Assembly: GCA_026397315.1 (NCBI GenBank)
Contig: JAPLVC010000002.1
Coordinates: 59,994-123,993, forward strand
Origin: Candidatus Aenigmatarchaeota archaeon
GTDB lineage: Archaea; Aenigmatarchaeota; Aenigmatarchaeia; QMZP01; QMZT01
Length of the DNA stretch: 64,000 nucleotides
Direction of reading: 5' to 3'
Positions 1-64,000 of this stretch are shown here, piece by piece. The position numbers and the translations under genes were made by a program. Numbering within the stretch: the first letter of the stretch is position 1; the number at the start of each line of letters is the position of its first letter. The notes beneath the pieces are model-generated. The model was given only the letters and a program-made list of their open reading frames with translations, had not been told where the DNA came from and did no database searches.

Positions 1-1
1 A

Positions 2-577
2 TACTTCCCGCCGGAAGAGTTGATGACTCTCAGGAAGTTCGGCTCGCGGCTGCAAGGGCATCCGCACAGGCTCAAGCTTAGCTGCCTCGAGACTTCTTCA
101 GGTTCGCTGGGCCAGGGCCTTTCCATCGCAAGCGGGATGGCAATCGGCCTGCGCATGGACAAGAAAAGCCCGCGCGTCTACTGCCTGATGGGCGACGGCG
201 AGTTGCAGGAAGGCCAGGTGTGGGAAGCCGCGATGACCGGCGCTCACTACAAGCTGGACAACCTCTGCGGCATCGTCGATGTCAATGGCCTGCAGATAGA
301 CGGCAGGACCAGCGACGTGAAGAACCTGGAGCCGCTCGCGGACAAGTGGAAGGCGTTCGGCTGGCATACTATCGAAGTGGATGGTCACAACGTCGAGGCG
401 CTTATCAGCGCGTTCCGCGAGGCTGAGCGGACGAAGGGAAAGCCCACGGTCATACTTGCAAAGACAGTCAAAGGCAAGGGCGTCTCCTTCATGGAAAACA
501 AAGCCGAATGGCACGGCAAGCCGCCCAGCAAAGAAGAAGCCGCGAAAGCACTGAAAGAACTTGGAGAGACATGCTGA
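2..577 (+). CDS. Transketolase, N-terminal (TPP-binding) subunit; 5'-truncated by the window edge
   Basis: LQGHP, GSLGQGLS and GDGELQEG..N TPP-binding motifs; frame is open to the window start. Confidence 0.95.
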   Translation, partial: YFPPEELMTLRKFGSRLQGHPHRLKLSCLETSSGSLGQGLSIASGMAIGLRMDKKSPRVYCLMGDGELQEGQVWEAAMTGAHYKLDNLCGIVDVNGLQIDGRTSDVKNLEPLADKWKAFGWHTIEVDGHNVEALISAFREAERTKGKPTVILAKTVKGKGVSFMENKAEWHGKPPSKEEAAKALKELGETC

Positions 578-588
578 AGTGATGTTTT

Positions 589-1593
589 ATGACAGAAAAA
601 AAATCCGGATTGAACGAGACGCTGCACCTAGCTCCTAATATTTACGATAAGGTCGAGAAGATACCCACGAGGAACGGCTTCGGCCACGGACTAGTCGAAC
701 TGGGCCACGCGAACAAGAACGTCGTCGCCCTTTGCGCCGACCTTTCCGATTCGACGCGCGCGCTCTGGTTTGCCGAGAAATTTCCCGACAGGTTCATAGA
801 AGTCGGCATTTCGGAGCAGGACATGATGGGCATCGCTGCGGGTCTCGCCGCCGTAGGCAAAATACCATTCCTAAGCACATACGGCGTCTTTTCGACAGGA
901 CGCGCGTGGGACCAGATGAGGACGACGGTCGCATACGGCGATTTCAATGTAAAAATCGCGAGTGCGCACGGCGGCATCTCGGTAGGCGCGGACGGCGCGA
1001 CGCACCAGTCTCTGGAGGAGATCGCTTTGTCCCGCGTGCTGCCCAACATGAAAGTCATAGTGCCCGCGGACTACTGGGAGTCGAAGAAGGCGACTATCGC
1101 TTCCGCCTCGATTCATGGCCCCATAGTCATACGCTTCGGCCGCGAAAAAGTGCCGGTCATAACTACGGAGAAGACGCCGTTCGTTTTCGGGAAAGCCGAA
1201 ACGTTCAGGTTCGGGAACGACGTCACAGTCTTCGCGTGCGGCCCGATGGTTTACGAGGCGCTCATTGCCGCGAAGGAACTTGAAAAGAAAGGCATTGACG
1301 TGCGCGTGGTCAACATGCACACGGTCAAGCCGCTCGACGAGAAGGCGATAATAGACGCGGCGAAAGAGACGGGCGCGATAGTCACGGCCGAAGAGCACCA
1401 GGTCAACGCGGGCTTCGGCTCTGCAATCGCGGAAGTCGTGGTCGAGCACTATCCGGTGCCCATGAAACGCGTAGGTGTGATAGACCGCTTCGGCGAGTCG
1501 GGCGAGCCGGACCAGCTCATGGTGGAATTCAATCTCAAGAGCACGGACATAATAAAGGCGATAGAGGACGTGCTCAGCCGCAAGAAAAAATAA
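589..1593 (+). CDS. Transketolase, C-terminal (pyrimidine-binding/C-domain) subunit
   Basis: GISEQDM, GADGATHQ and EEHQ..GFG motifs; directly follows the N-terminal subunit. Confidence 0.95.
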   Translation: MTEKKSGLNETLHLAPNIYDKVEKIPTRNGFGHGLVELGHANKNVVALCADLSDSTRALWFAEKFPDRFIEVGISEQDMMGIAAGLAAVGKIPFLSTYGVFSTGRAWDQMRTTVAYGDFNVKIASAHGGISVGADGATHQSLEEIALSRVLPNMKVIVPADYWESKKATIASASIHGPIVIRFGREKVPVITTEKTPFVFGKAETFRFGNDVTVFACGPMVYEALIAAKELEKKGIDVRVVNMHTVKPLDEKAIIDAAKETGAIVTAEEHQVNAGFGSAIAEVVVEHYPVPMKRVGVIDRFGESGEPDQLMVEFNLKSTDIIKAIEDVLSRKKK

Positions 1594-1630
1594 TCTTTTC
1601 GTGGATGCAACATGATTAAAAGGGATTCTT

Positions 1631-2881
1631 ATGGGCACTAATGCGAGAATAGCTGAAAGGATGTCGAGGCTTGGAACCGAAACGGCGTTTTCCGTTTCTC
1701 TCGAAGCACGGGAGTTTGCGTGCAAGGGCAAAAAAATCTATCCTTTTCATCTCGGCGACATGAACATCAGGACACCCAAGAAGATTATTGATGCGGCTAG
1801 GAAAGCTATGGAAGACGGCAAAACAGGCTACTGCCCCAGTGCAGGCATCCCAGAACTCAGGGAGGCGCTGGCCAAAGACATGAGCAGCTCGCGCGGCATA
1901 AAGCTCACGGCGAAAAACGTATCGATACAGATGGGCGGCAAGCCAGTAATAATGAAGTTCGTCATGGCTTTCATGAATCCGGGGGACGAGGTGCTGTACC
2001 CGAATCCCGGATACCCGATTTACGAGTCGCAGATCCGCTTCCACGGAGGTATAGTGAAACCTTACGGTTTCAAGATGATTGACAAGGGCTTCAGCTTGGA
2101 CATGGAACAGCTCGAGACGCTTGTCACACCGAAGACCAAACTGTTCATATTCAACAACTATCACAACCCTATGGGCGCGGAATCCGACCCGTTGGAGATG
2201 AAGAGAATCGCCGATTTCTGCAAAAGGCACGACCTGCTCGTGCTGAGCGACGAGGCGTATTTCGACATCACATACGACGGCAAGCCCAAGAGCATAGTTT
2301 CCTACCCAGGCATGGCCGAGCGCACGCTGATACTTTACACGTTCTCCAAGAAGTTCGCCATGACGGGCTGGCGGCTTGGGGCGGCTGTAGGGCCGGAATG
2401 GATGATAGAGCAGATTAACCGCCTGAACGTGAATGACGAGTCGTGTTCGAACCACTTCATCCAGTGGGCCGCTGTCGAGGCGCTCAAAAACACGCAGAAG
2501 GAAACGCAACAGATACTCGACACACTGAAAAAACGCAGGGACCTTGCGTGCAAGATGCTCAGCACCATAAAGGGCATCAGAGTTTTCAAGCCCAACTCGA
2601 CTTTCTACATCTTCCCGGACGTGACCGAGGCGATGCGCAACCTGGGTTTCAACGACGTCGAAAAGTTCAGGAGGTTCATACTGGAGACGACGGGCGTATC
2701 CTTCTGCACGCGACGCCATTTCGGGACGCCGCTGGATGACGAGAAGCACGAGTTCATCCGCCTCGCTTATTCCGGCATCGACCTGAAGGACATCAGGGAA
2801 GGCCTGGCGAAGATGAAAAGCGCGATTGAGAACCCGGAAATTTCAAAAAGATGGGTTTCCGAAAAAAGCACAAAGCCTTGA
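1631..2881 (+). CDS. PLP-dependent class I/II aminotransferase (aspartate aminotransferase-like)
   Basis: NNYHNPMG, SDEAY and FSKKFAMTGWRLG PLP-lysine motif. Confidence 0.92.
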   Translation: MGTNARIAERMSRLGTETAFSVSLEAREFACKGKKIYPFHLGDMNIRTPKKIIDAARKAMEDGKTGYCPSAGIPELREALAKDMSSSRGIKLTAKNVSIQMGGKPVIMKFVMAFMNPGDEVLYPNPGYPIYESQIRFHGGIVKPYGFKMIDKGFSLDMEQLETLVTPKTKLFIFNNYHNPMGAESDPLEMKRIADFCKRHDLLVLSDEAYFDITYDGKPKSIVSYPGMAERTLILYTFSKKFAMTGWRLGAAVGPEWMIEQINRLNVNDESCSNHFIQWAAVEALKNTQKETQQILDTLKKRRDLACKMLSTIKGIRVFKPNSTFYIFPDVTEAMRNLGFNDVEKFRRFILETTGVSFCTRRHFGTPLDDEKHEFIRLAYSGIDLKDIREGLAKMKSAIENPEISKRWVSEKSTKP

Positions 2882-3069
2882 ACTGGGCATGAAAGCAATG
2901 GAGAACAACAAGATCCCTTAAATCCGATTTTTAATTCATGATCGAAGAATCAATTATTACCCCATTTTTTTTGTAAAATCTAAAATAAATACAAATAGAT
3001 AGCGTAGATGTTTTACTTGGTCCATTTTTTTATAGGCGGTTATGCCAGTATCAACATTCCCAAGAAGTA

Positions 3070-3306
3070 ATGAAATTCGATATAAATAAATATGGTGAAA
3101 ATATCGTAAAGAAAAAATTCGAGATGGAAATAGAAATCCCTAACAATTCGGAAGCCGAGTTCAACCAGATAATGGAATGGGTCAGGGACAAGAGCCACAA
3201 CGACAGGTGGAAGTTCGTGAAGAGAGCCTCGGCCAACAACGATTTCCTGATGTGGAAGCTGAAGAAGAAGATGGCTGCGATCAAACCCGGCTTGGCAAAA
3301 ATCTGA
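3070..3306 (+). CDS. Hypothetical protein (78 aa)
   Basis: ORF with host-like codon usage in its 3' half, T-rich 3' flank; no recognised motif. Confidence 0.55.
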   Translation: MKFDINKYGENIVKKKFEMEIEIPNNSEAEFNQIMEWVRDKSHNDRWKFVKRASANNDFLMWKLKKKMAAIKPGLAKI

Positions 3307-3396
3307 ACCCGGCCCATGCTTTTTATTTTACTATTATCTCTAGCGTAGCCTTTTGACCAAAGCTTCGCCAATCATTTTAGCGTGCAAAAAAACCAA

Positions 3397-3556
3397 TGGG
3401 GCCGCTGGGATTCTCAAAGCCATTTTCCGCAAACGCTTTTGCGCGAGGCGGAAAAGGGTTTATTTGAACCCAGGTCGCCAGCACCCCAAGCTGGAATGAT
3501 CATGGCGTCAAGCTCAAAAGCTCGAGGATGACTAGACCAAGCTACACTACGGCCCC
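3397..3556 (-). tRNA. tRNA-Pro(GGG) with two non-canonical introns (D-loop 3501-3533, 33 nt; T-loop 59/60 3411-3462, 52 nt)
   Basis: Removing both inserts gives a 75-nt cloverleaf GGGGCCG..CCAGC-TTGGGGT-GCTGG..CTGGG-TTCAAAT-CCCAG-CGGCCCC-A; both junctions fold into BHB-type motifs. Confidence 0.93.
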
Positions 3557-3710
3557 ACGGATTGTATCTTATTATAGGGCATGAATATATTAATTATAGA
3601 GGCCGGGCAACCGGAAAAGAAAGAAGCCCCGCTGGAAAGCGGTAAAAAGTATTTAAGCGGTTCGTGGCAATACAATGTCTCATATAAAAATCGCACTTAA
3701 ACCGAGTGAT

Positions 3711-3839
3711 ATGATGAAAAACCTGGACATGATAGATATCAGGAAAACGGAAAATACGGGCAGAATAATAAGGATGCCCGAAAGCACGAGAAAGAAAGTC
3801 AAGGCCTTCCTCAACGAGGGCCACCAGTTAAGCTTTTAA
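3711..3839 (+). CDS. Possible small protein (42 aa, MMKNLDMIDIRKTENTGRIIRMPESTRKKVKAFLNEGHQLSF)
   Basis: GAGTGAT SD-like element just before ATG and TATAAAAA upstream; below the ORF-track cutoff. Confidence 0.4.
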   Translation: MMKNLDMIDIRKTENTGRIIRMPESTRKKVKAFLNEGHQLSF

Positions 3840-3888
3840 AGCAATTACGCGATAAATAAAGACAAACCAGCGTTTAGGGGTTTTTGAT

Positions 3889-4083
3889 ATGATAATACCG
3901 ATAAGATGCATGACTTGCGGCAAGCCAGTCGGGCACCTCTGGGAGAAATACCAGAAGGCCGTCGAGGGCGGCGCTTCGCCGAAGAGTGTTCTGGATTCGC
4001 TTGGGCTGGACAGATACTGCTGCCGCGCGCTTTTCATGACGCACGTGGACATGATTGACAAGATCGGCCAGTTCAAGAAGTAA
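3889..4083 (+). CDS. rpoN: DNA-directed RNA polymerase subunit N (Rpo10)
   Basis: MIIPIRCMTCGK...LGLDRYCCR signature. Confidence 0.98.
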   Translation: MIIPIRCMTCGKPVGHLWEKYQKAVEGGASPKSVLDSLGLDRYCCRALFMTHVDMIDKIGQFKK

Positions 4084-4170
4084 AGCATAAAGCCTCCGGA
4101 ATGTCATCGGCTTTTAATTTTATTTTCAGTTTAGCTTCAGGCTTATTGACAGGCCTGGCTCTGTTTGGGT

Positions 4171-5085
4171 TTACTGGCCATATGGCACGTAGTTGGACAG
4201 CATTATGTCGAACGTCAGAGTCTCGCTGGCCAGCGGATGGTTGAAGTCGAGCTTCATGTGCGTTTCGTTTAAGTCCACGACCTTGCCGCTGCCGTATACC
4301 GTCACGATGGTGCTGCCTCTTATCGGGTTTGTTGTCATGACCAGGCTATCACCCTCGAGGTTCACGGTGCCCTTGGCGTAAACGTTGCCCAAGGCGTCCT
4401 TCATGTCGAATGTCATGCCGTTCTGCGGCTCATGCACGATCTTTACAGTTCCGTTTACAATGCTCGTCACGCGCATATCCCACACCATGTCTTCGAGGCG
4501 ATAAGTCTTTCCAACCACGGGTTCCTCGCCGAATGTCATGTTGAACACATCGGTTGATGTGCTTTCCGTCCTGTTCATCCTGTTGACCAGGGGGATGTCG
4601 AAAATCTTGCTCTCGTCGTAATAGCCGTACGCGTCCGCAGGCTTTATGACGACAGTCTTCTTATCGCCGACGCGCATGCCTATGACAGCTTCGTCAATGC
4701 CCTTTATCGCTTCACCAGCTCCGGTCTTGAACGTGAAATTGCCGGCGTCGTATATCGAGCCGTTTTCTATCTTAAGAGAATATAATATCTGCACTACATC
4801 GCCGCTTTTGACGGGCCCTGCGCCGATTCTGATGAAGCCGGGAAGGGAGAGCAGTATGACAGCTCCCAGAACAGCGACTACAGCGACGATAGCGATGGCA
4901 TACTTCATGGGAATGCCTTTCTCATTGTCCTTGACTATCTCGATTCTTTTCTTCTCCGTCAACTGGGCAGCCTTGTTTATCTTTTCGCTCTTGAGCGGTT
5001 CTAGCATTTTGTCCTTGAGCGACTCGTAATGCTTGTGCTCATCGTGAGCTTTTTCCTCATGTTTCCTGACAGACTTTTTTGCCAT
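4171..5085 (-). CDS. FKBP-type peptidyl-prolyl isomerase (SlyD/long-type) with N-terminal membrane anchor
   Basis: IKGIDEAVIGMRVGDKKTVVIKPADAYG and LDFNHPLA motifs; hydrophobic helix near residue 60-85. Confidence 0.88.
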   Translation of the reverse strand: MAKKSVRKHEEKAHDEHKHYESLKDKMLEPLKSEKINKAAQLTEKKRIEIVKDNEKGIPMKYAIAIVAVVAVLGAVILLSLPGFIRIGAGPVKSGDVVQILYSLKIENGSIYDAGNFTFKTGAGEAIKGIDEAVIGMRVGDKKTVVIKPADAYGYYDESKIFDIPLVNRMNRTESTSTDVFNMTFGEEPVVGKTYRLEDMVWDMRVTSIVNGTVKIVHEPQNGMTFDMKDALGNVYAKGTVNLEGDSLVMTTNPIRGSTIVTVYGSGKVVDLNETHMKLDFNHPLASETLTFDIMLSNYVPYGQ

Positions 5086-5108
5086 AATTTCACCCTCAAC
5101 ATTCTGAA

Positions 5109-5241
5109 TGCCGATGGAGGGAATTGAACCCTCGACCCCCGCGTTTCCCTCTCACTGGCGCGCATAGCATGTGTCGCGTGCCTCGAATCTCATAACTTAA
5201 AAGATATGAGCGCGGTGCTCTAACCACTGAGCCACATCGGC
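5109..5241 (-). tRNA. tRNA with CAT anticodon (elongator Met most likely) with a 60-nt canonical 37/38 intron (5145-5204)
   Basis: GCCGATG acceptor stem, CCGCG-CTCATA/A-CGCGG anticodon arm, GAGGG-TTCAATT-CCCTC T arm; G1-C72 excludes initiator. Confidence 0.92.
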
Positions 5242-5305
5242 ATTTTGAATAAATATAATTCTAATACTTTAATAAATAACTATTTTCACGGATAAGTGTT
5301 GTCAT

Positions 5306-5752
5306 ATGGCGCAAAAGATGATTCGCAGGGAATTCAGGGAAAGCGATTTGGCGCAGATAATCGAATTCAAGAAGCAGAGCGCCAAAACGAGCTTCAGGGG
5401 CCAGAAGCTGAAAGTGGACAGGTTCACTGCGAGGCTCACCGAAAGCGTGAAAAAGGACCCGGGCATGATACGCGTTCTAGAAAGCAACGGCACTATCGCT
5501 GGCTATATCTGGGTGGGCTTGAGCGAAGGCGACTTCGGCAAATACGGCTTCCTGCACCAGCTTTTCATCCACCAAGATTTTCGTGGTCGTGGCCTCGCGC
5601 AGACGCTGGTGAAAGACGCTGAGAAATATCTGGCGAAGCGCGGGGCGAAGAAAATGGAGATACTGGTCACCGGTACCAATTGCCCTGCCCACAAGCTTTA
5701 CAAGAAGCTGAAATACAAGGACACCAGAATCCAGATGGAGAAGATGCTGTAG
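5306..5752 (+). CDS. GNAT family N-acetyltransferase
   Basis: LFIHQDFRGRGLA acetyl-CoA motif; N..A..LYKKL. Confidence 0.9.
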   Translation: MAQKMIRREFRESDLAQIIEFKKQSAKTSFRGQKLKVDRFTARLTESVKKDPGMIRVLESNGTIAGYIWVGLSEGDFGKYGFLHQLFIHQDFRGRGLAQTLVKDAEKYLAKRGAKKMEILVTGTNCPAHKLYKKLKYKDTRIQMEKML

Positions 5753-5755
5753 TTT

Positions 5756-8221
5756 TCAGTCGCTCTTGAACTTCTCGAACTTCTCCTTGAGCTTGCGCTT
5801 CATCGACTTCTTCATGAACATGTTGAGCGAGCGCTGGCTTTCGTCGTCGCTGCCCAAAACGTCTTCTTCCGAGAAACCAAGTCCATATAGAATGCGCATG
5901 GCCGCCGGCAGTACCTGGTTGTTTATGTAATAGTCGGGGTCGTAGTTCTGCGCGTATTCGAACGGCTCGGCACGGCTTGATATCGAGCCGTCTCCGCGCG
6001 TGATTATGTAGCCGATTACAGAGCCCTCCTTGACGGCGTGACCCCGGGCCGCATATTTCCTTGCCGCGGCGACGTGCGGGCCTATCTGCTCATAAGCTTC
6101 CAGAGGACGCGACAACTGCGTGTATATGACCAGGTCCTTGGTGTCGATGTCGCCCTTGTTGATTTTGGCTACGACGTCGCGGACGATGGCAATGGCTTTA
6201 TTCTCGTCCTTGTCCCTGAGAATCGCGAACAGGATTTTCTCCTGCGTGTCTTTCGAAATTTTACACCAGTCGCGGCGGACTTTCTCGAAACCACGTATCG
6301 TTATGTTGCCATCCTTCCCCAGCAATGCGTAGCGCTTCTTCGCCGTCACGCCGCTCTTGGCAGGAACGAAGATGCCTGAAACATACATGGCGTCGAAATC
6401 GAGCTCCATGACTCCCGGTAACGTGTCGTTAACGTCTTTCAGGAACTTGGCCGCCCGCTTCTCGGTGCACTTCGAAATGAACAGCGAATCAGTATCGCCG
6501 TAAATGACGTTAAGACCCTGTTCCTTCGCGAAGTTTATGACCTTCTGTATGTAGTAGCGGCCGAAAGATGCGATGGACATGGCGCAAATCCTCGAATACC
6601 AGCGCGAACCTGCGTAGGCGTAATAGCCGTAGCTGGCGTTGGCTATTATCTTGAGGGCGTATTGCATGCTGTAAAGATCCTTGTATCTTTTCGATGACGT
6701 GTCGAGGAATTCCATCTCTTTTTTCAGCGTCACTCTCTTCTTTACTACGTCTTCGAGTATTTCCGGTATGAAGCCCTTCTTCTTCGTCGAGAAGTAATGG
6801 TCGCTGTCCGGCACTTTGTTATTCGCTCCGTCGTCTTTGTCGAGCGTCTCGGGCGAGATGTTGTGCGTGATGACGGTCGTGGGATACAGGCTCGCGAAGT
6901 CGAACAGCGCTATGTCCTCGTGTATGCCCGGTTCCGGCAGCAGGACGTAACCACCGACGTACGGCGAAGCTTCCCTCCGCTTGTCAATCTCGGACTGTTC
7001 CGGACGATTGAGCGCAGTCTCGTTTTTCTCAAACGCCTTCCGTATGAATAGCCATTCGACCAGTTGCGAATAAGTCATGCGGGAAACGTCGAATGGCGTC
7101 TGCCCCACCAGCTTCGAGAGCTCGAATATCTGGGGCATGAGCCTGTCCGCGAGATGCAGCGTCAATTCAGAATCCTTGAGGCAGTAATCAGCGACGACCT
7201 TAATGTCGCGCTTTTCTTCCCACATCTTCTCCATGTCCTTCCATTCGAGCGCTTCCTTGCCCTCGCCGAGCAGCTCCTTGGAAACCATGTCAAGCGTGAA
7301 CGTCTCCGATTGCAGCGAGTCCGCCAGTATGTTCTCTATGAACGTGTATAAGTCGAGATGTAAACGCCCGTTTATCGAAGCGGAGAACATGCGGCCGCGC
7401 TTCACGAATTCCATGGCCTTGCCGTCTCTTCCGAGCGCCAGCGATACCTTCAGCTTTTCCGCGCGCTCCTTTATCTTCACCCAGTCGAAAAGGTCGCCGT
7501 TGTACGTGACTATCACGTCCGGGTCCTTCTCGGCAATCACCGTTGCCAGGCGTTGCAGCATCGCCTTCTCATCTTCCAGGATTTCCACGTTCTCGCTAGC
7601 GCCTGACCAGCCGTGCGTCAGGACCTTTTTGTAAGAATGGTTGTAAAGCGATATCATGATTATTTCTTCTCCGTACGTCTCTATGTCTATCGCGAGCGTC
7701 GCAAGCTTGTGCGCATTGCCCTCCGCTTTATGAACGCTTTCGAGCTCCAGTATGTCCAGCTCGCCTTCCTTCTTCTCATCGCCCGTCGCGACAGCCCAGC
7801 CAGTTGGAATGAGGTCCTTATCAATCACATAGCGCCTGTAGAACGGGATGTCGTATTCGTAGGGCTTCTTTATCTCGTGCCAGTGTTCGGTCGCGTGCCT
7901 GATCTCGTTCACGTCGCCGGGCGCTTTGACGGTAACCTTGACGAACTTTTTCGGTTCGCCCAGCAGATTCCTTTCGACAGTCTCGGCTCTGATGAAGGCG
8001 CTGCCGTAATCCTTTATGGCGGCGAGCTTCTCCCTGAACAGGCTCAGGTTGAAATTCTCGATGTGCTTCTCGTCGAGCTCTAGATAAAAATAAGGCCTGA
8101 ACTTGCGGTCGAGCGCGAGGACGGTTTTGCCGCTCTTCGTCTTGCCCCACAGGCGCGTGACGGGCTCGCCGTTCTCGATTACGTAATCAGCGTCAAAAAG
8201 GCAGAATTCCACCCTACCCAT
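5756..8221 (-). CDS. polB: Family B DNA polymerase with proofreading exonuclease
   Basis: DIET, YNGDLFDW, DFASLYP, KIIANASYGY and YGDTDS motifs all intact; no intein. Confidence 0.97.
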   Translation of the reverse strand: MGRVEFCLFDADYVIENGEPVTRLWGKTKSGKTVLALDRKFRPYFYLELDEKHIENFNLSLFREKLAAIKDYGSAFIRAETVERNLLGEPKKFVKVTVKAPGDVNEIRHATEHWHEIKKPYEYDIPFYRRYVIDKDLIPTGWAVATGDEKKEGELDILELESVHKAEGNAHKLATLAIDIETYGEEIIMISLYNHSYKKVLTHGWSGASENVEILEDEKAMLQRLATVIAEKDPDVIVTYNGDLFDWVKIKERAEKLKVSLALGRDGKAMEFVKRGRMFSASINGRLHLDLYTFIENILADSLQSETFTLDMVSKELLGEGKEALEWKDMEKMWEEKRDIKVVADYCLKDSELTLHLADRLMPQIFELSKLVGQTPFDVSRMTYSQLVEWLFIRKAFEKNETALNRPEQSEIDKRREASPYVGGYVLLPEPGIHEDIALFDFASLYPTTVITHNISPETLDKDDGANNKVPDSDHYFSTKKKGFIPEILEDVVKKRVTLKKEMEFLDTSSKRYKDLYSMQYALKIIANASYGYYAYAGSRWYSRICAMSIASFGRYYIQKVINFAKEQGLNVIYGDTDSLFISKCTEKRAAKFLKDVNDTLPGVMELDFDAMYVSGIFVPAKSGVTAKKRYALLGKDGNITIRGFEKVRRDWCKISKDTQEKILFAILRDKDENKAIAIVRDVVAKINKGDIDTKDLVIYTQLSRPLEAYEQIGPHVAAARKYAARGHAVKEGSVIGYIITRGDGSISSRAEPFEYAQNYDPDYYINNQVLPAAMRILYGLGFSEEDVLGSDDESQRSLNMFMKKSMKRKLKEKFEKFKSD

Positions 8222-8257
8222 AATTTAATGGTTGGTTTTCGGCTTAAAAAGAAGAAT

Positions 8258-10762
8258 TCACTGTCCGTTTTCCGCGTCTCTTATTCTGGCATAGGAAACC
8301 AGAGTGTCGCCGTCGTTGAGGCGCATGACCCTCACGCCCTGAGTAGCTCGACCAATCTCATGGACGTCCTTCGCGAATATGCGGATTACCTGGCCTTCCT
8401 TGGAGACGAACAGTATCTGGTCGTTGTCGTGCAGCGGCACGATGCCTATGACGTTGCCGTTCTTTGCGGTGACCTTGAGGTTCTTGACACCCTTGCCTCC
8501 GCGCCTCTGCTGCCTGTAAAGCTCGAATTTCGTGCGTTTTCCATACCCCTTTTCAGTGACCGTGAAAAGCGAGCCGTGCTCGAATTTGGCGTCTCCCACG
8601 ACTTCGTCCTTGCCGCGCAGGCGGATGCCGCGCACACCGTGCGAAGCGCGGCCGGTCGGCCTGACGTCCTTCTCACCGAAGCGTATGGCATAGCCGTGCT
8701 TTGTCGCTATGAGAATGTCCTCTTTACCGTTCGTCAGCCTCGCTTGTATGAGATCGTCGCCGTCGTTCAGCTTGAGCGCTATTATGCCGCAGCTTCTCGG
8801 ATTCGAATATTCGACCAGCGCTGTTTTCTTGACCAAACCTTTCTTCGTCATGAAAAATATGAATTTGCCTTCCTCGAACTTGTCCACGGGTATCATGTCT
8901 CTCAGGCGCTCGCCTTCCTCGAGGTTCAGCAGGTTGACGATGGGCTTGCCGCGCGCGTAGCGTCCGGCTTCCGGGATGCGATAAGCCTTCATCCAGTGGA
9001 CCTTGCCCTTGTTGGTGAAGCAGAGCAGGTAATCATGGCTGTTCATGACGTAGATTTCCTTGACGATGTCGCCTTCCTTGTTTTTCGCGCCGATTACACC
9101 CTTGCCTCCGCGCCTCTGTTGCTTGTATTCCTCGAGCGGTATGCGCTTCGCGTAGTCGTCGCCAGAGAACGTTATGACCACGTCCTCCTTCTTTATGAGG
9201 CGGTCGTCCTCCAGGTCCTCGACGGAATCGCCGTTGCACGATATCTGCGTTTTTCTCGCGTCGCCGTATTTTTTCTTCAGTTCATGCATCTCGCTCTTGA
9301 TTATGCCGTAAATCTTTTCCTCGTGCTCGAGTATTTCCTTGAGCTCCGCGATGAGCTTGATCAGCGACGCGTGCTCGTCTTTCACTTTCTGTCGCTCCAT
9401 CGAAGCCAGGCGCTGCAAACGCATTTCCAGTATGGCCTGCGCCTGTTTCGGGCTGAGTTTGAAGCGCTCTATTAGATGCTTCTTCGCAGTCTCGACAGTG
9501 TCCGCCGCCCTGATGGTTTTTATCACGTTGTCGATGTCGTTGAGCGCGACCAGAAGGCCTTCGAGAATATGCGCCTTGTCGCTCGCCTCGTTGAGGTCGA
9601 ACTTCGTGCGCTTCGTGATGACGTCTTTTCTGTGCTTTATGAATTCATCGATCATGTCCTTCAGGCTGAGAACGCGTGGCTGGCCGTCGACCAGCGAAAG
9701 CATGTTTATGCCGAAAGTCGTTTGTAATTGCGTGTGCTTGTAGAGATGATTGAGAACGATGTCAGCCTGCTCGTTCTGCGACACGTCGACAATGATGCGC
9801 ATGCCATCTTTGTCAGACTCGTCGCGCAGGTTGGTAACGCCCTTTATCACCTTGTCCCTCGCAAGGCGGGCCATGTCCTCTATGAGCTTCGACTTGTTCA
9901 CTTGGTATGGAATCTCGGTGATTATGATCCTTTCCTTGTCCGCCCCCCTTTTCTCGATTTGAGCCGTCCCTCGCAACGTTATGCCGCCCCTGCCGGTGGT
10001 ATAGGCCTGTATAAGGCCGGCTGTCCCCAGTATCGAGCCGCCCGTCGGGAAATCCGGGCCATGTATTATTTTCATGAGCTCGGGAAGCGTTATCTGCGGG
10101 TTGTCGACGGTTGCAATTACGCCGTCTGCGACCTCGTTGATGTTGTGCGGCGGTATGTTCGTCGCCATGCCCACCGCTATGCCGGACGAGCCGTTGACAA
10201 GGAGATTAGGGAACTTGCTCGGCAACACTGCCGGCTCCTTTAGCGAGCCGTCAAAATTCGGGACGAACTTTATGGTTTCTTTTTCTATGTCCGCAAGGAC
10301 TTCCTGTGCGGTCCTTGCCATCCGTGCCTCGGTGTAGCGCATTGCCGCCGCGCCGTCACCATCGACCGAACCGAAATTCCCTTGTCCATCGATGAGCGGG
10401 TAGCGTAACGAGAACGTCTGCACCATGCGGACCAGTGCATCGTAGACTGACTGATCGCCGTGAGGGTGGTATTTACCCAGGACTTCTCCTACGATTCTTG
10501 CAGACTTTTTATAGGGCTTGGAATGGAGCATGCCCATCTCGTGCATGGCGTAAAGAATTCTCCTGTGCACGGGTTTCAAACCGTCGCGCACGTCGGGAAG
10601 CGCTCTGCCGACGATGACTGACATGGAATAATCTAGATAGCTCTCCTTCATCTCTTCCTCGATTATTCTCGGCTTTATGTTTTCCGGCTTTTTCTCTGCA
10701 GTTTTCTCTTCCGGTTTCTTTGCCTTAGCTGCTTCCTCTTCGACTCTCTTTCCCGCTGCCAT
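8258..10762 (-). CDS. gyrA: DNA gyrase subunit A
   Basis: [29 protein letters not shown] catalytic Tyr, GyrA-box QRRGGKG; ATG at 10762 follows GGTGA SD (ORF track starts at GTG 10774). Confidence 0.97.
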
Positions 10763-10791
10763 GTTTATTTTCACCTGTCGATTATGATGAT

Positions 10792-12762
<1,971 letters not shown>

Positions 12763-12777
12763 TTAAAAGTCACTTGG

Positions 12778-12820
12778 TTAATTAATATTATATATTAATT
12801 AATATATAAAGATATATTAA
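12778..12820 (-). promoter_or_regulatory. AT-rich gyrB promoter region with two overlapping perfect inverted repeats and a TATA box
   Basis: TTAATTAATAT-tat-ATATTAATTAA (12778-12802) and TTAATATAT-aaag-ATATATTAA (12799-12820); minus-strand TTTATATA at 12803-12810. Confidence 0.6.
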
Positions 12821-12849
12821 AAGTCCACCTTTGCCGGTTTTCTTGTGCC

Positions 12850-13263
12850 CTAAGAGTTCAGCTTTGCGAACAGGATGCCAGCGCATATGACCTGCACGAA
12901 GATGCTCAGGCTCCAGCTCACGGTCATGAGCAGCGATATCGGGAAGCTGCTGTAGGACATTATCATCCCGGGTATCGTTATGACCCAGTAACCAAGGCCG
13001 AAATAAACGCCCTTTTTAATGGCATCCGTCTCCTTTATCAGTCCTTTCGCCATGTTCCAGAACCATGCCATTATGACGCCCAGCACGAAAGGCTCGACGA
13101 AATAGAGCGACATAAGCGGGTCGGACCACGGACGGAAAAGCGCAGGATTGTTGTATTCCGCGGCCAGAGACGGGAACAGCGCATCGAGCGCGAATCCGAA
13201 GCCCATGCCCACCACGAGCATCGCCGCTCCGGCAATCAGACCAGGTATGATTATTTTTTTCAG
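12850..13263 (-). CDS. Small 4-TM membrane protein, probably starting at CTG (MKKIIIPGLIAGAAMLVVG...)
   Basis: Hydrophobic helices; frame extends 14 codons upstream of ATG 13221 to a CTG preceded by GGTGAT, with an in-frame TAA just upstream. Confidence 0.7.
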   Translation of the reverse strand: MKKIIIPGLIAGAAMLVVGMGFGFALDALFPSLAAEYNNPALFRPWSDPLMSLYFVEPFVLGVIMAWFWNMAKGLIKETDAIKKGVYFGLGYWVITIPGMIMSYSSFPISLLMTVSWSLSIFVQVICAGILFAKLNS

Positions 13264-13362
13264 AAGATCACCATTTTATAATTTGTCAAACCCGCCTATA
13301 AGCATTCCGGCCGCTGTGACGGACGCAGAAATTTTTTATACTACACTCTTCATTATTATGCT

Positions 13363-14436
13363 ATGAGACCAACTGGTCACCACATAATCGCCGAGTTCAT
13401 ATATTGTTCTAAAGACGTTCTCAACAGCAAGGAAAAAATCGAAAAGATTCTGAGCGACGGCATAGCAAGCGCAGGCCTCTCCGTCGTCAGCATACATACT
13501 CACAAGTTCAGCCCGGCAGGCATCACATGCCTCGCCATAATAAGCGAGTCGCACATCGCGATACACACTTACCCGGAGGCGAGGCACGCGTCCGTCGACA
13601 TTTTCACCTGCTCGCCAGGCCCGGAAAAACCGTTCGCGCTTCTCAATTATCTCAAGAAGCAGCTCAGGCCCAAGACGCTGCGCGTCGGCCACGTCTGCCG
13701 CGGCAACCCGCTGGAGATAAAGTACGCGGACTGGATGGAGGGTTTTTCGACGGTCGGCTTCGAGGTGCGCTATCACGTCAAGAAAATCGTCCACAGCAGC
13801 CGCTCGAAGTTCCAGCAGATAGACATCATAGAAAACGACAACTTCGGTCGCATGCTGCTCCTCGACAAGGACGTGCAGATAGCGGAGAAGGACGCGAATG
13901 CCTACACCAAGAACCTCGTCATGCCGCTCGTCGCGTCCGGCAACAGCCTCGAGAAAGTCATGATACTGGGCGGAGGCGACGGCGCTGCAGCCGCGGAGCT
14001 CATGCAGAACGGCGCGAAAAGGATTGCAGTCGTCGATATAGACAAGGAAGTCATAGCCGTCTCGATGAAGTATCTGAGGAAGATTAACAGGAATGTTTTC
14101 AAGAACCCGAAAGTCAAAGTCACCATAGGCGACGCCTACAGGGTCGTGGCCAGCAGCAGGAAATACGACGCAATCATCTACGACCTCACCATACACCCGG
14201 AGGCCTTCATAAAAATAGACAGGGAAGCGTATCTCTCGAAACTTTTCATGAGGATGAAGAAAAGCCTCAACAGCGGCGGCATGGTGACGGTCCAGTGCGG
14301 TCCGGAATTCGATTATGAGACTTGCAGAATGATGAAGAGGATACTGAAGAAGCATTTCATCGACGTCAATTTCTCGTCGTCCTTCATACCATCCTACTGC
14401 GCCAACTGGGTTTTCGCCTCGGCGAAGAAGAAGTGA
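13363..14436 (+). CDS. S-adenosylmethionine decarboxylase - aminopropyltransferase (SpeD-SpeE) fusion
   Basis: N-terminal ISESHIAIHTYPE..VDIFTC pyruvoyl self-cleavage motif; C-terminal SKFQQIDI..FGRMLLLD and ILGGGDG spermidine-synthase motifs. Confidence 0.92.
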   Translation: MRPTGHHIIAEFIYCSKDVLNSKEKIEKILSDGIASAGLSVVSIHTHKFSPAGITCLAIISESHIAIHTYPEARHASVDIFTCSPGPEKPFALLNYLKKQLRPKTLRVGHVCRGNPLEIKYADWMEGFSTVGFEVRYHVKKIVHSSRSKFQQIDIIENDNFGRMLLLDKDVQIAEKDANAYTKNLVMPLVASGNSLEKVMILGGGDGAAAAELMQNGAKRIAVVDIDKEVIAVSMKYLRKINRNVFKNPKVKVTIGDAYRVVASSRKYDAIIYDLTIHPEAFIKIDREAYLSKLFMRMKKSLNSGGMVTVQCGPEFDYETCRMMKRILKKHFIDVNFSSSFIPSYCANWVFASAKKK

Positions 14437-14468
14437 GCCGTGTTTTTCAGGGTTTCTGCTTTGGCGAT

Positions 14469-15407
14469 TTACACGATTCTTGTCGTCAGCATCGTTATTA
14501 TGAAGATTACGTAGAGCAGGATGAACACTATGCCCTGCTTGTGGCCTATGCCTTCGTGCTTTACCATGCTGTAGAAAAGGAACGTGTTGGCGATGATTAT
14601 GAAGGCGAGGGGGATGGTGTAGCTCATCAGCGCCATGCCGCCTATGGGCGACATGACCAGGACGGTTCCCAGTATGAGCGTCAGGTTGACGACGGTGCTG
14701 CCCAGTATGTCGCCTATCGCCAGCGCGCACTGACCCTTTCTTATGGCGGTGAAATCGAGCGCGAGCTCAGGCAGTGTCGTGCCGAAGGATATGAGCGTCA
14801 GGCCTATGACCGCTTCGGATACGCCGAAGAAGGCCGCTATTTCCGCTGCTGAGCCGACAACATATTGGGAGCTTGCCACGACGATGATCATGCCAAACAG
14901 GAAAAGCATTATCGACCTTCTCCATTCCCTTTTCGTGACGCCTTCCCTTATGTTAAGGCTGAACTTGTCCTTGAAGATGAAGAAGCAGTAAAGGCAAAAC
15001 ACAATTAACAGTATCATGCCTTCTATCGGGCCAACTACGCCTTTCGAGAGTATGACTGCCGGCACTATGCTTATTAGGAGCAGCAGTTCCGCGCTTTCAA
15101 TCGTGTGCAATCGCTCGACACGCACCTTTCTCATCAGCGTCACGACCCCGAGCACCAGGCATATGTTCGCTATGCTAGAACCCAGCACGTCGCCGATCGC
15201 CATCGGCGCCTTCTGTATCGCGGTTGCCGTGACGGAAACAATGAAATCGGGCATCGAGACCGAGAAGGCAATCAGAATAAAGCCTATCGCCAGCTGCGAG
15301 ATGCCGGTATACTCGGATATCGCTATCGCCGCGTCTATGACCCACTTGGAGGCGAATATCAGCGCCGCGAGAGCGATGATGAAAATTATGACCGCAATTA
15401 TTATCAT
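14469..15407 (-). CDS. Cation/Ca2+ exchanger (CaCA, YrbG-like)
   Basis: Two alpha-repeats: SVSMPD...GDVLGSSIAN and GTTLPE...GDILGSTVVN. Confidence 0.9.
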   Translation of the reverse strand: MIIIAVIIFIIALAALIFASKWVIDAAIAISEYTGISQLAIGFILIAFSVSMPDFIVSVTATAIQKAPMAIGDVLGSSIANICLVLGVVTLMRKVRVERLHTIESAELLLLISIVPAVILSKGVVGPIEGMILLIVFCLYCFFIFKDKFSLNIREGVTKREWRRSIMLFLFGMIIVVASSQYVVGSAAEIAAFFGVSEAVIGLTLISFGTTLPELALDFTAIRKGQCALAIGDILGSTVVNLTLILGTVLVMSPIGGMALMSYTIPLAFIIIANTFLFYSMVKHEGIGHKQGIVFILLYVIFIITMLTTRIV

Positions 15408-15465
15408 AATTTATTATTTGAGGCCGCCCGGATAAATGCTTAACCGCGAAAAATCAAAAGCAGAA

Positions 15466-16095
15466 TCACTCAATCTCGAAATACTCGAGCCACTCGTCCT
15501 TCGCCAAACGCTCGGGAATTTCCCTGACCTGGTCCTTCGTCCCCTCTACAAGATAGCTCACGCTTATCTTGCCGTTCTTCTTGTCGACCTTGACGAAGAC
15601 TTTCTTGAAGTTCGAGCCCAGCTCCTTCTCTATTTCCTTCTCGTCTATTATCCTGTTGGTCGTTATCGTTAGCTTGCGCTGGTAGGAGCCGACGCCGTGC
15701 GTCTTCAGCTTGCCGTCGACGGCTATTACGGCCCATATCATTATGTAGATTAGGATGCCCGTCAGGTATTCGCCCACGCCGATGATCAGGCCGAATATCG
15801 CGAAAAGCCAGACTGACGCCGCACTCGTGAAGCCGTAAATCTTGTCCGTCGTCTTTATCAGCGCGCCCGCGCCGAGGAAGCCGATGCCGCTCACTACTGC
15901 TCCGAGCAGCGAAAGTGGATTCTCGGGGTAAAGGTTCAGCGCGGTTATCGCGAGACCGCAGGAGCCTATCGCTACGAACGTGAAGGTGCCGAAGCCGACC
16001 GGCTTGTGGGCGCGCTGCCTGTGGAAGCCGAAAGCCATGGACAGGATGAATGTTATGATGAGCCTGGGGAGTATGACCAAAAATATCTCTTCCAT
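15466..16095 (-). CDS. MgtC/SapB family membrane protein
   Basis: KPVGFGTFTFVAIGS, VVSGIGFLGAG, GFTSAASVW; C-terminal ACT-like domain. Confidence 0.9.
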   Translation of the reverse strand: MEEIFLVILPRLIITFILSMAFGFHRQRAHKPVGFGTFTFVAIGSCGLAITALNLYPENPLSLLGAVVSGIGFLGAGALIKTTDKIYGFTSAASVWLFAIFGLIIGVGEYLTGILIYIMIWAVIAVDGKLKTHGVGSYQRKLTITTNRIIDEKEIEKELGSNFKKVFVKVDKKNGKISVSYLVEGTKDQVREIPERLAKDEWLEYFEIE

Positions 16096-16329
16096 GCTAT
16101 TCTTTTGGTGCGGGCCAGTAATTAAAGTTCTTTTCTGCGAAGGCCTGTGAGGCAGTTTCTAGTCGCAAATGGCCGCCGGAAGGGATGCATTTAAATACTT
16201 TATAAAGATATTATGACAATATGTTTATAGAAATTATAAATTCTGAAAAAGCCCAGAAGATATGTTCAAAAAAGGAGTAATTAGTTCTAAAGAAAAAGGA
16301 ATTTTTTATTAGGAGGTGGGCAAAAGCAT

Positions 16330-16689
16330 ATGAGCAATAAACCATTTGGGTGGGATTTGTGCGTAGACCTATACGGTTGCAAATACGAAAAGATAAGGAA
16401 CAGGAAGTTTGTTTTGGAATTTATACGTGTATTGTGTGATGATGTTCTAAAGGTAAGACGCGAGGGCAAGCCTGTGCTGAAGCGCTATGGCAAGGAGCAC
16501 CTCACGGGTTACTCGTTCATACAGTTAATTGAAGTCAGTTCTATAACCGGACATTTGTCGGAGGAGAGGCTTTCAGCCCACATAGACATTTTCAGCTGCG
16601 CGCCGTTCAACGACAAGAACGTCGAAAACTTCACCAGGGAGTTCTTCGAGGCGAAGAAATCGGTCGCTAGAAAAATCATAAGGAAATAG
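16330..16689 (+). CDS. Stand-alone AdoMetDC-family pyruvoyl decarboxylase (SpeD-like)
   Basis: DLYGC, GYSFIQLIEVSSITGH, HIDIFSC; AGGAGGTG SD upstream. Confidence 0.85.
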   Translation: MSNKPFGWDLCVDLYGCKYEKIRNRKFVLEFIRVLCDDVLKVRREGKPVLKRYGKEHLTGYSFIQLIEVSSITGHLSEERLSAHIDIFSCAPFNDKNVENFTREFFEAKKSVARKIIRK

Positions 16690-16694
16690 AGGCG

Positions 16695-17537
16695 ATGCCC
16701 GAGACGAACGACGGCTGGTTCAGGGAGATTGATTCAAAAGACACCATTAGCGTGAGCCTCAAGGTCTCCAAGAAGCTTTTCGAGGGAAAAAGCAAGTTCC
16801 AGGACATAAAGATAATACGCAACCCGGAGTTCGGCAACGTGCTCATCCTCGATGACGGTTTCCAGACCACGGAGTTCGACGAATTCCTTTATCACGAGAT
16901 GCTGGTCCACGTCCCCATGGCGACCCACCCCAACCCCCAAGAAGTGCTGATAGTCGGAGCAGGAGACGGCGGCGCTCTCAGGGAAACGCTGAAGCATCCG
17001 GTTAAGAAAGTGGTCATGGTCGAGCTCGATGGCAAGGTCATAGACGTCTCTAAAAAATTCCTCCCTTCCCTCAGCAACGGCGCTTTCGAGGATAAGCGCG
17101 CGGAGGTCATAGTCGGCGACGGCGCGGACTACATGGCAAAATGCAAGAACAGGTTCGACGTCATAATCCTCGACCTGACCGACCCGATAATGGACGAAGC
17201 CAAGAACCTTTACACCCCGGTTTTCTTCAAGAACCTTTTTGGCGCGCTTAAAGCCGATGGCGTGTTCTCAATGCAGGGAGGCTGCAAGTTTTTCAGGTCC
17301 GACCTGATAAAGAACTATTCTTTCGTTCCCGTGTCGCAGTTCTTCCCCATAACCAAGGTTTACCTGTGCGACATACCAGCGTATGGCACGACGTGGCCGC
17401 TGATTATCGGCTCCAAGAAGCACGACCCGGAGAAGCCGAGAACGCTGAAAATATCCGGCCTGAAGTGCTACAACACCGACTACCACAAAGCGGCGTTCAA
17501 GCTGCCCAATTTCCTGGCGCAGGCTCTTTACGGTTGA
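16695..17537 (+). CDS. speE: Polyamine aminopropyltransferase (spermidine synthase)
   Basis: SKFQ, FGNVLILDD..Q, YHEMLVH, VGAGDGG, DVIILDLTDP. Confidence 0.95.
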   Translation: MPETNDGWFREIDSKDTISVSLKVSKKLFEGKSKFQDIKIIRNPEFGNVLILDDGFQTTEFDEFLYHEMLVHVPMATHPNPQEVLIVGAGDGGALRETLKHPVKKVVMVELDGKVIDVSKKFLPSLSNGAFEDKRAEVIVGDGADYMAKCKNRFDVIILDLTDPIMDEAKNLYTPVFFKNLFGALKADGVFSMQGGCKFFRSDLIKNYSFVPVSQFFPITKVYLCDIPAYGTTWPLIIGSKKHDPEKPRTLKISGLKCYNTDYHKAAFKLPNFLAQALYG

Positions 17538-17620
17538 TTTTTTGGGCTGCACTTTCCTTTTCTCCGATTTCGCATCCGGGGTTTATATTTAAATACAGAG
17601 CGCACTTATTTTATTTCATC

Positions 17621-18187
17621 ATGATACCTGCGAAAGTTTTTTTCGTAAAGGGCGTAGGAGTCCACAAGGACAAGCTTGCTTCTTTCGAAGCCGCCTTGAG
17701 GCAGGCAGGCATAGCGCCGTTTAATCTCGTGAACGTTTCAAGCATACTGCCGCCAAAATGCGAAGTGGTCACAAGGGACCATGGACTCAAGTACCTCAAT
17801 CCGGGCGAAGTGGTTTTTTGCGTGATGGCGAGAACGGACACTAACGAGCCCAACAGGCTCATATCGGTGGCCATAGGCCTTGCTCTGCCCAAAGACAGGG
17901 GTCATTACGGTTATCTTTCCGAGCACCACGGATTCGGCGAGAAGGGCGAGAAAGCCGGCGAGTATGCGGAAGATCTCGCGGCCACGATGCTTGCCACGAC
18001 GCTGGGCGTTCCCTTCGATGCGGACAAGGCATGGGACGAAAGAAGGCAGCAGTACAAAACGAGCGGGCACATATTCAAGACGACGCACATCTGCCAGTCC
18101 GCGGAAGGCCACAAGGACGGCCTGTGGACGAGCGTGATATGCGCTGCAGTTTTCGTGCCGCCTGCAACGGTCGTTTCTGGGCAATAA
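17621..18187 (+). CDS. pdaD: Pyruvoyl-dependent arginine decarboxylase
   Basis: SFEAALRQAGIAPFNLVNVSSILPP (S-S cleavage site), GYLSEHH; ATG 17621 after TATA-like TTTAAATA (ORF-track extension is spurious). Confidence 0.93.
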   Translation: MIPAKVFFVKGVGVHKDKLASFEAALRQAGIAPFNLVNVSSILPPKCEVVTRDHGLKYLNPGEVVFCVMARTDTNEPNRLISVAIGLALPKDRGHYGYLSEHHGFGEKGEKAGEYAEDLAATMLATTLGVPFDADKAWDERRQQYKTSGHIFKTTHICQSAEGHKDGLWTSVICAAVFVPPATVVSGQ

Positions 18188-18211
18188 AAAGCTTTATTGG
18201 CAGGATGAAAT

Positions 18212-19096
18212 ATGAAAAGCGATTTTTCCGGCAAATTCATGAACCTTCCTCCGGAGTTTTCTGACTGTAAGAAATCAAAGATAGTAATCCTTCCGGTGCC
18301 TTTCGACGGCACAAGCACATGGATGAAAGGGGCGGACAAAGGTCCTGAAGCCCTGATTTCAGCTTCTGGGTATCTTGAGTACTGCGAGCCTGAGACAAAG
18401 GCTGAGGTTTGTGAAAAGGGCATTTACACTGACAAGCCCGTCGTTTCCAAAATACCGGAAAGCATGGTAAAAGACGCGTATGGGCGGGTGAAAGCGCTGC
18501 TCGCGGATGGCAAGTTCGTAGTCACGCTCGGCGGCGAGCATTCGGTCTCGATAGGCCCGATTCGCGCGCATGCCGAGCGCTTCGGCGGAATGAGCGTCCT
18601 CCATCTGGACGCGCACGGCGACAGGCGCGACGAATACCATGGCAGCAGATGCAACCACGGCTGCGTAATCGCGCGTGCAAAGGAACATGTCAAAAACGTC
18701 GTCTCCGTGGGCATACGCAGTTTCGACTCCTCCGAGATGGAAAGCCTGGATGAAGACAAGGTATTCTACGCACATGAAATCCACGGCAGGGACGACTGGA
18801 TAAGCAAGGCAGTCAATTCGCTCTCGAATAATGTTTACATAACCATCGACTTGGACGTTTTCGAGATAGGGCTGATGCCATCCACGGGCACGCCGGAACC
18901 TGGCGGCCTCGGCTGGTACGAAGTTACCCGCCTGCTGCGAGCAGTCGCCGAGAAGAAGAACATAGTCGGCTTCGACGTCGTCGAGCTCTGCCCGGACGAG
19001 CGCAACAAGGCGCCGGATTTCCTGGCGGCGAAGCTTGTGCAGGTCCTGCTGAGCTACATATTTTTTCTGGGCAAGCACGCGGAAAAGAAAAGATAA
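18212..19096 (+). CDS. speB: Agmatinase (ureohydrolase family)
   Basis: GGEHS, DAHGD, DLDV, STGTPEPGG metal-binding motifs. Confidence 0.95.
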   Translation: MKSDFSGKFMNLPPEFSDCKKSKIVILPVPFDGTSTWMKGADKGPEALISASGYLEYCEPETKAEVCEKGIYTDKPVVSKIPESMVKDAYGRVKALLADGKFVVTLGGEHSVSIGPIRAHAERFGGMSVLHLDAHGDRRDEYHGSRCNHGCVIARAKEHVKNVVSVGIRSFDSSEMESLDEDKVFYAHEIHGRDDWISKAVNSLSNNVYITIDLDVFEIGLMPSTGTPEPGGLGWYEVTRLLRAVAEKKNIVGFDVVELCPDERNKAPDFLAAKLVQVLLSYIFFLGKHAEKKR

Positions 19097-19121
19097 AAGC
19101 CACGTTCTCAAATAACAACAC

Positions 19122-19784
19122 ATGGAAAAGATGGAGCAGGTTTTCCCGGGCGTGTGGAAGGACGGCAAGCACATTTTCACCAAGAACCTCCTGCCCGGCG
19201 ACAAGACATACTGCAGGACGTTCGTTGAAGAAGACGGTCACGAGTTCAGGGAGTGGAACCCCAACCGCTCGAAACCGGCGGCCGCGATAGCGAACGGGCT
19301 GAAATTCTTCCCGCTGGCGGACAAGGCGAAAGTCCTGTATCTAGGCATCGCTAGCGGGCAGACATCGACTTTCTTTTCCGACATAATCGGTCCGGAAGGC
19401 ATCATCTACGGAGTCGAGATTTCCGAGCGCTGCGTGCGTGACCTGAATCCCGTCGCTGAAAAAAGAGGTAACATCGTGCCCATAGTCGCAGACGCGCGGA
19501 AGCCGGAGGAGTATGGCTGGATTGAGAAAGTCGACGTTGTCTTCGAAGACGTCGCTTCCGACGACCAGAGCGCCATCATGATACGCAATTGCGAGCGCTT
19601 CCTGAAGCCGGACGGCTTCGCCATGATTGCCATAAAATCGAGGTCGATTGACGTCATCAAAAACCCGGAAGAAATCTACAGGCAGGAAATCGCCAAGCTG
19701 GAGGAGCATTTCAAAATCCTGAGCAAAGTCAGACTGGACCCGTTTGAAAAAGACCACATGTTCCTGGTCATGAAAAGAAAGTAG
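19122..19784 (+). CDS. flpA: Fibrillarin-like box C/D 2'-O-methyltransferase
   Basis: REWNPNRSKPAAAI, VLYLGIASG, AIKSRSID, LDPFEKDH. Confidence 0.96.
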   Translation: MEKMEQVFPGVWKDGKHIFTKNLLPGDKTYCRTFVEEDGHEFREWNPNRSKPAAAIANGLKFFPLADKAKVLYLGIASGQTSTFFSDIIGPEGIIYGVEISERCVRDLNPVAEKRGNIVPIVADARKPEEYGWIEKVDVVFEDVASDDQSAIMIRNCERFLKPDGFAMIAIKSRSIDVIKNPEEIYRQEIAKLEEHFKILSKVRLDPFEKDHMFLVMKRK

Positions 19785-19823
19785 TCTGCATTTTATTCAG
19801 AAGAAGGTTTTCGTTTTTAGTTT

Positions 19824-20837
19824 TTAGAAAAGCATGCCCGTAGCGTGCTCCGCGTTTCCGATGGCCTTGCCGAGCTCCTTTGACGTGATTTTCGTTCCAC
19901 TCGCCTTGTCTTCGAGCTCGATGTCGGCTATGGTGGCCGGATACTCGTTGTAAACGAGCTTGTTAGGTATGACGCCGCGCGACTTCTTGCGGAAAGTCCA
20001 TGAAGAGTGGGCGTAGGAAACGACGGAGAAGCTTATCCTTTCCTGCTCGTTTTCTCCCGTGACCCTGAAAGTCGGCAGCGCTTCTCCGGACCTTTTCACT
20101 TTTATCCTGTCGAACTTGTGCACCTCTTTCCCGTCGAAAAGCGATATGTCCTTTCTTATGGACTTCCCGAGCACCATGTGGTTCGTGTATGTCATGACGG
20201 CCCCGCGGTCGAAATGGAATATGCCCCAGTACCACGGTATGGCCGGAGCGTTGACGAAGACTCTCTGAAAATATGCGGAGCCGTTTATCTTTTCGCCGTT
20301 CACGCTTCCCGTCAGGTCCGCGTGATTGACCTTCATTATCGAATATCCCTTGTTACCTATGAAATTCCTGTTGTGGTAGCATGCCTTTCTGAAGTCGTGG
20401 CTGGCGTTCTCGATAGCGACGAATTCGAATTTATCACCTATTCTGATTACGCTTCTCTTCCCGTTGATGGAGAATGAGGTCGGTGTTCCGGACTCGGATA
20501 TCAGGCCTTTGTCGTTGACCTTTATGTTGCACTGTTCGAGAAGGAAGTTGTGGTGCATCCGCTCGCCGTCGAAATACCACGTGGCAACGGCTCCGTCAAG
20601 GTTCCCCTTGTCAAGCGGCAGTTTCACGCTTATATCGAGATTGTTGCAGTTTATTTTCTTCACGTTCTTGGCGGACCACAGTATCATCAGCTGGCGGGGC
20701 TTGGACGGGTCTTTCGGGTTGTCGAAGAAGAAGAGCCAGAACCACCACCACCACGCCCCTCCGGGCATCCGCTCGTTCTTAATATCGAAGACCCTCTTTT
20801 CCAGATCAACGTGCTTGTCTTTTCTTCCGGCTTTCAT
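19824..20837 (-). CDS. Conserved hypothetical protein, beta-rich (possibly tocopherol-cyclase/AttH-like fold)
   Basis: 337-aa ORF with host codon usage; WWWWFWLFFF and PWYWG motifs; ATGA overlap with nop5; fold guess is tentative. Confidence 0.7.
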   Translation of the reverse strand: MKAGRKDKHVDLEKRVFDIKNERMPGGAWWWWFWLFFFDNPKDPSKPRQLMILWSAKNVKKINCNNLDISVKLPLDKGNLDGAVATWYFDGERMHHNFLLEQCNIKVNDKGLISESGTPTSFSINGKRSVIRIGDKFEFVAIENASHDFRKACYHNRNFIGNKGYSIMKVNHADLTGSVNGEKINGSAYFQRVFVNAPAIPWYWGIFHFDRGAVMTYTNHMVLGKSIRKDISLFDGKEVHKFDRIKVKRSGEALPTFRVTGENEQERISFSVVSYAHSSWTFRKKSRGVIPNKLVYNEYPATIADIELEDKASGTKITSKELGKAIGNAEHATGMLF

Positions 20838-21934
20838 TGGCCTTCATCTCCGCCAGAACCTTTGATGAGCGCTTTGACCTTGTTATCGAGGTCTTCTCCC
20901 ATCTGCCTGCTGTCGTCGCGCTTGGAATAGAAATCCATCTTGGCCGCCAGCGAAAGCTTTGAAGCGATGAGCCTCGCGACCTTGCCCCTGAGATGCTTCG
21001 GCGCCTGCTGTATGAGCGGGTGTCCGAAAAGCACGCCGTATTTGGGCGCCCTGCCCTGCCCCTTGAGATGGCGGAACAGCGCTTTCTCAGCTCCCAGTAG
21101 TTGTATGGTCGAGCTGGGCATCTTGGCTATTTTTTCCAGGCCGCCCGCCTGGGCGACCAGTCTCGCAGCCAGCAAATGCCCGGCTATTACCGAAAGGTTG
21201 GGCATGGTCTCGGCGCAAACGAGCTCGAGATACTTGGACAGTTTTTCCCTGGTCTTCGTCATCTCAAGAACGGACTTGGCAAAAACGGAAGCGATTTGCG
21301 CGTCTTCTTCGTTAAAATTCATGCCTATCGATTTCGCAGCCAAGTTAGCCAGCTGCTCGTCGCTTATTTTGTCTCGCGAGCCGTATTTCTGCACGATTTC
21401 TGCGAATCTCTCGTGCGACTTCATTTCCTTCGATAGCTCGGGGAAGTGCAGGCCGTACCATTCGCGCAGGCGCTCGTAAAGCGAGTTGAGGTCGTTCTCG
21501 AGCTCATCGACTACTCCTATGACCTGAATTATGACCTTGTCCTTGCTGACGGACTTTATCTTCCTGCCGGCGAGGATGACGTTTACCTTGCTCATGAGCA
21601 CGTTTATCTGGGCAGGCGTGACTATCCATTCCGCTTCGGCTGCGAGTTTCCTGAAATCGTCGCTAGCGAGCTTCTTGCCCTTATGGTCCTGCTGCACGAT
21701 TATGTTCAGCCCGTCGATGCGCGCCACCTTGTCCATGACTATCTCAACGAATCCCTTCTTCCTCAGCTCCTCGAGGACGGCGCGCTCCTCGTCTATCAGG
21801 CCGCCCGCGCGCGAGGCGTCAAGCCGCTCGGCTATCGCTTCCGCGTCTTTCGGGAAGAGACGCATGGCTATGACCTTGCCGTGCTCGTCGAACGCGAACA
21901 CGCCTGCAATGTTATGCGCAACGTAGGCTTTCAT
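20834..21934 (-). CDS. nop5: Box C/D RNP scaffold Nop5 (Nop56/58)
   Basis: RLREWYGLHFPEL, PNLS, PSSTIQLLGAEKALF, PKYG. Confidence 0.96.
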   Translation of the reverse strand: MKAYVAHNIAGVFAFDEHGKVIAMRLFPKDAEAIAERLDASRAGGLIDEERAVLEELRKKGFVEIVMDKVARIDGLNIIVQQDHKGKKLASDDFRKLAAEAEWIVTPAQINVLMSKVNVILAGRKIKSVSKDKVIIQVIGVVDELENDLNSLYERLREWYGLHFPELSKEMKSHERFAEIVQKYGSRDKISDEQLANLAAKSIGMNFNEEDAQIASVFAKSVLEMTKTREKLSKYLELVCAETMPNLSVIAGHLLAARLVAQAGGLEKIAKMPSSTIQLLGAEKALFRHLKGQGRAPKYGVLFGHPLIQQAPKHLRGKVARLIASKLSLAAKMDFYSKRDDSRQMGEDLDNKVKALIKGSGGDEGQ

Positions 21935-22005
21935 GAAAATCACTTATAGTATATTTACTGACGTTTTATAAAACCGTTTTTATAAGGGCCGCTCAAATAT
22001 TTATT

Positions 22006-22833
22006 ATGGACATGCAGAAGGCGATACTCGTTCTCATAGTCGTCGTCCTGCTCGGAGGCCTGGCTTTCGAGCTCAAGTACATTGAGGAGGCGCTGGTGGG
22101 GGCGACACTCTCCGTCGAGGAGCAGTGCAACAAGATGTGCTCGCAGAAAGGCGAAGTCGCTTACGTGACCGAGAACACCTGTTACTGCAAGGAGCCCATC
22201 ACCTTTCGCAATCAATGGAGATGCTTCTGGAACGTGACATTCGAGAATGACGATGAGTTCTCGCCAAAGGTCAACACGAGCGCGGTACGCAACATAGCCG
22301 TCAAGTCAGTGGTCAAATATTCCGCTCCGAATGCGCCGGCGACAAAAGTCTTCGGCGTCTACAACGAGGTCTCCAACAGGATCTATTATGTCTCCGACCC
22401 GAGGAAAGACGAATATGTTGCAACTCCAATGGAGACGTGGGATGCGATGGGAGGCGACTGCGACGACTATTCAATCCTGCTCACCAGCATGTATGAGGCG
22501 ATAGGCATGGACGCCAGCATCGTCGAAGTTTACAGGCCGGACAAGGGACACGTTTTCATCATATTGAAGGTGGAGCAGGACCTGGACTCGTTCCTGAAGT
22601 TCTACAAGAACATACTGGAGAGGTATACGCCATACTTCAGCGAGAAGCCGTTCAACTTCGTTGTTTTCGGCGAGAACAGCAAGGAGTGCGAGACGCTCCA
22701 GAAGACGCTCGAGATGGGCAAGAACATCGACTCTTTCTATATCGTCATTGACAGCACGACCGGCGACTATCCCGGCAGCCGCGACGCTTTCGATGGCTAC
22801 GACACTACTACGTTCATAAACACGGGCGAATAG
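22006..22833 (+). CDS. Membrane-anchored transglutaminase-like cysteine protease domain protein
   Basis: N-terminal TM helix; YVSDP, GDCDDYSILL, GHVF and IDST (Cys-His-Asp triad). Confidence 0.8.
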   Translation: MDMQKAILVLIVVVLLGGLAFELKYIEEALVGATLSVEEQCNKMCSQKGEVAYVTENTCYCKEPITFRNQWRCFWNVTFENDDEFSPKVNTSAVRNIAVKSVVKYSAPNAPATKVFGVYNEVSNRIYYVSDPRKDEYVATPMETWDAMGGDCDDYSILLTSMYEAIGMDASIVEVYRPDKGHVFIILKVEQDLDSFLKFYKNILERYTPYFSEKPFNFVVFGENSKECETLQKTLEMGKNIDSFYIVIDSTTGDYPGSRDAFDGYDTTTFINTGE

Positions 22834-22988
22834 TTCGCTAGTTCGCATAACGTTCAATGTAACAAATAGTATATTCATATAAAATTTTAAGCGGCTTTTT
22901 TCTCGCCATAACAAACGGTTAATGTTCAGGAACGGGGGGTGGGTCTGAAAGGGGTGACTGGAAATAGTACAAACGTATGAGTATTCGC

Positions 22989-23840
22989 CTAAAAATTGAA
23001 ATCCGTTGCAATGGAATTGCCGTTGTTCGAGAGCATCCACCAGCCGCGCACTTTGCTATCCTTGATGTAAAATCTGAGTTTTCTCATCTCGTTCTTGACC
23101 GTGTATACGTCCACGTCGAACAGTTCGTCGCTTTCGCTGTAGCCGAATACTCTTCTGACTTCAGCCGCATAAATGGGGGAGTGGTCGCCGTTCATGAGAT
23201 GCTCCGCAACGACGTCTCTCACGTTTTGCAGATAAGCTGGCAGCGAACGGTAATATTTGTCCAGTATTCTCTGCGGCCTTTCCCTTGTCCTGTCGTCTAT
23301 GCCGCTTTGCTCTATAAGATGTGTAATGTCGCCGCTGTGGCCGCAGTCTATGGCCGAGCCGAACGCAAGAAACTGCATGTCCTCCGGCTTGAGGAGGGTT
23401 TTGCTCTTCCTCGTTTCGCGCAGGAGCTTCTGCGCGGTCTTTGGGTCGCTCAGCAGGAGTTTGTAAAGAATGCGGACATCCCCTGTATTACTGTTGACGT
23501 ATTCGCCGCCGTTGTATTTCTTAATCCATGCGTATATGTTTCTCGCGACGTCTTCGGTCACGCCTTCAATGCCGTGCACTTCAGGGTTGGCCGTGGCGAC
23601 GTCGTCGGGGACTGGTCCCTTGAATTCATCGATTGCCCAGACGCTGCCTTTCGGATCCATTTGCACTCTGTTAGATGTAAGCACGCCCAAAAGAATCAAT
23701 GCGGGAATGAAACCTGATTTTCTTTTTGGCGACTCTCCGGTTTCAATTTCCAAGTTCACGACTTTTTTGGCGTCCAACATGTCGGGCGTGTATTTTTCAA
23801 GGGCTGCTTTCCACGGATCCGGTTTGGCATGCTTCCACAT
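22989..23840 (-). CDS. Hypothetical protein (283 aa)
   Basis: Long ORF filling the gap between genes; no recognised motif. Confidence 0.6.
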   Translation of the reverse strand: MWKHAKPDPWKAALEKYTPDMLDAKKVVNLEIETGESPKRKSGFIPALILLGVLTSNRVQMDPKGSVWAIDEFKGPVPDDVATANPEVHGIEGVTEDVARNIYAWIKKYNGGEYVNSNTGDVRILYKLLLSDPKTAQKLLRETRKSKTLLKPEDMQFLAFGSAIDCGHSGDITHLIEQSGIDDRTRERPQRILDKYYRSLPAYLQNVRDVVAEHLMNGDHSPIYAAEVRRVFGYSESDELFDVDVYTVKNEMRKLRFYIKDSKVRGWWMLSNNGNSIATDFNF

Positions 23841-23918
23841 AATATCACAATATGTATATTTGTCACTTGATAGTAAGAATTTATAGAAAGAGGATTTTTA
23901 AAGCCTTTCAGGATGTTT

Positions 23919-24974
23919 TCAGGCCTTCTCGATGTAAAGGAACGCGCGCTCCTTGAACGTTTCCCAGTTGTTGACCAGCGCGCCCGATGATTTCACGTGC
24001 CCGCCGCCCGAGCCTATGCCGTCAGAAGCGAATTTCGCCAGATCGCCGACGTTCACTTTGCCTTCCTGGCAGCGCAGGGATATCTTCCAAAAGTCACCGG
24101 ATTTCTTTCTTATTATGATTATCGCTTCAGGGTGCTTCTCCGCGGTTATGGTCGCTATTATCGACGTGATGTTCATCTTGCTGCGTATCTCGTAGAATAT
24201 GATTTTCTTGTCGGGTACGGTCTCCTTATTCTTCTCGAAATCGTCCACTATTTTCTTGACCTCGCCCTGGACTATTTCATTCCATCGTTTGAGCTCTTCC
24301 GAACTTCTAAGATCGTCGTATTTCTGGCTCCTGACTATGAGATTCAGCGACTTCCCCGCGCCTTCCGCTCCCTTGAGGGTTATAGAAGATGAGATGATAT
24401 CGGACGCGCGGAAAAGCGACTCGCACGGCGGGTCCATCTTCTTCTCATCATACTCTTTCATCATCCACGCGCAGTCCTTCATGCCGTAGTCGCCTATCAG
24501 GCCGATGATGGCAATCCACATCCAGCGGTCGACTTCGAAACCCATGCTCTTGAGCAGTTGGAACATCACGCACGACGCCGGTATGTAGGCGTCGCCATGG
24601 AACATGGGGTTTATGTGCACCAGCGTTTCGCAGTTCATGTCCTTTACGGGAATGTGGTGGTCGAGTATCATCATCTTCATGCCAGCGACGTTCTCCTGAA
24701 GTTTATGGATTTTCTTCCATTCCTGGTCCACGGGTATGTCCAGGAAGACGAGAACGTCGGGCCTTTTTTCAATCAATGACTTGAGAAAATCGTTGTCTAT
24801 GACCGGCCCTTCGCGCGGCAGGGTCTCGAAGCCCGAGAAGAACTTGAGAAACAACGAAGCAGAGCATACGCCGTCGGCGTCCCTGTGGTAAACGAGAATC
24901 TTGCGTCCGCTACCGTCCATCCATGCCTTTATCCTGGCGATGTCGGGTTTGCCTATGATTTTATCTGCCCGCAT
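23919..24974 (-). CDS. DHH/DHHA1 family phosphoesterase (RecJ-like)
   Basis: HRDADG, LDHH, IGD, SLR and GGGH motifs. Confidence 0.92.
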   Translation of the reverse strand: MRADKIIGKPDIARIKAWMDGSGRKILVYHRDADGVCSASLFLKFFSGFETLPREGPVIDNDFLKSLIEKRPDVLVFLDIPVDQEWKKIHKLQENVAGMKMMILDHHIPVKDMNCETLVHINPMFHGDAYIPASCVMFQLLKSMGFEVDRWMWIAIIGLIGDYGMKDCAWMMKEYDEKKMDPPCESLFRASDIISSSITLKGAEGAGKSLNLIVRSQKYDDLRSSEELKRWNEIVQGEVKKIVDDFEKNKETVPDKKIIFYEIRSKMNITSIIATITAEKHPEAIIIIRKKSGDFWKISLRCQEGKVNVGDLAKFASDGIGSGGGHVKSSGALVNNWETFKERAFLYIEKA

Positions 24975-25030
24975 AAAGCATGTTCTAATTTATGATATTT
25001 AAAGGTTTTTCTGCCCTTCAGTCAATCAGT

Positions 25031-25174
25031 TTAAACGTGCGGAAAAAAGTAGACTATCAGGAAAAGTATTATGCCCAGGATGAGCATCGGTATGCCCATC
25101 TTCATGCTCTCGCGGCCGGAGCCGAGTAATAATATGCCCACGACGAAGCCCACGACTATGTATATGACCGCGAA
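25031..25174 (-). other. Start-less 47-codon two-TM reading frame overlapping the ileS 3' end (gene remnant or small membrane protein)
   Basis: FAVIYIVVGFVVGILLLGSGRESMKMGIPMLILGIILFLIVYFFPHV* in the -1 frame, with host-like codons. Confidence 0.5.
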
Positions 25175-28100
25175 CCGGCGCGCTCGAAATAGACCTTGAC
25201 TTTCTTGCCTTCGAACTCGAGCGTGCCCTTTATTCCGACCTTGTGCGGCAGGCCCTTGTGCAGCTTCTGCGCGCCCACTTCCCTGAGAACCATCTCTTTG
25301 CTGCGCTCTAACAACGTCTCGGCCTTGCCTTCCGCTTCGACCCAGAGCTCAATCCTTTCGTTCACGTTCAGGCCTTCCTTCTTCCTCGCCATCTGTATCG
25401 TTCTCATGAGCTCGCGCGCGAAAGCCTTGTCTTCCAGAACGTCGCCCAACGCTAGTTCTCCGTGCTCGAACGCCAGCTTCTCTTTCTGCTCAAGACCCTT
25501 GACGAATACGACCTTCTCGACGTTGGCCATGTTGCGCAGAATCGGGCTCATGTTTTTCAGCGCGCTCTCGGCCGCCTCGCCATTCGCCGCGATTATCAGC
25601 TCTGACACGGGCCACTTCAGCTTTATCTCGGTCTTCTGGCGCAGCGAATTCGCGGCCTCTATCGCCGTCTTCGCGAGAACCATGGAATCTTCGATATCCT
25701 TCTCGACGAGCCCGTCGTCGGCTTTGGGCCACGCGCACAGGTGGACTGAAAGCGGCCTGCCTTTCGAGTAGAACAGCTTCCTGTAAATCTTTTCAGTCAC
25801 GAACGGCGTGACGGGCGCCATTAGCCTGACGAGATTCTCCAGCACGTAAAGCACCGTGAACTGGGCCGTGCGCTTGTCTTCGCCTTCATACCACGGCGAA
25901 AGCCTGTCTCGAATCAGCTTGATGTACCAGCGCGAGAAATCGTTGAGTATGAAATCCTCGAAGTTCTTGCCCACGTAGTGGAGCCTGAAGTTTTCCAGGT
26001 CGTCCGTAGTGGATTTTATGAGCGAGTTGAGGCGCGAGATTATCCACTTGTCCTCCAGAGCGAGGTTCTTGAAATGTATTTTTTCCCCGGTTATCCTGGT
26101 GTCGGCGTAGCTCTCGGCGAACACGCTCGTGTTCCATAGCACGTCGAGCACGCGGCGTAGCTCCTTTGCTATTTTCAGCGAGAATAACTGCGTCTCCCAC
26201 GGGGCGACGGACCAGCAGTAGTAAAGGCGCAGCACGTCGGCTTCGACGGCCTTGAGCGCGTCATCGGCGTAAACGACGTTCCCTAGCGATTTCGACATTT
26301 TCTCCCCTTTCTCGTCCAGCGTCCATCCGGTCATGCTGACCGCGTTGTATGGCTTTTTGTCGAAAGCGCCTACGCCGCAGAACATCAGGGAATAGAACCA
26401 TCCCCTTATCTGGTCCTGCGACTCGCAAATCATGTCAACCGGCCACAACGCTTCGAACGTTTGCTTGTTCTTAAGCGGGTAGCCCAGCGAAGCCCAAGGC
26501 GAAATGCCCGAGTCGAACCAGACGTTCATGGTGTCCGGCACGCGCGTCATGTGCTTGCCGCACTGCGAACATTTGAGATGAATCTTGTCGACCGAGTTCT
26601 TGTGCAGGTCGATTTCTTCATCGACCTTTTCGACCGCCTTCTCCCTCAGCTCCTTGCGCGAGCCGATCACGTCTTTATGGCCGCACGCGTCGCATATCCA
26701 GATGGGCAACGGTATACCCCAGAATCGCTGGACTGAAACTGCCCAGTCGTTCGCGTTCTCGAGCCATTTTTCGAAGCGCTCGCCCGCGAATTCGGGAAGC
26801 CATTTCACGCTCTTGTTTTCCTTGAGCATGCGCTCCTTTATCACGTCGACAGTCAGGAACCACTGCTTGCTGAGCCTGTAAATAAGCGGCGTCTTGCATC
26901 TCCAGCATAACGGATACGAGTGCGTGACCTTCAGCGTTTTAAGCAGCCGGCCACGCTCTTCCAGATATTCTATTATTTTTTTGTCAGCATCCTTTACGAA
27001 CAAACCAGTGAACTCGCCCGTGTCGCTGGTCAGCTTGCCTTCATCATCAACTGGCGACGGTTTTGGCAGCTTGTAATGTTCGCCGACTCGAAAGTCGGTT
27101 TCTCCGTGCCCCGGTGCAGTGTGAACACATCCGCTGCCCGTGTCCATGGTCACGAATTCCTCGACATTCTCGCCGTCATCGGCTTTCATGGCCGTCTTTG
27201 CGAGCAGCTTGCCTGAGACGCCTTTCTTGAAAAGCGGGATTGAAAGTATGACCTGGTGCGCGTTCTCGTTCTTCTTCAATTCGTCCTGCAACGGAATCTG
27301 TATGGCGGGCTCGTATTTCATGCCCGCAAGCGACGAGCCTTTCATCTTCTCCACGATTTCATATTTTTCTATCTCGGCGTCCTTCATCACGTCCTTGAGG
27401 CGCTTTTCGGCGAGAATGAGATACTCGCTTCTCACCTTGACTTTGACATACGTCTCGTCAGGATGGACGGCTATCGCCACGTTCGCCGGCAACGTCCATG
27501 GCGTCGTGGTCCATATGATTATCGAAGTGAACTCCTGGTCAACCAGCGGGAACTTTACGTAAATCGAGAAGTCCGTTATGTCAGTGTAGGAATCCGTCAC
27601 CTCGTAGCCTGAAAGCGTCGTCTCACATCTCGGGCACCAGAACACTGGCTTCTCGCCCTCGACGAGCATGCCTTTCTCCCACATCTTCTTGACAGTCCAC
27701 CATCCGCTTTCGAGATAATAATTCCTGTAGGTCATGTAAGGCTCGAGCCATCCTCGCCACGCGCCCAGCTGCTTGTAGGTGTCCAGCCACACGCTTTTGT
27801 TGCCTTCGGCCATGGCCTTGCACTCGGCTATGAACCTGTCTATGCCTATGCGCTCGGTTATGTCCTTCTTCGACTTCACGCCCAGATTCTTCTCGACGGC
27901 ATGCTCGATCGGCAGGCCGCCACAATCGAAACCGGGCTGCCACCAGCACTGGTGACCCTGCATGGTCTTGAACTTGGAACATATGTCCTTCGTCGTCGTC
28001 GTCTTGACGTGGCCCACGTGCGGCACGCCGTTCACATATGGCGGGCCGTCCAGCAGGTAGTACTTCGTTCGCTTCACGTCGAGCGTCTTCATGTCGAAGT

Positions 28101-28182
28101 TGACTATCTGGTCGGGTATTCTGTTCTCTAGCCAGAACTGCATCACTTCTTCCTGTATTTTGCGCGGGTCGTACCTTTCCAT
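25156..28182 (-). CDS. ileS: Isoleucine--tRNA ligase
   Basis: DGPPY..PHVGH, WTTTPWTLPAN, GCVHTAPGHG, DQIRGWFYSL, KMSKS. Confidence 0.97.
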   Translation of the reverse strand: MERYDPRKIQEEVMQFWLENRIPDQIVNFDMKTLDVKRTKYYLLDGPPYVNGVPHVGHVKTTTTKDICSKFKTMQGHQCWWQPGFDCGGLPIEHAVEKNLGVKSKKDITERIGIDRFIAECKAMAEGNKSVWLDTYKQLGAWRGWLEPYMTYRNYYLESGWWTVKKMWEKGMLVEGEKPVFWCPRCETTLSGYEVTDSYTDITDFSIYVKFPLVDQEFTSIIIWTTTPWTLPANVAIAVHPDETYVKVKVRSEYLILAEKRLKDVMKDAEIEKYEIVEKMKGSSLAGMKYEPAIQIPLQDELKKNENAHQVILSIPLFKKGVSGKLLAKTAMKADDGENVEEFVTMDTGSGCVHTAPGHGETDFRVGEHYKLPKPSPVDDEGKLTSDTGEFTGLFVKDADKKIIEYLEERGRLLKTLKVTHSYPLCWRCKTPLIYRLSKQWFLTVDVIKERMLKENKSVKWLPEFAGERFEKWLENANDWAVSVQRFWGIPLPIWICDACGHKDVIGSRKELREKAVEKVDEEIDLHKNSVDKIHLKCSQCGKHMTRVPDTMNVWFDSGISPWASLGYPLKNKQTFEALWPVDMICESQDQIRGWFYSLMFCGVGAFDKKPYNAVSMTGWTLDEKGEKMSKSLGNVVYADDALKAVEADVLRLYYCWSVAPWETQLFSLKIAKELRRVLDVLWNTSVFAESYADTRITGEKIHFKNLALEDKWIISRLNSLIKSTTDDLENFRLHYVGKNFEDFILNDFSRWYIKLIRDRLSPWYEGEDKRTAQFTVLYVLENLVRLMAPVTPFVTEKIYRKLFYSKGRPLSVHLCAWPKADDGLVEKDIEDSMVLAKTAIEAANSLRQKTEIKLKWPVSELIIAANGEAAESALKNMSPILRNMANVEKVVFVKGLEQKEKLAFEHGELALGDVLEDKAFARELMRTIQMARKKEGLNVNERIELWVEAEGKAETLLERSKEMVLREVGAQKLHKGLPHKVGIKGTLEFEGKKVKVYFERAGSRSYT

Positions 28183-28266
28183 TTTTTCGCCTGTTAAAAG
28201 TTGTATAAACAATATTAATTAATTTGAGAAAACAACGCTAATAAATCTAACTACCAAGAACAAATC

Positions 28267-28488
28267 ATGGAAATGGAGAAAACGGGCGTCATTGTCGCCG
28301 CTCTGGTCATATTCGCCGTCCTTGCGGTAGCGATAACGGCCAACATGACGGGCAACATCATAAGCGACGTGGAAAGCGCCACCAGCCCGGTTATCGGCCT
28401 TATTATCTTGCTGGCGTTCATCGTGGCAGGTTACTTCGTTACGAGAGGCGTTTTGTCAGAGGGCAAATATCACGTAGATGCGCAGTAA
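28267..28488 (+). CDS. Small two-TM membrane protein
   Basis: Two hydrophobic helices flanking MTGNII. Confidence 0.65.
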   Translation: MEMEKTGVIVAALVIFAVLAVAITANMTGNIISDVESATSPVIGLIILLAFIVAGYFVTRGVLSEGKYHVDAQ

Positions 28489-28561
28489 AACCAAAATCAA
28501 AAAAACTGTGCATGCATAATACATTTAAGAAAGTCCGAATAATTGTTAGTCAAGGTGAACT

Positions 28562-28714
28562 ATGAGAGAAGATTTCAGATGCGTTTCCTGCGGCCACACT
28601 TTTGAATACGACTTCAGCAGCGGCAGAGAAAAGGCGTTACACTGCCCCAAATGCAAGCAGCTGTGGAAGATAGAGCAGGGCACGGGCAGCTTCAGGCTGA
28701 GCATGTGGATTTGA
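28562..28714 (+). CDS. Zinc-ribbon micro-protein (50 aa, CxxC...CPxC)
   Basis: MREDFRCVSCGHTFEYDFSSGREKALHCPKCKQLWKIEQGTGSFRLSMWI; AGGTGA SD; not in the ORF track. Confidence 0.8.
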   Translation: MREDFRCVSCGHTFEYDFSSGREKALHCPKCKQLWKIEQGTGSFRLSMWI

Positions 28715-28766
28715 GCACATTTCGAACAAATTCAAATTATTGGCTTTTCGGAATATATCATGCCTA

Positions 28767-29195
28767 TTAGATAACCTTGCTCAGCAGTTTGTATATCTGT
28801 TCCCCTGCTCCTATCGCTACGCCCAAATCTAGCGCGTGAGTCATAATTCTTCCAGTTATATATCCCGGTCGATAACCCTCTTTCTGCTTTAACTCATCTT
28901 TCCATTCATTTTTCACATCTAACAGGTCGAAATTCAGGAAGTTTTTATATAGTTTTCCAAAACCAAATCTCTGAGGTAAACTCATTAGTATCCCGTCAGA
29001 TATTCCTAGTCCGAGTCCTTGCATGAAAATTGGCAACTTTCTCGGTTCACCATATCTACCAGATGTTGCATTGTAAACCTCATTTAAAAATACATGTTCA
29101 TCAGGCTGATCTCCGTTCACTCCCAGTAGATGCTTTTTGGTAAGTTCAACTACAGCATCCATTTCCTCTTTACTCATAATTTTTTTCTCAGTCAT
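28767..29195 (-). CDS. Hypothetical protein, AT-rich
   Basis: GAGGTGA SD before ATG 29195; atypical AT-rich codons. Confidence 0.65.
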   Translation of the reverse strand: MTEKKIMSKEEMDAVVELTKKHLLGVNGDQPDEHVFLNEVYNATSGRYGEPRKLPIFMQGLGLGISDGILMSLPQRFGFGKLYKNFLNFDLLDVKNEWKDELKQKEGYRPGYITGRIMTHALDLGVAIGAGEQIYKLLSKVI

Positions 29196-29209
29196 TTTCA
29201 TCACCTCAC

Positions 29210-29656
29210 TTATACTCTTAATATCCCTGGCCAAAGTTCCTCTGTTACTTTAATGTCATCGCGAAATTCAGGATCATTGTAATATCCCTTTTCTACCAGA
29301 GCTTCTTTTAATTTTTTTGTTAATCCCCGAACAACCTTGCTGCTATCAAGAAATTTGCGAGTGTCTGTTTGGTTGAAAAGACCACTAACTGTTTTTAGAT
29401 ATGAATTTTTTAGACCTGGATAATGCAGAAAATCAGGTTCTTCTACAACTAATTTCAAAACCTCCCTCAACGCATACACTCCGGCAGCAGCCACTTTACC
29501 TGTTGAAAGAGGAGTTTTTGTTGGAACGTCGTATCCCATTCCTGCACGACAAATGATATCGATAAGATCTTGTCCGCTACCTAGGCCATCTTTCTGCAGT
29601 CTCCTCGCAGTTGATCTATATCCATTCATGAATTCCTTTTGATATTGATTCATCAC
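29210..29656 (-). CDS. Hypothetical protein, AT-rich
   Basis: GGGGTGA SD; operon-like with the downstream ORF. Confidence 0.65.
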   Translation of the reverse strand: MMNQYQKEFMNGYRSTARRLQKDGLGSGQDLIDIICRAGMGYDVPTKTPLSTGKVAAAGVYALREVLKLVVEEPDFLHYPGLKNSYLKTVSGLFNQTDTRKFLDSSKVVRGLTKKLKEALVEKGYYNDPEFRDDIKVTEELWPGILRV

Positions 29657-29736
29657 ATCACCCCTATTTCTGAATATTTTTTATTTGTAATTTTTTATCA
29701 CCTAATGATAGTATCGTATTGGGATATAAAAATTTA

Positions 29737-29757
29737 ACCACCTACCATGGTAGTGGT
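29737..29757. promoter_or_regulatory. Palindromic operator-like site between divergent promoters
   Basis: Perfect 12-bp palindrome CTACCATGGTAG (29742-29753) extended by ACCA/TGGT, lying between the two TATA-like boxes. Confidence 0.5.
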
Positions 29758-29796
29758 AAAAATAACATTTAAAAACCCGCTTGGCGATATATTTTT

Positions 29797-30546
29797 ATGG
29801 ATACGAAAATCCTGAACCAGCTGGGCATGGCAGATTCGGAAATAAGGGTCTATTTTGCCCTCCTCAAGCTGGAAACAAGCACGGTAGGCCCTATCATTGG
29901 TGAGGCAAAAGTCCCTGATTCAAAGATATATGCAATCCTCGAAAAACTGAAGGAAAAGGGTCTGGTGAGCTTCGTCATAAAAAACAACGTGAAACATTTC
30001 CAGGCGTCTGACCCTAAAAACCTTCTCAGAATCCTTGATGGCAAAGAACGGGAAATTCTTGAGCAGAAGAAAGAGCTTGAAGATAAAATCATCCCGCAAA
30101 TAGAACAAAAGAGAAAGCTCACCGAAGAAAAACAGGAAGCGACAGTTTATGAATATTTCGAAGGTCTGAAATCGGCGTTTAATCTTATTTTGAATGCACT
30201 GAATCCTGGAGAGGAATATCAGGCTTTCATGCTAGGAAAAGCATTGGAAGAGAAGCGGGTGATAAGATTTTTCAGGAATTATCACGCAAAAAGGATTGAA
30301 AAAGGAATCAAGGTAAGGCTTCTTTCCCAAAACATTTTCAAAGAGGTCATAAACAAATCGCACAAATATCAAGGCATGAAAATAAGGTTTTCGGATCAGA
30401 AACTTCCCGTCGGAGTTTTCATTTTCAGAAATCATGTCATGACCGTGATCTGGGAAGAAAAACCGACCGCTTTTGTCATAAAATCAAGGAAAAACTACGA
30501 GTATTACAAAGAATTTTTTGAAGATCTTTGGTTAGCATCAAAATAA
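29797..30546 (+). CDS. TrmB-family transcriptional regulator
   Basis: LGMADSEIRVYFALL..KIYAILEKLKEKGLV winged HTH; C-terminal effector domain ending FEDLW. Confidence 0.88.
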   Translation: MDTKILNQLGMADSEIRVYFALLKLETSTVGPIIGEAKVPDSKIYAILEKLKEKGLVSFVIKNNVKHFQASDPKNLLRILDGKEREILEQKKELEDKIIPQIEQKRKLTEEKQEATVYEYFEGLKSAFNLILNALNPGEEYQAFMLGKALEEKRVIRFFRNYHAKRIEKGIKVRLLSQNIFKEVINKSHKYQGMKIRFSDQKLPVGVFIFRNHVMTVIWEEKPTAFVIKSRKNYEYYKEFFEDLWLASK

Positions 30547-30552
30547 CGTTAG

Positions 30553-31125
30553 TTACTTGGCCAATTTCAGGACGACCTGCGCCACGTGCCTTCCGAGGTT
30601 TCTCGACGTCTCCTGACCTTCCGCGTCCTTGGCCGCGTCTCCATAGCTCGCGCCGCCGAAATGCATGGTTTTCTCGTCTCCCACGACGAGCATGCCCTGT
30701 ATCAGGAAGAAGTTATGAATCTGGCGGATGACCAGCTCCTGGCCGCCGTTGCGCGAGCCGCCCGTCGCTAGTGCGCCGCCGACCTTGTCCTTCAGTCGCT
30801 CGTTACGTCTTAGATAACGCGTCCTGTCCATGAACGCCTTGATCTGGGCGGAAACGCAGCCGAAATAGACCGGCGAGCCGATTATGACACCGTCCGCCTG
30901 TTCCAGTTTGTCGGCGACGGCCTGGAAATCGTCGTCTATGGCGCATCGTCCCTCTTTTCTGCAGCGCTCGCAGTCGACGCATGGTGCGATGTCCATCTTG
31001 CCTAGGTGAACCAGTTCCGTCTCAAGGCCGAGCTTTTTGCATTCTGCCAGCGCTAGCGTGACTAGCGTCTTGGTGTTGCGTTCCCTAGGCGAACCTACAA
31101 GGCCCAGAACTTTCATAGAAATCAT
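30553..31125 (-). CDS. Iron-sulfur flavoprotein (Isf / NADPH-dependent FMN reductase family)
   Basis: GSPR..NT, CxxCxxCxxxxxC, GSPVYFG, GGSRNGGQE. Confidence 0.9.
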   Translation of the reverse strand: MISMKVLGLVGSPRERNTKTLVTLALAECKKLGLETELVHLGKMDIAPCVDCERCRKEGRCAIDDDFQAVADKLEQADGVIIGSPVYFGCVSAQIKAFMDRTRYLRRNERLKDKVGGALATGGSRNGGQELVIRQIHNFFLIQGMLVVGDEKTMHFGGASYGDAAKDAEGQETSRNLGRHVAQVVLKLAK

Positions 31126-31143
31126 TTGGAACGGATATTAAAA

Positions 31144-32244
31144 TTATTTTTTTACCTTCGAGCCTGAAGTTGTGTATTTCCTCAGACTTTTGACAGAAAT
31201 CTTGGCGACGCTCCTGGCAAATTCGGATGCTTGGTTGCGTTTCTTTTTAGCGGCTTCTTTTTTCACTGTAGGTGCTTCCTTGTCTTCTTTTTTATCTTCC
31301 GTTTTCTCCTTTTCCGCAACCGCTTCCTTGATGTCTTCCGCTTCCTTTTTCACTCCCGTCGCTTCCGCGGGTTCTGCCTTGACGTCATTGCTTTCCGGCT
31401 CTGGCAGGAATTCCATCAGAACCTGCGGTATCTTTTCTATTATGTCCGTCGCCAGCAACGGGCGCTTCTCCTTTGCCGCAAGGTCTCCCGCGTATCCGCT
31501 GAGATACGCACCTGCGCAGCCTGCCTTGAAAGGTGGAATTTTCTGCGCCATAAGCGCGCCGCATATGCCTGTCAAGACGTCGCCGGTTCCGCCGACCGTC
31601 ATGAACGTGTTGCCGGTCTTGTTCATCGCCGTCTCGCGCCCATCTGAAATTATATCGATCGCTCCCTTCAGAAGGATGGTGACGCCTATCTTCCTGGCGT
31701 GCTTCCTGACCAGTTCCGCGCGGCTCATCACATCGTACTTGGGCTTGTCGCCTGTCATGCTAAAGAATTCGTAGGCGTGCGGTGTGAGAAGGAACTTGTC
31801 ATCAAGCGTGCCTTTTATCGCCTTTATGGCGTCGGCGTCGATTACACAGGGCTTCTTCACCCTGTCGACAAAGCCGGTGATGAACTTTTGCGTTTCTTTT
31901 TCAAGGCCCATGCCCGTGCCTATGACCACCGCATCGAATCCCTTCGCCAGCTCGAGCGCTTTTTTCAGATGATCGTGCCTGAAAAAATCGCCATCGAAAG
32001 GCACTGTTATAAGGTTCGGGGAATATTTGGCAGCCATGTCAGCCGCTCTCTCAGGAGCCGCGACAGTCACGAGATCGACGCCTGTTCTCAGCGCGGCCAT
32101 CGCTCCGTATGCCGCGAGCGCGGGCGAACCGGTGTATATTTTCGAGCCGCCGATGACCAGCAGCTTTCCGAAGTCGCCTTTATGGCTCCATTTGGCGCGT
32201 TCCCTGAAAACTTCATTCAGAATCGAGGCGTCGACTGTAATCAT
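31144..32244 (-). CDS. nnrD: ADP-dependent NAD(P)H-hydrate dehydratase with a charged C-terminal extension
   Basis: SHKGDFG..GGS..YTGSP, DADA, LTPH..EF, GGTGDVLTG. Confidence 0.92.
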   Translation of the reverse strand: MITVDASILNEVFRERAKWSHKGDFGKLLVIGGSKIYTGSPALAAYGAMAALRTGVDLVTVAAPERAADMAAKYSPNLITVPFDGDFFRHDHLKKALELAKGFDAVVIGTGMGLEKETQKFITGFVDRVKKPCVIDADAIKAIKGTLDDKFLLTPHAYEFFSMTGDKPKYDVMSRAELVRKHARKIGVTILLKGAIDIISDGRETAMNKTGNTFMTVGGTGDVLTGICGALMAQKIPPFKAGCAGAYLSGYAGDLAAKEKRPLLATDIIEKIPQVLMEFLPEPESNDVKAEPAEATGVKKEAEDIKEAVAEKEKTEDKKEDKEAPTVKKEAAKKKRNQASEFARSVAKISVKSLRKYTTSGSKVKK

Positions 32245-32330
32245 GCCTATCTCTTGCTTTTCATATTAATAAAAATGATAGAAAAATGCAAAGTATCTTG
32301 GCGCGAGACTACTTCCTGACTTCCAAGCTT

Positions 32331-32420
32331 TCACACCTTGCCGCCTTTGTGCTGCATCGGATATTTCGTCCGCCTTGACAGACGCTTCGCGTCAAGTTTT
32401 TTATTTGTTTTTTTGCCCAT
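32331..32420 (-). CDS. Basic micro-protein (29 aa, MGKKTNKKLDAKRLSRRTKYPMQHKGGKV)
   Basis: GGAGTGA SD 5 nt before ATG, 17 nt after the gap stop; not in the ORF track. Confidence 0.55.
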   Translation of the reverse strand: MGKKTNKKLDAKRLSRRTKYPMQHKGGKV

Positions 32421-32437
32421 GCTTATCACTCCCTCGC

Positions 32438-33490
32438 TTATTTTTTTCCGAACATCTCGGTGACGTCTAGTAGTCGATTCGAATAGCCGCGCTCGTTGTC
32501 ATACCAGGACCACACGACTATCTGTTTCCCATCGATTACGTTGGTCAGCGGCTTGTCGATGATGCCGGATTCGCTGCGCCCGATTATGTAGGACGAAACG
32601 ATTTCCTTGTCCGTGCATGCCAGAACGCCTTTCAGCGACGAGTTGCATTCTTTATCGATAATTTTGTTCACCTCGTCGCGAGTCGTCGTTTTCCTGACGT
32701 CCGCGATGAGCCCGACTATCGAGCCGGTCATCGCCCCGGGGACGCGCATCGAGACGGCATCAATCTTGCCCTTCAGTTCGGGAATGATCTTGGCGACGGC
32801 CTTCGCGGCGCCCGTAGAAGTGGGTATTATGTTATTGATGAGAGAGCGCGCCCTGCGTATGTCCTTGTGGCTGCCGTCGAGAATGTTCTGGTCCTCAGTC
32901 GGGGCGTGAACGGTTATGACATAACCCCTTTCTATGCCCCAGTTGTCGTTCACGATTTTGGTCACGGCCGCGATGGCGTTCGTCGTGCACGAGGCGCAGT
33001 CGATTACAGTCTCGTTTGCTGGTATGTCCTGCCTGACCCCCATAACTATCGACGTAGTCACGTCTTCCTTGCCCGGCGCGGAGATTATGACCTTGCGCGC
33101 GCCGGCCTTTATGTGACCTTCCACTTCTTTGCGCTTCCTGAACGCGCCGGTGGATTCGATGACTATGTCTACCGCGTGCTTCTTCCATGGTAAAGTCGAA
33201 AGGTCGCCGCGGTTGTTGTAAAGATGAATCCTCTGTCCCAGGACATTGACCCATGCGGTGCCGTCGGTTTCTCTCCCGAAAGGCACGCTTTCGAAATGAT
33301 GGCCGTGCGTCGAGTCGAATTTCAAAAGTTCAGTGAAGAATTCGACGTTCTTGTCTTCTTCGACTCCTCGCACGCCGTTTATGGCGACTATTTCAATATC
33401 CGTTTTACCGTGTTTCTTCCTGTCGGCCCAGGACCATATGAAATTCCTGCCAATTCTGCCCGGACCGTTAACCGCGACTTTGATTGCCAT
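32438..33490 (-). CDS. gap: Glyceraldehyde-3-phosphate dehydrogenase, type I (bacterial-type)
   Basis: NGPGRIGR, ESTG, ASCTTN, PTSTGAAKA, WYDNE. Confidence 0.95.
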   Translation of the reverse strand: MAIKVAVNGPGRIGRNFIWSWADRKKHGKTDIEIVAINGVRGVEEDKNVEFFTELLKFDSTHGHHFESVPFGRETDGTAWVNVLGQRIHLYNNRGDLSTLPWKKHAVDIVIESTGAFRKRKEVEGHIKAGARKVIISAPGKEDVTTSIVMGVRQDIPANETVIDCASCTTNAIAAVTKIVNDNWGIERGYVITVHAPTEDQNILDGSHKDIRRARSLINNIIPTSTGAAKAVAKIIPELKGKIDAVSMRVPGAMTGSIVGLIADVRKTTTRDEVNKIIDKECNSSLKGVLACTDKEIVSSYIIGRSESGIIDKPLTNVIDGKQIVVWSWYDNERGYSNRLLDVTEMFGKK

Positions 33491-33500
33491 AACCCACCCC

Positions 33501-34709
33501 TCACTCAACCTTCTTTTTAATAGCATGACTGTGTATCTCGTACGAGTGCTTCAGCGCCTCGATACCGGGGAACGAGTCTTTCGTTATGAAGTCCGCGAAA
33601 GCGCCGCCGCCCGTTGAAAGATGTGTCATCTTCTCCACCATGTTCAATCGCTTCATAGCCGATATGCTGTCGCCGCCGCCGACTAACGTTTTAGCGTCAA
33701 GCCCTGCCATGAAGCTAGCGATGTAAAGCGTGCCTTTCTCGTACGGTTTCTTCTCGAAGAAGCCGAGCGGCCCGGTCCAGACGACCGTTTTCGCCGGCCT
33801 GAGCACATTCTTGTAGTGCACTATCGTCTCTGGTCCGATGTCGAGGATTTTCATGCCTTTCCTGACCTCGGATATCGGCAGGTTCTCGGGCTCGCCGCGT
33901 ATCTCGACCATCACGTCCTGCGGGAGCATTATCTTGTCGCCGCAGCTCTTGAGTATGCCTTCCGCTCGCGTTACGAGCGCCTCGTCGCATTTGGAATCGC
34001 CTATCTCATATCCGGCAGCCTTGAGAAACGTGTTGCCTATGATGCCGCCCATGAGTATGCGGTCGACCTTCGGCAGCAGGCTCTCGATGCAGAGCATCTT
34101 GTCCTCCTTGGCGCCGCCTATTATGGCGACGTAAGGCCTGTCCGGGTTTTTCACGATGCTGTTTATCATGTTGACTTCCCTCAGAAAGCTCAGGCCGCAG
34201 CAGCTGGGCATGTATTTCGGGATGCCGGTTATGGATGCGTGGCTTCTGTGCGACGCCGCGAACGCCTCGTTGACGTATATGTCGCCGAGCCTCGCGAGCT
34301 TTTTGGCGAATTCGTCGCGTGTCGCTTCGTTCTTCTCGGTTTCCTCGCCGTAGAACCTTATGTTTTCCAGCAGCACGATGTCCCCGGGCTTCATCTTCTT
34401 GACGCACATCTCGACGTCGTCGCCCGAGCAGTAGTCCAACTTTTTGACAGGCACGCCGATTATGTCGGACAAACGCTCGGCTACGACGTCCATTTTCAAA
34501 TGTTCTTCCCTGCTCTTGGGTCTTCCGAGATGAGAAATGAGAACGATCTTACCGCCATTATTGAGAATATAATATATCGTCTTGAGCGTCGTGCTTATGC
34601 GCGTGTGGTCCGTCACCCTGCCATTCTCGTCGAGCGGCAGGTTGTAATCGACCCTCATGATTACAGTCTTGCCTTCAACGTCCAGGTCCCTTATCGATGG
34701 GATTTCCAT
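33501..34709 (-). CDS. pgk: Phosphoglycerate kinase
   Basis: RVDYNLP, SHLGRP, LLENIRF, DIGP, GGGDS, STGGGA. Confidence 0.96.
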   Translation of the reverse strand: MEIPSIRDLDVEGKTVIMRVDYNLPLDENGRVTDHTRISTTLKTIYYILNNGGKIVLISHLGRPKSREEHLKMDVVAERLSDIIGVPVKKLDYCSGDDVEMCVKKMKPGDIVLLENIRFYGEETEKNEATRDEFAKKLARLGDIYVNEAFAASHRSHASITGIPKYMPSCCGLSFLREVNMINSIVKNPDRPYVAIIGGAKEDKMLCIESLLPKVDRILMGGIIGNTFLKAAGYEIGDSKCDEALVTRAEGILKSCGDKIMLPQDVMVEIRGEPENLPISEVRKGMKILDIGPETIVHYKNVLRPAKTVVWTGPLGFFEKKPYEKGTLYIASFMAGLDAKTLVGGGDSISAMKRLNMVEKMTHLSTGGGAFADFITKDSFPGIEALKHSYEIHSHAIKKKVE

Positions 34710-34821
34710 GCAAAAGCACCGTTCCTAAAAGGTATGATGATGTAATATATCGTATGAAGATTTTTAAGCTTTGCGCCATGACGCATACCCGTCATCGCCG
34801 CCGAAGCGGGATGGATAGTCT

Positions 34822-35571
34822 TTATTGTGATATCTCGACTTTTATGTGTTTCTTTTCAGGCCTGGCCCTCTTTATGTAAATGAACTGCAAATCGCTGGTC
34901 ACGCCGCAGTCCTGCAGGCCGGCGCATTTGACCAGCGCTTCTGCTTCACTCTTTTTATACGACGCCATGAATGAATGCTTCAGTTCGCTGTAAACCATGT
35001 CCTTTTTCAGCAGATGGGTTATCGTCTTTACAAAGGGAATCATGGCTCCGAAGGCGTCGCGTCTCAAATCGCCGATGAGAATGACGCCGTTCGCTTTCGT
35101 CACGCGCTCAATTTCGTTCAGTACCTGCACAGGGTTCTCCCAGTGGTGCATGTCGAAGCCGCTCACTACCAGGTCGAACGAGTGATCTGCGAAGGGCAGC
35201 GATTCCTGCTTACCGAGCGCCCATCTTATTTTTTCCTCGACCATGTCTTTCTCTGCGAATTTCTTGCCCGTGTTCATGAACCTGCGGCTGTCCTGGAAGC
35301 AGGTTATGTCAAAATCAAAATCCTGTTTCGCCAGCGAAATCGCACACAGGCCGAACTGCGTGCCCAAGTCAAGCGCTTTCCCGCTCCTGACTCCGAGGTC
35401 CAGCGAGGAAAATACGAGGTTTTCGTAGAAATGGCTGAGCTTCTCGCTAGCGACTCTGGCGTAGTCGTCTGCGTTGTCCACCCTGAGAGCGATGTCTACA
35501 AGCCTGTCCTTTGTCGTGTCGAGTATTATCCTTTCGGCTTCTTTACTTAATGCCAAGCTTTTTTCTCGCAT
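34822..35571 (-). CDS. Class I SAM-dependent methyltransferase
   Basis: ALDLGT, LPFADHSFDLVVS..MHHW..LNEIERV; overlaps the upstream gene. Confidence 0.8.
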   Translation of the reverse strand: MREKSLALSKEAERIILDTTKDRLVDIALRVDNADDYARVASEKLSHFYENLVFSSLDLGVRSGKALDLGTQFGLCAISLAKQDFDFDITCFQDSRRFMNTGKKFAEKDMVEEKIRWALGKQESLPFADHSFDLVVSGFDMHHWENPVQVLNEIERVTKANGVILIGDLRRDAFGAMIPFVKTITHLLKKDMVYSELKHSFMASYKKSEAEALVKCAGLQDCGVTSDLQFIYIKRARPEKKHIKVEISQ

Positions 35572-35899
35572 CTTGCGTCATCCTTTCGGGCGTCCACGGC
35601 GGATCGAAAACTAATTCGACGTTGACTTTCACGTCTCCGAAAGCCATCTTTAGCGCGGATTCGACTTCGTGAGTGAACATGGAATGCATCGGGCAGCCGG
35701 GATTCGTGAGCGTCATGCGCACATGCACGTCTTTCCCCTTTACGTCGACGCCGTAGATGAAGCCCAGGTCGACTATGTCCATCCCTATCTCGGGATCTAT
35801 GACGTTTTTCAGGACTTTAAGCACGCTTTCTTTCGTGATGGCGGAAGCGTTTTTCTTTGCCGCAGGACTCTTAGAAACCTTTTCCGCAGCTTTCTTCAT
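35543..35899 (-). CDS. Fe-S cluster assembly factor (DUF59/SufT/MIP18 family)
   Basis: DPEIGMDIVDLG, MTLTNPGCP, VFDPPWTP. Confidence 0.93.
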   Translation of the reverse strand: MKKAAEKVSKSPAAKKNASAITKESVLKVLKNVIDPEIGMDIVDLGFIYGVDVKGKDVHVRMTLTNPGCPMHSMFTHEVESALKMAFGDVKVNVELVFDPPWTPERMTQDARKKLGIK

Positions 35900-36086
35900 G
35901 ACAACACCCCAAAACGTGTTATCTTAAATCTTTGTGCCGCGACTTTTTATATTTGCGGAAAGGTTCGCTTTCCGAACATTCGCTAGCGTCGTCCGCGGAA
36001 GCGATTCCAATCTTAATAAACTTGCGACTATATTAATAATAAACATGAAGAGCGCGCGCTAAGGGCGCTCCGAATGTTGATGGCCA

Positions 36087-36803
36087 ATGCTGGACGAAAA
36101 CAAAATTCTTGATTTTATCAAATCCGATTACACGTGGGAGCAGATAATATACGAGGTCATAGCATGGGAAGGCCTCGACCCGTGGGACCTCGACGTCTGC
36201 AAGCTGTCGAGCGGCTTCATGACTTACCTTAGGAAAATGAAGGAAATGGACTTCCGTTTCCCAGCGAAATACATCATGGTCGCCGCGATTCTTCTTAAAA
36301 TGAAGTCAGACTATCTCCGCCAGTTCAAGGAGCAGGTAACAGGCGAAGCGGAACAGCAGATGCAGGAAGCGCTGCAGCCGGACGCGGTCGCTAGCGACGC
36401 TTTCGTGTTCGACCCGCTCAGCATGCCGCCGCGCAGGGAGCCCGTGCGAGGCATAGTGATCACAGAGCTGGTGAACGCCCTGAAAAAGGTGCTCAATGCG
36501 CACGACAGGCGCGTCTACAGGGAGGAGAAGCTCCGCAGGGACGTGCAGGTCTCCGATGAGAAAAACATAAACGAGAGGATAAAAATGCTTTACGCTAAGC
36601 TCAATTCATTGCTGGCGCGCGTCAGGAACGAAGAGGTCGAGTTCTCGAAAATAGTCGGCGAATGGGATCGGGAGAATGTAGTCAACAGCTTCGTGCCCCT
36701 CATCCACCTCGAACAGCAGAAGAGGGTCGCTGCCCGCCAGGAAGAGATGTTCGATGAAATATGGGTAAGCAAGAGGAACGACAAGCTTGCTAAGAAGGGG
36801 TAG
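36087..36803 (+). CDS. scpA: Segregation and condensation protein A (kleisin)
   Basis: LDPWDLDV, AAILLKMKS, C-terminal FVPLIHL..QEEMFDEI. Confidence 0.88.
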   Translation: MLDENKILDFIKSDYTWEQIIYEVIAWEGLDPWDLDVCKLSSGFMTYLRKMKEMDFRFPAKYIMVAAILLKMKSDYLRQFKEQVTGEAEQQMQEALQPDAVASDAFVFDPLSMPPRREPVRGIVITELVNALKKVLNAHDRRVYREEKLRRDVQVSDEKNINERIKMLYAKLNSLLARVRNEEVEFSKIVGEWDRENVVNSFVPLIHLEQQKRVAARQEEMFDEIWVSKRNDKLAKKG

Positions 36804-36806
36804 GCG

Positions 36807-38927
36807 ATGAAAGGCCTCAAGCCCATTGCTTTTTTTGCACTGATTGCGATTATTTCAGTCTCGCTTTTCCAGAGCGCCTTGGCTGCAGGCATAGAGGACA
36901 ACGTCCTCAAGAACCCTGCTAACGTTAACGAACTCGTGGTAAACATCACGCAGTCCGGCACCATCATAACCGACGGCCAGCCGACCAAGATAACCGTCAG
37001 CATGAACATCCCGCAGGACGACGACAGGCAGGACGTCTCCATGGACGTCACGCGCATTAGGGACGAACTGGGGACAGACTTAGGTATTATAGAGCAGGCA
37101 AGCCCGGGAAACAGGTTCTCTTACAGCATCGAAGGCGTCGTCAAGTCGAGGGCGAGCCATCTCACTTCGTTGCCAGCGTCGTATTCGATACCGAACGACG
37201 TCAAGGCCTACATGCAGCCCACGAAAAACATCCAGTCCGGCGACGCCAGCATAAAGAGCCTCGCCCTGGAAATCACCAAAGACTCAAAGGACGATTTCGA
37301 GCGCGTCGCGAAGCTGGCCATGTGGGTGCACGACCATCTCGATTATGACCTTTCATATTCGGGCAGGAATCTCGATGCTTTGTCAGTCCTTGCAGGCAGG
37401 CGCGGCGTATGTTCGGAATATACGACGTTGTTCATTGCCTTCGCGCGCTCGATGGGCATACCCGCGAAATTCGTGTCCGGCTATTCATACGGCGAGCGGG
37501 GATGGGAGCGCCATGCGTATTCGGAAGTTTATCTCGGCAAATGGGTGCCAGTTGATGCGTTATGGCTCGAAATCGGATACATGGATGCGACGCACATAAA
37601 GTTCGGCAGCCATCTCGACAGCGTTGTCAAGAACAACGTCGAAATCACCGGCTACAACGTCAACAGCATAAACTGGGCCGATGACGACGTGGTCTTATCC
37701 ACCATAACTTATTCTCCCGTCGCTAGGGAGGACGCGTACAACCTCACAATATCCGGCCAGAACTTCAGGCGCGGCGACGAGGGCGTCGTCTCGCTCACGC
37801 TGGTGCCGACGGAATTCATAGTGGGCAGCATCGTACTGGAGCCGTGCGCTGGCGATTACAGCGTCGTCGACGTGATAGACAAACAGCAGAACGTCATCCT
37901 CAGGCCAGGCGTCAGGGAGCAGGTCTACTGGAAGATTAAAATCAGCGAAGACCTGCCCAATAACCTTTTGTTTACCTGTCCGCTCACTCTCAATTCAAGA
38001 TCGCTAGCTCTGCGCACGACGGACGCGTTCGTGAACACCCAATACCCGTCGCGCGGGACGCGCAGCCTTTCGGCGCATGTCGCTTCCAGCATGGTCGAGC
38101 TGGGCGACGAGCAGAAAGTCTACATAACGGTCAAGGACCTGGCGAAAGACGCGAAAGTCGGCGTTATAGCGGGCGACGCGCAAGAGGAATGGAGCATCGA
38201 CGGCGATTTCCAGACTTTCTTCACGTTCAAGCCAAAAGAACTGGGCGAGAAGGAAGTGGTGGTTTACCTTTCGGAAGGCGAGCTCGTCTCACTCAAATAC
38301 ACGGTCACCAGCCAGATGCAGGTCACACTCGACGACGTGACCGTGCCTGCGTACCTTAAAGTCGGCGAGAAGAAAAACGTTTCCGCCTTCATAGTCAACC
38401 ACGGCTCAAGCGAGGAAAGCGTGCACATGAACATCAACATCGACGGCACGGACAACTTCGCGAGCTTCATGTTAAAGACTAAATATTTCGTATCGCTCCC
38501 AGTGTCATTCAGCGAGAAAGGCGCCAAGACCATTCTCTTTGAGGCGTCGGTGGCGGGAATGAACATATCGGAGGCGCATGTCATAGAGGTTTACGAAGAG
38601 CCGGTCATAGTTTACGACACTGACTACAGCGACGGCAAGGCGATCCTGAAGCTCGACGTGCGCAATTCAAAGGCCAAAAATATTTCGATAACGATAGCAG
38701 GGCAGGAGAAGAAGCTGGTCGAGGCGTTCGGCAAAACGTCAGTCGAATTCGCGCTCGCGCCCGGTCAATACCAGATGGAGATCAACTGCTACGACGTCGC
38801 CGGCAATCGATACGTTACGCCTGCGACCATCGAATTCCGCGAGAAGAACTTCTTCGAGCAGCTGCTAGCGTTGCTAAATGAAATGATAGCGCCTCTATTT
38901 TCACTTTTTAACAAGGCCGTGCAGTGA
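36807..38927 (+). CDS. Secreted/surface transglutaminase-like protein
   Basis: Signal peptide; GVCSEY..ARSMGIPAKFVSG, HAYSEVY, WVPVD triad; beta-rich C-terminal domains. Confidence 0.85.
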   Translation: MKGLKPIAFFALIAIISVSLFQSALAAGIEDNVLKNPANVNELVVNITQSGTIITDGQPTKITVSMNIPQDDDRQDVSMDVTRIRDELGTDLGIIEQASPGNRFSYSIEGVVKSRASHLTSLPASYSIPNDVKAYMQPTKNIQSGDASIKSLALEITKDSKDDFERVAKLAMWVHDHLDYDLSYSGRNLDALSVLAGRRGVCSEYTTLFIAFARSMGIPAKFVSGYSYGERGWERHAYSEVYLGKWVPVDALWLEIGYMDATHIKFGSHLDSVVKNNVEITGYNVNSINWADDDVVLSTITYSPVAREDAYNLTISGQNFRRGDEGVVSLTLVPTEFIVGSIVLEPCAGDYSVVDVIDKQQNVILRPGVREQVYWKIKISEDLPNNLLFTCPLTLNSRSLALRTTDAFVNTQYPSRGTRSLSAHVASSMVELGDEQKVYITVKDLAKDAKVGVIAGDAQEEWSIDGDFQTFFTFKPKELGEKEVVVYLSEGELVSLKYTVTSQMQVTLDDVTVPAYLKVGEKKNVSAFIVNHGSSEESVHMNINIDGTDNFASFMLKTKYFVSLPVSFSEKGAKTILFEASVAGMNISEAHVIEVYEEPVIVYDTDYSDGKAILKLDVRNSKAKNISITIAGQEKKLVEAFGKTSVEFALAPGQYQMEINCYDVAGNRYVTPATIEFREKNFFEQLLALLNEMIAPLFSLFNKAVQ

Positions 38928-38981
38928 AAAGTTTAGTTTCTGAACCGCATGGTATTTAAGGCGGAAACTGAATAAATTTTC

Positions 38982-39035
38982 ATGGTCAAAAAGAAAAGCG
39001 CAAAGAAGAAAGAATCCGGTTGCTCGTGCTGTTAA
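38982..39035 (+). CDS. Leaderless polycysteine leader peptide 1 (MVKKKSAKKKESGCSCC)
   Basis: TTTAAG at 38955, 27 nt before ATG; 3 Cys in the last 4 codons; upstream of cysteine synthase. Confidence 0.75.
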   Translation: MVKKKSAKKKESGCSCC

Positions 39036-39046
39036 GTTCCTAGCGC

Positions 39047-39080
39047 AACCGGGCCACCGGTTTATTCTTAGTTTTTTTAG
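39047..39080 (+). terminator. Hairpin plus T-tract after leader 1 (putative attenuator)
   Basis: AACCGG-gcca-CCGGTT followed by TATTCTTAGTTTTTTT. Confidence 0.55.
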
Positions 39081-39126
39081 TTCCTAGAGGTAGTTCCACT
39101 TTTAAAGCTTGCTCCCAAGTATGCTT

Positions 39127-39201
39127 ATGACGACAGTAAACGGCATTACCGAGAAGAGAACGCTGGCCAGAAATTTTAGTTCTTGCTGTTGTCGTTGTTA
39201 A
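39127..39201 (+). CDS. Leaderless polycysteine leader peptide 2 (MTTVNGITEKRTLARNFSSCCCRC; alternative ATG at 39121)
   Basis: TTTAAA at 39101, 26 nt before ATG; 4 Cys in the last 5 codons. Confidence 0.8.
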   Translation: MTTVNGITEKRTLARNFSSCCCRC

Positions 39202-39209
39202 TTTTGAGC

Positions 39210-39233
39210 ACTGGCTTTTTACACCGGTTTTTT
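39210..39233 (+). terminator. Weak hairpin plus T-tract after leader 2 (putative attenuator)
   Basis: ACTGG-ctttttaca-CCGGT-TTTTT; shares CACCGGTTT with the unit-1 element. Confidence 0.5.
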
Positions 39234-39263
39234 GGAAATTTAAAAAATTTTGGAGGTCATAAC

Positions 39264-39290
39264 ATGAAAAAGGGTGAACGACTCTGCTGA
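39264..39290 (+). CDS. Overlapping micro-ORF MKKGERLC occupying the SD of the cysteine synthase gene
   Basis: GGAGG at 39252-39256, 7 nt before this ATG; out of frame with cysteine synthase. Confidence 0.5.
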   Translation: MKKGERLC

Positions 39291-40203
39291 AGACGGAGCG
39301 AAAAGGACATACGACAATATACTGGACACGATAGGCAACACGCCGCTTGTGAGAATAAACAGGCTGAATCCTAACAAGAACGTGACCATATACGCGAAAT
39401 TCGAGGGCACCAACCCCACGGGCAGCATAAAGGACCGCATCGCCTTGAAAATGATAGAGCAGGCGGAGAGCGAAGGTGTGCTGGTTCCAGAAAAAACGAT
39501 AATAGAGCCCACGTCGGGCAACACGGGCATCGGCCTGGCGATGATAGGCGCGGTCAAGGGGTACGAAGTCGAGATAGTGATGAGCGAGGCGGTTTCTATA
39601 GAGCGCCAGAAAATGATACAGGCGTTCGGCGCAAAAATAACTTTGACTGAAGCCAAGCACGGCACGGACGGCGCCATAAGGAAAGCGAGGGAGCTTGTGG
39701 GCGCGAACCCTGAAAAATATTTCATGCCCGACCAGTTCTCGAACGAATACAACAGGATTGCCCATTATAAAACGACTGCGGAAGAGATATGGCGCGACGC
39801 TGGTGGCAAAATCGATTACATGGTTTCGGCCATCGGCACGTCAGGAACGATCATGGGCGTAGGCATGGGCCTGAAAGAGAAGAACAAAAACATAAAAATC
39901 ATCTGCGCCTATCCGCACAAAGGGCATTACATACAGGGACTGAAAAACATGGAGGAAGCGATGGTGCCGTCAATATACAGGCCGTCCGAAATCGACGAGA
40001 ACATAACGGTCGACAGCGAAGTCGCCTTCGAGTGGGCCCGGCGAATCGTGAAAGAAGAAGGCATATTCGTGGGCATGAGCAGCGGGGCCGCGATGTACGC
40101 GGCAGTCGAAGTCGCGAAGAAAATAAGCGGAGGCACGATAGTGGTGATATTTCCGGACAGGGGGGAAAAATACCTGAGCACAAAATTATTCAATGGCGGA
40201 TGA
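39274..40203 (+). CDS. Cysteine synthase (O-acetyl/O-phosphoserine sulfhydrylase, CysM/CysK family)
   Basis: IGNTPLV, NPTGSIKDR PLP lysine, EPTSGNTGIGLA, GTSGT, GMSSGAA, PDRGEKYLST. Confidence 0.95.
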   Translation: MNDSAEDGAKRTYDNILDTIGNTPLVRINRLNPNKNVTIYAKFEGTNPTGSIKDRIALKMIEQAESEGVLVPEKTIIEPTSGNTGIGLAMIGAVKGYEVEIVMSEAVSIERQKMIQAFGAKITLTEAKHGTDGAIRKARELVGANPEKYFMPDQFSNEYNRIAHYKTTAEEIWRDAGGKIDYMVSAIGTSGTIMGVGMGLKEKNKNIKIICAYPHKGHYIQGLKNMEEAMVPSIYRPSEIDENITVDSEVAFEWARRIVKEEGIFVGMSSGAAMYAAVEVAKKISGGTIVVIFPDRGEKYLSTKLFNGG

Positions 40204-40216
40204 TGAGAAGAAGAAA

Positions 40217-40358
40217 TGGACCGGTCGGGATTTGAACCCGAGGCCTCCACCAATTTGGAATTCGTAAGCCAGGAAGCGTAAGCTCCTGGTTTTCGATTAA
40301 GCCTTTTGAGTAAAAGGCTTATTGCCAAGGTGGCGATCTACCGCTGATCTACCGGCCC
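40217..40358 (-). tRNA. tRNA-Ala(GGC) with a 70-nt canonical 37/38 intron (40253-40322)
   Basis: GGGCCGG/CCGGTCC acceptor with G3-U70; CCACC-TTGGCA/T-GGTGG; BHB central helix TTGG/CCAA. Confidence 0.93.
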
Positions 40359-40420
40359 GCATATATCTTCTAGGGAGAATGGTTTAAATAAATTGATTTG
40401 AACCTGTCGGACAGAAATGT

Positions 40421-40639
40421 CTACTCTTTGGATTCCTTCGTGACGATGGTCGACTCGCTCTTGTTGGCCATCTGCTCGACTCGCTTCCTCAGCAGTTTCT
40501 CTATCTCGCCGGATATCGTGGTCTCGTTGAGAACGCAGAACGCCTTGAATTTCAGAAACAGGTCTTTGTCAACCTCTATGGTAGTCGTTATGGTCTCCGG
40601 TTTTTCCACTTTTTCCTGTCTTAGTTCCTCTGAAGACAT
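40421..40639 (-). CDS. Ribbon-helix-helix (CopG/ParG-like) small DNA-binding protein
   Basis: TTTIEVDKDLFLKFKAFC..TTISGEIEKLL beta-alpha-alpha pattern. Confidence 0.7.
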   Translation of the reverse strand: MSSEELRQEKVEKPETITTTIEVDKDLFLKFKAFCVLNETTISGEIEKLLRKRVEQMANKSESTIVTKESKE

Positions 40640-40789
40640 GGTAAATAAATACTTTCATGCTTTTTAAAGTTTTCTGCCTGGTCTGCTTAAATTTTTAAAT
40701 ATGTAGATATACAAATAGTTAAATATAATATATTAAGTTCATCAAAATGCGCTCAATGGGCGTGTTTTGCGTTTGTCGGGGGTGTGTGT

Positions 40790-41824
40790 ATGTGTCCAGA
40801 TGCGAGTGAAGTTTTTGATGCCTATCAGGCAAAGATAATGGTTTTTGGTTGCGGCGGCGGAGGAAGCAACACGATTACCAGGCTCACAGACATGAACATT
40901 CAGGGCGCGACGACGGTTGCGGTCAACACGGACGCGAAGCATCTCGCAGTCACGAAGGCCCACAAGAAGATTCTGATAGGGAAGGAGCTGACCAAAGGAA
41001 TGGGCGCGGGAGGCTTCCCTGACGTGGGAAGGAAAGCCGCGGAGGAATCGAAGGAAGCCATAAAAGCCGCGCTCATGGGATGTGACCTCCTGTTCATTTC
41101 GTGCGGCCTTGGCGGAGGAACTGGAACCGGAGCCGCTCCTGCCATAGCAAAGATGGCGAAAGAACTTGGCGCGATAGTCATCGCTCCAGTCACGCTGCCT
41201 TTCAAGATGGAAGGTGCGAGGATACGCAAGGCCGAGGACGGCCTCATGAAGCTACGCGATGCCTGCGACACTGTCATAGTCATCGAGAACCAGAAGCTTC
41301 TCGAGCTGGCTGGCAACAAGCCGCTCGGCGACGCTTTCGCGGTCGCGGACAACCTCATAGCGACGATGATAAAGGGCGTGACGGAAACGATTTCCCAGCC
41401 ATCGCTTGTCAATCTCGACTATGCAGACGTTAAAGCGATAATGCACTCTGGAGGCGTCGCGACGATAGGCGTGGGAATATCCGACACGAAGCACAGGGCG
41501 CAGGAAGCGATTGATAACGCTTTGAACCACCCGCTGCTCGACGTCGACTACGAGGGAGCAACAGGCGCGCTTATACAGATAATCGGCGGAGACGACCTCA
41601 CACTCGAAGAAGTAAGCCTTATCGGCGAGACCGTTTCGAAAAAGATGAATCCGGATGCGACAGTCATGTGGGGCGCGCGTGTCCTGCCTGAATTCAAAGG
41701 GAAGCTGCAGGTCATAACGATAATAACGGGCGTCAGTTCCCCGTACATCCTGGGCAGCAAGACCGAGGAGACGAAGAAAGTCGACAAGTTGTTCAGCAAG
41801 GACCTCGGCATCCAGATGTACTGA
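40790..41824 (+). CDS. ftsZ: Cell division GTPase FtsZ (FtsZ2-like)
   Basis: GCGGGGSN, NTD, GGGTGTG, ETISQPSLVNLDYADV. Confidence 0.96.
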   Translation: MCPDASEVFDAYQAKIMVFGCGGGGSNTITRLTDMNIQGATTVAVNTDAKHLAVTKAHKKILIGKELTKGMGAGGFPDVGRKAAEESKEAIKAALMGCDLLFISCGLGGGTGTGAAPAIAKMAKELGAIVIAPVTLPFKMEGARIRKAEDGLMKLRDACDTVIVIENQKLLELAGNKPLGDAFAVADNLIATMIKGVTETISQPSLVNLDYADVKAIMHSGGVATIGVGISDTKHRAQEAIDNALNHPLLDVDYEGATGALIQIIGGDDLTLEEVSLIGETVSKKMNPDATVMWGARVLPEFKGKLQVITIITGVSSPYILGSKTEETKKVDKLFSKDLGIQMY

Positions 41825-41832
41825 GCGGGCGG

Positions 41833-41890
41833 GCCGGAATGACATTTCCGGCATTTTTCCTTTTCTGACTTTTTCTAACTTTTTATTTTA
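41833..41890 (+). terminator. Hairpin plus T-rich terminator after ftsZ
   Basis: GCCGGAA-tgacat-TTCCGGC followed by several T tracts. Confidence 0.6.
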
Positions 41891-41932
41891 CCAAACCAAA
41901 CTATTCCTATCGAGATGCGTGGGGTGTGGGGT

Positions 41933-43417
41933 ATGTTCAGGACTTATCTTAATTACATAAACGGCAAATGGATGAAAGCGTCGTCAGGAAAGACGTTCAA
42001 AAAAATAAATCCGGCGACCGGCGAGACGATATTCGAATGCCAGGCAGGCAGCGAGCGCGACGTGGAGCAGGCCGTGCGCGCGGCGCAAGACGCTTTCGCT
42101 GACTGGAAGCTTCTGCCGCCGCCGCATAAGGGCGAGATATTATACAAGGCCGCGCACATACTCGAGCAGCGCAAAGAGGAGCTAGCGCCGTTGCTGACGA
42201 AAGAGAACGGCAAGAACATCGAGGAGGCGAGAGGCGAAGTTCAGGAAGCGATAGACATAACCAAATACGTCGCGGCCGAAGGCCGACGTCTTCTCGGAGA
42301 GACTACGACGTCAGAACTGCCGCACAAGTTCGCCATGTTCATACGCGAGCCGAAAGGCGTCTGCGGCATAATAACGCCCTGGAATTTCCCGATTGCGATA
42401 CCCGCATGGAAGATTCCCGCCGCGCTGATATGCGGCAACACGGTCGTTTTCAAGCCGTCCAGCGACGCGCCCGCGTGCGGCATAGAGCTGGTTAAGATTC
42501 TTGAAGAGGCTGGAGTCCCTCCAGGCGTGCTTAACATGGTCACGGGTTCTGGAGCAGCGGTTGGTGACGTCATAGCCAAGCACAAAGGCGTGGACCACCT
42601 CTCATTCACAGGTTCGACGGAAACAGGAACTCACATTTACACCGAGGGAGCAAAAAAGCTGGATTCGGTCGAGCTGGAGATGGGCGGCAAGAACCCGCAG
42701 ATCGTTCTGGCGGACGCTGATCTCGAACTGGCGGTGGACGGCGCGCTGTGGGGCGCTTTCGGCACGTCGGGACAGAGATGCACCGCGACTTCGAGAATAA
42801 TAGTTGAAAAACCAGTCGCTAAAGAGTTCACTGAGCGCCTGCTGAAGCGCGTGAAAAAGCTGCGCGTTGGCAACGGCCTCAAGAAAGGCGTGGTCATGGG
42901 ACCGATAATAAACGCGGCCCAGATGACCAAGATTCTAGGCTACATAGACAAGGGGCGCAAAGAGGGAGCGAAGCTGCTTTACGGCGGTCACAGGCTGAGC
43001 GACGCCGAACACAGCCGCGGCTTCTTTATCGCGCCGACCATTTTCACCCACGTCATGCCGGACATGACCATCGCGAAAGAGGAGATATTCGGCCCCGTGG
43101 TATGCATAATAGAAGCGAATGATTTCGAGCACGCGGTTAAGATAGCGAACGACGTCGAATACGGCTTGTCGTGGTCAATCTACACGAAGGACATCAACAG
43201 GGCCATGAAGGCCATGCGCCTCGCGGAGTCGGGTATAGTTTACATAAACGCTCCGACCATCGGAGCAGAAGTGCACCTGCCGTTCGGCGGCGTTAAAGGC
43301 ACTGGCAACGGCGGCAGGGAAGCGGGCACGGAGGCCATAAAAGAGTTCACGGAAATAAAGACGGTCTTCATCGACTACTCCGGCCACCTGCAGAAGGCGC
43401 AGATTGACGTCGATTAA
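41933..43417 (+). CDS. NAD(P)-dependent aldehyde dehydrogenase
   Basis: ITPWNFP, FTGS, LEMGGKN, GQRCTA, EEIFGP, PFGG. Confidence 0.95.
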
Positions 43418-43457
43418 GATAAATATCCGATAAGCGAAATAATATACAAGGTAAATT

Positions 43458-43709
43458 ATGGACGAAGAAAGCGAGCGGAAAAGGGCATTGTGGCTTCCAC
43501 TTGTGACGTGGGTTTTCGGAGTGATACTCATAACAGCATTGCTGTTCTTCTTTTACAAGTTTTCGCCAACCATAATAACCGCATACCTAGTCATAGTCTT
43601 CTCCGGCTTTTACATACTGTGGAGAAGCAGGAAGCGGGGCATAAAAACCGGGAAAAAGAAAAATGATAAAAGTAAAAAAGCTGTTTCTGTGCGCGGGAAG
43701 CGAAAGTGA
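43458..43709 (+). CDS. Small two-TM membrane protein with a basic tail
   Basis: Two hydrophobic helices; overlaps the next ORF. Confidence 0.6.
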   Translation: MDEESERKRALWLPLVTWVFGVILITALLFFFYKFSPTIITAYLVIVFSGFYILWRSRKRGIKTGKKKNDKSKKAVSVRGKRK

Positions 43710-44058
43710 AGGCGACTCGCTGGCATTCGAAATAAAGGACATCCTCGAAAGCAGGCTTAAGAATCACCGCTTCTGCGACTGCCGTGATTCGACGGAGATG
43801 GCAGGTTACCTGAGGAAGAATATCGAAGTCGTCATAATCGACGTTGTCAAAGGCCTGAAGAAAACACAGCTTTTCGACGGAGCAGACGCCTTTGCCAAAA
43901 CTCACAGCGCGACTGCACACGACCTCGATGCAGGCACCATGCTCAAGATATTCGAGGCCGCGGCCGGAAGGAAATACAGGATAATCGGCGTGCCTTTCGG
44001 CCATGAAAAGACGAAAGCTGCGCTGGAAGTCGAGAAAATCATTTCTTCTTTAGGTTGA
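43663..44058 (+). CDS. Divergent hydrogenase maturation protease-like protein (HycI/HybD fold)
   Basis: G....GDSLA, VVIIDVV and TAHD motifs; convergent with the hydrogenase large subunit. Confidence 0.7.
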   Translation: MIKVKKLFLCAGSESEGDSLAFEIKDILESRLKNHRFCDCRDSTEMAGYLRKNIEVVIIDVVKGLKKTQLFDGADAFAKTHSATAHDLDAGTMLKIFEAAAGRKYRIIGVPFGHEKTKAALEVEKIISSLG

Positions 44059-45328
44059 GCTCCAGGAAATGCGCGGAGCATGAGAAACAAGGATCATAAG
44101 CCCTTATCAGCATCTCTAACGAGAGTTTCACTTTACTTGCAGGCTTGCCGTGCATGGTAGGCAGGAAAATGGAGATGTCATCTTCCATTCTCGCCGCGTT
44201 CTGGGAAGTCGGTGTTATGACGTTCGCGTATTTTATCCTGCCGTCGCTGCCGATGCCGTAATGGTGGAACAGCAGCCCTCTCGGCGCTTCGCAGCATCCC
44301 ACGCCTTCGCCTTCCCTGGGAGTGACAGCGTATTTTTCCTGTTTCATCCCGTTCCTGTATTTCTCGAGTATGCTCTTCGCTTCGTCAGCGAAGTGGACCA
44401 TCTCTATCGCCTGCGCCATGTTATTGTGGAACGGGTTATTAGAAGGGAGCTTGAGACGCGATTTTTTCACCAGCGCCTTCGCGTCGTCCGAAAGTTTCGC
44501 GTAGTTGGCGTTCAGCCTAGGCAGCGCGCCCGTCATGTAGCTCATGCCGCGCAGTTTCGCGTGTTTCGAATTCGAATACTCCATGACGCCCTCGATAATG
44601 TTCTTTTTGTAGTCGCGCGGCCTGAAGATGATGCCGTCGTTAGAGGTTATCATGCCGTCATAAAGCGCGTATTCGTTTTTGTTTTTCATGCAAACGTGCC
44701 TGCTTCTCGCTTCCAGCTCCGGTACTTCCAAACCGGAGAACAGGCGGGCAGTCCTTAACGAAAGCCTCTTGACGCCTTCAAGCCTTTTTAGTAACGCGGC
44801 GATTTTTTTCTCATCCGGGACGGAGTGGAAGCCGCCTATCATCGGCGTCACGGGATGGAGCGCGCGGCCTCCGATTATTTTCACCATGTCGCTCGACATC
44901 TGCTGGAGGTCGAGAGCGAGATGTATGTATGCATGCTTCGCTTTCGATAGCTCTATTACGTCGCCGAAGCCCAGGTAGTCCGGCAGCGCGAAGAAGAAAA
45001 GGTGCGCCGTGTGGCTGTGTATGTTGCTGGCATAAAGCAGGAGCTTGCGCAGGTCGACAGTCTGTTCCGACGGGGTGAACTCGAGCGCATCCTCGACTGC
45101 CTTTATGGATGCGAGCGTGTGGACGACCGAGCATATGCCGCATATCTTCTGCGTTATGGCCGGCGCTTCCCTGTAGTCGCGGCCCAGCAACAGCGACTCG
45201 AAATATCTGGACGCTTCGTATACTTCTAGCTTAGTGTTTTTGACTACGTTGCCTTCCATCTCCACGCTGAGCTTCGCGTGGCCCTCGAGCTTCGTAAGTT
45301 CCTCCAGAGTGAATCCCTGATGGCTCAT
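44039..45328 (-). CDS. hydA: Group 3b [NiFe]-hydrogenase (sulfhydrogenase) large/alpha subunit
   Basis: KLEGH, KICGICSVVH (L1), EAPRG, DPCFSCSAH (L2) plus a cleavable C-terminal tail. Confidence 0.93.
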   Translation of the reverse strand: MSHQGFTLEELTKLEGHAKLSVEMEGNVVKNTKLEVYEASRYFESLLLGRDYREAPAITQKICGICSVVHTLASIKAVEDALEFTPSEQTVDLRKLLLYASNIHSHTAHLFFFALPDYLGFGDVIELSKAKHAYIHLALDLQQMSSDMVKIIGGRALHPVTPMIGGFHSVPDEKKIAALLKRLEGVKRLSLRTARLFSGLEVPELEARSRHVCMKNKNEYALYDGMITSNDGIIFRPRDYKKNIIEGVMEYSNSKHAKLRGMSYMTGALPRLNANYAKLSDDAKALVKKSRLKLPSNNPFHNNMAQAIEMVHFADEAKSILEKYRNGMKQEKYAVTPREGEGVGCCEAPRGLLFHHYGIGSDGRIKYANVITPTSQNAARMEDDISIFLPTMHGKPASKVKLSLEMLIRAYDPCFSCSAHFLELNLKKK

Positions 45329-46107
45329 CTTGCAACCTCATCCTTTACCTTTTCAAATTTTTCAGCAACGTTATTGTATTTGCTGAAAATCAGCTTAAGA
45401 TCGTCTTCGGTTATGCCGTGGTCTTTGAGCAGCTGGACTTCCGCACCGATGTTCCTATCCGGTAACGGGCCTCGACAGCCGTCGCATGGCGTCCTGCTTT
45501 CCGGGCACGGGGCGTTGCAGCCGGCGTATGTGACCGGGCCCATGCAGACTTTCCCTTCCTTGAACAAACATTTGGTCTCGCGCTTCTTGCATTCGACGCA
45601 GACGCAGTATTCCTTCTCGCTGGGTTTTTTACCCGTGAGCAGGTTCACTATCACTTCGAAAGCCTCGTCCTCGTTGACCGGGCAGCCGCGCATGTAATAG
45701 TCGACTTTCACGTGCCTGTCTATCGGGTCTACCGTGGCTCTCGATGTGAATTTAGGCTCCTGCGGATAAACAAGGCTTCTGTAGTTAACAGCCGAGTTCC
45801 TTAGCGCCGGCACGCCTCCCCAGCACGCGCACGTGCCGTATGCTATTAGGAACTTCGTGCGCTCCCGCACGCTTTTCAGCTCCTCGAGCTCGCGGTCAGT
45901 CGAGACCGCGCCGTCCATGAATACGACATCGTATTTGCCTCGTTTGTCGTTGAATTCCTTGAGCATCCAGAAATTCGTTATCTGCACGTTGTCGAAAACT
46001 GCGGTAATCCTTCTGTTCAGCAACAGGAACTCGAAAAAGCACCCTTTGCACGAAGTCATGCCGATGAACGCGACTTTGGCTTTGGTTTTCATGATTTCAC
46101 TTTTCAT
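45325..46107 (-). CDS. hydD: Group 3b hydrogenase small/delta subunit
   Basis: TSCKGC, GTCA..GG, GCP, VCVEC..C..CMGPVT.AGC.A.CP..CDGCRG; ATGA overlap with the gamma subunit. Confidence 0.92.
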   Translation of the reverse strand: MKSEIMKTKAKVAFIGMTSCKGCFFEFLLLNRRITAVFDNVQITNFWMLKEFNDKRGKYDVVFMDGAVSTDRELEELKSVRERTKFLIAYGTCACWGGVPALRNSAVNYRSLVYPQEPKFTSRATVDPIDRHVKVDYYMRGCPVNEDEAFEVIVNLLTGKKPSEKEYCVCVECKKRETKCLFKEGKVCMGPVTYAGCNAPCPESRTPCDGCRGPLPDRNIGAEVQLLKDHGITEDDLKLIFSKYNNVAEKFEKVKDEVAR

Positions 46108-46931
46108 TTCCATATTTTTTCGGTGAGTTCGTTGAGCTCGTCTTTCCTGAAGACGGGGCCGTCCATGCACACGTATTTCCTGCCTATGTTGCAATGGCCG
46201 CACTTGCCTATGCCGCACTGCATCATGCGCTCCAGTGAAAAATAAATATCGCCGTCTTTTATGCCCATCTTGTTGAATTCAACGTAGATGTCTTTCAGCA
46301 TCCTCGGCGGGCCGCAGCATATCGCCACGTCGGCCTTTATGCCGTGTTTCTCGAACATCGGCTCCACGTGGCCGACTTCTCCGTTCCATTTCATGTCACA
46401 CGTTTTCGTAACGGTTGCGATAGACTCGATGCCGTTCTTGCTCCACCTGTTCATCCTCGCGTTGAATATGGCATTCTCTGGGCAATGCGTCCCGTAGAGC
46501 AGCCACACCTTGCCGTATTCCTGCCTGTGCGCGATTATGTGCTCTACCACGGGCGATAAAGGAGCGATTCCGACGCCGCCGGCAACGACGACGATGTTCC
46601 TGCCCTTGAAGCTGTCCATGGGATACCAGTTGCCGTACGGACCTCGAATGCCTATAAGGCCGCCTTTTTTCATTTTGAACAACGCTTCAGTCACGCTGCC
46701 TGCCTTCTTGACCGTTACGTCGAAATTATGCTTCTCCAGCGGCGACGATGAAATGGATATCGGGACCTCGCCCACGCCGAATACCGCCACTTCCACGAAC
46801 TGCCCGGGCTGGAACTCGATTTTGTCTTTCTTGTTCCTGAGTCTGCAGCTGAAAGTGTAGATGTCGCTGCATTCCTTCTTCACCGCGGTTATCTCCGCTA
46901 TCTTCGGCTCGAAATCATTTTTTGCTCTCAT
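46104..46931 (-). CDS. hydG: Group 3b hydrogenase gamma subunit (FAD/NAD(P)-binding, 2Fe-2S)
   Basis: FQPGQF, GEVPISISS, RGPYGN, AGGVGIAP, CGPP, MQCGIGKCGHC..VCMDGPVF. Confidence 0.93.
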   Translation of the reverse strand: MRAKNDFEPKIAEITAVKKECSDIYTFSCRLRNKKDKIEFQPGQFVEVAVFGVGEVPISISSSPLEKHNFDVTVKKAGSVTEALFKMKKGGLIGIRGPYGNWYPMDSFKGRNIVVVAGGVGIAPLSPVVEHIIAHRQEYGKVWLLYGTHCPENAIFNARMNRWSKNGIESIATVTKTCDMKWNGEVGHVEPMFEKHGIKADVAICCGPPRMLKDIYVEFNKMGIKDGDIYFSLERMMQCGIGKCGHCNIGRKYVCMDGPVFRKDELNELTEKIWK

Positions 46932-47949
46932 ACTCGCTCCTCGCTTTCGCGGCCTCTTCAGTTATGTCTATCTTAGTCATGCATTCCCTTATGCAACGGC
47001 CGCAGCCGACGCAGTGCAGCTTGCCCTGGTTTTCCTTTCCATACAAAAGCTTGTGGTAGAAGAACTGCTTTACTCGTTCTGTTCTCGATTCGCGCGTCAC
47101 CTCGCCTCCTGCGACGCGTGTGAACGGCTGGAGCATGCAGTAATTCCACGTGCGCGATATATTTACTTTTTCAATCCCCTTTTCAGACGGTTCAGCGTCG
47201 TGGTGCACGTCGAAACAATAGCAGGTCGGGCAGACGCTCGTGCAGGACGCGCAGGACAGGCAGCGCTTCGCAGTCTCGTCCCAGAATTCGCTCGAGAAAG
47301 ACGAGCGCATGACCTCTTCGAGATTCTCGGTGTTTATCTGCTTTCTGAACACAAGCTTCGCTTTCGCTGCTGGGCTTCCTGTTTTTCTGAAAAGCTTGTT
47401 GTTAACGAGCGAATGTCCCTTTTCGCTGCCTACTTCAACATGAAATCCATTTCCCGTTTCGGTGAAAAGCAGGTCGAACCCAATCGCCTTGTCCGTGCCC
47501 ATGGAACCGCAGAAGCATTCGTCACCAGCGCTCTTGCAATTGAGCGCCAAAATAAGTGTCGAGCCTCTCGCTTTCTTGTAATAAGCGTCTACGTAACCGT
47601 CTGTCATGACCCTGTCCAAGACGTCAAGCGCGTGCGTGTCGCACGGCCTCACGCCGAACAGCGCAATCTTCCCCGTCTTGGCGCGCTGCCTGACCCTCGA
47701 GCCGGCGAATTCCATCATGAGTAGGCCGTTAGGGTGCAGGAATTTCTTGGGAGGAAACTCGACATTCACATAATTGCCAAGTTTCATCTCGCTGACGGTT
47801 TTGACCTGCCTGAAATTGTGCTCGTCACCAGCTTCGACGGGCGCGAAAACTTTATACTTTCTTGTCAAAGATTCGAAGAATTTGCCGAAATCAGCTTTTT
47901 TTATGGTGTAAAATGCAGGCTTTTCATTCATGTCGTGGGTAGCGGCCAT
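46915..47949 (-). CDS. hydB: Group 3b hydrogenase beta subunit (4Fe-4S)
   Basis: GVRPCD, CFC, CLSCASCTSVCPTCYC, CVGCGRCIREC. Confidence 0.92.
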   Translation of the reverse strand: MAATHDMNEKPAFYTIKKADFGKFFESLTRKYKVFAPVEAGDEHNFRQVKTVSEMKLGNYVNVEFPPKKFLHPNGLLMMEFAGSRVRQRAKTGKIALFGVRPCDTHALDVLDRVMTDGYVDAYYKKARGSTLILALNCKSAGDECFCGSMGTDKAIGFDLLFTETGNGFHVEVGSEKGHSLVNNKLFRKTGSPAAKAKLVFRKQINTENLEEVMRSSFSSEFWDETAKRCLSCASCTSVCPTCYCFDVHHDAEPSEKGIEKVNISRTWNYCMLQPFTRVAGGEVTRESRTERVKQFFYHKLLYGKENQGKLHCVGCGRCIRECMTKIDITEEAAKARSEYESKK

Positions 47950-47979
47950 ATAATATATTATCATCCCCTAAATAAAATT

Positions 47980-49128
47980 ATGTCATCGAAAAATCATAAG
48001 TTCAGGTTCAGCGACAAGCTGGAGTGGGGTCTCGACGCGACGTTCGTCCCCAACAAGCGCTTTCCGGTCTACAACTGGTTCTATTACAAGGAGGGCTATT
48101 CCCGCGACCTGGTCCTCAAGACGCTGGAGATGCTCAAGTTCAGCCCGGCTTCCAAAGATTTCGTGCTCGACCCATTCTGCGGTTCCGGGACGACGAACCT
48201 AGCGTGCAAGGAAGCAGGGATAAACTCCGTCGGCTTCGACCTTTCCCCGCTAGCGCTGCTGGCCGCAAGGGTCAAGTGCAGGACATACAATGCAAAAAAG
48301 CTGGCTGAGGCGCTGGTCTCGCTTCGCGAGGCGCATTTCGAGCCGCAGGACCGCTCATGGGTCCCTGGCGACGTCGCACACTATTTCAACCCCCACACGC
48401 TGGATGACGTCATATTCTTCGGCAAAACCGTCGCCAGAATCCAGGACGAGGAGACCCGCGATTTCTTCCGCCTCGGCCTGATAAACTCCGCGACGCGCTG
48501 CTCATACATGTTCAAGGACGGCAGTGTGGTCAAGATGCAGAAACATCACGTCCCGCCGTTCCGCAAGTTCTACTTCGCCCACATGAAGCACATGATACAC
48601 GACGCCAAGAAATTCAAGGCGGGCGGGAAGAAATGCAAGACCATCATCGAGGAAGGCGATGCAAGGGCGATACGCCTGGAGGACAGCTCTATCGGCTGCG
48701 TCATAACTTCGCCTCCTTACCTGAACAAGATTGAATACACGAAAATCTACAGGATAGAGGAATTCCTGTTCTTCGGCGGGCGCGAAGGGAAGGACAGGGG
48801 CGTCCGCTCGTTCATCGGCTCTAAAGCCGATACAGACATTCTGTTCCCCGACATTCCCGCTTCAGCTAACGCGTACTTCTCCGACATGAACCGCGTGATG
48901 CGCGAGCTTTATCGTGTCTGCAAGCCCAGAGCGAAACTGGCGATCGTGGTTGGTAACGGCTGCTTCCCGGACCGCGTGGTGGACAGCGACGTTCTTCTCG
49001 CCGAGCTAGCCGAGCAGGCCGGGTTCAAGGTGAACAGCATCCTCGTCCTGAACAGGCGCTGGTGCACGCGCAATCGTGTCGAAAAGGTAGGCGAGCTCAG
49101 GGAGAGCATGCTGGTGCTGGAAAAATAA
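47980..49128 (+). CDS. Orphan DNA amino-methyltransferase (probably N4-cytosine, alpha-type motif order)
   Basis: WFYYKEGYS, DPFCGSGTT (motif I) preceding ITSPPY (motif IV); ATG at 47980. Confidence 0.85.
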   Translation: MSSKNHKFRFSDKLEWGLDATFVPNKRFPVYNWFYYKEGYSRDLVLKTLEMLKFSPASKDFVLDPFCGSGTTNLACKEAGINSVGFDLSPLALLAARVKCRTYNAKKLAEALVSLREAHFEPQDRSWVPGDVAHYFNPHTLDDVIFFGKTVARIQDEETRDFFRLGLINSATRCSYMFKDGSVVKMQKHHVPPFRKFYFAHMKHMIHDAKKFKAGGKKCKTIIEEGDARAIRLEDSSIGCVITSPPYLNKIEYTKIYRIEEFLFFGGREGKDRGVRSFIGSKADTDILFPDIPASANAYFSDMNRVMRELYRVCKPRAKLAIVVGNGCFPDRVVDSDVLLAELAEQAGFKVNSILVLNRRWCTRNRVEKVGELRESMLVLEK

Positions 49129-49154
49129 ATTGCCTTCCAATAGCCTTCCAGCAT

Positions 49155-49724
49155 TTACCCGAATTTTGACAGGATCTGCTGCCCTATTCTTGTAACATGC
49201 TCTCCAGCTTCCTGGTTCCTTCCACCAGAAATAATGTGGATGAGGTACATATCTTTGCAAATCCAGAGATGGTAATAGTAGACGCCCGGCTCATTGAACT
49301 GGCCCCCGTAATCATTCACATTGTTGACACGGAATCTGCTCTGGTCCCCATAAACATTCTCGCTTATGAGGCCCTCAACACTGAACAGGTGCAGGGAGCT
49401 ATATTGGTATGAGCCATTTAGGGCTTCGAGATTTGCAAATTTCTGCAATTCAACCACCACTTCAGTATCATTCAAGCTGCTAATGGTGTAGTTGCAGAAG
49501 CTGTATTGTCCCAGCGATGAATCTACGACATTTCCATAATTTTCATCCGTTTGACAATCATTTTCGGTCATCCCGAGCTGCTGAAGGTCTTGCGCGTTAA
49601 GCACCAGCTCCTGGGTTCCTGATATTGTATGGGTTGTCTTTCCATCTTGCATTATTGAGTATCCTACGATAAAGCATCCTCCGATAAGTATCAGGAGAAT
49701 TGCTAAAATTATAGCCAGTTTCAT
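49155..49724 (-). CDS. Hypothetical exported protein
   Basis: N-terminal signal/TM segment; atypical codon usage. Confidence 0.7.
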   Translation of the reverse strand: MKLAIILAILLILIGGCFIVGYSIMQDGKTTHTISGTQELVLNAQDLQQLGMTENDCQTDENYGNVVDSSLGQYSFCNYTISSLNDTEVVVELQKFANLEALNGSYQYSSLHLFSVEGLISENVYGDQSRFRVNNVNDYGGQFNEPGVYYYHLWICKDMYLIHIISGGRNQEAGEHVTRIGQQILSKFG

Positions 49725-49890
49725 AATATCACCTTCATTTTAGAAAGAGATTATTATATTTAAATACTCTTAATAAGGAGTGCCAACTGGGATTGACTTG
49801 CAATAAGCCATACATCAGGATGGGCGCTGCTTGTTGTCTTGATAAAGACAACGCCAAAAACTTTAATTAACCTTTCCATAAACTTAAGAT

Positions 49891-50250
49891 ATGGAAATAA
49901 ATGCCATGTCTGTTTTGGCCTTTATGTGCATTTTGTTGGCCGTAGTTATTGCTTCCGGATGCACAGGCCAACCAGCTATGCCCTCGTGCGATAACGGCGA
50001 CTGGAGCTGCATATGCGCCAGAATCACCGGCGAAGTCGGATGCAAAAGCTACCCGGACTGCACGTGGACGAATTTCCACTCGAACGACTTCTACTGCATG
50101 GAGCAGTTCTGCATGGATTACGACGAGAAAGAATGCGCCTTGCACAGCCGCTGCATGTGGCTTCTGGACAAGAACGGCGGCAACGAGTATTGCGAGGGAG
50201 CGGCTTATTTCGACCCGGAAAGGCATGCTTTAGTCAACGAAACGGGCTAA
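49891..50250 (+). CDS. Cysteine-rich lipoprotein
   Basis: Signal peptide with ASGC lipobox; repeated Cx5CxW units (CKSYPDCTW, CALHSRCMW). Confidence 0.75.
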   Translation: MEINAMSVLAFMCILLAVVIASGCTGQPAMPSCDNGDWSCICARITGEVGCKSYPDCTWTNFHSNDFYCMEQFCMDYDEKECALHSRCMWLLDKNGGNEYCEGAAYFDPERHALVNETG

Positions 50251-50271
50251 TTCGATTAGAAAGAAAATGAA

Positions 50272-50484
50272 TCACGGAAAAAACGTGTCATGCAAACCGT
50301 ATTTTGCCATTATTGCTACCTGCGCTGGTGTAAATTTTCCTATTCCCGGTGCGTTGTAAATATGACCGTCTGGACAATGGAAACGATATTCTAGTTCAAC
50401 CCCTAGTTCTAATGAAATCTTTTTCAATACGTCGGGTGCGAATTCTCTGTCGGCCCAGCAAGCAACATCCGTATCATTCGTCAT
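50272..50484 (-). CDS. Hypothetical protein (70 aa), AT-rich
   Basis: ORF with upstream TTTTATAAAA. Confidence 0.5.
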   Translation of the reverse strand: MTNDTDVACWADREFAPDVLKKISLELGVELEYRFHCPDGHIYNAPGIGKFTPAQVAIMAKYGLHDTFFP

Positions 50485-50529
50485 TTTTATGATATCCCAG
50501 ATAGTTTTATAAAATCTTATTTATCCAAG

Positions 50530-51024
50530 TCAGATGTCCCTCGTCATCCTGAGAAATAACTCCTGCCTGTAGGACTCCAGCTTTTCCGCGCTCTTTTCTT
50601 TCGCCAGCCTGTCTTCGAGCTTCTTGAAGCCGGGGCGAAACCGCCTGTAAGCGAATATCGCGGAGGCAAGCGCCGACTTCTCATGGTCATTCAGCCGGCT
50701 TCCAAACACGACCTCCCTTTCCTTGATGTGGTCCTCGATGAGAATGCGCTTCTTTTTCTTTGTCATATTCTTCGCAGGCAGGACCATTTTCGCCGCGATG
50801 GAAGCTGCGATTTTCCTGACCTGCGACGGCGGCTTCGCCCGGTCCGTCGAAAGCACGAGAACGTTGCCCAGCTCGGTGATGCATTCGAGCACGTCCGAGT
50901 TCTGCGGGTGCACGAAAGTGTCGAGATAGAGTACATTACCGGCCAAATCAAGAAGCGCGACCGAAGTGTGGTGGCCAACGTCTATGCCGCCTATCAGAAT
51001 CCGCCTTTTTACGCGCGAAACCAT
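50530..51024 (-). CDS. DUF460-like protein (RNase H-like fold)
   Basis: GIDVG..SVALLDLAG, STD..PP.QVRKIAA, NDHEKSALASA. Confidence 0.8.
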   Translation of the reverse strand: MVSRVKRRILIGGIDVGHHTSVALLDLAGNVLYLDTFVHPQNSDVLECITELGNVLVLSTDRAKPPSQVRKIAASIAAKMVLPAKNMTKKKKRILIEDHIKEREVVFGSRLNDHEKSALASAIFAYRRFRPGFKKLEDRLAKEKSAEKLESYRQELFLRMTRDI

Positions 51025-51076
51025 TCAATTTTTAATTACCGCTAAAATTTAAAAGCGCTCGCCCATTTACCTACAT

Positions 51077-51730
51077 ATGCCCGAAAAAAATGGAATAAAG
51101 GCAGTCATATTCGACTTCGACGGCGTGATAGCGGACTCGAAGAGCACGATATACGCGATTTACAGGGTCGTGCTGGCCGAGATGAAAAAGAAATTCCCGT
51201 TGACAATCGAGGAGTTCACGGACGTGCTCGACGGCAACTACAGGAACTTCTATGCTTCCATGGGAGTCGAAGAGAACGAGATAGAGAAGGCGAACGAGAT
51301 TTACAAAAGGCATTATATGCAGCTGGAAAAGGACATACGCCCGTTCCATGGCGTGTCCGAAGTGCTTTCCGAGCTGAGGAAAAGGGGCTACAAAATAGGC
51401 ATCTCCTCGAACACGCACGAGTTCATAATCAGGCGATTGCTGGCGCAGTTCGGCTTCGAGAGCCACGTTGACGCCGTCGTAGGCGGCAAGGACATAAACA
51501 AGCTCAAGCCCGACCCAGCGCAGATACTGCTGGTAATGGAGAAGCTGGGTGTGAAACACACTGAATGCGTCTTCATCGGTGACATGGAGGTCGACATGCT
51601 CGCCGGCAAGGCGGCTAAGGTGGCGAAACTCATAGCAGCAACGTATGGCTACCATCCGCGCGAGCGCCTGGAAAAATTCGGCCCGGACGCGTTCGTCAAC
51701 AACCCCTTCCAGATTCTCGGCTACTTATAA
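51077..51730 (+). CDS. HAD-superfamily hydrolase (phosphoglycolate phosphatase-like)
   Basis: FDFDGVIADS, SSN, KPDP, IGDMEVD. Confidence 0.92.
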   Translation: MPEKNGIKAVIFDFDGVIADSKSTIYAIYRVVLAEMKKKFPLTIEEFTDVLDGNYRNFYASMGVEENEIEKANEIYKRHYMQLEKDIRPFHGVSEVLSELRKRGYKIGISSNTHEFIIRRLLAQFGFESHVDAVVGGKDINKLKPDPAQILLVMEKLGVKHTECVFIGDMEVDMLAGKAAKVAKLIAATYGYHPRERLEKFGPDAFVNNPFQILGYL

Positions 51731-51766
51731 AAGATACAAAAGACGATGATTAGAACCAAAAACTAC

Positions 51767-52540
51767 TTATTTCTTCAGCTTTTCCCTGCCCACGTCCTTG
51801 GTGAACTGAACCAGTTTCTTCGCCATGCCCAGCGGGTCCTGCGCGTGCTGGACCATCGAAGCGACGTGAATGCCGTCAGCACCGGCCATGAGCGTCGTCT
51901 TTATGTCGTCCAGCGTCTTACTCGAACCAGCGCATATGACCGGGTGGCCGACCGCCTGCTTGACCGCGCGGAACATCTCCGGCGATGAAGGACCGGGTGC
52001 GCCAGAACCGCGTTCCAGAATCGTGACTCTCTGCCCGAGCAGCTTGCCGGCCAGCGCATACGCCACAGCGATGTCCGGTTTATGATATGGGATGGGCTTA
52101 GCCTCTCCTATCCAGCCGACCGTCTCGCCCGGTTCGACTATTAGCAAAGAAGTGGGAATCGCTTCCATCTTGTTCATGGTTATCATGGGAGCAGCGAGCG
52201 CCTGCGCGCCGGTTATCCAGTAGGGATTGTTCGAATTCAGCAGGCTCATGAAGTAAAGCGCGTCCGCGTATTTGGTCACGCCTCCGATGTTGCCGGGGAA
52301 CAGGACGACCGGCTTGTTCGTGGTTTCCTTTATCCTCTTGACGACGTTGTTGAGGAGGTCGCCTTCCGCTCCTATTGAGCCGCCTATAAGTATGATGTCA
52401 GCGCCCGCTTCATCGAAAACCTTGGCGAATTTGAATGGATTTTCTCTCTTGTCATCCATCGGGTCTATGAGGCCGAAGAAGACCGATCCGTCCTTCTCGA
52501 TGACCTCGTGCAGATACGTCTCGACTTTGCCAATTTTCAT
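51767..52540 (-). CDS. Geranylgeranylglyceryl phosphate synthase
   Basis: LIDP, GADIILIGGS, PVVLFPG, SLLNSNNPYWITGAQ, LERGSGA. Confidence 0.9.
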   Translation of the reverse strand: MKIGKVETYLHEVIEKDGSVFFGLIDPMDDKRENPFKFAKVFDEAGADIILIGGSIGAEGDLLNNVVKRIKETTNKPVVLFPGNIGGVTKYADALYFMSLLNSNNPYWITGAQALAAPMITMNKMEAIPTSLLIVEPGETVGWIGEAKPIPYHKPDIAVAYALAGKLLGQRVTILERGSGAPGPSSPEMFRAVKQAVGHPVICAGSSKTLDDIKTTLMAGADGIHVASMVQHAQDPLGMAKKLVQFTKDVGREKLKK

Positions 52541-52703
52541 AGTTTTAAATTGGCGACTGTAGATATAAATATGCTTTTGGTCAATTCGCGATTATCTTCA
52601 TTTGACGCATATGATTCGATTTTAATGTAGTTTAAAAATAGACCACTTTAAAGTAACAAAAAGCTTATAAATACACAAGATAATTTACTTATAGAGTGAT
52701 GAG

Positions 52704-53150
52704 ATGTTACCATACTTGCGTAAAGGTTTGCCGGAAGAAACCAGTATTAACACTGAAATTCGGGGCGGTTACAAGCTCACTGTAAAATGTTACGGTGTGA
52801 AAACTTTCGGGGGAAAAAACAGGGGATGCCCGGTTGGTAGAGTGGTTTTTGAAAGCTATAGAGACAAAGAAGCCCAGAAAATGGCAGATGAATACAATAA
52901 TGAACATAGATTGTGGGAAGAAAAAATCATTTACAGGCCGTTTAAAATGGGAATTGGAAATATTTTCAAGCCAGTGAATCTGTTTAGAGGACATTTTGTA
53001 TTACGCGAATTAAATAGAAGGATGCACGAGCATCCAAATAAAAAATATGAGATGATTTCAGATAAACTATTAGATGAATTGGGTGCTAAGGCATTCGAAC
53101 CATATGTCAATAGCGGAATAAAGACCAATTTCTGTCCAGATTTTTACTAA
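52704..53150 (+). CDS. Hypothetical protein, AT-rich
   Basis: GAGTGA SD; atypical codon usage. Confidence 0.6.
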   Translation: MLPYLRKGLPEETSINTEIRGGYKLTVKCYGVKTFGGKNRGCPVGRVVFESYRDKEAQKMADEYNNEHRLWEEKIIYRPFKMGIGNIFKPVNLFRGHFVLRELNRRMHEHPNKKYEMISDKLLDELGAKAFEPYVNSGIKTNFCPDFY

Positions 53151-53196
53151 TAGAACGTAATAAAGGATTTTATATAGCTTCACCAAACAAATTCAT

Positions 53197-54120
53197 ATGT
53201 TGTTGGTCACGGGTGCAACGGGTTTTCTGGGCTCCAGCGTCATGCGGGCGATTGCCAGCGGACGGAGGGATGTGCGCATACTCAGCTACGACTACGAAGC
53301 CGCCAAAACGATGTATCCGCAGTTCGATGTAGTCAAAGGCGACATCACCAGGCCGCAGTCGCTGAAGGGCATAGGCAAGAACGTCGATACCATAATCCAC
53401 CTGGCGGGCATAGTCTCCTACACGAAGCCCAAGGACGAGCTTTTCGAAATCAACGTTGAAGGCACGAAAAACATGCTCGAAGCATGCGATGCGTCGAAGA
53501 AAATCATTTTCGCGTCCAGCGTTTCCGTATATGGAGAGATACCCGCTTCCAAAGGCCCGGCCAGCGAGAACTACCCGACACGACCAGCGAACCTCTACGG
53601 CTGGTCGAAGCTCGAAGCGGAAAGGCTTATCGCCGATTCCGGCATGAAATACGTCGTGCTCAGAATAGCGCCCGTTTACGGCGCAGGGTCGCCGCAATGG
53701 TTCAGGAACCTCTCGCTTCTCGAAAAGGGATTCCCTATCCCGAAAACCAGGAACCTGACGCACGTCGCTCACATATCAAACGTGGCGCAGGCGTTCGCGC
53801 TGGCTCTCAAACCCAGGGCAGAAGGCATATACAATATCGCCGACGAGAAGCCGGTCGCTTTCACCGAGTTCGCCAGCGAGCTGGTCACGCTGCTGGGCGG
53901 CCGCCCGAAGCTGATGCCGGGGTGGCTGGTCGGCCTCGGCGCGCGCGCCAAGGGCATGAAGGCGTACCTCGACGTTCTCACGATAAACAGGAATTACGAC
54001 ATCTCCAGCGCAAAGAAGCAGCTCGGCTACAGGCCGAAAGTCGAATTTAACACTGAGTTGAAGAAAATGATAAACTGGTATCTGGACATGAAACAAAAAC
54101 CAAAAGAAAAAGAAATATGA
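53197..54120 (+). CDS. NAD-dependent epimerase/dehydratase (extended SDR)
   Basis: TGATGFLG, HLAG, SSVSVYG, YGWSK. Confidence 0.92.
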   Translation: MLLVTGATGFLGSSVMRAIASGRRDVRILSYDYEAAKTMYPQFDVVKGDITRPQSLKGIGKNVDTIIHLAGIVSYTKPKDELFEINVEGTKNMLEACDASKKIIFASSVSVYGEIPASKGPASENYPTRPANLYGWSKLEAERLIADSGMKYVVLRIAPVYGAGSPQWFRNLSLLEKGFPIPKTRNLTHVAHISNVAQAFALALKPRAEGIYNIADEKPVAFTEFASELVTLLGGRPKLMPGWLVGLGARAKGMKAYLDVLTINRNYDISSAKKQLGYRPKVEFNTELKKMINWYLDMKQKPKEKEI

Positions 54121-54148
54121 ACAGTCCGAACAATGCAACAATCAGAAT

Positions 54149-54289
54149 TTAACCGCCAATCTTGAAAACTTTAGTGCCGCAGTCCGGGCAGATGCCTTTC
54201 TTGGCTGGTTTTCCGTTCTTGAGTTTTACGCTCTGCTCGTCTTTTATGTCTACTTTTTTCCTGCATTTCACGCAATAAGCCTGTGACAT
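54149..54289 (-). CDS. DUF5679-like zinc-finger micro-protein (46 aa)
   Basis: MSQAYCVKCRKKVDIKDEQSVKLKNGKPAKKGICPDCGTKVFKIGG; GGAGGT SD; not in the ORF track. Confidence 0.88.
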   Translation of the reverse strand: MSQAYCVKCRKKVDIKDEQSVKLKNGKPAKKGICPDCGTKVFKIGG

Positions 54290-54374
54290 GTTTTACCTCC
54301 AACCGTTTCGAATATTGATTAATGGCGACGCAGGCTTATAAACTTTAGAAAAAAATAAAGTCTCCCGTTTCTCC

Positions 54375-54419
54375 TTTTTAGTTTCTTTGTGCGTGCGCGC
54401 ATGCGCAAACCGCTAAAAA
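54375..54419. repeat. Imperfect palindrome with an alternating purine-pyrimidine core
   Basis: TTTGTGCGTGCG/CGCATGCGCAAA (54386-54409) flanked by TTTTTAG/CTAAAAA. Confidence 0.6.
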
Positions 54420-54522
54420 AAGTTTTTTCCGTTCCCTTTTGCGCCGAAAAACGTTTATAAACGATTATTTACAAAAATAAAAGAAAGAGAATCCCTTTCG
54501 TCATTTTCAAGGAGGAATCAAA

Positions 54523-54738
54523 ATGTCCGAAAAGAAACAGCGATTGCCGCTAGCTCCGTTCGAGCGCATACTAAAGGACGCGGGGGCGAAGCGCGTCTCT
54601 AAGTCCGCGATGAAGGAGTTCGCGATAGTCATTGAAGGAATGTCCGACGGCATCGCGCAGGACGCGGTCAAGTTCGCCAAGCATGCGGGAAGAAAGACGG
54701 TCACAGGAGAAGACATACGTCTCGTGAAGAGGCAGTGA
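54523..54738 (+). CDS. Archaeal histone (HMf-like)
   Basis: LPLAPFERILKDAGAKRVS..AKHAGRKTVTGEDI; AAGGAGG SD. Confidence 0.95.
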   Translation: MSEKKQRLPLAPFERILKDAGAKRVSKSAMKEFAIVIEGMSDGIAQDAVKFAKHAGRKTVTGEDIRLVKRQ

Positions 54739-54771
54739 ACGCATTAAAACCAAAAACACATAGATGATAAT

Positions 54772-55350
54772 ATGAAAATACTGAGCGTCTGCGGAAGTCC
54801 GAGAAAAGGAAACTCGGAAGCCGTTCTTTTGAGATTGAAGCAACTGCTCGAAAAAAAAGGAGCCGAAAACGAGATAATTCTTCTCAGGGAGAAAAAGATA
54901 GAGAGATGCACGGGCTGCGTCGAATACTGCAACAAAAATCTCGACTGTCACAAAAAGGACGACATGGTGAAAATTTTCGAGAAAATAAGAAGCGCGGATG
55001 GCTATGTTTTCATAACTCCCAATTACTTCAAGATGCCTACCGGCATTTTCAAGGACTTCATAGACAGGTGCAGCATTTTCTACACGGCGCAGACCAACAT
55101 GTCCGGCAAGAGAGCGATAGTCATCACAGTTGGCGCGGACGTAGAAAGGGAAATAGACGTTTGCCTGAGAAATGTCACGGACAATTTCTGCAAAACCCTT
55201 GGCATCCCGGTTGTCGCCAAAAAGAGCTTCCGTTCAAAGAGCGAACTCAAGGGAAACTACAACGACATTTTTGAGAACGGCCTCAATCCTGACATAGAAA
55301 AACAACTGGAGAAGATGGCAGACGAATTATTCAAAAGTCTTAAGAAATGA
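54772..55350 (+). CDS. Iron-sulfur flavoprotein / flavodoxin family protein
   Basis: GSPRKGNS, CTGCVEYC....C..KDD, TPNYF, KDFIDR. Confidence 0.88.
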   Translation: MKILSVCGSPRKGNSEAVLLRLKQLLEKKGAENEIILLREKKIERCTGCVEYCNKNLDCHKKDDMVKIFEKIRSADGYVFITPNYFKMPTGIFKDFIDRCSIFYTAQTNMSGKRAIVITVGADVEREIDVCLRNVTDNFCKTLGIPVVAKKSFRSKSELKGNYNDIFENGLNPDIEKQLEKMADELFKSLKK

Positions 55351-55353
55351 TAT

Positions 55354-55926
55354 TCAGAAAGTCCTTTTAGCTTTCTTCCAGAAGACGAGGTTTTCCATTT
55401 CGTCTATGCCCTTGTCCTTGCAGTATTTCTGGTAGAGCTCGAGATACGTTTCCTTTATTCCCTTTTTCGTATCGAGGCCGAGTTTGGCTATCGCGCTTCG
55501 TATGCCTGCTTCGGAACCCTCGATTTCCATGAACTTGCCGAAGGGCAGGCGGTCTATGTCTATCGCTGTTCCACCCAGGACGTACTTGGTCTTCTCCTTT
55601 TCGTAAATCCACCATATCTCGTAGCCGAGGCCCGTGAGGATTTCCTTTGCCTTGGCGAAGTCGCTGACTTCTATCTCGATCTCGTTTGCTTCCTTGAACT
55701 CTTTCTTGCGTATGGTGGTCTTTATGGTGAGGACGTTTTTCCCGCTGGGCGTTTTGCGCAGTCGCAGGAGAATGCCGCGCTTGCGGATGTCTCCGTTGTC
55801 AAAAACAATGTTATGCTCCAGTCCCTCGGACATCTTCTGCGCGCCAAGCGCGAGCAGACGACTAACGAGTTTCTCCTCGTTATCCACCGGGAACTTTATC
55901 TCTATCTCCCTGCCCATAGAATCCAC
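55354..55926 (-). CDS. CYTH-domain protein (class IV adenylate cyclase-like)
   Basis: EIEIK, LRLR, FMEIEG, TYLEL. Confidence 0.9.
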   Translation of the reverse strand: MDSMGREIEIKFPVDNEEKLVSRLLALGAQKMSEGLEHNIVFDNGDIRKRGILLRLRKTPSGKNVLTIKTTIRKKEFKEANEIEIEVSDFAKAKEILTGLGYEIWWIYEKEKTKYVLGGTAIDIDRLPFGKFMEIEGSEAGIRSAIAKLGLDTKKGIKETYLELYQKYCKDKGIDEMENLVFWKKAKRTF

Positions 55927-55984
55927 CCTAACCGTATCTAAATTGTAATATAATAAAAATGATGAAAGGGTAAATAAAAAAGGT

Positions 55985-56398
55985 TTACTTGTCTGCCTTC
56001 GGCTTGACAGTAGGCATCGGCAGCGGCGGAGGAAGTTGCAAATCTTCCGCTATCACCGAAACCTTTATCAGGCATCTCCTGAACAGGTAGTTAAGGATTT
56101 CGAGCGACGGCTTTTCCGGGATTTTCTTTTCCTTCTCCCACTGCTTGAGCATAGCCTTGTTGTCATCCGTGAGGTAAAGAATGTCCCCGCCGATTTTGAT
56201 TTCGCCGACTTTCGGGTCGTAACTCGTGACGAACTCGAAGTCCATCGACAGGACCTTCTTGCTTCCAAGCGAAGGCACCGAAACTTCTCTCATGTCGTTT
56301 ATCCTTGGCACAGAATTGACCTTTATCTCAGCGCCGGACATCTGTTCCCTGTCCCTCCTCGCTTCGACTGAATTCAGACTCAAGCCAACTATTGTCAT
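55985..56398 (-). CDS. Conserved archaeal hypothetical protein (SecB-like pattern)
   Basis: GGAGGT SD; C-terminal LQLPPPLPMP; family recognition is tentative. Confidence 0.75.
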   Translation of the reverse strand: MTIVGLSLNSVEARRDREQMSGAEIKVNSVPRINDMREVSVPSLGSKKVLSMDFEFVTSYDPKVGEIKIGGDILYLTDDNKAMLKQWEKEKKIPEKPSLEILNYLFRRCLIKVSVIAEDLQLPPPLPMPTVKPKADK

Positions 56399-56440
56399 AT
56401 TTTACCTCCAAATTGAAAATGATATCAAGTCGTTTTTTGC

Positions 56441-56465
56441 TTAAGCTTTTTTCTAAAAAGCTTAA
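56441..56465. repeat. Perfect 11-bp inverted repeat (REP-like hairpin / possible terminator)
   Basis: TTAAGCTTTTT-tct-AAAAAGCTTAA. Confidence 0.65.
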
Positions 56466-56508
56466 TTGATTATCCGCGTTGATATTTAAATGCTTTTTAC
56501 GTCCGAAA

Positions 56509-57810
56509 TTATGCGATTTCCCCGTAGCCGACGAGACGCCATCGAGCCGAGAAAAGCTTGGATATCGCGACCTTCTCTCCCTTGTCCGCGCACAGCGGAC
56601 TCTTCAGGACGACGTCTATCTCTCCCGGCCTGCCGGAGACGACGGAACCTGTCGTTCTCATCGTAGCCAGCGTGACCAGCAGCACGTCGCCGGTCTTTAT
56701 GCCACCAGCGTCTGTCTGGACGCCCACGACCCTTTTCAGAAGAGTCGTTTTCATCTTCAGTTTGCTCACGACCGGCGGCAGCTTTCCCGGAACGCTTGCC
56801 ACGCTTCCGGAAAGGGAATCGGATTTGGTCAAGTATGGATCCAGTGTCGTCGAAACGCCTGCAAGGCCGCCAGGGCCTATCTCGTCCAGGTTCTTGCCGG
56901 CCTTCTGCATGCTCGTTATCTTGGTCTTGACGGGTTCGTATTTGTCCTTCACCTTGACGCCCGGCTTTATCTCTAACTCGTCGCCTATTTTGAGCTTGCC
57001 TTGAATAAGGGAACCGCCTATGACGCCGCCCTGCAGCTTCTCTATCAAAGTGCCGGGTTTGTTGACGTCGAATGAGCGTGCTATGAGGAATTTCGGCGTT
57101 TTATTCGGGTCTCGCTCAGCCGGCTTCATGACGTGGTCTATCGTTTCCAGAAGCGCGTCGAGGTTGACCCTCTGCCTTGAAGAAATGGGAATTATCGGGG
57201 CGTTTTCAGCAATCGTCCCCTTGATGAAGTTCTTTATCTGCTGGTAATTGGCGAGCGCCTGCTCCTTTGTCACCAGGTCGATCTTCGTCTGGACTATGAT
57301 TACCTTGCTTATGCCCGTTATGTTGAGCGCCACGAGATGCTCGTACGTTTGTGGTTGAGGGCATTCCTCGTTGGCAGCTATGACCAGCAGCGCGCCGTCC
57401 ATCAGGGACGCGCCTGACAAAACCGTGGCCATCAGCGTCTCGTGGCCGGGCGCGTCGACAAATGAAATCGTGCGCACGGGCTCGCCCGCCGAGAAGCAGT
57501 TTATGCATTTTTTATTTGTGGAGTATGCCTTTGCATCTTTGCACTTCGGGCATTTGTAAAGCGTGATGTCAGCGTAGCCGAGACGGATCGAGATGCCTCG
57601 TTTTATCTCTTCAGAATGCGTGTCCGTCCATTTCCCGGTGAGCGCTTCGGTGAGAGTCGTCTTGCCGTGGTCCACGTGGCCGACTATGCCTATGTTAAAA
57701 TCAGGTATCAATCGCGGGTCGGCTTTTTCCGCCTTCCCGTGACTTTCGCTTTTTTCCGGCTTGCCTGCCTTCTCGTGCTTTTCAGTTTTTTCAGCTATCA
57801 GAACCACCAT
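56509..57810 (-). CDS. eif2g: Translation initiation factor 2 subunit gamma
   Basis: GHVDHGKTT, HSEE..RGISIRLGY, Zn ribbon, DAPGHE, TKID, WRLVGYG. Confidence 0.97.
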   Translation of the reverse strand: MVVLIAEKTEKHEKAGKPEKSESHGKAEKADPRLIPDFNIGIVGHVDHGKTTLTEALTGKWTDTHSEEIKRGISIRLGYADITLYKCPKCKDAKAYSTNKKCINCFSAGEPVRTISFVDAPGHETLMATVLSGASLMDGALLVIAANEECPQPQTYEHLVALNITGISKVIIVQTKIDLVTKEQALANYQQIKNFIKGTIAENAPIIPISSRQRVNLDALLETIDHVMKPAERDPNKTPKFLIARSFDVNKPGTLIEKLQGGVIGGSLIQGKLKIGDELEIKPGVKVKDKYEPVKTKITSMQKAGKNLDEIGPGGLAGVSTTLDPYLTKSDSLSGSVASVPGKLPPVVSKLKMKTTLLKRVVGVQTDAGGIKTGDVLLVTLATMRTTGSVVSGRPGEIDVVLKSPLCADKGEKVAISKLFSARWRLVGYGEIA

Positions 57811-57879
57811 CGAATATGATGAATATATGCGTCTTGGTTTATAAAAGCGATTTTTAAATGCTTAATTCAATTTAAAAAT

Positions 57880-58644
57880 ATGGTCGATTATCTTAAGGCA
57901 CTTAAGAGACCATTTAGCGACTTGGATAAATTTATTGTCGGAATCATTCTTAACTTACCTATACCACTTGTAAAATTAGTTTCCAATACCATCGTGCAGG
58001 GATACGTGTTGAGATGCGGCAGGACGGCATACGAAAAAAAATACGAATTGCCATCATGGAAAGACGTAATACAATTGTGGATTAGAGGCTTCTTGTCAGG
58101 ATTGATTGCTTTGATTTATTCATTGCCATCATTAATTATTTTATTTTTCTTTTTACCGACTATATTAAATGATGTTGTCTCGGATCCGTTTAACGTGCTA
58201 TACAACACAATTAACCCATTTTACTTCATTAACACATATGGTTATGCAATTGTGATTGCATGGCTATTTTCACTGATTACATCATATATTATTCCCGTAG
58301 CTTTAATGAGATGGACTGTCGAGGATGATATTAAAAATGCTTTTGAATTGCGAACAATATTTGAAAATGTTTTGACAAAAAAATACATCGTTGTACGGTC
58401 AATCACACTGCTGATAACCTATGCCGCTGTAATTCTATTTTTAGCCATAAACTTTGCCATATTTGGAGATGTGAAAAATACAACGACTTGGAACACCGTA
58501 TCCTTACTACTCCCTGCAATCGGCATCTTGGTGATTTCTTCGATAAAAGATTACATCATATCCATATTTAGTTATTCGCTTTATGGCGATGTCTTAGGAG
58601 AAATAAAAAAAGATGGACGTGAACATTCGAGAAAACCTAAATGA
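57880..58644 (+). CDS. DUF4013-like membrane protein, AT-rich
   Basis: ALKRPF, GY..R....LPSW, multiple TM helices. Confidence 0.8.
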   Translation: MVDYLKALKRPFSDLDKFIVGIILNLPIPLVKLVSNTIVQGYVLRCGRTAYEKKYELPSWKDVIQLWIRGFLSGLIALIYSLPSLIILFFFLPTILNDVVSDPFNVLYNTINPFYFINTYGYAIVIAWLFSLITSYIIPVALMRWTVEDDIKNAFELRTIFENVLTKKYIVVRSITLLITYAAVILFLAINFAIFGDVKNTTTWNTVSLLLPAIGILVISSIKDYIISIFSYSLYGDVLGEIKKDGREHSRKPK

Positions 58645-59098
58645 GCTCCACCGGCATGCGTTTCGCCTTGGGCAGCTGGTTCTTTATGTCGCCGTTGCGC
58701 AGCAGCCCGCATCCCAGCGGGAAGCCGTTATATTTGATTATAACATAGCCGTCTGAGCATGCGTTTTCCTTGGCCATGATGTCGAATCCCGCCATGTAAT
58801 CTTTCGCCTTGTTTCTATCGACGTGCACTATGCCTTTCGTCGCGCGGGCGCCGAACATCTGTATCATCATCGACGTCGGCTTCGTCGCGCCATCGAAGCG
58901 CATGAATGGCAGGCTTGCGGACATTATGTTGTTGCGGTTGCAGAAGACGGCGTTGCGCTCGTTCATCGCGAATATCTTGCCCTTGCCGTTGTCCATGAAC
59001 TCGAGGCCTTCGAACGCGTTTCTTGGAATGCCGAACCTGTTCTCCATAAACTCGAGCATTGCTTCAGCTTCCTTTGGCCGTATTGGTGCGAGTTTCAT
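58637..59098 (-). CDS. PUA/pre-PUA partner of the m5C RNA methyltransferase (RsmF C-terminal/NIP7-like)
   Basis: RFGIP, KPTS..QMFG, GYVII..LGCG..IKNQLPK; ATGA overlap with the methyltransferase. Confidence 0.78.
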   Translation of the reverse strand: MKLAPIRPKEAEAMLEFMENRFGIPRNAFEGLEFMDNGKGKIFAMNERNAVFCNRNNIMSASLPFMRFDGATKPTSMMIQMFGARATKGIVHVDRNKAKDYMAGFDIMAKENACSDGYVIIKYNGFPLGCGLLRNGDIKNQLPKAKRMPVELI

Positions 59099-60039
59099 GA
59101 CATTCCCTCCTTCGGTTTCCTTATCTTTGCCACGAAGAAGCCGCCCGTGTCGCTGTGATGCGGCCAGACTCTAGCGGCTTTCGCCACGTCGCTAGCGAAC
59201 GTTCTGTCTTTCCACGCCTTCACGGTTCCGGACAATTTCAAACCCTTGACTTCAATCCTTTCGAGTTTGCAATCGCTTTTTGATAACAAGTAATCCACCA
59301 CGCCTTCGTTCTCTTCTGGAGCGAAGGTGCACGTCGAGTAAACCATGAGCCCGCCGGGCCTGAGCATTTCGTAGCATCTGGTAATCATATGTTTCTGCAG
59401 CCCGGAGGTCGATATTATCTCTTTTTCGTTCCACCTTGAAAGGACTTCGCGGTTTTTGCGTATCGTCCCTTCGGACGAGCAGGGCGCGTCCAGCAGGATG
59501 CAGTCGAACTGCATGTCCGTCTTGAAGAAGCGGATGTCGTGGTTGACGACCGCGACGTTCATGCAGCCCAGCTTTTCGAGGTTGTGCTTGATTATTTTCA
59601 GTCGGTTGAACGCGGCATCGTTAGCCACGATAAGGCCGCGGTTTTTCATGAGCGCGGACAGCTGCGTTGTTTTCGAGCCCGGCGCAGCGCATGCGTCGAG
59701 GACCGTCATGTCAGGGTTTGCCTTAATCTCTTCTTTCAGCATGAGCGGCGGGAGCATGGAGACCAGCTCCTGTATGTAAATGTGACCCATGAAGTGTTCC
59801 AGCGTCGCTCCCGTCTTGTCGCTTGGCGTGACGAAGGCGTCGTCGCTCCACGCGACATTCATCGCCTCGATGCCATAGCCTTGCAGCCGCTCCAGGACTT
59901 TATCGACGTCGGCTTTCAGCGTGTTCACTCGAAACGCCTTGGGCAGCGGCCTGCTAAGCGAGGCGAAAAACGCTTCCGGGTCGTCTACTATCGCTGCGTA
60001 TCGCTCCCGAAACCTTTGCGGTATGTTAAAATGAACCAT
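59095..60039 (-). CDS. RsmB/NOP2/NSUN family RNA m5C methyltransferase
   Basis: RVNTLK, YIQE, DACAAPGSKT, DAPCS, YSTCT..EENE, GFFVA. Confidence 0.95.
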   Translation of the reverse strand: MVHFNIPQRFRERYAAIVDDPEAFFASLSRPLPKAFRVNTLKADVDKVLERLQGYGIEAMNVAWSDDAFVTPSDKTGATLEHFMGHIYIQELVSMLPPLMLKEEIKANPDMTVLDACAAPGSKTTQLSALMKNRGLIVANDAAFNRLKIIKHNLEKLGCMNVAVVNHDIRFFKTDMQFDCILLDAPCSSEGTIRKNREVLSRWNEKEIISTSGLQKHMITRCYEMLRPGGLMVYSTCTFAPEENEGVVDYLLSKSDCKLERIEVKGLKLSGTVKAWKDRTFASDVAKAARVWPHHSDTGGFFVAKIRKPKEGMS

Positions 60040-60101
60040 ATTTGGTTAATTCTAAATTCAATTTAAATAAATCTTAAAAGACAGGAAAACTAATTTTCTA
60101 C

Positions 60102-62453
60102 ATGATTACGCGGGTCAAGATGGTCAACTGGAAGTCGCATCTCGATTCGGAACTCAAGTTCTCTAAAGGCGTCAACGCGCTGATAGGCATAATGGGCTCC
60201 GGCAAGACGAGCGTCATGCAGGCAATCGCTTTCGGGCTTTTCGGCACGTTTTCCGCGCTCGGCTCGAAGAAGCTGGCGCTCGACGACCTCGTCATGTCAA
60301 AGCCGCACAAGAAGCAGCACGCGATGGTGGAAGTAGAGTTCACTGTAGGCGACGGTGGCAATAAATACATGGTGCGCAGGACGATAGAGCGGGAGAAAGG
60401 GACTGTCGCCGCCGAGATACGCGAGGACGGCAAGCTGCTCGAAGTCAGCCCGCAGGGCGTGACGCGCGAAGTCGAACGCGTCCTCCAGATGGACTACGAC
60501 CTGTTCCAGCGCGCTATCTATTCTGAGCAAAACGCACTCGATTACTTCCTCCAAATCCCAAAGGGCAAGCGCATGCAGCAGATCGACGAAATGCTCAAGC
60601 TCGACCGCTACGAGAAGGCGAGGGAGTCAGCAGTTTCGATAAAGAACAACATACTGGCAAGGCGCAAGGAAATGGTGCGTGTGGTCGAGGACCTGAAGAC
60701 GCGCAAGCTCGACGAGAAGTTGGTCGCGCTAGAGAACGAAATAAAGAAGCTGGACGAGGAGAAGCGAGACCTCGACAAGACTCTCGGCTCTCTTGAAAAG
60801 GAAAGGAAGAAACTGTCCGAGAACGTCGTCCAATACGAAGCGTCGCACGACATGCTTAACGAAGCGGTAAGAAAGAGCGAATCGCTTTCGTCGCGCCTGG
60901 ACGAAATGAAGCGACAGGCGAACATGAAGAGGAAAAAACTCGGCGCGGCCAAAGCCGACCCCGAGTCGCTGAAGGCCATGGCGTCCGAGATAACGAAACT
61001 CGAGACTGCGCTCGCCGACGACGTGAGAGAAGTCCGCATTCTCAGGGAGACGCTTTCGCTCATGAACGGCAAGATGCTCTTCCTGCGCGACCAGATGAAG
61101 GATACGAAAGCGAAGCTCGCCGGTGTGAAAGGCAAGGACAGGCGGCTCAAAATACTGGGCAAGACGCTTGGAAGCGACCCGGAAAAGAAGATGACTATCA
61201 TGCTCGAAGGCGTGGAGGCAATCAAGAAGACGCTTTATGCGCTCATGGCCGAGAAGACTGAGATGGAAAAGAGCCTGTCCGACCTGAAGCGCGCCGGGGA
61301 CAAATGCCCGGTCTGCGACTCACATCTCGAAGACGAGAAGAAGAAGGATCTCATGGGTCATCGCATGCAGCATATCGTCGACGTAGACCTCAGGATACGC
61401 GAGACCAAGGAGAAGCTGACCGGCGAAAGCGCCAAGAGCGAGGAGTTCAGGAAAAACGTCCTTGAGCATGCGGAACTCAAACGCGACCTCAAGGATTTCG
61501 ATTTCCTTACAACCAGGATGAGGGACGGCACCTCCAAACGAAAGCTTCTGGACAGCGAGATAAAGACGGTCGTGTCACAGATACGCGCGCAAGAGCGCAA
61601 GGAGAAAGCTTCGAGAAAGGCGCTCGATAAGCTTAAGCTGGCGAAAGAGCGCTCGGAAGACGTTCTCAAGGAGCGCGGTTCGCTCGAAACGCTGCTGAAA
61701 GAGATGGAGTCGGCTGAGAGACATCTGGACGAGGCGGCGAAGCAGAAGAAAGCGCTCGAGAAAAAGCTCTCAGGCAAGGACATAAAAGTAATGAGAAGCG
61801 AGCTCCAGGAAACAATCGCTAGGTCGAGAGGCATCGAGGCGAAACTGACCGGCATCTCGCAGAGAGTGCAGGAAAAGAAGGCCGGCGCCAAAGAGATAGA
61901 AGAGCAGGCGAGCACGCTCGCTAAATACAAGAAGGACATCGAGAACTACGCCAGCATATCGGAGTCGATGGATGTATTTGTCAACGTCCTGCGCAGCACG
62001 CAGGACCAGCTAAGGGACGAGTTCCTCAAGACGGTCAACTTCATAATGAGCCAGATATGGGGCGAGCTTTACCCATACGACGATTTCAGCGAGGTTCGTT
62101 TGCTAGTCGACAAGGATTATGTTTTGCAGCTCAAGAGCAGGAAAGAATGGATGAACGCAGATATTGTTTCAGGCGGCGAGCGGTCGCTGGCGTGCCTCGC
62201 ATTGCGCATAGCCTTCGCGCTCGCGTTCACTCCCAACCTCCGCTGGCTCATCCTCGACGAGCCGACGCACAACCTCGACAGGAGCGCGATAGAGCATTTC
62301 GGTTCCGTCCTTAAGGACAGGATGGAGAACATCATAGACCAGGTCTTCCTCATCACACACGAGGAGCGCCTGTCCGATTACATAACAGGCTCGACATATC
62401 ATCTAACGAGGGACAAGGAAAGCGACGGCGTGACGAGAATGGCCGAAGTCTGA
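60102..62453 (+). CDS. rad50: DNA double-strand break repair ATPase Rad50
   Basis: Walker A GIMGSGKTS, Q-loop, coiled coil with central CPVC zinc hook, SGGE signature, LDEPT, ITH. Confidence 0.88.
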   Translation: MITRVKMVNWKSHLDSELKFSKGVNALIGIMGSGKTSVMQAIAFGLFGTFSALGSKKLALDDLVMSKPHKKQHAMVEVEFTVGDGGNKYMVRRTIEREKGTVAAEIREDGKLLEVSPQGVTREVERVLQMDYDLFQRAIYSEQNALDYFLQIPKGKRMQQIDEMLKLDRYEKARESAVSIKNNILARRKEMVRVVEDLKTRKLDEKLVALENEIKKLDEEKRDLDKTLGSLEKERKKLSENVVQYEASHDMLNEAVRKSESLSSRLDEMKRQANMKRKKLGAAKADPESLKAMASEITKLETALADDVREVRILRETLSLMNGKMLFLRDQMKDTKAKLAGVKGKDRRLKILGKTLGSDPEKKMTIMLEGVEAIKKTLYALMAEKTEMEKSLSDLKRAGDKCPVCDSHLEDEKKKDLMGHRMQHIVDVDLRIRETKEKLTGESAKSEEFRKNVLEHAELKRDLKDFDFLTTRMRDGTSKRKLLDSEIKTVVSQIRAQERKEKASRKALDKLKLAKERSEDVLKERGSLETLLKEMESAERHLDEAAKQKKALEKKLSGKDIKVMRSELQETIARSRGIEAKLTGISQRVQEKKAGAKEIEEQASTLAKYKKDIENYASISESMDVFVNVLRSTQDQLRDEFLKTVNFIMSQIWGELYPYDDFSEVRLLVDKDYVLQLKSRKEWMNADIVSGGERSLACLALRIAFALAFTPNLRWLILDEPTHNLDRSAIEHFGSVLKDRMENIIDQVFLITHEERLSDYITGSTYHLTRDKESDGVTRMAEV

Positions 62454-62499
62454 TATCTAAGTTTGATATAATTAATATTAAAAACGCAAATACTATAAT

Positions 62500-64000
62500 A
62501 TGAAAAATATGAAAAGGTTATTTCTGGCCGCTATTTTTCTGGTCTTTGTGTTATTGTTGCCTTTACATGCAAGTGCCTCGGACAATAACGCTCAGTTCGT
62601 TTCGCAGTCTGTTCCGAGGGGAAATACGATTTATTATAGCCCTAAATGGCCTGAAATCAGTAGAATAATGCTGGCAGACAACGAACAGGTCCTGCCAGGA
62701 GCGACAAAAACATTTTCCTTTAATGCGACTGCGCCGGTTTCGCCAGGCAATTATAACTTCCAATGGAGGATGGTGAAAGAAGGCGTAGAATACTTCGGAA
62801 ACCTAACTCCGAACATGGATATAAAGGTGAACGCCGCTCCGCCTATACCAGGGAAGATAATGATAAGGACTGTTAATGGCGTTCCGGAATTCTATGAAAG
62901 TGTAATAGGAAGCCTTGATAAAGATGAGGAATGATGGATACAATACAGTCCGTGTTCTTTTGAGCTATACCGGATTACAGCAAAACCAGACTCAGCCCGG
63001 GCTCGATGCGACTTACATGAATAATTTCAAAGATTTCTTAGGGCTGGCAAAAAATAACAATATGAAAGTGATCATAACAGCATCCCGCCCAAGGAATTAC
63101 AAACCCATCGCGGATCAAGTACCGTATCCTTCTAACATGCCTTATGTTCTCGGGAACCCGAACATACAGTTCTTACATCAGGGGACGATTATTGCATATA
63201 AACAGTTCTGGAGAGATTTGATAAACAATATCAAAGGGACAGACCCGGCACTTCTTGATGCGGTATTCGCGTATGAGATTTGGAGCGAGCCACTCTTCAA
63301 TCATAATCTCCCGCCATTTTCATTGGGCAGCGGCACAATAACTGTCGCAGAAGGCGGAACATATGACATATCAGATGCGCAGCAAATGACTGCGATGGAA
63401 GATAACAGCATAGCGTATTTCGCAAACCAAATTTACGATGCAATCAGACCAGTCGATCCCCAAACACTCATTACCGTTGGCGTATGTTGCCCAGGTACCC
63501 AATTCGCGCGCTTGCTAGCAGTTGATAAATCAAAAGTTGATTATCTTGATATCCACCTATATCCTGGTGATGGTGGTGATGGTAGCACTTCACTTGAAAG
63601 ATTGAATCGTTTTCTTGCAGCTGCAGAGATAGAGAAGAGAGACAAGTCGAGGCCTATCATAGCAGGTGAGTTCGGGGTGACTTATCAAACGTATCCGACC
63701 TCGACTGAGGCGACTGCTGCAGCTGTTGAGATGCAGACAGTCACATGCAGCAAAGGCTTTAGCGGATGGATGCTCTGGACATGGGACACATTCAGCAACG
63801 AGCAACCGACCCCAAATACTTCTTCATTCCGGTCCGCACTCGCGGAGAATGAAACCCTGAACAAAGTGCTCGCCCCGATATACAGACCTGATCCGTGCAG
63901 CAATACTACCTGCGATGATTGTCAGAACTCAGACGTATTCCTCAAAATGAATCTCGACAACAACCTTTCTATAGGAGAGACTGCCACCAAAGCCGTGGAC
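62500..64000 (+). pseudogene. Frame-disrupted secreted GH5-like glycoside hydrolase with N-terminal NBR1/Ig-like domain; runs off the window
   Basis: 62500-62934 encodes signal peptide plus Ig-like FNATAP..PGNYNFQWRMV; the +1 frame (62909 to window end) encodes GYNTVRV, YEIWSEP, DIHLYP, AGEFG, GWMLWTW. Confidence 0.75.

Follow-up and report, generated by a model that had tools for sequence, protein, structure and literature searches.

Control by leader peptides is a textbook bacterial device, for which ribosomes must follow the polymerase closely. In the enterobacterial attenuators leuL, thrL, hisL, trpL and pheM, the cognate codons are located in a short leader ORF that is followed by a hairpin, a run of U residues and then the gene. 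The archaeal polymerase terminates at oligo-U, and a hairpin is not needed. The bacterial gene for release factor 2, prfB, is autoregulated by a +1 frameshift in which the sensor is a stop codon and an SD-like element is found at a spacing of 3 nt. Leaderless polycysteine sORFs (Ms5788A type, the 'Cys ribulon') were described before mycobacterial cysteine-metabolism genes, and it was proposed that sensing takes place via ribosomes stalled for Cys-tRNA (Canestrari et al., bioRxiv 10.1101/834739). The mycobacterial peptides vary, with only the Cys codons being kept, and a duplex hiding the ribosome-binding site was shown (bioRxiv 10.1101/834739). A 2021 review names the −1 frameshift of Sulfolobus fucA1 as the sole case of cellular frameshifting that has been demonstrated in archaea (PMC8211752). 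No published case of archaeal leader-peptide control was found in the literature searched, and the view that no archaeal Cys-leader attenuator has been described, expressed in an earlier note on this DNA, was borne out by the same search.

The locus reported here lies in a window of 64,000 nt (the whole stretch of DNA that was analysed) from G000, a small DPANN archaeon with a genome of 1.05 Mb. The 350-nt gap ahead of its cysteine synthase gene (cysK) was found, when the sequence was re-read, to contain three mini-ORFs, each ending in Cys (ORF1–3, Table 1), at the positions given by the earlier note, together with the TATA-like boxes that it had placed ahead of them. These boxes begin at 38955, 39101 and 39239, which is 27, 26 and 25 nt ahead of the three ATGs. 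Two features were absent from that note, namely a strong SD (GGAGGT) ahead of ORF3 and the −1 register of ORF3 relative to cysK. The reading preferred here, with a probability of about 0.6, is that ORF1 is independent, that ORF2 and its post-stop element are the leader of an inserted cysK cassette and that ORF3 is a second checkpoint; it draws on anatomy, conservation, enrichment before cysK and cassette history, all of which could be established. Like the mycobacterial sORFs, ORF2 is a mini-ORF, predicted to be leaderless, with clustered Cys codons, located on the same strand and ahead of a cysteine-metabolism gene. Unlike them, it has an archaeal setting, with promoters of the TATA-box type and a neighbouring tRNA gene that carries an intron, and shows no sequence homology to the mycobacterial type; the archaeal Cys codons are always at the extreme C-terminus, with a CAYTGG motif 6–9 nt past the stop, a duplex over the ribosome-binding site was not supported by energies compared with shuffles, and a second Cys-codon ORF (ORF3) overlaps the gene start. 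With the enterobacterial attenuators, the locus shares cognate codons and, as a candidate terminator before the gene, a hairpin with a T run, and Leu-run and Thr-rich leaders are also present in the lineage, whereas a four-segment terminator/antiterminator alternative was not found, the hairpin has only 5 bp and the transcripts are predicted to be leaderless.

Table 1. Features of the cysK locus (positions in the window).
Feature	Positions	Strand	Remarks
Transglutaminase-like protein, 706 aa	36807..38927	+	Pfam Transglut_core 2.7e-25; syntenic anchor of ORF1
TATA-like box P1	38953..38960	+	27 nt ahead of ORF1 ATG; predicts leaderless transcript
ORF1, 17 codons, Lys-rich, end G-C-S-C-C, stop TAA	38982..39035	+	Peptide kept in six sequences
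Unit 1 terminator-like hairpin, 6-bp stem 39047-39052/39057-39062, then T7 39072-39078	39047..39078	+	Terminator-like scan
TATA-like box P2	39100..39107	+	26 nt ahead of ATG 39127; aligns with box ahead of G017 leader
ORF2, 24 codons, last five C-C-C-R-C, stop TAA	39127..39201	+	Cys codons 39184-39192, 39196-39198; leaderless (predicted)
Post-stop element: CAYTGG 39209-39214, hairpin 39210-39214/39224-39228, T6 39228-39233	39209..39233	+	Second 9-mer copy forms 3' arm
TATA-like box P3	39239..39247	+	25 nt ahead of ORF3 ATG; identical in G003
Shine-Dalgarno GGAGGT	39252..39257	+	6 nt ahead of ATG 39264, 16 nt ahead of GTG 39274
ORF3, 8 codons, core G-E-R-L-C, Cys 39285-39287, stop TGA 39288-39290	39264..39290	+	Overlaps cysK start, −1 register
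cysK/cysM-family cysteine synthase, 309 aa	39274..40203	+	Pfam PALP 3.4e-73; NCBIfam TIGR01136 cysKM
tRNA-Ala(GGC), 70-nt intron, convergent	40217..40358	-	Rfam tRNA; ARAGORN with introns allowed; right edge of cassette

ATG-initiated ORFs of 6–60 codons with at least three Cys among the last seven residues number 29 genome-wide in G000, and two of the 29 are inside the gap. Three further members were examined and all lay within coding regions, no intergenic Cys-tailed ORF outside the gap thus being seen among the three other candidates placed. The ORFs of the gap are all very short and the predicted structures are of ordinary stability, as would be expected of chance open frames in an A/T-rich spacer, but the genome-wide rarity of such ORFs, their enrichment before cysK and their conservation across genera and families make that explanation hardly credible, and chance is excluded as the source of the gap's ORFs. 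The 9-mer that the earlier note had located at 39055–39063 and 39222–39230, 20 and 21 nt past the two stops, was also present, and each copy was found to supply the 3' arm of a short hairpin with a T run behind it; as a marker it did not hold, the word itself not being special since 9 copies occur genome-wide and about 8 are expected. Similarly, the architecture that units 1 and 2 had been said to share is real in promoter, Cys tail and small hairpin with T run, and extends to nothing beyond those. Rfam gave no family match in the gap, either at the gathering threshold or at E values up to 1, where only chance-level PreQ1 and algC matches appeared.

Scanning the regions upstream of cysK in relatives for short ORFs ending in Cys, the check put forward with the original claim, gave a clear enrichment. 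A Cys-tailed mini-ORF was found upstream of cysK in 10/21 cysK-bearing genomes of the order (G000, G003, G017, G011, G020, G053, G054, G056, G060 and G032). In the whole phylum, with 65 cysK loci, 11 Cys-tailed ORFs were counted in 26.6 kb of upstream same-strand sequence vs. five in 175 kb of flanks and opposite strands, an excess of about 14-fold over background (Poisson P = 6e-10, in which kin are not independent and about eight lineages are represented). Among mostly bacterial cysK loci, such an ORF was present at only 2/70. In this archaeal order, Cys-codon leaders recur ahead of cysK. The cysK genes behind the leaders have a mutual identity of only 40–57% (e.g., 54% between two genomes of the same genus) and, as judged from this comparison, are non-orthologous and of different origin. 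The leader peptides likewise have only the Cys tail as a common feature across lineages, with the remainder differing. CAYTGG was found 6–9 nt past the stop in 9/12 Cys leaders, and an A/T box, read from the upstream sequences, lies about 25–30 nt ahead of the ATG in most of them, which predicts mostly leaderless transcripts; G053 and G054 are the exception, presenting a short SD-bearing leader instead of the A/T box. No Cys leader was found upstream of cysS or tRNA-Cys in G000. The central proposal of the earlier note, attenuation of cysK by Cys leaders, is retained insofar as the leader is recurrent and enriched before cysK, and was narrowed in that unit 1 is no part of it.

The ORF1 peptide is conserved across six sequences despite many synonymous changes, and an A/T box is located at the same distance from the ATG of this family in G003, G004, G002 and the metagenome contigs L205 and L206. 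The hairpin of unit 1, also present in L205 and L206, showed one compensatory change (G-C to T-A) in G003 and had an energy of −9.1 kcal/mol when folded alone (z = −1.5 vs. shuffled sequence); with its GC-rich 6-bp stem and T7, it is the strongest terminator-like site of the gap. Homologues of the transglutaminase-like gene precede the ORF1 family in G003, G004, G002, G017, L205 and L206, and in G004, G002, L205 and L206 ORF1 follows this gene with no cysK there. The next feature after ORF1 in G004 and G002 is a convergent tRNA with the same 3' end as the tRNA-Ala of the window. Judged by these patterns, ORF1 is an independent, translated micro-gene under purifying selection, not a cysK leader, and it was in place before cysK arrived. 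Standard annotation would likely miss such a conserved, translated, Cys-rich micro-gene of 16–17 codons. Weak DNA matches to ORF1 at six other loci were rejected as homologues and are regarded as chance because they fall in Lys-rich coding regions.

These findings bear on the model of the earlier note, in which units 1 and 2 are stacked and attenuate cysK one after the other, giving a steeper response. Both units lie on the same strand, each has its TATA box, its Cys tail and its hairpin plus T run, and transcripts of unit 1 may to some extent read through into unit 2. Nevertheless, unit 1 occurs without cysK in four other sequences, behind the same gene, and predates the cassette; its terminator-like site is the strongest of the gap, and two upstream Cys-tailed units before cysK were seen in no other genome examined except the near-identical G003. 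A stacked arrangement is accordingly very improbable, unit 1 being older and independent.

Unit 2 and cysK, on the other hand, look like a cassette (about 39080–40205) inserted between ORF1 and the convergent tRNA, which suggests that a biosynthetic gene may travel together with its own sensor. The window cysK is 96% identical to that of G003 and 84% to that of G017, and the nearest outside relatives are bacterial (79%). It scored 380.4 bits against TIGR01136 cysKM (cut-off 344.15), with the equivalog models cysK and cysM falling just under their cut-offs, and its only canonical in-frame start is GTG 39274. No cysE was found in G000 (best match 35 bits vs. a cut-off of 210), so that the direction and substrate of the cysteine synthase in the cell are uncertain. 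The adjoining tRNA was also considered as a tRNA-Cys, and this was rejected since ARAGORN gives Ala.

ORF2, which has four Cys in its last five codons, ends 72 nt ahead of the cysK start, and an extra in-frame ATG is available at 39121. The 3' half of ORF2 aligns with the G017 leader. By its position, conservation and tail, ORF2 is probably a cysteine-sensing leader. A genome-wide scan of G000 for CAYTGG after short ORFs returned unit 2 as the sole match. The post-stop hairpin of unit 2 is supported by a compensatory change, C-G in G000 to U-A in G017, while its energy is unexceptional (5 bp, z = −0.5); a terminator consensus scan flagged the unit 1 hairpin only, and the folding stability of both units was no greater than that of shuffled sequence (z from 0.0 to −1.9). 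No conserved alternative helix of the mutually exclusive antiterminator kind was found, the minimum-energy folds varying among leaders, and pairing between the 5' end and the post-stop segment, cognate vs. non-cognate, was no more than suggestive (permutation p = 0.076). Pyrimidine tracts past the motif are able to pair with the SD or the start in G017, G011, G020 and G000, but the duplex between the post-stop segment and the downstream ribosome-binding site had an energy no better than that of shuffles in 8/10 leaders, and an anti-SD or anti-start role of the tract gained no support from it. A T-box-like pairing with the tRNA acceptor end was also tried: most Cys leaders have TGGC at the motif, but the tRNA-Cys of relatives has U before CCA and one leader has TGGT, and the idea was discarded.

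As to translation of ORF2 and ORF3, stalling, the step that is targeted and the direction of the response, we infer the following scheme. Transcription of ORF2 would start from the unit's own TATA box and yield a leaderless mRNA, and a ribosome translating it would meet Cys at four of the five sense codons before the stop. A shortage of charged tRNA-Cys would stall the ribosome there, and its front edge would then reach the CAYTGG arm located 7 nt beyond the stop. The stall may then alter the fate of the transcript, either by read-through of the small hairpin/T6 site or by exposure of the translation start of the downstream gene. In the preferred form, stalling would block the hairpin and raise cysK expression, as in bacterial leader-peptide control. 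With regard to the sign of the response, for a single hairpin placed directly past the stop, the simplest kinetic reading points the opposite way, in that an upstream stall frees the hairpin and termination rises; we know of no requirement for hairpins in archaeal termination. ORF3 would act as a translational checkpoint, its SD loading ribosomes on an ATG one base off the cysK frame, with a Cys codon just before the stop. The caveat of the earlier note that a third TATA-like box could drive the gene independently is a real one, the spacing of this box being suited to a transcript that begins at the ORF3 ATG.

ORF3 was found to belong, by sequence comparison, to a start module present in 16 Aenigmatarchaeota genomes from at least six families, which consists of an SD, ATG, GGTGR, four bases, one codon and TGY. 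The cysK frame is always +1 to the SD-led ATG (16/16), frame 0 closes shortly after, and the distance from GTG to the Cys codon is always 11 nt. In most of the 16 sequences, an SD-like stretch, judged by eye, lies about 5–7 nt ahead of the out-of-frame ATG. This layout could be that of a programmed +1 frameshift, in which translation starts at the SD-led ORF3 ATG and the ribosome, held up by a slow Cys codon in the A site, advances by a single base and so enters the cysK frame. Most CysK would then be produced when cysteine is short, whereas with ample cysteine the 8-codon ORF would be finished and translation would stop. Besides the shared arrangement of SD, ATG and Cys codon, points for it are found in five genomes: G142, G232 and G175 have a TAG in the cysK frame two to five bases ahead of the Cys codon, G244 has TAG in place of GTG and only a TTG, 7 nt past the Cys codon, and G132 has no start codon in the cysK frame. 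Five of the 16 therefore lack any ATG, GTG or TTG ahead of the Cys codon in the cysK frame, which apart from this runs open over some 300 codons; the sole shift window common to all five consists of the codon before Cys and the Cys codon. Additionally, the codon before Cys is NTT in 10/16 and can re-pair as TTT, as at the bacterial prfB site, and in 16/16 the T that creates the Cys codon occupies a third position in the cysK frame, although in G000 TTT accounts for 27% of Phe codons, GGT for 14% of Gly codons and TCT for 17% within the TCN set of four Ser codons. Stand-alone copies of the short peptide core of ORF3 show synonymous differences. On the other side, G000 has GTG 39274 as an open, usable start in the cysK frame, CTC, which precedes TGC in G000 and G003, is unable to re-pair after a shift of one base, the GTG start may simply account for the SD-like GGTGA, and rare non-canonical starts are possible in the five start-less genomes. 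A frameshift is rather unlikely.

As in prfB, the ORF3 module has a short frame-0 ORF ahead of a main ORF that lies in +1, a codon at the putative shift point that would be decoded slowly, and an SD-like element a few bases upstream, with a CTT or TTT codon before the shift point in most relatives. Unlike prfB, the module would sense a Cys codon and not a stop, its SD-like spacing is 4 nt, and G000 presents CTC before Cys with a GTG start available. Sulfolobus fucA1 is similar as an archaeal gene whose full product depends on a change of frame, but it shifts −1 at a slippery heptamer and has no link to amino-acid supply. That the start module of the 16 genomes is a +1 frameshift cysteine gauge, combined in the window with a leader-peptide sensor further upstream of cysK, is offered as a doubtful and tentative reading; if true, archaea would gain their first cellular +1 frameshift, and a frameshift that senses an amino acid would for the first time be seen to control its own biosynthetic gene. 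A scan of G000 for further SD-led out-of-frame starts yielded uninformative noise.

Since ORF1 is a Cys-tailed mini-ORF that is its own gene, the same could hold for ORF2, and the mini-ORFs might be Cys-rich micro-proteins with thiol, metal or redox functions that lie near cysK for metabolic reasons, with no cis-regulation. The ORF1 family is clearly a gene, with a kept peptide and its own promoter and terminator, and there is nothing to regulate downstream of it in G004 and G002. A close relative of ORF1 in G045 lies between a peroxiredoxin-like gene and ferritin-/glutaredoxin-like genes (names judged from translations alone), and the G017 leader carries an ORF1-like peptide. The cysK-linked ORFs argue otherwise, their conservation being limited to the Cys tail and post-stop motif while the rest of the peptide varies by lineage; between G000 and G003, ORF2 is kept with its Cys triplet intact and the last Cys is lost to an early stop in G003. 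Additionally, a 17-codon ORF with 10 Thr codons precedes thrS in G000, and a model of the Cys tail plus CAYTGG gave one convincing new site outside its training set, namely nine consecutive Leu codons ahead of a leuA-type gene in G007. These Leu- and Thr-run ORFs fit codon sensing and not a peptide function, and a micro-protein role for ORF2 is considered unlikely. Judged by sequence, three amino acids have cognate leaders in this lineage, with Cys leaders ahead of cysK, a Leu leader ahead of leuA and a Thr leader ahead of thrS. The Leu-run leader of G007 is also followed by the CAYTGG motif, and with a post-stop motif shared by Cys and Leu leaders the question becomes directly testable, short cassettes of this kind being movable into reporters.

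All the elements that the earlier note listed in the gap before cysK, namely three mini-ORFs ending in Cys (ORF1, ORF2 and ORF3), TATA-like boxes and a 9-mer repeated after the stops of ORF1 and ORF2, were found in the sequence. The boxes begin 27, 26 and 25 nt 5' of the ATGs of ORF1, ORF2 and ORF3, respectively, and the 9-mer copies lie 20 and 21 nt past the stops of ORF1 and ORF2. The ORFs stand out from the background and the 9-mer does not; as a word it occurs nine times in the genome of the window (G000) versus about eight copies expected. Three or more Cys among the last seven residues occur in only 29 ATG-initiated ORFs of 6-60 codons in that genome, two of which are in the cysK gap. 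Three further Cys-tailed ORFs of G000 were inspected, all within coding regions, and an Rfam search of the gap returned no family match. The frame behind the gap is predicted to encode a CysK/CysM-family cysteine synthase, whose nearest relatives outside its own lineage are bacterial (79% identity, Bacteroidia MAGs). No cysE was found above threshold in the whole genome (1.05 Mb, 7 contigs, 91% complete), the tRNA genes of which contain long introns.

Features of the cysK gap and of related loci (bare coordinates are window positions)
Feature	Position	Strand	Basis or remark
ORF1	38982-39035	+	Cys cluster abutting TAA
ORF2	39127-39201	+	Cys cluster abutting TAA
SD before ORF3	39252-39257	+	sequence
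ORF3	39264-39290	+	single Cys codon, then TGA
Predicted cysK/cysM-family cysteine synthase frame	GTG 39274 to 40203	+	profile matches
tRNA-Ala(GGC), 70-nt intron	40217-40358	-	not detected by ARAGORN in default mode
Region of the candidate leucine leader of G007 (27-codon ORF, last nine codons all Leu)	L186 (G007:C14), oriented 1445-1600	-	model match
Putative Thr leader, leaderless 17-codon ORF, ten Thr codons, final Cys	G000 C7:38779-38832, outside window	-	sequence
ORF1-like ORF, SD-led, 20 codons, Lys-rich, six Cys	L212 (G045:C3), oriented 1492-1554	-	sequence similarity

Within the order, cysK was found in 21 of 91 genomes, and within the phylum in 73 of 371; the upstream DNA was then read. 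A Cys-tailed mini-ORF was present 5' of cysK in 10 of the 21 cysK-bearing genomes of the order, and the cysK genes behind such ORFs are non-orthologous, with 40-57% identity to the G000 enzyme; in one genome of the same genus cysK is only 54% identical to it. The Cys tail is the sole feature common to all the leader peptides, an additional L-A-R/G-x-x-S stretch preceding it in the G000, G032 and G060 lineages. An A/T box precedes the ATG of most Cys-tailed ORFs by about 25-30 nt; in two, a short leader bearing an SD takes its place. Across 65 loci, the density of these ORFs in the 450 nt 5' of cysK was about 14-fold that in the rest of the same loci (Poisson P = 6e-10, which is overstated, as kin are non-independent and represent about eight lineages). 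Among mostly bacterial cysK loci a Cys-tailed ORF was found in only two of 70, from a CPR bacterium and a Methanosarcinales archaeon. On this comparison, ORF2 is probably an archaeal cysteine leader. Among published systems, the polycysteine leaderless short ORF of mycobacteria (10.1101/834739) comes closest, and a literature search for archaeal leader-peptide attenuation found nothing. Outside the phylum, the loci L055 (Moraniibacteriota MAG) and L058 (Methanosarcinales MAG) carry Cys-tailed ORFs of 7 and 8 codons, which stop 163 and 143 nt, respectively, 5' of the conserved G-N-T-P motif near the cysK N-terminus.

The motif CAYTGG starts 6-9 nt past the stop in 9 of 12 Cys units. A sequence model combining the Cys tail with this motif was scanned over the order, recovering its training set and one convincing new site, in genome G007, where an ORF is followed by CATTGG 8 nt past its stop, then by an SD and by leuA (HMGL-like, 2.5e-59; HCS_D2; LeuA_dimer, 3.6e-12). 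This ORF is a candidate archaeal leucine leader. Similarly, a Thr-rich ORF of G000 lies directly 5' of thrS (C7:36981-38615), with GC-rich inverted repeats downstream of its stop. Sensing at the codons is favoured because apparently cognate leaders for Cys, Leu and Thr occur in one lineage, which would be hard to explain otherwise. In G000 the motif supplies the 5' arm and the 9-mer the 3' arm of a hairpin of 5 bp, which T6 follows; one base pair is C-G in G000 and U-A in G017, and by eye G011 and the G007 leader could form a corresponding hairpin ahead of a U-rich run. Because the Cys codons abut the stop in every leader, a ribosome waiting with its A site on one of the final Cys codons would reach the motif and cover roughly its first bases, an estimate that uses bacterial footprint sizes. 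The fold stability of the G000 units was no better than that of shuffled sequences, post-stop pairing with the downstream ribosome-binding site was not significant and pairing with the 5' end was only suggestive. A single hairpin past the stop can be argued for either regulatory sign.

ORF1 was also found apart from cysK. When metagenome contigs were scanned with the upstream transglutaminase-like protein as the query, two contigs were recovered that carry an ORF1 homologue, the same hairpin and a T run behind the transglutaminase-like gene, and cysK was absent behind the homologue in both. A DNA search of the order located ORF1 in two congeneric genomes, G004 and G002, where it is followed directly by a convergent tRNA that shares its 3' end with the tRNA-Ala of the window. 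Since six sequences retain the peptide down to its G-C-S-C-C end despite many synonymous changes (in Lys, Ser, Val and Cys codons; the stop also varies), ORF1 is an independent micro-gene that is translated and subject to purifying selection. Unit 2 (ORF2 with its own promoter and hairpin) and cysK, at about 39080-40205, are best read as a cassette inserted between ORF1 and the tRNA, because ORF1 directly precedes that tRNA in G004 and G002. With ORF1 independent and the cassette inserted later, the proposal that units 1 and 2 act in series as stacked attenuators is unsupported. In G017 the leader resembles a fusion, ORF1-like in its 5' half and unit-2-like in its 3' half. The ORF1-like ORF of G045 is flanked by a peroxiredoxin-like gene on one side and by ferritin-like and glutaredoxin-like genes on the other, as judged from translated sequence only.

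The SD before ORF3 is spaced to suit the ATG of ORF3, not the GTG of the cysK frame. This layout recurs across at least six families (16 genomes), in the order SD-led ATG, GGTGR, four bases, one codon and Cys codon, with cysK in the +1 frame and the module GTG exactly 11 nt 5' of the Cys codon; ORF3 is thus one instance of a conserved module with an out-of-frame start. Two relatives have an overlapping ORF that is itself rich in Cys. The codon preceding Cys is NTT in 10 of 16, and in all 16 the Cys codon is created by a T that occupies a synonymous site of the cysK frame. Five of the 16 lack any ATG, GTG or TTG in the cysK frame 5' of the Cys codon (TAG just 5' of it in three; no start at all in one; in the other, TAG replacing GTG and a sole TTG 7 nt 3' of it); these five frames otherwise stay open over some 300 codons, and the only shift window rescuing them all is the Cys codon with the preceding codon. 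Such a pattern would fit a prfB-like +1 frameshift triggered at a hungry Cys codon. Nevertheless, the frameshift is not taken as the best explanation, because in G000 the GTG is open and the codon preceding Cys, CTC, is non-slippery. In a 2021 review, the frameshifting listed for archaea consists only of a −1 case, fucA1, and viral cases (PMC8211752).

Stand-alone ORFs of 8-11 codons with the ORF3 core (G/S, E/G/D, R/S, F/L, C) lie 80-130 nt 5' of cysK at L162, L165, L137 and L143 (G232, G175, G214 and G184), besides or replacing the overlapping copy. At L153 (G141), cysK starts with an SD-led ATG and an immediate in-frame TGA, followed in the same frame by normal N-terminal residues. Six genomes of the phylum have a same-strand tRNA-Cys (GCA) gene immediately 5' of cysK (L119, L122, L123, L128, L148 and L153; G102, G103, G097, G140, G142 and G141). 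At L005, L006, L120 and L147 (G015, G010, G313 and G136), a domain of about 130 aa with D-G-H-H-R, which looks ParB- or sulfiredoxin-like, precedes cysK or is fused in frame with it, and in G313 a 22-codon Cys-rich ORF lies 5' of the pair.
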